Of a stretch of 64,000 nucleotides of DNA, positions 1-64,000 are shown piece after piece (within the stretch, counting starts at the first letter, position 1; every line of letters starts with the position of its first letter). A program made the translations under genes and the position numbers. This stretch comes from Styela clava (taxonomy: Eukaryota). The stretch is taken from positions 12,524,001-12,588,000 of the forward strand of contig NC_135264.1 of assembly GCF_964204865.1 (NCBI RefSeq), given 5' to 3'. A model generated the notes under the pieces. The model was not told the DNA's origin and did not search any database. It was given only the letters and a program-made list of their open reading frames with translations.

Positions 1-26167: not shown

Positions 26168-27377
26168 AACCTGCCGTAAGTATAGCAGATATAGCAATGA
26201 ATAGCTCTCTTATATGTCACCGTTCTTAGGAGTTTATTCGTGATTATAATTTCATTTTATTTTTTTCAATACCACAGATCGAAGAATCCCGACCAATGCG
26301 AAACGAAGCCAGTGTCCAAATGTCTACAAAGAGATTGCATTTTTCGTGTTAAAGAGGGTAAATTGAACACTTGGGAAACAGTTAAATTGAGATGGGCATT
26401 GAACAAACACGTGGAACAATGCAAGTATGTCTACACTGAGTTTTACTACTACAAATCTATATGCAATCACATCATAGAGTAGTTTTTTTTTTTGACAGTA
26501 TGAAAGATTTCTCAACTTAACTGATATTTTATTGAAACAATTTAGAATTATCATTCTTTAGTTTAGAATTATACAATTCGAGTCGACCTTGCCGTCTGAA
26601 TATTGTAATTTATCTTTTTGATATTATCTTTCCGGCACTTGTTCTAGGAACAGGGTATCTGGAAAGAAATGTAGCAACGATATTATTCCGTGCAAATGTA
26701 GCCTCAAAGGCAAAACATTATGGGAAAAGGCTTATGTTTGGGTAAAGATCTCTGGGAAATTAGAAGTAAAAAAACGCTGGATCAGATTCACGGTATTTTG
26801 TTTTATGTATTTACAATTTTATAAAGACAATGAAAAGAGTTAGGGGTGATAGCAAAGGAAAAGTATGTTAAACTATCTATGACGTCATCTGACCTATGAT
26901 GTCACAAAATGTCATTCAATGTGCACTGTGTGGTGAACTTACATAACTGATAGGTTTCGAAATATATTTACATCATTAAAATATTTGAAACTTTGATCCG
27001 ATTAAATTACTAATAAATTTGGGTACAAGTGTTGTGCATTTTCAGACTTATAGTTTTATGTACAAGTTATGTTATTTGAAGCACTTTAACAATATATATC
27101 TGTATTTTTATGTTTTTTTTGGTGTGAAATATGCCTCCGTACAAAATTTATATATATTGTAAACAAGATCAAAAACATGAAAATAGAATATTGATAGAAT
27201 TAAAAATTACTAAATTATAAGAATGTGACATTTCAAACCTTCGAAAATGTTATTAATTCTCGACAAAGCTAGAGTTTTGATTAACAACAATTTATACTAT
27301 TATTCTTGACTTTTTAATTTTTTTTTCGGATCCCAGATGGATGCATGTGTGCAGTGGTTAATGTACCTCCTAGATAA
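26168..27377 (+). pseudogene. Cystine-knot paralog C2, probable pseudogene
   Basis: TATA box, ATG and nearly all of exon 1 are deleted (only aacctgcc/gtaagt remains at about 26168-26181). Exons 26278-26424, 26648-26792 and 27330-27377 are still open. The last acceptor is mutated CAG to CGG. Confidence 0.85.
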
Positions 27378-29571
27378 ATCAGCTTTCCTTTCAATTGCTG
27401 GCAAAAATTAGAACATTTAATTATGGTTTGAAACATTGGCGCTTATAATGTGTTTTTTGTTTGCTTTTTCTTAACGTTTGTTCAAAAATAATGTAATGCA
27501 TTGAAATCCTAAACTGTGAAAAATAAACTGTTATAGACTAATTTTGAATATTTTGACAATAAAATAAATTGTATTCCAGACAACATTGTTTGATTAGTTT
27601 ATAACGATAGTAAGGCTAGTTTGAGTAAACAATATGATACTTGTTTTTGTGGTTTTATTACAGAGCGAAAAATACTCAAAAAACAGTAACTTGTGAATTG
27701 ATGGACAAATGTAAATTGGTGGAAAAGCATCAATATTAACCCCCAAAAATAAGGTTTTAGAATTAAATATATACAAGGATTCAGAACTCTTCATTAATAC
27801 TCCACTATTGTCTTGTGTCCGCTAAAATTAGTAAAGAATACATGTTTCTAGTTGAAGAAACAAAAGTACGACACAATTTGCTTTTTATTTTTTATTTTAT
27901 TGGAAATCTGACAACTCAGGTATTGGTAGAATCAAAGAATCGAGTAATAGACAAAGGACCCAGGTCAAATTCTTCGAGTCTGTGACGTCATAATGAAAAC
28001 GCTGAAACACATGATATCGAACCTGTTGTAGCAATGCGCGCTCACCAATAATTGAGGTGGGAATTTGTGTGACTATTTTAAAAAACAAAACAAAAAACTT
28101 CATTTGGACTTGGATTCATTTTCGTTATTATTGATAATTTCACATTTTGTGTTGCATTGTCGATGCAGGCGGTATTTCCGACTCACCAGTACAATCTCGT
28201 ACATCTATCTGCTAACACCTCATTGCTCATGCAAAAATCCCAAAGTCACTCGTTGTTGTGTTTTTCTGTAGGATTAACATTGTTGTGAGCAGAATTCTTT
28301 TGCTATAGTCTGGAGAGGTTTTATATCAGTGATTTGGTTAACAACGAACAAAGTACAATTGTTTTTCATGATAAGAGCCTGTGATTCGGCATCAATGCAT
28401 TTTTCTAGCGATCTAATGACCGATCACATTATAATTTTATTAAATATGTTTTGTATACTTATCTTTTTAAAGTTGAGAATACATAACGAAGGCTTTTATA
28501 CGTGAATACACAATTGAATAAGAAATTAGGTGAAAAATTCGGTCCTTCCGTATGGTATGTGTACCAGGTTAGGGTTAGGCCATATTTTTATTCCGATTTT
28601 CCTTATTTTACTTCTATTCTACGAGTTCAGAGACTGTCTCTGTCAGCCACGTGAATATACCCACTGCCCATAGGCTTCCGTCACTTTAGACAACTTAATG
28701 TAAAGTAGTCGGAAAAAATTAGTTACCTCCATATTGGTACACATACTACTGGAGCGCCAAAAATTCCATATAAAATATCGAATTCCTATCAACTTTAAGT
28801 GCGGATTCAACTTTCGGTCTACTCGTATTTTAAATATATGAAAAAAAAAAAATTATTCACCGCTCCATGGCATTTCAAAAACAAAAATTTATTTTGTTCA
28901 TTTTGAATGACAATTATTTATTTTTTAATAAACCACGGCATCACAAAAAGTTCTGAACGGATTAAACTACAACCATTGGGAAGTATGGTTGAGATGGATT
29001 AGATGGAAATTTCAGATTTAAAAACCTCAATTTTTTATAATGAAAAATATGGTTTTTCATCATTTAGCCCTAAAATAGAATAAGTTAAGTGTTCAATATT
29101 TCAAGTGAAAAAATTGTTATTTTCAAAAATACGATAAAATCTATTGAATGTTCAAATATTTTAATATTCAATTCGGCTATTTAGTGGTATAATTGGTTTA
29201 AATGAGTTTTTGACAGTTAACATTTGTTTATATAAATTGTAACAAATACAATTTGAATCAGACCAACCGTCTGAAAATAATCTGACGTGAAGCTGTACAT
29301 TGTTTATCGCAGGTTGCAATCAATAGGACAGAGAGTGTTTTTTAAATCAAAACGATGCCATAAGGAATTACCTGCAAATAATAAAATTAATTTTCGTACA
29401 AATAAATACAGATGTCATAAACTTTTTTTCTTTCATTTCTCTCAAATATCGAAATTTCAGATTCAAAACAACTTTTTTCTTCAACAACATTTGCGTTTTT
29501 TTCATTCCAATCTTTCTATATAACGCCGATCTGCTGAGACAAGTTTCATATGCTCTTATTGTTGCATCACA

Positions 29572-31204
29572 ATGAAACTCTTTACGCTCGTGATTTTCGC
29601 CACATGTGTGGTGCTAAGTTCGGCGAACATGAAAAATAAGAAGATGCCATTTCCGGCATGCATAACAAAAGAACCACCGTGAGTATTGAAGACTAAGAAG
29701 TCCAATTGTTTAAAGAGTTATTATTACTTATCGATCTTTAGATCGGTATGTATGTTGATAAATATTTGCCTATTTGTCTGTCTGTTTGTCTATTAGATGC
29801 ACGCGATATCTCACAAAGGCGTGATTTAAACTGCTCCAAATTTTGCATGTGCATTCATCATATCTCGGACCAGACGCCTATTGATTTTGGATGAATTATG
29901 TCGAATAATTAGCGAGTTATTACTTAATTAGTGATGAGACACGCGGTGTCACTATAGAGTCATGAATCGAAACCGCAGTCTCTATCGATAAGTCTTCGGT
30001 CTCCGTCCGATATTCTCATTTTATTTGTTATTTTATTTTTTTTACAAATTTTTCAATTTTCTCACAAGGAGAAAATGCTGTTTATGGATAGCTGATCAAA
30101 GTGTTATATGCATATTTACACAATAATAATAAATTTTTTTTTTTTTTCAAACTCCAAGTTTAACGAAAATTAAATTAAAGTAAGTTTAAACCTACGCAAG
30201 TTCTGAATAATTTGTGTTTAATTAGTAATTATGTAACTAACTACCTTTCCTTGCGTTATGCTTTTTTGCAAATTGTGTTTGATTATTTATATGTTAATAA
30301 TTGCATGGTATTTATGTAATAAATTAATACGTAATATCTCAGATTAGAGAACCCCATGAAATGCACACAGTTCCCACAGTCCGTGAGGTGCCTTCATAGA
30401 TGGTGTACTTTTACGGCAGAAAAAGGCATGATATGGATAAACAATAAATTCGAAAGTGTAGAATTAGCGAAAAAAATCAAAGAACCAGTCGAAGAATGCG
30501 GGCAAGTATATATAGTTTGATTTTTTAGTGTGTATACGAAGAAAAATATTATCACGTTTTATTGTTTGTTTTTTTGAACCAAAATTGGTTATATTTTTTT
30601 TTCAATTTATATTTTGCCAAATTAGTCCAAAACGAATTTCTTTCTTCGATTTTGCAGAATAAAAATATGTTATTTTTTATTTTAAAATGTTTAATAAATT
30701 GACAAATAAATTAACTTTTCAATCAACTGAGATATCTTTGAAAATATTAAAAAAAAATTTTCCATTGTTTCCACATAACAGAAAAGCGGGGCAGAAATGC
30801 TCTGGTCATCGTTGCCCATGTAAGTGCAAAACTAAGGGAAAATGGATCTCGAGGGACGGTGTGGTAAAAATGAAAATCGATGGAAAATGGGTAAAATCTG
30901 TTCTGAAACCAGACATTCTCATCAGGGTAATTATCTATTATCGCCATAAATTTTTCTATATGTGTTTGTGTAGACTATACATGTATTTTTGATTTATAAA
31001 GCTAGGTAATGTAGGCCTCAAGTAAAAGGTGATATAGAATGGAAATGGAAAAAAAATAATAGAACGAGTTATGTTGCGATTGATTAGCACCCGTAATAAT
31101 TAAAAATATAATATCAATGTAAAAATAATAATTTTTTTTCAAATAATATTTATTGTATTTTATAGGTGCCAGGGGGTTGCACGTGTACTGAACCTGATGA
31201 CTAA
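29572..31204 (+). CDS. Cystine-knot paralog A3 (149 aa), diverged, requires a GC-AG intron 2
   Basis: Exons 29572-29678, 30343-30501, 30782-30926, 31166-31204. All 11 Cys kept; donor at 30502 is GCAAGT. Confidence 0.8.
29718..30020. mobile_element. HINE/DINE-like insertion in intron 1 of A3
   Basis: Absent from intron 1 of A1/A2; has a (ctgt)n-like microsatellite followed by a gatatctc...aaattttgcatg core. Confidence 0.55.
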
Positions 31205-33154
31205 ATTCGATGGCTGATGAAGCAGTTAAGATAAAAAAAAAAATTGAAATTTTTATTCGTAATTATTAATTTCTATTCGGAGCGGCATTATTTCTGGAGC
31301 AATATAAACAAATACAAGCAAATATGTGCATTTCGAAGTTGAGTTTTCTTTTCATATTGAAGCATTTCTATGAAATCCTTCATCAACAATCAGGAATTTA
31401 TGTTTATATTTTGACCATTTATATGTATCTTATATGTCACAAAAATAAATTAACACAAAATATATCGAGATGTAAAAACTTGGCATTATGATGGTAAAAC
31501 AAAAATAAAATTTGTATACCCGCAAAAATTACTCATGTACAAATGTACTACGAAGTATTACGTTGGTTTATTAAATAAATTTTATAATATAGATTATAGA
31601 AGTTCCATATTACTAGGAAATTAGTCAAATAATCTCCTCTTTCAATGTCATCAAAATTGTTGCCTATGTCAAACGGAAAACCAATTATAGGTCGATAAAA
31701 GCCTGGCTGTTCAAAATAATATCCAACAGGGGGAATCTTATATAAGAAAGGTTATCCTTGGAAATGTATGGATAGAAATCACAAAGCATGGCGTAAAATC
31801 TGGTAAAAATAATTGAATATTTATGAAATTCAATTAAGATATGAATTAGTAAACACCCTTTCATTAGAAAAGATTATCATCTTTTATTTAAACAACACTT
31901 ATATATTAAAAATAAGCATTTAAAAATATTGAAAGCAATGGTACTAGACACTTCAAGTTTGCACTGTGTTGAAAACAGTGTGCGAAAGTAATTTTAACAA
32001 GTTAATACAAGTGCTAGAATGAGACACCACATTGAATAAGATAGAATAAATATTGGCGCAAAGAAAAATAATTCAGGAGGGGTATGGCATATTTATACGA
32101 GAGAGAATCAACATTGGACAAGATACTATATGACATTTAGAATTTTCTTTAGCGATAATTAATTAGGATGTCCATAACGTTACTTGGAATTTTCAAGTCT
32201 AATCAGGAATGAACACGGACTGAAATATGTACCGGTATTGTCGTCTAAACTAAACAATGTCCCAATAACGATTTGACAATAAATACATAAAAAATTTAAT
32301 CTTGAAATGGCTCGTGTATTTCAATATTACCCAACATATATATATAGTTCAATAACGATTAAAACTGCTTTATTAATTGCAATTAATTTAATTGCTCAAT
32401 TCAATCGCATGTTAATGGAGTTGTCATTAGAAAAAGATTCAAATTTAACAATGCATGTCTGTGTTGAATAACCCACAATTTCCTAAACAAAAAATGAAAA
32501 AAATCATAAATTTGAAACATTTGAATGTCGTGATATTGTACCTAACGACGTGTGCGTTCTAAGTTAAATATATCATGTTTGAACTACACATATTTAACAA
32601 CAATTGCGGATTACTAGGTTAGAGATAAAATGTCAACTGGATTAGATATAACAAATCAAACTGTTTTACATATTTTTTCCAACATACTCAGACCGCATAA
32701 GTGGGAAAATGGCTAACACTTTATTACGGAAAACTCATCGTATAAATAAGACTATTATTATTAAACGGCATGAAAAAATGAAATCTAATTAAAACAGCAA
32801 AATAACAGTATGAATCGTTTTTGAAATTAATCGCAGCCCTTTTTATTAAAATCACAAATAGTCTACATAATTGAATAAAAAAATGGAGGATCAGGTAAAT
32901 ATAAAAACAAATATTGGGAAAAAGGGAAAGGTCCTTTCAGAACACGAATTGTTTATTACCCTTGAATTATTATTTTTGCTCTCCTCAGAGCGTTTTATAC
33001 AAAAAAATACATTCTCTCATATTATAATATATAAAAAAAAATCATAGTCAAGAATATACCTTACGTCATCGTGATTTGCCTTTCTTGTTGATTCATGTCT
33101 ATAAAAGTAAGCGAATGAGGTAAAGTATTCCGATGATCTATTGCTCGTAGCATA

Positions 33155-34329
33155 ATGAGAATTGTTCTGCTGCTGTGTATTGCTGCGTGTGCGGCAGTTT
33201 GCGTTACGGGTTCGTCTCGAAAGCTTCCATCTCTGCCGCCATGTTCTGTGAAAAGTTTACCGTAAGTATAAGATATATAGAGTATAAGAGGATAATAAAA
33301 CGTCAAGGTTTTTTTTCTTTCATATTTTTTGATGGCGACTTATAAATAACAAATGATTGACATGGTACGTTTTCCTGCTTTCAAACGTGATTTTTTCTAG
33401 TTTAAAAAATCAAAATGTTAATTTATAACCTTTTAGGTCGAAAAGACCAAAATCATGCCAAAAGGACAAAAAGTCGAAATGCGAAGAGAAAAAATGCTAT
33501 TTTAATATTAAAAAAGGGATACTCACTGAGAACGGAAAATCAAAAGCAGTTAATATTGTGAAAGAATTTATAGTAAATGGAAGCGAATGCGAGTAAGAAA
33601 TGTAAAAATATATTATGTGAGTGTGCGTTTGTGTGACTGTGTGTGTATGTGTGAACTCATTAGGTTTGACATAAAAATGATTTTCAAATGGCTTTAAATA
33701 CGGAAAAGCATAAATACAATTCATGAACAAATCCTAAATTACTGAATTTTATTTCAAGTAAACAACACTGGAATGGTCTAATAAAGCGATGCAGCAGTGG
33801 AATAATTCCATGCAGATGTCGAAACTGGGGTGTTAAGACATGGATAAAAGCTTGGATTAGTGAGAAGAAAGATGGGAAGTGGATGTCTGTTAAAAAACCG
33901 GTTAAAGTAAATGTAAGTATGTTGCAAGTCCTTGCTTTTTGAATAGAACGTGTTGTACACATTCTAGTTTTTTTTTGTTTATATATATATACTAACATGT
34001 ATGGTTTGTGCTTTGATTTTTTGAGGTACTGACTTAATATATTTTTAATATATTATTTAATTGGTTTTATTTAATTTATCCTTAGGTTTATTCACCGCTT
34101 ATGTTTGATCCATCTTCAAAAACTAACACGATCGACCCACAAAGTAATACTATATGAGTCATACTTTTAGCTTACAATACGCGGCAATTTGGAATAGACC
34201 AAATAACGTAATGTGCTGGAATAATCCGGATTGGTTATTCAATAAAACTGATCTGATTATAAATTTCTTTCCCAGATTCCAGCTGGATGCATGTGCGCTG
34301 AGCAGAACATCCTAACAAGGAGTTTGTAA
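33155..34329 (+). CDS. Cystine-knot paralog B3 (156 aa), diverged
   Basis: Exons 33155-33261, 33437-33592, 33759-33912, 34276-34329. Open frame, 10 Cys kept, 4-aa insertions in exon 1 and in the hairpin loop (ISEKKDGKW). Confidence 0.88.
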
Positions 34330-35367
34330 TTCAAAAAGTGCTGATTACTTGTGCATATACCGATTAATAAAAATGTGTTTAATTCAACTATGATTTTGTA
34401 TGTGGTATTGGCTGAACAAAATTCTACATTAAGAGCATTGAGGCAATAACAAAAACGCGAAACAAACTATGATCACCATCAGGATCAGAACGCGAGAAAT
34501 CGTTCAGACTCGCTTATATTGTTGGTGCCTATTTTGTATAGCCACAGAAATATTGAAAGAACTATGCCCGACGATGATATTAAATACAATACCAGGGTAT
34601 ATTATACAAATATAAACTTTAGTAGAGCAGTGGTTCTCAAACTGCCCTCTTTTTTAAATTCGTCAACTTTCGCGGCCACCTCAAAAATAACTAGTTAGAA
34701 CAACAAGCTGCAAAAACAAATAGTAAGGCGAAAGTATGTTTTATTCAAAATACACGTTAAAAATACGTTGATGGAATCGCGATCTCTGAACAATAAAAAA
34801 AAATACATATTCAAAATGAGGGAGACAAGATCAAATAAAATGAATATTTCTATTTAGCCTGACGCCCCCTGAAAAAATTTTTACCCACCGTTTGAGAACT
34901 ACTGTTTTCGTTTAGAGGGATAATCATTTGACAGGCTGACATGCTGCAGGCTATAACGGGTATTCATTGTTTTAAAGCCATTACATTTGTCTTTTCGATC
35001 AAGATTCAGAATATCAGCCTTTTTTGGTTTGTTTTTTCACTGTTTACTATAATTCTTTAGAGAATCGAATATTTATGACCTGGGTTTGGAAATAGTAAGA
35101 TGAGTGCAAATTAATAAATAAAATTCAAAAATCACATCTCTTGCCGTGATACAAATGTTGAAAGAATTAGCAGACAAATTTGGTTTGAATATATTCAGCA
35201 TAAAAACAGTGGGTGACCTCAAGAGACTTACAAAAAATGGCTTATTTTTTACTGCAAAATGCCCTGGGCTGGAAATTTTTATACGTGACAGGATTAAATC
35301 TAACTGCAATGCACTTAGTGATTATAACGAAAATCGGCAAACCTCGTTGACGACAACAACAGGAAAC

Positions 35368-37377
35368 ATGTACATTTTCGGAGTTTTGCTGTTTGTCATC
35401 TACGCATGCACTTTTGTGGCATCGAGAGGTAAATTCATATGTTTTTGGGTTGTGCATGGAAGTTAGGATCTAAATTAAATTTGAAATAAATAATATTGCA
35501 ACATATGGTGCTTGAAAGGAGGAAAATATCGAAAATGAAGATTTGAAGGTGAATAAAACCGAGTTTTTTTTTCCGAAGCCACAAGCAGATATTCGTTTGT
35601 TTATTCCGGATCTCGGAGACCAAAGAGTTGTCGAGATGTTAGTGGATCAAGCGGATTGTATACTCTATATCCTGATGGATTAAGACTTGGAGTACAAGTT
35701 TATTGCGATATGGCAACCAATGGAGGAGGCTGGACCGTGAGCATACTATACTATATTGATGTTTCTCAAAAGTTACGAAGTTTTACATTTGCTATTATTT
35801 GAAAAAAATACAAGTTGGTACCTTGAAATACTGGAGAAACAATAAAATTTAAAATTCTGGCCAATGTTTACCTACATAGTTTAATATGGTATATATTTTA
35901 TTAACATGTGATAAACATAACTTCAATTGCCTTTAAGGTATTTCAACGTCGCCAAGATGGTTCAGTGAATTTTTACAAAAATTGGAGTAGCTACAAATAT
36001 GGATTTGGATTAAAAACAGGAGAATTCTGGCTTGGTATGTTTTGTATGTTAGTTCAAAGATTTTGATAGGATACAGAAGTAAATTGGTTATTAGATTATT
36101 GGTCTATTGCTATGTTGTGTAAAAGATATTTTACTAAAAGTAGGCAAATTTAGACATAGTGTTCTAAGGGCGTAGCCAGCCCAAAATTGGAGGGGGTAAT
36201 AGCTCTACTTCGCTGTCGAAGTTGCCTGAGGCGCATAACCGCGTATTTTCATCTATCTCGTTTGGTTCATTTGGTGAACAGATTATTGATATTAAACCAG
36301 GAAACGGTTTTTAGTGAACCGTTCAAGAATGGACGAAAATGATGATGAAAAAAGCGTAGGATTTTATGTCTCACTGCAAATGCCGTAAAATTGCCGCACT
36401 GAAAAAAAAAAATTGAAAATTTTCGAAGGGAACATGGCCCCTCAAGACCCCCTGGCTACGCCTATGCTGTAATCGACATACGCCAATATAGCTCTCTACA
36501 AACTTCTTCATGGTTATTCGTTTAACTTTTAGGATTGGAGGTCATGCGAGACATCATGAAGGGTAAAATTTTTGAGCTCAGAATTGACTTGGAAAATTGG
36601 ACAGGAAAAAAAGGTTTTGCAAAATATTCGTGAGTAATATAACTTGACCTTCTTTGTTTTTATCTAAAAATAATTAGGGTCACATATTACGCAAGGCTAA
36701 GGTTTCTCCTATAGTCGTTCTACGTTTCTTAGCCCATAATATAAATTCTTTGACGCGTAGTTTGTTATGGAAGTATCTGACGTACCGACTAGGCTATATT
36801 ACGATTTTTAATTATTTTATCCGATTCAGTTCCAGCTCAGTTTGTTGTAGTTTTTGCATTACTATTATTCTTTTTTATAAATCATACTTAGATTTACTTT
36901 TTGTGGGCCAATCAGATTATTGTCAAAGCAGAAACAAACATAGCTAAATATGTCAGCGATACAACCGATTATATGTGATCTCTTTTTGGCTCGTTAAACT
37001 TGACACGTTTTATGAAATTTGCTAATTTTTCATGTTACTTTTTCAGAATATTCTCCATCGGTGACGAATGCGTCGGTTACCGGCTTAATGTGAGAGGATT
37101 TAGTAGTAGCCACAGTAAATTGGGAGACTCGATGGCATGGCATAACAATCAGAAATTTTCTACAAGAGACAGGGACAATGATTCGGCTTTTACAAAATGT
37201 GCATTGCGTCACAAGGGCGGTTGGTGGTATAACGAATGTCGTCACTCAAACCTCAACGGAATTTACTGGAACGGAGGAAATTATAAATCTGTATGGGCGG
37301 ATGGCATTGATTGGTTTCATTGGAATTATGGTGGTCCTTTTTATTCCCTGAAACGCACCGAAATGAAATTTCGTTAA
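35368..37377 (+). CDS. Secreted single fibrinogen-related domain protein (MFAP4/ficolin/tachylectin-5-like), 247 aa
   Basis: Exons 35368-35428, 35579-35736, 35938-36034, 36533-36629, 37047-37377. Signal peptide and canonical FReD motifs [72 protein letters not shown]. Confidence 0.93.
36167..36463. mobile_element. MITE in FReD intron 3
   Basis: Inverted termini GGCGTAGCCAG / CTGGCTACGCC. Confidence 0.6.
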
Positions 37378-37832
37378 TTTTAAAAGTTGTAAAATATGGT
37401 GTAGTTTTGCTTTCATTACTAAATAAATGGCAAAGCACTGCTACAGCTTTTTAGTTCGTTGTAAATGAATAGTATACCTTTCTGCTTTTTTCATATTAGA
37501 ATTTACAAATCAAATTTGGAATTTGAATATTTTACTCTGTTTTTCATTGATTTACTCAACTTTCCATTCATTTGATTGCCTTCGATAAAGAGCAAACATG
37601 CTTTAATACACGCTAATAAAACACGAGAAGGAACATTTTATAAAGAGAGTTAAAGTTATGGATACCCTAGCGATATAACGCCAGGACAGCATTTAAACCG
37701 AAGATTGGCATTTTGAATAGCGTGAATTGTCAAGATTAGCTTTAAAAAATATTTATTTTCATGTAATTGCATTCTACAAAATAATAGTCGATAATAATAT
37801 ATTATTTGCATCCTATGAGGACAACAAAAAAA

Positions 37833-38071
37833 GGAGTACTACCGAAGTATGTGAACCAAAATAGCGGACACCTGGTAGTATGTGTACCAGGCTGGGGTTA
37901 GGCCATATAATAATTTTATTCCAATATTCCTTATTTTGGGTTTATTACGACTCAAGGAATAGCCAAGTGACTCCCGTAGTATTTGTACCTGAAATTATGG
38001 CCAAACCCTAACCAGGTGCACATACTACGTTCCAGTGTCCGCCATCTTGGTTCACATACTTCGGGAGTACC
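37833..38071. mobile_element. Palindromic MITE
   Basis: Long imperfect TIRs gtactaccgaagtatgtgaaccaaaatagcggacac / gtgtccgccatcttggttcacatacttcgggagtac, with A-runs on both flanks. Confidence 0.75.
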
Positions 38072-38480
38072 AAAAAAAGTAATAAAACTATCGATATTAA
38101 TATTTGAAAATGTCTTTGAAATCAAGTTTACTGTCACTTAAAATCCTTAAGCATAGCTACTTTTTGCATAGAGGAGACCTTTATTGTAATTACTATCACT
38201 CTTAGTAACTTGATCTAACAGCTACACATTTGGAAACTATGTCTACTGTAGATGCTGCATTTTATCCCAACATTCTCTTATTTATTTAAATGTTTCCAGC
38301 AGACCCCATAGTTTCGTTTTTGAAGTCACGTTTATATTTATAACATAGCTTAAGTTGACACAAAAGAAATTTTCAACAATGTCTACTTTGTATAGAGATA
38401 TAAAAAAGAAAAACAAAAATATATAGTATTTCTGATAAATTCAGTGAATATAAAAAATTAAAAAAAATTAAAATTTTCGA

Positions 38481-41419
38481 CTATGAACTGGATTTTTTGT
38501 CGTCTTTGTCATCTTTGTCATCTTTCTTTTTTTTGTCATCCTTATTATCTTTTTTATTATCTCTTTTTCTTGACTGTCTTTTTCTTGGGGTTCGAGGCGA
38601 TCTTTGTCTTGTGGGTTGATTTGGCTGAGCATATGGATTATAAAACATACTTCCCATACCACCCATAGCGCCAAAACTTCTTTGCATGCCTTGTGAATAA
38701 AGATTTGCTGATGGGTCTTGGTATTGAGGGTAACTTGGTTGTTGAGAATAGCCTTGAGATCCTTGTTGGTATGATGGGTAATTTGAATACGGACTATATT
38801 GTTGTTGATATTGAGGTTGTCCCCAAAAATTGAAGTTTGGCCTTTGTGGTGTGCTAGTTTGCTGAACATTAGGTGCTCCTTTTTGACATTTGCATCCATC
38901 TGGTACCTGAAATTTTCAAAATAAACAAAGATAAATCAATTGTACCACAGCAGAAGTAATGTGAAAATATTTTACCAACACAACAATTTATACATAATTG
39001 TCATTCATTAATTTAAATTGACTACAGGTTGGCCATAAACAAATTATTTCAATTTCAATTATGAGTGGTGTAAGACTAATTATAAAAAAGTCGTGAGTAC
39101 TTGTAATTAAAGTCGTTGGAAAATTATTTAATATAGCAAAATAATAAAAATTAACCAACTTACCATGATGTATAATGTTTCAAATCTTATCATCTGAGAG
39201 AAATGTGGATTTTGCATCAGATATGGAAGAAGCGTCAAGAAAGAGTTGCCGTTAGACGATGCTCCACCTTGGAACATGAGATACCGGAGCATGGCTGAGC
39301 TGGCCATGCCTCCTTGAGCGTGGCCCATTGGTGCCTGTGGCATATGATTTTGTGGCATTTGTGGCATATGGCTTTGTGGCATGTAAGTTTGGGGATATTG
39401 GTAACCTTGTTGCTGTTGCTGCTGCTGTGGGTAATAGTAAGTATTCTGGTACTGTTGAGTAGGCTGCTCATGTTGATTTTCCGTGGAAGATGAATCATAT
39501 GTCTCAGTGTTACCATCGTCCAAACTTCTTTCCTGTCCTGGATCTTCCTCTTGGTTTTCTTCCATTGGTGCAGAGGGTGCTGGGGGTGCAGGATAGTACT
39601 GTTGGCTATTCATAGGAGGTGAGAATGGATGACCACCTGCTGTTGAACCGTATGGTGGCCCTGCCATGTTTGTACCTACTACCCCTTGAGTGGAAGGATA
39701 ATAATTTTGCTGCGGGGGGTAGAAACCTTGTGGGTTTTGTTGTGGTTGGGGGTAAGCAGATGAAGGGTATCCATTCATTTGTGGGAATCCACCTTGAAAC
39801 TTTTGTGCTTGAAGGTTTTGTGCCAGCATTTGGAATCTCATCATATCAGACTGAGAATTTTGGCTTCCGGTGGGGTAGGATGGTGCTTGTTGCTGGTTTG
39901 ACGGATAATAGCCTTGCTGTCCTTGGAATTGCATCATAGGATTATATTGATGAGATTGTCCAGCACTGTAATACTGAGCAGCACCTCCCATACCGTATCC
40001 GTTGCCAGCGTTTCCAATCTCTCCAGATCTAACTTTAGTTTGGGCCTTTGGTTTGTTTTCGTCACTGTCATCATCAACATGTCCAACTTCTCCGGTCCTG
40101 GCTTGTGGTTGATAATGTTGGAATTGCTCGAAGTTGCTTGGATATTGCTGGCCTCCAGTGTACTGAGATCCGTATTGGTTTGTTTGCTGCTGCTCTTGTG
40201 GTTGCTGATAGACTGTTGATACTCTCAGTCCTTCAGAATTATAAACAATGAAGTAATTTCTTTCAATTCTATACTGCTGCTTGCAGAATTTTGCCGAGTC
40301 GCTTTCACAATGACATTTTTCTTCATTTCGACACGAACAAGGCTGGTTTTTTATTCTAAAAAGAAAATTTAATGCAATTAAAAACAAATATATGAATGAA
40401 CAATTCAAACTTTTAATAATTTAAGCGAGAGCTCAATGTACTTAGAGTAGTATACATTAAAGTGCTATATGGCACAGATAATTATTTGTAATTGGAAAGA
40501 AATACACAGTAGTAATATCAAATTTTAATAGTTTACGCAAGAGCTTTATGTTCTTAGAGCATATTATATATCAAAATACTATATGGCAAAGTCATCTATT
40601 TTTATGTAAAAATATCATTTATTATTATTGGTACTTACGAGCAAACTTCTCCTTTTATTTCTTTAAAAGAATAAAGAATTTTTCGTGAGGAGGTTTTGAT
40701 AAGATTGGGATTGAATCTGTAGTACATTGATTGAGGATGTTGAGTAACCCCAGTTGTGGGATTGAAAATGCATTCTCTCTTTGCACATTCGCCTTTTTTC
40801 GATTCCGCCCAGAGACTCTTAGAATTTTTTGTACACATGTCTTGTTGTTTTCTAAAAATATAATACAATAATGTTAATGATATAAATAAGTACATGAATA
40901 GTAAGCAATAGTCTGATATAAACAAAAGCATGATTGCCAATTATGGCATATGAAATGAAACAGTGAAATTTATATTTACTCTAAAAACGAGCTCATACTC
41001 ATTTATTTGATATTTATGCATATATTTAACTTCACTTACGCATCACACACATCTATCTTTTTTCCTCCTTTGTTTCGAGCCCGACGCTTTCCTGCTTTGG
41101 CTACTATCTAAAAGATAAATTAGTACACACGTCAAGTAAAAAAATTATTATATATTAGATAATTCAATTTGTTTCCAAAAATTATTTTGCACAGTTAGCG
41201 TAGTTTAAAAAGTAAAGACCTAATAAAATACAATACATTTGATAACGAAATCCGAATTTGCAACTAGCAGACATTCAGTAACTTATTTAGATATATCTAT
41301 ATATTTACTGCATAAAAACAAAGCAACATAAAAAATTGTCTTACCTCAAAAGGGGAATTAGCATTGCAAATTCCAAATAACGCCAGAAAGAGCGCAAAAA
41401 CAATTATTTTCTTCATCAT
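38481..41419 (-). CDS. Gene E: 657-aa secreted cystine-knot family member with a large Q/P/Y/G-rich insertion and a K/D-rich tail
   Basis: Exons 41419-41345, 41107-41040, 40851-40639, 40355-39164, 38906-38481; phases 0,2,2,0; all GT-AG; total 1974 nt. Signal peptide MMKKIIVFALFLALFGICNA, basic site GKRRAR, CAKREC, EVC|S, FCKQQY, and a last exon starting VPDGCKC. Confidence 0.9.
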
Positions 41420-42542
41420 CTTCAATAAAATCGTATTCAATTCAAAATTAAGAAACTTTTAGTATATTCTTATATATCAGTCAATTTGAAACTGATTTGA
41501 ATACAAATCCCGAATCCTTATATACTAACAGCCTTGTCACGTTTGTGCGTCATAAAAATAATTATTAGATGTTTGTCGTTGATATTGGAAATTTAGACCC
41601 AGTATTAAAACTTGATTGTGTACGTCAATACCGTGCTAATTGGTCAATTAAATCAATGTCCCACGGTTGTGCGCGCTAGTGATTGGTCATATCATTTTCC
41701 AATAATTTCTAATGATTAAACTGTATAATTTCTGCAAAATCATTTACAAAACACAACATAAGCAATAAGGAAAATGGAACGGGTAACGCAGGTCACCGAA
41801 GATATATTTTATTTAGTTAACCTAACTCAGTCTTAGAGTTTCACAATTTGACATTGTTTTATCATCATTGTTTTTATTGCCATCAAATTTCTTTGTTTCA
41901 ACTTTTAATGATTGTGGTTTCTTGTGGTTTTCGACCACACTGATCGTGATTAAGTTTGAACAAATATGAAAATTGTAACGTATGTAAAGAATTTTGGCAC
42001 CTGCATCGAAAACACCCCTATTTGGAATCATTATATTTGAAGTTTAATTTCTATCAAACCGTTTTACTTGAATATTTGTTTTAATTAAATACCAATGATA
42101 CATTTTTCAAATGAGACGGCATTTGAATCATTAACGGCACAAAATGCTTGGTCGGCATTGCGTTTTTTTTTCTCAACTGCTTGAGTGGCACTTTAGGATT
42201 ATTGGACACGAAATGGACCAAGGGATCGTTTTGTTGTTATGTTGTTGTCAACAAAAATTCTCTTTACCTACTTGACTAACTTGACTTTAGTGGTTAATGA
42301 TTATTGTTGTCGCTAGAGGGCTAGCAATTCTATTTATTTCAAAAATTTCTGTGAGATTTTGTGTGAAGATGGCATTAAAATGAAAAATTGCGCACCTAGT
42401 GGCGGTTCCGCATTCGCTTTCTGGGCACTTTATTACTTGTTAATTGTTTGAAACTGTTTGCACACATTTTTCCAATTTATTAATTTTATACAGAATCGCT
42501 TCAATTAAAAGGGAATTTTCTAGCTAAAACTTGGAAAATCTT

Positions 42543-45500
42543 TGGTTGGTATGAAGCCACGAGAAAGTACTGAAGCTTGGAAAGTTACAAAACGGGTACT
42601 CCGAGATTTATCTTAAATTCTATTGAATCCATTGATCCATTGATTGGATCCATGAATAGGAAGCATTCAATTCACCAAGAGCAAACAAACAAAAGTTTGC
42701 GGGCGAATCCATTGTTTTAAAGAGAACACACAGAAGACATGTAAATTGCTCTCAATCAATTTACACTAATTTTTATCGCAACTCAAATGAAATATATTTT
42801 GTATTTAATAAATTTCTATTTCAAAATGGAAAAATAGCAATTCAAACAGCAACCTATACAAGTTTAAAATACAATTCATTGGGTATATTTTATGTCGCAA
42901 TGTTGAAATGAAATTTTTCTCGACAAATTTTATTCGAATTTTTGACGTACTCTGGCGCCTTATCCATTTTTTGACGCAACTAAAAATTTATTTCAGAAAA
43001 TTAAAATTTTTGTAATTTTTATGTAGAAATTAACAACAGTAATTTGTAGGAAAAGATTTTTTAATGATTAGAAATTATTTGAATTAACATAATCAGAAAT
43101 AAAAAAATTTATGGTGTTGTAAATTAGGTCGTATTAAAAAGAATTCGAGAGTAATTCAATATCTTAGTTTTTAGATTTTTCCTAGTAAAAAAGTATTGTA
43201 TCTTTTTCTAATACTAGTAGAAAATAATATACTAATGTAAAATTTTAGTTAAACTTACATCTAGTTTTAGTAATTGTAATTACATATTTTCCATTGTCAT
43301 TGTGTTTTAATTACATGACTTATTAGATAGCTTAATCAAAATTGTAATTGTTGCAACCCTTCAATTTCAAAATATATTATGGTTATTAATGGCTGCCAGC
43401 TTGGTCATTGACTTTGGGGTCAATGATAGACAAGACAAGAAGTCATTTTCAGTAAACTTTGTACATAAAATGCCTAATTAACGCTTTTGCGCTAACGTAT
43501 TATTACCTATATGCATCGTATGGAAGTTTTGGAACTATATCATGTAAGTAGGTCCGGCATTTCTTGATTAAGTGCGATTTCGATCAGCGTTCGGCTTTGA
43601 GTTCATAATCATAAAACTATTTTGATTACCCAGTCTGTCGACGAATGTAAAATGATTACAGTTATTTTAATTTCTAGTTCGAAGTTTGTCATTAGCGAAA
43701 ATTTTATTTTCCGGGGACTACTTGCATTTCAGGTTTGGTCGGGTTAATTCATCGAAAATTCAAACAGCCCACACAACGTTGCTGCTATGGAAATCGAATG
43801 ATATAAAAATTAGAAATCTGAGTACTCTATCATTATTAACACAAATTAGCAGATTTTTAACATTTAATATATGTAATTGAATATCGGATTGCTGTAGATA
43901 AAGGTCAATTCATTTTGTGTCGCTAATAGTTGTAAACCAACGTCATTTCCAGTGCTGGCATTGCGTAAAAAGTATATTCTACTTTCCATTTAATTCGTTA
44001 TATTTAATTCATTTATACTAATGCACGAATAAATAATAAATATGCCATTGTTGTCGAAATCAGATAAGTAAACGATCATATTGATTTTATGTTACCCCCC
44101 CTTTGTGTTTGTGGGTAATACACACTGTCTTCGAACGAATCAGCCACAACTAGTGCAGTAGCCAGAAATTCTTAAGTGAATTTCTCCCTGTGTATGTATT
44201 TAATGCACACTGTCTTGACACGAATGTCAGAAGATGTCGTTAACTTTACACACAAACTTTAGTACACTTTTCCATTGTCATATTATTATAATTACATAAC
44301 TTATTAGATGAATTATTTACTACGTTTTATATTGTAAATTGGTGTGTGTCAATAATTATATTGCCTGATTATCCGCTCATAAACTTCTAGACAGATTGAC
44401 AAAAGAGAACGTCATTTCCATTGACATTCTTAGAAAAGACGTAATAAAAGATTGAGCCATTAAAAGAAAAAGATGATGATTAGTGACAGTCACCGACTTT
44501 GCTGAGAAAAATTAAAAAAGTCGGAAAGAATAAATCATTTTATTTCTCCAGAATTAATAAATGAGTGATGAACCGTGGCCAAACAAGTAAATGAAAATGG
44601 GCCCGACGACCTAGTGGTAAAAGCGTCGCATTTAAGCATGTTGGTATCGATGAAAATCTCAAACCCCAAATCCATCACTTCACCCTGAGTGTGATAATCA
44701 ATGATCAATGATAAACAAGAAAAAAAGCCATTTTCAATACACTCTGTACATAAAATGCCTAATTAGCGCTTTTGCACTAAATTATAATTAACTATGTGCA
44801 ACGTGTGAGCGTTTTTTTAGGAAATCAAGCAAGTACGCAATTGAAAAATGAGCTCACAATTATAGAAATCAAAAGCCACAAAAAGTATTGAAAAATTTTA
44901 AAATAAAACATATATTTTTTAAAACAGAATTAAACTAAAGCATGTAAGCAGGTCCGGCATTTCCTGATTAAGTGGGATTTGATTAGCATTCTGCTTTGAG
45001 TTTATAATCATAAAATATTTAGATTACCCAGTCTGTCGACGAAAGTAAAAATGATTAAAGTTTTTTAATTTTTAGTTCAGCGAAAATTATATTTTTCGTT
45101 TAACTTCTTGCATTTCACGTTTAGACGGGTTAAATCTCCAGCAATTTAAACAGCTCGCAACTTTGCTGTTATGGAAATCGAATGACATAAAAATTAGAAA
45201 TCTGAGTATTTAATCTTTATTATCACAATTAGCAGATTTTCATTATTCAATATACATAAATAAATATCGAATTGCTATAGATAAAGGTCAATTCATTTTG
45301 TGTCGTTAATTAATAGTTGTAAACCAACATCATTTCCATTGCTAGCAATTGCGTAAAAAGTACATCCTACTAATGTAAACTTTGCCATTCATTTTTTTTA
45401 ATTAAATATATTTACTTAAATTATTGATATTATTACAAAAATAATAATAAGTATGCCAATACGGTAGAAATCAGATAAGTAATCGATCATATTGACTCAA

Positions 45501-48500
45501 CACACAAAACCGGAACAGGTTCAGGAATTTTCGAGTGATTTCCACTCTTGTGTTTGTGGTTAATGCACACTGTCTCGACACGATTCCGCCAATACCAGCG
45601 AGGTAGATGTCGTTAACCTTACACACAAATTTTAAGTACACTTACCCATTGTCATAATATAATAATTACATAACTTATTACATGATTTAAAGACTACATT
45701 TTATATTGTAAATTGGTGTATGCCGTTAATTATATTGCCTGATTATCCGCTTATAAACTTCTAGGCAGACGGACAAAAGTGAACGTCATTTCCAGTGACA
45801 TTCTTTGAAAAGACGTAATAAAAGATTAAACCATTGAACTAAAAAAGATGGTGATTAGGGACAGTCACGTGTTTCTTCATTAATCGGAAAGAATACCATT
45901 TTTTTTTATATCTCCTCCGAAGTATTATTTGAGCCATGAACAGTACCTGGCTGCATAAATTATCAAATAATTGAGTGGGTGAATCGTTGGACTTAAATTA
46001 CATTTACATCATTGATAAAAGACCTGAAACCCCAAATACATCACCCCCTCTTGAGTGTAATAAACTGAGTATGCAACGCCAAACTGAAAATATTGCTGTC
46101 CGTCATATATAAAATGCGGACATCCAGACTTAAAGTATATTTCCGCGATTTCAATTATGTTATACTGGTCTTAATTATTAAATTAATTGAGTTACGTTAT
46201 CACACGTAGAGTCATATCAGTTGTAGCAGGACATGCCGTTTTGCGTCACAAATGGAAGTAATTCTCCGTCATTTCCAGGGCCTCTTATATTGAAATGACG
46301 AATAATATCTCTTCCTACTGTTATTCCTACTTCCTTCCTACTCTTCATACGGTTTATCATAGAAAGTAAATTGAATGAAACACGTAGTTTAGATGATATG
46401 ATTAGGAAACGATTAGCATTACGTCAATTTATCGCAGGAAGAACGTGAAAGCACGTTACTATGTCCATTTTATTCTGTTTAGCACTAATCACATTAGACT
46501 TGAGCAAAATACACAATTGCCTGCAGTAGGTTTTGATTATATCCATGTTGAAACAGGAAATGGAGAAATCTTGATATCTCAATGGTTATTTTGCAATAAT
46601 AATTCTAATTTAATTTTGCCTATGTTTGGGCTTCATGAATCAGATATGATATCATTTTAAAAACATTTACAAAATATCGATTCCGGCTTTGAACATGTTT
46701 ACTTGTGTATATGTTGTACATTAAAAGAACTGTAAACTTTTTTTTTTCAGATTCTTGTTACGACCTATTATTTGCACCAGGTAGACTAAATTCGGGATTA
46801 TCGAAGACCCAAATAAAGACTTTACTGAGCATGGGCTAAAAATGAATTTAAGTGCCCGATCATTGACTGATTTAGAATTCCACAACATACCAATACATTA
46901 TTTGTTTAAAGAAGAAATTAAAAAAAGTCGTTAGCAAATCAAATACTCAGATTGAAATGTTAGACAATTAAAAGCAAATTTTTTAGCCAAAAATTGAAAA
47001 CAAAAAAAATGGTTTGATGAAGCCACGAGAAAGTACTGAAGCTCGGAAAGTTACAAAACGGTTACTCCAAGACTGCATTACTTTAAATTCCATTAGAATA
47101 ATTGTATTCATGAATGGAAGACATCTTAAAGGTGGATTCATTGTTTTAAACAGAAAACATCTGAAATCGCTTCCACTTAAATTGCACTGATTATTTTTAT
47201 TGTAACTCAAATGAAATATATTTCGTATTTAATAAATTTCTCTCTCAAATTAAAAAATAGCATTTTAAACTGGAACCTATACAAGTTTAAAATACAATTC
47301 ATTGAGTATATTTTGTTTCGCAATGTTGAAATGAATTTTTTCTCGACAAATTTTATTTGAATTTTTGACGCACTTTGGCGCCGTATCCATTTTTTGAGGC
47401 AAGTACAAATTTATTTCAAAAAATTAAAATTCTTGCAATTTTTATGTAAAATTTAACAACAGTAATTTGTAGGACAAGATTTCTTAATGATAGGAAATTA
47501 TTTGAATTAACATAATCAGAAAAAAAAAATTTTATGTTGTTATAAATTAAATCGTATTAAAAATAATTCGAGAGTAAATCAATATTTTATATTTTAGATT
47601 TTTCCTAGTAAAAAAGTATTGTATCTTTTTCTAATTTTAGTAGAAAATAATATACTAATGTAAAATTTTAGTTAAACTTACATCTAGTTTTGGTAATTGT
47701 AATTACATATTTTCCATTGTCATTGTGTTTTAATTACTGGAGTTATCAGATAGCTTAACAACCATATTATATGTTGAAATTGAAGGGTTGCAACAATTAC
47801 AATTTTGATTAATGGCTGGCAGCTTGGTCATTGACTTTTGGGTCAATGATAACCAAGACAAAGGGTCATTTTGATCAAATTTTGTACATAAAATACCTGA
47901 TTAACGCTTTTGCACTAAAGTATAATTACCTGTATGCAACGTGTGTTTTTCAGGAATTCAAGCACGTACGCATATGGACAATCACGCTTTATAGCAATCA
48001 AAAGCCACAAAAATTACAAGATAACACACAGATATTTTCTCAATATAGAATTCAACTATATCATGTAAGTAGATCCGGCATTTTTTGATTAGGTGGGATT
48101 TCGATCAGCGTTCGGTTTTGAGTTCATAATCATAAAAATATTTTGATTATCCAGTCTGTCGACGATTTTAAAAATTATCACAGTTTTTTAATTTCTAGTT
48201 TAAAGTTTCGCTGTAGCAAAAATTTTATTTTCTGGTGACCACTTGCGTTTCAGGTTTAGTCGGGTTAATTTTACAAAAATTTAAACAGCTCGCGTCTTTG
48301 CTGTTTTGGAAATCGAATGACATATAAATTAGAAATCTGAGTATTCTATTATTATTAACACAAATTAGCAGATTTTCAACATTTAATATACATAATTAAA
48401 TATCGATTGCTATAGATAAAGGTCAATCCATTTTGTGTTGCTAATAGTTGTAAACCAAGGTCAGTTCCATGGCTAGCAATTGCGTAAAAAGTATATCCTA

Positions 48501-50100
48501 CCAATGTACAATTTGTCATTCTCTTTTTCCATTTAATTCATTATATTTAATTCATTTCTACTATTACACGAATAAATATTAAGTATGCCATTACAGTCAA
48601 AATCAGATAAGTAACGGATCATATTGATTCAACACCCAAAACCGGAACAGGTCCAGAAATTTTCCCAAGTTATTTCCCCACTTCTGTTTGTGGGTTATGC
48701 ACAGTGTCTTGAAACGAATCAGCCACAACTAGTGCAGTAGCCAAAAATTTTCAAGTGAATTTCTCCCTTTGTTTGTTTGTAATGCACACTGTCTTGACAC
48801 TAATCCGCCAGTCCAACACAGTAGATGTCGTAAACTTTACACACAAATTTTTAGTACACTTTTCCATTGTCATATTATCATAATTACATAACTTATTAGA
48901 TGAATTAATTACTACATTTTATATTGCAAATTGGTGTGCGCCAATAATTATATTGCCTGATTATCCGCTTATCAACTTCTAGGCAAATCGACAAACGAGA
49001 ACGTCATTTCCAGTGACATTCTTAGAAAGGATGTAAGAATAGATTTCGCCACCAAAAGAAAAAAAATTGAGTTTTGTGACAGTCACCGATTTCTTTATCA
49101 AAGATTAAAACAAAGTAAGAGAGAATAAAGAAGAAAAAATAAATAATTTTATTCTTCCAGAAGTATCAACTTAGCACTGTACTTAGTCAAATAAGTTAAT
49201 GACAAATGGGCGAAATTACCTTTTGTTAAAAGCGTTGCATTTAAGTATGTTGGTATTGCCGATTAAAGTTCCCAAACCCCCAATTTATCACTCCACCCTG
49301 AATGTATTAATTTGGGTAGGAAACGCCAAACCGAAAAAAAAACTGTTATTCGTATATAAAATGTAGAAAAGGACTAAAAGTATTTTTCTCGATTAAAATT
49401 ATGTCATACAGGTCTTAATTCATAAATTAATTAAAAGTTACGTTATCACAAGTAGAGTCATATCAGTTAGAGTATGGCGTTTTGCGTCAAAAATGGAAGT
49501 AATAGGACGTCATTTCCAGGGACTTATATTGGAATTGCGTTAAAATCTTTTTCTACTGTTATACGGTTTGCCATATAAAATAAATTGTATGGAACAATTG
49601 ATTAAGATAATATGTTTAGGAAACGATCAGCACAACGTCAATTTATCACAGCAAGAACTTGAAAGCACATTACTACGTCCATTTTACTCTGTTTAGTACT
49701 AACCACATTATGCCCAAATTAAATACACATTTTCTTACAGTAGGTTCTGATTATACATATGTTTACAAAATACCACTATACAAATAATTGTGATCTTAAT
49801 GTGAGGGTGCGGGTGTTAATTTTCACTCATATTTTAGGATTCATGAATCAGATATAAATTTTATAATAAATCTTAAAAATATCGATTCCGGCTTCAAACA
49901 TATTCATTTGTGTATGTATATTGGAAGAACTGTACACTTTTCTTTCAAATTCTTGATAGGACCTATTTTTGCACCAGGTAGACTTAATTCTGGGTTATTG
50001 AAGACCCAAAAAAGACTTTTCTGAGCATGAGCTAAAAATGGATTTAAGTGCCCGATCATTGATTTATTTTTCATTCTACAACATACCAATACATTACATT
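42543..50100. repeat. Non-coding tandem segmental repeat X-Y-Y-Z-X-Y-Z
   Basis: X about 42543-43390 and 47010-47820. Y about 43400-44690, 44700-46060 and 47830-49310. Z about 46060-46905 and 49310-50100. Confidence 0.85.
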
Positions 50101-52187
50101 CAAAAAAGACATTAAGAAATCAAATACTTTAAAATCTCAGAATAAAATGTTAGAAAATGCCAGTGGATTCGGCACAAGTTATAGACAGGTTTAGTAAAAA
50201 TTGTCAACAACATTGAGTACAGTTTAATTCTTGTGTCATTTGAAAACTCATATTTAATTCAAGACAAAGGGCTCTAAACTCGCAAGTACTCCATTGCCCA
50301 ATAGGCATCCAATTGTTTAACGTGTTCAGTGTAAAATGAGTACCACTTCATATAGCAATCACCTCGTATACTTATGTGCTTAATTGGCGGATTAAAGTCT
50401 GCTGTGTGATATATATTATCGTTCGTAGAACAATGCTTGGAAATTTGAAATACGTAAATTTGATTTACGCGTATGACACACAATCATCTTTATATTATGT
50501 AGTAATATATTCAGTTGGTATTTAGTACATGATTTTTAAATTTGTATTTTGATTGCTTGATCCATTCTTAAAAAAATAAAAATGTTCTTTTGCAAACAAG
50601 AAATTCATTGTACAAATTAAAGTATTCTAAAATCTTATTTCACGTAATACTTTAATTTAAAATCCGAATAAAATATAATTTATGTTGAAAATATGTAAAT
50701 AATCAATTTTGAAACTCAGGTAAATATTATTTTGAACTTTCAATTCACATATAGTAGTTATCATTTTAATATTTAGTACGATAGCATACACCTTAAAAGG
50801 CTTTAAACTATTTTAAATATGTCTCAGTAATATTTTATTTTCCACAATATGTATTAGTTTTATACATGTCATATACATACCAATGTTTTACAATTTATCT
50901 CTCATATGTTTGCGTCATTGCTATAAGCTTACGGTATCTATTGAAATTTACATCAACAATATATATTTCAAACAATAACAAAGTTGATGTTTCATAAATA
51001 TATAAGTGTTAAATATGATGATGATAACTTTTGACGGATATCTCCTTGTTGAAAAGCCTTTGTTTAACTCTCTGTTCCCGAAAAAAAAATCAATATCGAA
51101 AAAATTGAATACGACGAACGACATTTAGAACATTGTCAAGAGTCACTTGAAAAATGTAAGGCTGACTATTGGAAGCAGGGACTTGTAACGAACAAGGGTC
51201 TTCAGTCATTGTTTTCAAACATCTGGCAAATTCATTTCATTGGTGTAGTTGGCGGGAATAGGTAAATTAAATTGCATAGCATGTTTTGAATAATACAAAG
51301 AAAGAATATTATTTATATATCGCTCAAACTATAAGGATCCTCCACTAAACTGGGAAATGAATTAATTAACTTTTAGGTGGAACATTTCAAGCGACGTTTG
51401 GGTAGAGCATGTTTCCAGATGATTAGTGTAGTAAATTGAGAATACGTGCAAATACGTACGAACAATCCGTTATACGGTGTAAGACAGCAGGTCAAAGATA
51501 GCATTCAATAAAAATTACTGACGAGTTATTTCTTCTCAATATCTAAACTCAATAACAGGAAAAAGAGAGCGATGTAAATAACAAACTCGTGGATGGCTTT
51601 TATGATGTTGGTATTGTTGTCCTCACATATGGATATGTGAATAGGGTATGTGATTTACTCAAATGTGTAGGTCGCATCAATTCGAATATACATATTGCCA
51701 CCACTTTATGGTAACATTAGGATTCTTGAATATCCGCACAATTTAATTAAGCTATTCATTAGGAGTTATATCCAAACAAACACCTAATAAATCTAGAGAT
51801 CTAAGTACTACAGTACTGCGAATCAGTGAGATATAAGAAAAACCAACGTTCTTCACTGTAGAGTCCTAGACTACTAACATATAGCAGTTTTGACAAATTT
51901 GTTTCATGATATGTTCTGAGTTTTTGTCAATATTCAATTCTAGTAATAATGGCGATTACTGTACATAGGTTCAGTCAAGTTTTACAGATATTATTTTCAG
52001 CGCATAATTACTCATTTTTGTCCTAGGTGTCGCTGGTTGAAAGAGCTCTTGAGGTCACTCGCGACTCCGTTCACACAAATAACGTTATTGGTATACTTAT
52101 TTGCTGTATCAGTTTATTATGCACTCGTTTTTCTGTAATGAAGATAAACAATTGATTGATCTGCAAATTGCTATATAGTAAACAAAG

Positions 52188-55100
52188 ATGGAAGATATCC
52201 CCAACAATTTGGATGACTATGGATTTTTAACATGCCGTGGATTTATCCTCGACAAAAATTACGTAAGTCAAACAAACTCACAGTCTGTTGATGATCTTCT
52301 TCTCGATGTAAACAAAAACTCTCGGCCTATCTTTGGCAAACGACATCATGATGATGTCAGAATTGACAGAAGCAGAAAACAGGGTGGAAATTTACACAGT
52401 CGATTAAGTACAAGTCAACCAAGCTTAAACAAATGCAAAAAAGAAGAAAAACGAACAATAAAAGTACGTTTTGAAATTAATGATATACATACCAAGCAAA
52501 GCAAAACTGACGTAAATGAAAGTAGAAACAATAACGTTACTGACACGAAGCACGCAGTGACGAAAGATACAAACAAAATGAAAAATTTAAAAGAAGGTAT
52601 CATTTCACAAAAACCTTCTGAAGAAAAACGGAAAAATAAAGAAACTTGGTGGAAGCATTGGTTTCGCTCAAGTAAAAGCAAACATAAAGAAGAAACAAAA
52701 CAAGAAAATTTTGTTAAATATAAATCAACTGATGTTAAAAATACAAAGTTACACAAAGCTATTTACGATGTCAATGAAAGTGTTGAAATTCTTGAAAATA
52801 TAAGTTTTAGTGAGCTGGATGGTAATATTGAGCAGGTATCAGTTGATCCAAACGCTTCTGTTTATTCGACAAATAAATCAGAATGTGAGATTACAAGTTC
52901 AACGCAAAAATGTAAAACTGAATCCAAACGAATGTTTGAAGTCAAAAAACTAACCAGCAGTCCCTATATTAAGCGAAGAGTCGCATCAGCGGATAATCTG
53001 ATTTTTGATCCTGGATTACCCGAGCGAACCAATATTAGACAAACTTCTTCAACAAACAGTCGAACAAAAAACAGCAGTCAAAATGCTAAGTTTTCTTTCA
53101 ACTCAGAAGATTCGGAAAATTTTTTGAGAAAGTCTAATTCTATCTCAAAGAAAAAACAGAAAAATCAAGAAGTTTTGAAGTCAACTAGGAGCCATGCGTC
53201 TATAAAGCCAAAATCGAGATTCTCTTTTCGACTCGGGCGGAAACGAAATTCAATTCAACTTCCATTAGAAAATGAATATATGTCAGAAAGTTTAGTACAA
53301 AATGAAAGCACGTCGAAAGCCTTTCATGACTATGATGACATTGAAGGGGAAACACATTTGAAGAGTTTATATGTTCCAGATGGCTCGATGTGCTCTGCAA
53401 GTTCAGTTTATGAAAAATATCCCGCAAACAAAGGATCACAAAGAAAAGTTCTGGTACACATACACACCAAGTACGTATACTATCTGCATTTTTGTGCAAA
53501 ATCTATTTTATCGATACTAATCTAATAAATTCTTTTGAATCGCAACTTGGTCTCGTGCGCCATCTTGCGTAACTTGAAGAATATGTTTTTTTCAATTCAA
53601 ACGATATCATTAGAAAAATTCGCTTTTTTTATTTGAATCTGTGAAGTCTACGCATTTTTTTAAAATTAAAAATGAAGAAATATTTATTTTATTTACTCCT
53701 CAGAGAAGAAATTCCAATAAGAGATGGAATTCCGCAGTGGGTTGACCTTTCCTATCAATGCACAAGTGCGTTGCAAAGGCGCCACAGAAGAGAAGATGCA
53801 AACCAATCAAGGCGCTATTTAATCAGACCACTGGTTGAATCTTCATTCATTGGTGAAATAGAAAATTCATCTGCACAAATTGATAACAAACAGACACAGA
53901 AACAAGATGATGCACAGACGTAAGATATTTATTATAAAGTAATATATAATAGTATTTTATCAGATCGCTAAGTTACTGTTGTAATATATCGTGTTTTATA
54001 CAAATTTACTGATACATTCAAATAGGAAATGACATCATAATTACAACGTATAGGTACAGGTTTTCATTGTGGCGTCGCTATTTTGATATCTGGATTAATG
54101 TGACTGCTTTTTATAGTATTTTGTTATTGTAATTTTTGTTGCTTGGTTGCTTAGGTGCTCAATTATTGCTCAAAATTTCTATTCAACTAAAACCTTACTT
54201 GAATAGTCTTAAGTTTTATCTAAACATAATATAGTTATTTCAGTTGAGAAAATATGTGAAGGTTTTAAAAAAAAAAATTAAAAGCTGGGGCCCACGCACT
54301 CACTCACTCAGAGGTGAAGGAGAACCATATTTGAGTGAAGTTTTGGTGACCACGGAAATTCAAAGAGCTACTGAAACTAGAGGAAAAAGTTGGCACATTA
54401 TAAGCCAGTAAATATCAATAGACGCGATACTTGAAATCCTTAAAATCTGCACAACAGATATGGGGTTGGTGATTGCGATGAATCAGTTGACAGTTGACAC
54501 ATATAGTGTTGTTAATAAAAACCTAAGTTTTGAATAAATTTAGAAACGGTATTACGAAGACGATTTCCGAGAACGTGAGAGAAAAAGCAGACGAAAACAT
54601 TTCAACCGTTGAAGCTTTAGTACACTACTGCCCAACTAAAGTCGATTTAAACAATATCAACAACGAAGAACCAAACTCAAGTGAGGCATTGATATTAATT
54701 GACATGTAATATCATTGTTAGTCACCATGCCAACGATTGTAACAATTTTATGGTCAATATTGGCATGAAAATATATTTCATTTGGTTTCAGCATCAAAAA
54801 ATGAAAATGACGAAGTCGTTACCAGTTCAAGTGAGCCATCATATTTTGAAGTAACTACGGACGGACTGTCAAAAGGTAAAAATTTAATAAAATACCAATT
54901 TTTAAGCAATATATATACATTAACAGATATATAGATGAAGACTTAGAATTACCGTAATGTTTTTGGTCACAGCAGCACTATTTCAAGTATAATCTTTTCA
55001 GAGAAAAGCAGCACATCAAATTGTTCCGTAGAACGAGGACATCTAAACCAAATAGAAACCGAAAGAAGTTTTGCATTGACGGGAATGGCTACAGATGAGG

Positions 55101-58100
55101 TACAAAAATAAAATCAAAAAACGAAAATTGGTTGAAATATGACGTAATGGTATATTACTCAACCTTCTTTAAGTTGACATTCCTGATGTCTTCTGAACCA
55201 CACTGGCATTATATTATTAATTTACGTGGTGGTACAAAAATTTATTACAGATACCACAAATAATTGCGAGAAGGCATCCATATTTGGCAGCATCCGAGCC
55301 CGTACGACACATGGCTAAATGTTTGAGACAAGCTCCAATTTCCCGGCCAAAAGAAAAATTATCTCCGGTCGGCAGTAATGCAATACACGAAGGAACTGCT
55401 GTACAACAACATAGAAGGTAATTGTTACGATTTTTATTTTGAGTGCGACAATGTAAACGAGTAGAAGCATAGTCATGGAATTCTGAATCTTTCTCAGTAT
55501 CAGGCGGTGTAAAAGTTCATCAGAAGATGTTCCTGCTGAAGAACGACACATCAGCGATTCCGAATACTCTGTCTCAGAGTATACACCTTTGAAGATACCC
55601 CAATTGAAGGAAACAGCTTTTGGTATGTTTACAGAATAAGTGGCAAAAAATTTCAGTTTCATTTTCAAGCAATAAATTTATTGTTTTGGTGGGATTTGAT
55701 TAAGTAACACGCGCTCACTCACCATTACTACGTACCATTGGCTTATCAGCCAAGCACATGGACCAAATGTCTGAATCTGCGGCTACTCTCGTACTGAGCA
55801 GAATTACTATCGCAACAACACTACGTCAGTAGGGTAAAACTAACCCGTCTCTAAACAAATTGACGGACAACTACTGAAATCGTAGGGGAACGCTTATGAT
55901 ACCGAATTATAGTAGTGCAACAAACGGGTTTTTTATATTTGTACATCAATTACGATGTATTTGCAACATACTTAATAAATTTTTTCTTATATTAACTTCA
56001 TAATAAAAAGTACTGTTATTTTATAGGATTGCTAAAGCATAAGAAAACATCGCCAACATCTGCATCAAACGTTTCGTTGGAAAGGTAATCTATTGCTAAA
56101 TATTCGCTTTTTTAAAGCCAATTGCCCTTAGACAATTACAAAGTAATATTCAGGTATCTATTGCGTCTGTAATATTTTATGTATGCTTGATCGCATAAAG
56201 AAATATGCAAGAGTATATTCCAGTTTGGTAATGAGCAAATTAAAAAGAACAATAGCGTATTGTATCGAATTATATATATTATATTTACCTAATAATTGTT
56301 TTACAACTTCGCTCCATCACTAGCGGCCATTAACACGATTAGAGCAGTTTAAAATTTTAGAGCTACCATACAAAATTTATAACGCCCCGAAGAGATTATA
56401 TTGCAATACTGAAAATAGATTACATCTAACGATATTCAACATTTCAGAATCAAGGAAACTAATGATATTTTAGTGAGAATGAAGGAACGAATTCAACGCT
56501 TAGAAAGCATTAGCGACGAATCCAACTCGATCAAGTCAGAACAAACGGTATGATGCATAGTAAAAAAAAATAATCTCAACATCATCACAAACGTGAAAAA
56601 TGTTATGTTAATAACAACATTGTAATTTCAGGTATTTAAACAAGAAAGTTCTGCGATGTCATCGTGTAATAAACAAATGAAAGCATCTATTAATATCCCA
56701 ACATGCTGTATATCACAAAATCTTCCAAACATGGCGTCATTACCACTCCCTTCCGTGAAATCAAGAATAGAAACAATATCAGATGATGATAAAAATAGAT
56801 ATATTCATAAAAATTATGGGAAAAGTGAAATCGCAGATTTGAAAACAAAATATTCAAAACAAGATGACAAGTTTAGAAGGCTATTGTATCAAAAGATTAA
56901 AGAAAGAAGCTCACAAAATGGGGGTGTATCGCAGGTAGAAGTGCCACCAAATCCTGTTGAATCACAATTTACACCAATATCAAACTATTCGACATATGTG
57001 AGTTGCGACATACATATACCCCAGGGTAAAAGTACAATGACAAATGACTATGTAAAACACGAAAACACAAACATGGTTGAGAACAAAGTCATAGAATATT
57101 CTCCACAACCAGTAGCGTCCCCAACACGACGAAGACTGCGAATTATGCCATTTACCTTGCCACTTCCAAAAAGCACAAGGTACAGCAGTGAAGGAATATT
57201 CGGGGATAGCCAATTTGGTATTGATCATGAAGATATCGCGGGTTATGAAATTGATTTACGGGAAACTCAACTTCACGAACTGTCGGATTCATTGTCTATC
57301 AACTGCAATGAAGTAATAACAAAAAATCAGCAGAAGCAACAGACCAACATATCGAATAACAATCTTGAAGTTGTGTATTCTGCTGAAACTCAAGAGAAAC
57401 ATGATGATAAAACTGGAACAAAAATTGAAAATATTGCAAACTTTTCAACAAAATCAGATAAAAAATATGAAATTGAAAACTCAGCTTATCAATCGAACAA
57501 CCATCAATATGACAAAACGACTAATTTGAAGAAAATAGAATCTCAAGCACAAGTGTATCCATATATTACTGCTTACGTGAAGCCAAAATTGTCGCAGATA
57601 AGTGAGATACGGCCACACACGAATACCATTCAATATAATGAAAACGAGTCACCTATTTGTAACGAATCCAACGAATTCGACGTTTCTTATACATATTCAA
57701 CTGACTCAAGCATTCAAAACACTAACAATGAAAACGGTTGTGGTTACCTTGACGAGATTACTGGTCAATATTTCGAAAAATCCGAAGAAAAATCCGATGC
57801 TGAAAATAAGAGTAAGAACAGATTACAAAACATTATTTTTCAGCAGGAACAGATTAAAACAACAATTTTGAATGAAATGCACCTTGTCAGGTCAAGATAT
57901 TTTCAATCAGATGAAAATGAAATATCTCAAAATTTGTCGAGATCGCATGAAAACACGCAAATCGGAAAAAAATTCAGTCGAGATCAAATATTTTCCTCTA
58001 CAATGTCAGATATGGAGGAAGAATATAGTTCTGCCGATGACGAAACTCTTTGTGATTCAGTAGAAACAATTTCCGTACTTGGAGCGAGCGACGATAGTAT

Positions 58101-58368
58101 GGTTACTCAACAAGGAAGCGAGTCATCCTGTTACAGCCCGATTAGGTGTAATAATAACTCTGAATCGAAACTAAACTCATGTTTTAACAACTCAATTGCA
58201 TCTGGTTACAATTACATGTCTGATATTGACAATAGCATGCCAAAGGCTATAGATATCAACCGCAAAACTTGCGCTGCTCAAAGATATTGGAGAAAGAATC
58301 CAGGCAAACGAAACAATAATTTGAACAAATTTAACTACGTTTGTGATGATTATGAGACCGACTTATAA
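52188..58368 (+). CDS. Large uncharacterised, probably disordered S/N/K/E-rich protein (about 1366 aa, 11 exons; 5' end uncertain)
   Basis: Phase-compatible GT-AG exons 52188-53470, 53704-53919, 54312-54407, 54544-54680, 54792-54875, 55002-55099, 55251-55417, 55498-55622, 56027-56084, 56448-56547, 56632-58368 join the 445-aa and 570-aa ORFs in one frame. Ends in YETDL. Confidence 0.8.
55691..55856 (-). pseudogene. Degenerate 28S rRNA 3'-region fragment (includes the sarcin-ricin loop) in an intron
   Basis: Reverse complement reads gagacgggttagttttaccctactga...gtaattctgctcagtacgagagtagccgcagattcagacatttggt...gcttggctgataagccaatgg, matching conserved eukaryotic LSU rRNA with substitutions. Confidence 0.85.
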
Positions 58369-59657
58369 GTAGATTATTTAGTGATGTCTTTTGATCCAAA
58401 CTTAAACATGATTAAAGAGTTTTAAATTGCATAATCTCTTCTTAATTGTTAGAAACTATTGCACTAAAACAGCCACAGAAAGAAGTTGTTTTTATTCAAA
58501 TGTATTTGATAAAAGAACGTAGAAAATATTTGAACTCATGAATTTGTATAATCAATAATTTCAAGAGCTTTTGCAGTTGCATTTGCGTTAAAATGAAACT
58601 AAAAAGCAAAGGAAACAGTTTTTATAATTTGACCATAAAATGAGTTAAATCGAATCTATAGCTGAAAATAATTTTGGAATAACTCTGAATGAACATGTTT
58701 TTGAAATATTAGATTGAATTTGTTAACCAATTAAACGGTTGTACTTCGGTATACGATCTAAGCGGTGATTTCAGTTGGGGTTAGGGACTGAATACTATGA
58801 CAATGAGATAAAACGCATATCAAAGTGGCACCACAATTAAGACCACGTTAAGCAGCGAGGTCGCATACGAAAAGGGTACGCACCTATTAAACCCATATAT
58901 CGAGCTCTGATAATTTTTTTAATGGATACTTGGTAGATTTGATAAGAGGCACGTACAAACAGAAGAAAGAACGTTTCAACATACCACAATTTTCGATCAA
59001 ATTCTAAACCGAAAATACCGGTAATTACAGATTTCCTCAGGTGTGTAGAAAATTCATCATTACCACTTACATATACAGGTAGTTTAGTTAATTTTTAGTA
59101 AAACAATCTTATTTATTGATAATTGAATGAAATTCAATAAACGCTTTAACTTGAATGATATCCTGTTAATTCAAGTGTTTTAATTGAAAACCTGATATTT
59201 TTGCGGTATTGAGCAATTTCGATTCTTCTCCCGGACGAATGAAACTTTAGTGTTCAAATATTCGACGTAAATATTCAAACAAATTTTAAGGTTGTTTCTC
59301 ATATGTAGAATATCAACACGAAAATATTTTCTTAGCGTTATATAGAAGGTATTAAATTACCTTAAAATGCAACTGAATTTAACGAGTAGAAGACCATTAT
59401 GCCTATGTGACATTATATCTTATCTTTGCGCGGTTTGTAAAATAGGTCAGGAATAGTCAGAAACATGACATCGCGGAAGCCGCAGAAAAGGGATAGGAAT
59501 GTCTGAGCTAAGAATATATATAATGAATAGTTTTGTTTGTTACGATTGGAACTTATTACGTAACCTATGCCTTTGGCGCTAATGTTTTGTGTATAAAAAT
59601 AGTCGCAAATAAAGAATTTGAAGTGAAATAAGATTTGGAACGACTGAAAGATTCTAA

Positions 59658-62600
59658 ATGGCACAATTTGTTTATATTGTTTTAATATTGTTGCCAATCT
59701 TTGGATTTTCTGAAATCATTGAAATAGGAGATGCACTGGATTCTGACAAAGTAAGTCAAAAATAGAAATATTATACGTTATTTTGCGTGACATCCGTATG
59801 TTGAAATCTGAAATAATAAATCATTCTCTGCACCTTTTAGTTAACGTTTTGGGAATTCAATAATTTTCAAAAATTGCGTAGAAAAGTTCAGAAATTTTAA
59901 TTTTTGATTTAGGTTTTGCATTTTCTCATAAATGATGTATTCAACTCTGATTATACTAGCAACGTTTGATATTTTAGGATACGCGATTACATTCTTGTGA
60001 ATAATTTAAAAATTATAAAATAAAAATTTAAAAATATCTTGGTGGAGATACCTTTATTTTATGATTTTACTAACTAAGTCGAGGTTTGTACAATGCGAAG
60101 TAGGAAAAAAGGTTTACCAACATGCGTACATTGCGCTTTTAATACTATTCAGTATGCTGCTATATGAAATGAAAATACCTTTCCTGAAATTTGACATATA
60201 ATAATAATAATACGTATTTATTTATTTATTTTTTGCATAGAAGAATGCACTTAACAATTGGATTCCTCTCGCAATATTACCAACAATGTTTCTCCCGCCT
60301 TGTGAAGATAAATTGTGAGTAGAGAGTTATTTTGTTACGTTTATTATTAACAGATCTTTATGAATATTATGTATATAAAAGCATAAGTAATCGGTGCTTA
60401 AGAAAAATTGTAAGGTAATTCTTGATAAACTTTGTGTAAATGATCTAGTTACTAATTCAAGTAAATCTAAGCTGCCCAGTTTGCACAAGACGAATGATTT
60501 TGGCACTGTAATTCTTTGTTACATCATAATGTCTCGTGCGCTTCAAGGGACAAATGTATGGCAGCACATGCAATAGCGACAAAATCCGTTTGAGTCCAGC
60601 ATTCTTCAATAAAACCGCAATGACCAAAACAAAAGATTGAAAACGGACAAATAGATAAAACAAACAATTGAATGAATATTTATGAGGAGATTGTCGCCGG
60701 CTAAAGATGAAACATATTCTATTATCGATTGGTTGTGTGGAATTGATCATGTGTTACACTGTTTATACGATATTTTAAGGAAAATGGGTGCTCCTGAAGT
60801 ATGCGCACCAAGATGTCGCATAACCTGAACCCTAACCTGGTACACACCCTGAGTTCAGGTGTGCGCCATCTTGGTGCGCATACTTCATGAGGTACGGAAA
60901 ATGTGACACGATGTAATATATACAATATTAATGATTACTCGCGGCCCTTGAATAATTGTTTCTGTATGTTGCGGACCTTTCGTTCGTTGGAATTGTGCAG
61001 TCTGCTATACGGACATTGGCGTTGCATGATTTCACATATTGTCGTATTTTTATGTAGCCACGAGCCAATGTGCCTCGACTCAGCACCGAAAAATATGAAA
61101 GATTTGTCAGATGGTTGTGATATTGTTACTTGTCTTTCAATGACTCTTCAAGTGCAAATAAACGGGAAAAATGTAACTCTATTGAATCCTGTCAGCGTTT
61201 TCGGATGGAAATGCAGGTAAGAGTATATTCAATCAACCATTTTTGAGATTATTTACACCTTTGATCCAAACGAAATCTAAGAAACTATAGATTCGTATCC
61301 TTGCGGTATACGCATGCAGATCAACCTGCACAAAGGCACAGAGCAAGAAGAGGTAGTTAGTTTTGCGCACCTTGCTCCACAACTTTTCATTTTAAGCGGG
61401 GGTGTTTCCAAGTTAAAGGGGAGGTAGATATTCTGTTATTAGTGATAAAACTATTTTTAACCTATAAAAATGTGTATATGTATTTGGACTCATGGATGTT
61501 TGAAATCTTGCTTACAAAATTATAAAAAATTTCGTAAATTGTCCCTTGGAAAATAAAGTGTCTGATGTAACTAGAATTCATAATTGCTACCCAAAATTAA
61601 TTTTCATATCTCTGAAGTGCCTCCTAAAGCCCTTCGTGATTCTAAATAATAAAAACGAATGTAATTTATCTTAAACGTAATAAACATATTCCCAGAAAAA
61701 CAAACAAGTCGGAATATTTAATAAAATTAATTTAATCCGATACTTTTGACTTCATTCACGTTCATTGGTTGATATACTTTTTATTAAAGTAAGTGAAGTG
61801 AAGAATTTGAAATTAGTATTTTTCGATGGTTTTCTCAGAAAAACAATAAAGCTACTTGTGGTATTTGCTATTAAGCAAAAAGACTAATTCAATAAAGGTG
61901 TCGTGGAAATTTGAATTTATTATGTTTTTTGGTTTTATCTATTTCACCACAATCTTTAAATGGGTTTTCTAATCTTCTTATCCTTGTTTACTGCTTGACA
62001 ATTTAAAACCAGGCAAAACTTATTTACTACTTAATAGCGTTGTTTAGATATTTGATCGAAGAATTCGATTCAATTTGGAATTGTATTTTATTTAAGGCGG
62101 CATTTTATTAAATCAATATATATATATATGACTGAATATAGCAACTTTTATGACCTTGAGTCACATTTTTGTTATGGTTGAAATAAGCTTCATCATGATT
62201 TTAAAAAGTTTCAAAGCCGCAAAATGATGTTTGTAGAACTCAACAAGGTATGAAAGTAATTTAGATAAGGATTGGGTTTCCTGTGTGTATCATTATTAAC
62301 TTATGAATTCGTGATAACATTGCCTGAAGCCTAAACTATAATATTACAATTTTCAAGAGATTCAAGGTAAAATCGCTTACTATCTTAAACATGGAATGAT
62401 TAAATATGCATGTTTCGGATTGTTAAACCAAGTTTTAGATCTTAAATTGTTGTTACTGCTGCTGTAGCTACTGCTGAAATGAGTTGTTTATTATAGAATC
62501 GTTTTATTGTCAATACCCTCTGCCATGACCGAGTGATATCAATACAACTTTATGTTGTAATTAACAGAATTAAAATACAAAATATCATATTCTGACATTC

Positions 62601-63436
62601 TGATTTGAAATATATTTTTGATTTTAATTTTTTAATAAATTTTATTATGAATCAATATCAACTCGATTGTTGTGCGTGACAATGAATATGATAGTTGAGG
62701 ACATGTCCTAGGGTAAATATCGTGAAATGTTGTCATCCGATTGTCTGAAATGATTTAACATAGCGTACAAACTTTAAAACGTGGTATAAAAATTTGCTAC
62801 ATAAAAAGGAATATTTATTAGGATATCAATGACGAATAATTTGGCAAATAACAATATTCTTTTATTCGTTTTCATTTTATTGAAAAAAAAACATTTTCTT
62901 AATATATTACATTTTAGAGAACCGGGTTCATGCTTATCGGAAAAATGCACTAGTAATAAAACTCTTCAGTGTTTTATACGAAGAAAGAAAAAATGGTGTC
63001 CAAAATATGAATGTAGAACAAAAAGATGCGAAAGAAAACAATGGGAACCAATTGCAAACGGATTGTTCCCATTTGAAGAGGTTACGGTAAAGGTAAGAAA
63101 TTTAATTTTATTGCATCCGAAAGATGGAATGATTAATCTTTCTGATTAAGAACAGAGTAAATCAATCGATATAAATTGTAATCAGACTAACGCATCTTCA
63201 TAAGCGAAAACAATAAAAATACAAGTAAAATACAACCCATAAACTGACAACTATCAAAAATTATACGAACAGGCGTCGTATGAAAAAGGTAGATAATTTT
63301 TGCAATTTCTGGGAATTAAATCTACTCTTGGTTTTATTTTTAACATAATTTATATTTATATTTTTTAAATTTACAGTATCCGTGCGGATGTGAATGCGTG
63401 GAGATTGACTATTCAGATTCAGACAAGAAGTCTTAA
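59658..63436 (+). CDS. Gene D: distant secreted cystine-knot family member (186 aa, 5 exons)
   Basis: Exons 59658-59750, 60241-60314, 61058-61216, 62918-63092, 63377-63436; phases 0,2,2,0. Hydrophobic N-terminus MAQFVYIVLILLPIFGFS, then LPPC, CDIVTC, INGKNVTLLNPV, WKC|R and last exon YPCGCEC. TATAAAA at 59592. Confidence 0.82.
60787..60895. mobile_element. Short palindromic MITE (same family as 37833-38071)
   Basis: gaagtatgcgcaccaagatg ... catcttggtgcgcatacttc perfect inverted repeat, in intron 2 of gene D. Confidence 0.7.
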
Positions 63437-64000
63437 AATTTCTGAAACATCCGCCAAACTTAATCAGTGATCCGTGAAAGGTTCAGCTACTAAATTTGCT
63501 TTTAAATTTGTACATGACACCAACTATAAGTGTTGCTTTCATTTTAATATTGGTTGCCACTTTCGTATGCGTTTATTCTCTTGAAGACATTTTCATATGA
63601 TTCAGTTTAGACTAATATCAGTGAGATCACATAATAGCTGAATCGCATACCAATTCGACACCCATTATTGAATGTTATTCTATTAATATTTTATCTATCA
63701 ATGTCGCAAAATATGCTATATTTATTTAATGTGTTTATCTTGTATAATAATAGAAATTGCTTAATAAAGAAAGAAAAAAATCATGCCTTCAATTCTTAAA
63801 AATAGAATGCAATATAGGGATTTCAATTTTCGCCTGATGTCAATTTTTACCGCTGATGCATCATAGCTATCAAAACAATTTAAAGAAGAAGAAAATATAA
63901 CACAGGGCCCCAATGACACATATTTTTATAGTCTTCTAGTATTTAGTTGATGCCGGAAAAAAAATATTATTATCAGTTTTGTCACACATCTAAATTGTGT

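What the first reader, a model, noticed from the sequence alone, without database searches (positions are those of the whole stretch)
39164..40355. About 340-residue prion-like domain inserted inside a cystine-knot hairpin
Seen: in gene E the Cys of FCKQQY and the first Cys of VPDGCKC are 377 residues apart, versus 35 in paralog A. The extra sequence is Cys-free and Q/P/Y/G/S/M-rich with two acidic patches. It lies within one exon between strand-like YFIVY and IRFETLYIM, and the flanking intron phases are the family's own. The same loop takes small indels in B3 and A3. Inference: a cytokine-like fold repurposed as a disulfide-closed clasp displaying a large disordered loop, for example a self-assembling or crosslinkable extracellular material. 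Domain searches would probably miss this split domain.
Basis: partly seen in the sequence, partly recalled or inferred. Interest (0 to 1): 0.9.

Follow-up and report, generated by a model that had tools for sequence, protein, structure and literature searches.

The report
Knotted secreted protein with disordered insert
A sea-squirt (Styela clava) gene encodes a secreted, cysteine-knotted protein, probably shaped like nerve growth factor, with about 340 cysteine-free residues (roughly 300 floppy and glutamine/tyrosine-rich, then a conserved 40-residue helical module) spliced into one of its two beta-hairpins; three neighbouring genes share the design, which suggests an extracellular material rather than a hormone, though no function has been tested.

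Summary
Window 39164-40355 (minus strand) is exon 4 of a five-exon gene, Styela clava LOC120333994. My model is identical to RefSeq XP_039257364.2 (657 aa).

The exon is a 397-codon open frame. Between Cys143 and Cys521 there is no cysteine. The stretch is Q 19.5%, P 11%, G 10%, Y 9%, S 9%, with two acidic patches. The flanking introns have phases 2 and 0, as in the short paralogs.

The host family is about 20 tandem genes for 140-160-aa secreted proteins with 10 invariant cysteines, found only in S. clava. It matches no Pfam model. The fold evidence is weak but all points to a neurotrophin-like cystine knot: a language-model lead, an AlphaFold2 model with two long hairpins, weak structural matches that are all neurotrophins, and NGF-like cysteine spacing.

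New findings:
- Gene E is not unique. Three paralogs 85-100 kb upstream (F1, F2, F3) carry Cys-free inserts of similar composition in the same hairpin, and F1 has one in the other hairpin too.
- The last 40 residues of the insert are a conserved Met/Leu-rich, predicted-helical module. The middle keeps only its composition.

The function as an extracellular, self-associating or cross-linkable material is inferred, not shown. RNA evidence could not be obtained.

The parts
41345..41419 (-). Gene E exon 1: start codon and signal peptide (n-region MMKK, hydrophobic core, ...CNA|NS)
   Evidence: It matches P0001/P0023 residues 1-25. The signal peptide is judged by inspection.
41517..41525 (-). TATA-like box (tatataagg) about 100 nt upstream of the ATG
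   Evidence: Read. It is a consensus match only; function was not tested.
41040..41107 (-). Gene E exon 2: basic stretch with an RRAR furin-type motif and the first mature cysteine (Cys46). This intron split is extra relative to the short paralogs.
40639..40851 (-). Gene E exon 3: Cys54, Cys70, Cys75 and Cys118 with the first hairpin. It is homologous to exon 2 of the short paralogs and ends in a phase-2 intron.
   Evidence: F2/F3 match it at 41% identity, E 2.6e-7.
40208..40355 (-). Exon 4, N flank (residues 119/120-168): cysteine cluster C-x-C-x5-C-x-C-x7-C, then the strand-turn-strand YFIVY-NSEG-LRVSTVY
   Evidence: 53% identical to F2/F3. AlphaFold2 puts strands at 146-149, 154-158 and 161-164 (low confidence).
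39314..40207 (-). Exon 4, low-complexity middle of the insert (residues 169-466, 298 aa): Cys-free, Q/P/G/Y/S/N/M-rich, two acidic patches, predicted disordered
   Evidence: (pLDDT 28-49). No similarity to F2 beyond composition. No other copy in the genome.
39194..39313 (-). Exon 4, conserved Met/Leu-rich module (residues 467-506): motifs ML.Y.M and FL..LP.LM.N, predicted helices
   Evidence: E against F2 scores 60; 5000 shuffles give 23 +/- 4.9 with a maximum of 48. AlphaFold2 predicts helices at P0001 468-481, 488-497 and 500-503, pLDDT 50-67.
39164..39193 (-). Exon 4, returning strand MIRFETLYIM (residues 507-516), followed by a phase-0 intron
38480..38906 (-). Gene E exon 5: VPDGCKC (terminal C-x-C, Cys521 and Cys523), a second Q/P/S/Y-rich tail, a basic stretch, a Lys/Asp-rich end and the stop codon
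29572..31204 (+). Reference short paralog C1 (LOC120334373, P0002, 149 aa, 4 exons), used to define the family framework and the fold
152..34329 (+). Eight short paralogs of the family (A1, A2, A3, their duplicates B1, B2, B3, and C1, C2). Each has 4 exons and ends in GC.C.

Best explanation
Gene E (Styela clava LOC120333994) is an intact gene for a 657-residue secreted protein.

Its cysteine framework comes from a Styela-restricted tandem family of small secreted proteins with 10 conserved cysteines. These proteins most likely fold as a neurotrophin-like cystine knot with two long beta-hairpins.

In E and three nearby paralogs (F1, F2, F3), the second hairpin has been opened. It carries a Cys-free, Q/P/G/Y/S/N-rich low-complexity segment of 64 to about 300 residues. 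In E, F2 and F3 this is followed by a conserved Met/Leu-rich helical module of about 40 residues. All four genes also have low-complexity tails. F1 carries a second insert in the first hairpin.

Proposed mechanism (inferred):
- The disulfide-locked knot holds the two ends of the loop together.
- Like other knots of this type, it may pair into dimers, giving a compact covalent node.
- The floppy Tyr/Gln-rich loops and tails, with the short Met/Leu helices, provide many weak contacts that let the proteins condense or assemble outside the cell.
- They could then be cross-linked through tyrosine oxidation, or through glutamine-lysine bonds to the Lys-rich tail.

What is shown: the gene structure, family membership, composition, predicted disorder, the conserved module and the recurrence in paralogs. 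What is inferred: the knot fold, dimerisation, assembly and cross-linking.
For: Gene and exon:
- The exons have canonical splice sites, and the model is identical to RefSeq protein P0023.
- A 397-codon open frame is very improbable by chance in this AT-rich DNA.
- The two RefSeq versions differ only by 4 substitutions and 2 in-frame indels.
- The exon has no strong in-frame internal splice sites.

Family membership:
- The same three intron positions and phases.
- All 10 core cysteines are present at matching spacing.
- The family profile scores 11.7 bits against P0001, E 1e-5 for a single comparison. Only 5 of 2000 composition-preserving shuffles reach the N-domain score.
- The gene lies inside the 230-kb cluster.

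Fold:
- The nearest Atlas clusters are all NGF, Spaetzle or IL17.
- AlphaFold2 of P0002 gives two long hairpins, 56-86 and 110-137.
- The top 4 of only 6 hits among 48,161 chains are proNGF, NGF, PDGF-B and sclerostin.
- All 21 listed re-aligned hits are neurotrophins covering the whole core.
- The Cys spacing I-31-II-7-III-9-IV-38-V-x-VI resembles that of NGF. My count for the family is; the NGF spacing is from my own knowledge.

Recurrence:
- F1, F2 and F3 have the same extra-cysteine pattern and Cys-free low-complexity inserts of similar composition.
- The C-terminal module is significantly conserved between E and F2.

Disorder:
- pLDDT is 28-49 across the loop.
- The Atlas's own model has pLDDT 0.36.
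- The loop falls on the disordered side of the charge-hydropathy boundary.
Against:
- The fold matches are individually weak (Z up to 3.1, Foldseek E at least 0.44) and the model is mediocre (pLDDT 62).
- Pfam NGF, IL17 and Spaetzle do not match, and hhalign against Styela's own IL-17 genes aligns only 13 terminal columns.
- Pairing of the two halves was not demonstrated.
- The loop middle evolves with no detectable sequence constraint. The young pair F2/F3 shows 6 nonsynonymous and 2 synonymous changes, which is compatible with neutrality.
- Aromatic residues are not more evenly spaced than by chance, so a tuned sticker-spacer pattern is not evident.
- There are no orthologs outside S. clava and no literature.
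Confidence: 0.45

Rival explanations
1. E is still a signalling ligand (cytokine or neurotrophin-like). The low-complexity loop and tails only modulate it, for example by anchoring it to the matrix or tunic, limiting diffusion or masking a receptor-binding hairpin tip.
For: - The host family looks like a fast-evolving tandem array of small secreted knot proteins, typical of ligands or immune effectors.
- All core cysteines are retained.
- A furin-type RRAR site follows the signal peptide, as in pro-ligands.
- The insert sits where neurotrophins carry a variable, specificity-determining loop (my own knowledge of NGF loop 4).
Against: - More than half of the protein is low-complexity sequence, in the loop and the tail.
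- F1 also has an insert in the other hairpin, so both receptor-facing tips are occupied.
- There are no dibasic sites in the loop for its removal.
- No receptor is known for the family.
Confidence: 0.2
2. The insert is a tolerated, largely neutral low-complexity expansion in a permissive hairpin of a rapidly evolving gene family, with no function of its own.
For: - The loop middle shows no similarity between E and F2 beyond composition, and its length varies from 64 to 298 residues.
- The F2/F3 differences are mostly nonsynonymous.
- The hairpin accepts small indels in the short paralogs.
Against: - Long stop-free frames are kept in four paralogs in AT-rich DNA.
- The inserts are not microsatellite-like. 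Only tiny repeats were found, and there is no internal duplication.
- The composition is kept in the inserts of all four genes and in E's tail.
- A 40-residue module inside the insert is significantly conserved.
Confidence: 0.2
3. The domain is a disulfide-rich fold other than a growth-factor cystine knot. The insert then sits in a long hairpin of an unclassified fold.
For: - No sequence-profile link to any knot family.
- Structural Z-scores are below the level at which the tool says a fold match is reliable.
- The cysteine-bearing stretches of the model have pLDDT below 50.
Against: - Three weak lines of evidence all point to the same superfamily.
- The two-hairpin architecture ends in C-x-C and the six-cysteine spacing resembles NGF.
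- An earlier follow-up in this scan reached an NGF/coagulogen-like fold for another Styela family (s1-810842, not independent evidence).
Confidence: 0.25
4. The insert is removed from the mRNA as a hidden intron inside the exon, so the protein is a short family member.
For: None found.
Against: - The exon has no GTRAG donor. The only weak donor/acceptor pairs would shift the frame.
- The open frame is kept over 1.2 kb, and also in F1-F3.
- Both RefSeq versions keep the insert.
Confidence: 0.04

Closest known systems
Neurotrophins (NGF, BDNF, NT-3, NT-4), and the same fold in Spaetzle and horseshoe-crab coagulogen
   Same: - Secreted, about 110-130-residue mature domain with two long twisted beta-hairpins.
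- A terminal C-x-C and a six-cysteine spacing like NGF's.
- The only structural matches, weak as they are, are neurotrophins over the whole core.
- Coagulogen shows that this fold can serve as a clottable material (my own knowledge; PDB 1aoc is in the weak Foldseek list).
   Different: - No sequence-profile match to Pfam NGF or Spaetzle.
- Four additional conserved cysteines.
- None of these known proteins carries a low-complexity insert of hundreds of residues inside a hairpin.
- Coagulogen polymerises after a peptide is cut out, not through a disordered loop.
IL-17 family (Pfam PF06083)
   Same: A terminal strand plus G-C-x-C motif, a hairpin between two Cys clusters, and large tandem expansions in Styela.
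   Different: - The 32 or more genuine IL-17 loci lie elsewhere, none in this cluster.
- The profile-profile comparison aligns only 13 columns, probability 6%.
- This family has 10 conserved cysteines and an additional N-terminal hairpin.
Cnidoin and similar elastomeric matrix proteins (Hydra nematocyst wall)
   Same: The architecture is shared: a disordered Gly/Gln/Met-rich segment combined with small cysteine-rich cross-linking domains. Cnidoin self-assembles spontaneously (PMC4321713). E-type proteins are also Q/G/M-rich, with Met-rich motifs.
   Different: - Not homologous.
- Cnidoin's Cys domains flank the disordered part at the two termini, whereas here the disordered part is a loop closed by one knot.
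- Cnidoin's repeats contain cysteine and are regular. E's loop is Cys-free and non-repetitive.
Prion-like low-complexity domains (FUS or yeast-prion type)
   Same: Q+N 26%, G+S+P+Y 38.5%, few charged or aliphatic residues, predicted disordered.
   Different: - Extracellular, and topologically closed by disulfides.
- Interrupted by acidic patches and helical Met/Leu motifs.
- Aromatic spacing is not regular.
- No PLAAC score or assembly assay is available.

Membership tests
Styela clava 10-Cys secreted tandem family (this cluster, unnamed) | N-terminal signal peptide | tested here: met
   Exon 1 encodes a typical signal peptide. Judged by inspection only; no predictor was run.
Styela clava 10-Cys secreted tandem family (this cluster, unnamed) | Ten invariant cysteines at conserved spacing (EC-x6-CS-x5/6-C-x-C ... 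G-C-x-C) | tested here: met
   The alignments plus my intron-anchored count. E has all ten, plus two extras (Cys127, Cys143) that it shares with F1-F3.
Styela clava 10-Cys secreted tandem family (this cluster, unnamed) | Three introns at fixed places with phases 2, 2, 0 | tested here: met
   E has these three plus one extra phase-0 intron after the signal peptide.
Styela clava 10-Cys secreted tandem family (this cluster, unnamed) | Detectable sequence similarity to the family profile | tested here: met
   hmmsearch of the A2 profile against P0001 gives 11.7 bits, E 1.1e-5 (Z=1), in two pieces, 40-135 and 510-523. 5 of 2000 shuffles reach the N-domain score. The match is weak: the genome-wide profile search at E<=0.01 did not list E.
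Neurotrophin / NGF (Pfam PF00243) | Match to the family profile | tested here: not met
   No Pfam hit for P0001, P0002 or the exons. The PF00243 genome scan finds nothing in the cluster.
Neurotrophin / NGF (Pfam PF00243) | Neurotrophin fold (two hairpin pairs around a cystine knot) | tested here: inconclusive
   AlphaFold2 model with pLDDT 62 and two long hairpins. Matches are Z 2.3-3.1, rmsd 5-7 A, 70-81 residues aligned, all to neurotrophins. Foldseek E is at least 0.44.
Neurotrophin / NGF (Pfam PF00243) | Knot disulfide connectivity I-IV, II-V, III-VI | not testable with these tools
Disulfide mapping is needed.
IL-17 (Pfam PF06083) | Match to the family profile, or to Styela's own IL-17 genes | tested here: not met
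   PF06083 finds 32 loci over its cut-off elsewhere and none in C19:12.46-12.71 Mb. hhalign of A2 against A4 gives probability 6.4% over 13 columns.
Spaetzle (Pfam PF16077) | Match to the family profile | tested here: not met
   No hit in the genome or in the proteins. The tool warns that nothing rang anywhere, so this negative is weak.
Prion-like domain | Q/N-rich, low-charge, low-aliphatic composition over at least 60 residues, predicted disordered | tested here: met
Prion-like domain | Formal PLAAC/PAPA score; self-templating assembly | not tested
   No such predictor was at hand. An assembly test needs an experiment.

The most novel reading that the evidence does not exclude
A four-gene subfamily of neurotrophin-fold proteins in a tunicate has been converted from ligands into building blocks of an extracellular condensate or biomaterial (tunic, clot, adhesive or egg coat). 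In it, disulfide knots act as covalent nodes that close long prion-like loops emerging from one or both hairpins. Short conserved Met/Leu helices would act as specific association motifs. This would be a new architectural principle for secreted low-complexity proteins.
Probability: 0.3. Interest if true: 0.75.

Novelty: new variant of a known kind. Interest (0 to 1): 0.55.

Why it matters
Low-complexity, prion-like domains are studied almost entirely inside cells and as free chain ends or linkers. Here one sits outside the cell as a closed loop, pinned at both ends by a disulfide-rich domain that looks like a growth-factor knot.

The design recurs in four paralogs, with insert lengths from 64 to about 340 residues. 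That makes a natural series for asking three things:
- how loop closure and valence affect condensation or assembly;
- how a ligand fold can be turned into a material, with coagulogen as the one known precedent;
- what the tunicate-specific knot families do.

It also shows that these families and their split members are invisible to standard domain annotation. The RefSeq name, 'glutenin-like', reflects only the composition.

Tried and rejected

Tests that gave no usable result:
- Two-fragment complex test, P0023 36-172 with 498-534: no verdict, score 0.02. This is evidence neither way.
- AlphaFold2 of full-length P0001 with the 9-row alignment: pLDDT 42, too poor to judge whether the halves pair.
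- A fragment-per-exon alignment (A1) was misaligned by MAFFT and was discarded.
- MAFFT alignment A3 shifts E's cysteines by one cluster relative to the introns. I prefer the intron-anchored assignment.

Searches that found nothing:
- Pfam on the exons and proteins.
- PDB sequence searches.
- Atlas search on the loop.
- Literature searches by accession or LOC number and by topic.

Hypotheses tested and not supported:
- Tandem repeats in the insert: only tiny ones.
- Loop against tail, and the two loop halves against each other: no similarity beyond composition. This rejects an origin by internal duplication.
- A source gene for the insert elsewhere in the genome: none found.
- Regular aromatic spacing: not found.
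- Selection from the F2/F3 pair: too few changes, 6 nonsynonymous and 2 synonymous.
- A hidden in-frame intron in exon 4: none plausible.
- IL-17 membership: rejected.
Full report
WHAT IS THERE

The finding lies on the minus strand. Window 39164-40355 is a single 1192-nt exon flanked by ttttag| and |gtaagt, holding 397 codons with no stop.

The window is AT-rich (about 31% G+C) and stop codons make up 6% of all triplets. A frame of this length has a chance of about 2e-11 per start. The exon itself is 44.7% G+C.

Together with four other exons (41345-41419, 41040-41107, 40639-40851, 38480-38906, all with canonical AG/GT) it encodes a 657-residue protein.

A search with the exon by reference returned P0001 (XP_039257364.1, Styela clava, 652 aa, automatic name 'glutenin, high molecular weight subunit DX5-like'). 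The cluster look-up returned P0023 (XP_039257364.2, LOC120333994, 657 aa), which is identical to my model. The two versions differ by four substitutions and two in-frame indels.

Procedure. Exons were searched by reference, and all full-length work used the database proteins P0001 and P0023. The one joining step was a local script that compared the exons with those proteins.

THE OBSERVATION

- Cys143 (FCK) and Cys521 (DGC) are 378 positions apart, with no cysteine between them.
- The 338 residues 169-506 are Q 19.5, P 10.9, G 10.4, Y 8.6, S 8.6, N 6.5, M 5.6%.
- Two acidic patches are present.
- Intron phases are 0, 2, 2, 0.

THE HOST FAMILY

On the plus strand the window carries eight short paralogs (A1-A3, their duplicates B1-B3, and C1, C2).

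Database proteins for the short paralogs were recovered: P0002 = C1, P0003 = A1, P0007 = A3, P0008 = A2, P0024 = C2, plus P0004, P0006, P0009, P0010 and P0025. All are S. clava 'uncharacterized' proteins of 140-186 aa.

They share a signal peptide and ten invariant cysteines, at P0002 positions 30, 43, 52, 57, 88, 95, 102, 104, 142 and 144. They also share three introns of phases 2, 2, 0.

A profile search of the genome finds about 20 genes in C19:12.47-12.70 Mb and two on C18. Neither phmmer over 1.84 billion representatives nor a profile search over 5.8 billion proteins finds a convincing member outside S. clava.

IS E A MEMBER?

Yes, though a divergent one.
- It lies inside the cluster.
- It keeps the three introns at the same places and phases.
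- It keeps all ten cysteines at matching spacing: EC-x6-CS-x5/6-C-x-C ... G-C-x-C.
- The family profile scores 11.7 bits (E 1.1e-5 for one comparison). Only 5 of 2000 composition-preserving shuffles of the N-domain score as high.

Anchoring on the introns, E's Cys118, 125, 133 and 135 correspond to the family's Cys88, 95, 102 and 104. The homologous span, from Cys135 to Cys521, is therefore 386 positions against 32-38 in the short paralogs. The net insertion is about 350 residues.

WHAT FOLD?

No Pfam family matches any exon or protein, and there is no PDB sequence match.

Pfam IL17 finds 32 good loci in this genome, none in this cluster. Pfam Spaetzle and NGF find nothing relevant. A profile-profile comparison with an alignment of Styela's own IL-17 domains aligns only the last 13 columns, probability 6%.

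Fold-level evidence is weak but all points one way:
- The nearest Atlas clusters for P0002 all carry NGF, Spaetzle or IL17 (score 0.90).
- AlphaFold2 with the 8-row alignment gives two long hairpins, 56-86 and 110-137 (pLDDT 62 overall, 70-88 in the hairpins).
- Of 48,161 PDB representatives only six reach Z 2. The top four are proNGF, NGF, PDGF-B and sclerostin (Z 2.1-2.7).
- In the second look, all 21 listed entries are neurotrophins. They align model residues 44/52-139 to chain residues 8/14-107 (Z 2.3-3.1, rmsd 5-7 A).
- The spacing Cys57-31-Cys88-7-Cys95-9-Cys104-38-Cys142-x-Cys144 resembles NGF's 15-58-68-80-108-110. The NGF numbers are from my own knowledge.

I rate 'neurotrophin-like cystine knot' at about 0.65. 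It is not a member of the NGF, Spaetzle or IL-17 families by any sequence criterion.

WHERE EXACTLY IS THE INSERT?

It lies in the second hairpin, between knot cysteine IV and cysteines V/VI.

The N flank keeps a strand-turn-strand (YFIVY-NSEG-LRVSTVY). The low-confidence AlphaFold2 model of P0001 also draws this as a hairpin. The insert therefore probably opens the returning strand a few residues after the native turn, rather than the tip itself. This is not settled.

E IS NOT UNIQUE

I fetched that region (L014-L016) and searched the genome with E's exon-4 N flank and with exon 3.

Four genes share the special cysteine pattern C-x-C-x5-C-x-C-x7-C-x-Q-[QK]-Y:
- E.
- F2 and its near-identical duplicate F3, 53% identical to E in the flank.
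- F1, 38% identical.

F2 and F3 have a 396/397-codon open frame (381 of these codons are exon) in which about 210 Cys-free residues separate the flank from LELKSLWVQ-VPYDCKC. The phase-0 intron is absent there. Their tail contains four or five GGGGNPMAALM repeats.

F1 has a Cys-free 64-residue Q/T-rich insert in the same hairpin and a 237-residue Q/Y/G/T-rich insert in the first hairpin.

All inserts share the Q/N/S/G/P/Y/T-rich, Cys-free composition.

STRUCTURE WITHIN THE INSERT

Between E and F2 the middle parts (298 against 170 residues) show no similarity beyond composition: score 67 against 65 +/- 10 for shuffles.

The last 40 residues are clearly conserved: score 60 against 23 +/- 4.9, with a maximum of 48 in 5000 shuffles. 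The motifs are ML.Y.M and FL..LP.LM.N. These are exactly the helices AlphaFold2 predicts at P0001 468-481 and 488-503, pLDDT 50-67.

Similar Met/Leu motifs recur elsewhere in the loops and tails.

The insert has only minute tandem repeats and no internal duplication. It has no other copy in the genome and no plausible hidden in-frame intron.

HOW IT MOST LIKELY WORKS (INFERENCE)

The knot pins both ends of a long floppy loop. It may also dimerise, as such knots usually do; this was not tested.

Multivalent Tyr/Gln-rich loops and tails, together with the short hydrophobic helices, would drive self-association outside the cell.

Abundant Tyr, Gln and the Lys-rich C-terminal end would allow oxidative or transglutaminase cross-linking.

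There are precedents for the logic, though not for the architecture. Coagulogen is a neurotrophin-fold clotting protein (my own knowledge). Cnidoin is a disordered Gly/Gln/Met-rich elastomer flanked by small cysteine-rich cross-linking domains that self-assembles (PMC4321713).

Rivals are listed separately: a matrix-tethered ligand, a neutral expansion, a different fold, and a spliced-out insert.

LIMITS

- Pairing of the two halves is untested. The full-length model has pLDDT 42, and the fragment complex test gave no verdict.
- The F2/F3 comparison (6 nonsynonymous, 2 synonymous changes) says nothing about selection.
- Aromatic spacing is not more regular than chance.

VERDICT

- The structural reading is plausible but only weakly supported.
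- The functional reading is untested.
- The feature is real, is annotated in RefSeq only under a composition-driven name, is undescribed in the searchable literature, and recurs in a small subfamily.
- I class it as a new variant of a known kind and give it moderate-to-good interest.

Noticed in passing
L014:612-3220 (G000:C19:12460612-12463220), plus strand: Gene F1 is an E-type family member with two Cys-free low-complexity inserts: 237 aa (Q/Y/G/T-rich, with TGYP-type repeats) in the first hairpin and 64 aa (Q/T-rich) in the second. Its terminal exon reads RPSGCEC at about 3152.
   Followed up: partly
L014:7281-8989 and L015:8650-9840 (G000:C19:12467281-12468989 and 12478650-12479840): F2 and F3 are near-identical duplicates about 10.85 kb apart. 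They are E's closest paralogs. They lack the intron before VPYDCKC, and their tail carries four or five GGGGNPMAALM repeats after an acidic run.
   Followed up: partly
window 36979-37374 (+): An open frame encoding a fibrinogen C-terminal-like domain sits between paralog C2 and gene E. I recognised the motifs by eye (...STRDRDND...GGWWY..C..SNLNG.Y...).
   Followed up: no
window 1-14300 versus 14349-29000 (+): A segmental duplication of about 14-16 kb carries three family genes each (A1-A3 and B1-B3). A1/B1 and A2/B2 exons are nearly identical, whereas A3/B3 have diverged.
   Followed up: partly
window 27310-27350 (+): The terminal exon of B3 (IPDGCMC...) is preceded by ...ttttcgg instead of a cag acceptor. 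It may be a damaged splice site or a shifted acceptor.
   Followed up: no
window 30500-30510 (+): Intron 2 of paralog C1 uses a GC donor (GG|gcaagt). This is required to reproduce RefSeq protein P0002.
   Followed up: yes
G000:C19:12485745-12486161, 12493054-12493467, 12500889-12501302: Some family copies have exon-2-type and exon-3-type matches inside one open frame of 156-166 aa. These copies apparently lack the internal introns.
   Followed up: no
window 52188-53525 and 56656-58368 (+): Two long open frames (445 and 570 aa) are rich in S/K/N/E with no family resemblance. They are probably exons of an unrelated gene.
   Followed up: no
G000, contigs C1, C2, C3, C5, C8, C10, C19:11.93 Mb: At least 32 loci match Pfam IL17 above its cut-off, mostly in tandem clusters on C3 and C5. 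This is a large IL-17 expansion, separate from the family studied here.
   Followed up: partly
P0005 (XP_070536995.1, Ptychodera flava, 4073 aa): A hemichordate giant protein matches residues 27-61 of P0002 (the N-terminal Cys motif) in 15 separate stretches, E 2.7e-12. It may be a shared small cysteine module or a compositional match.
   Followed up: no
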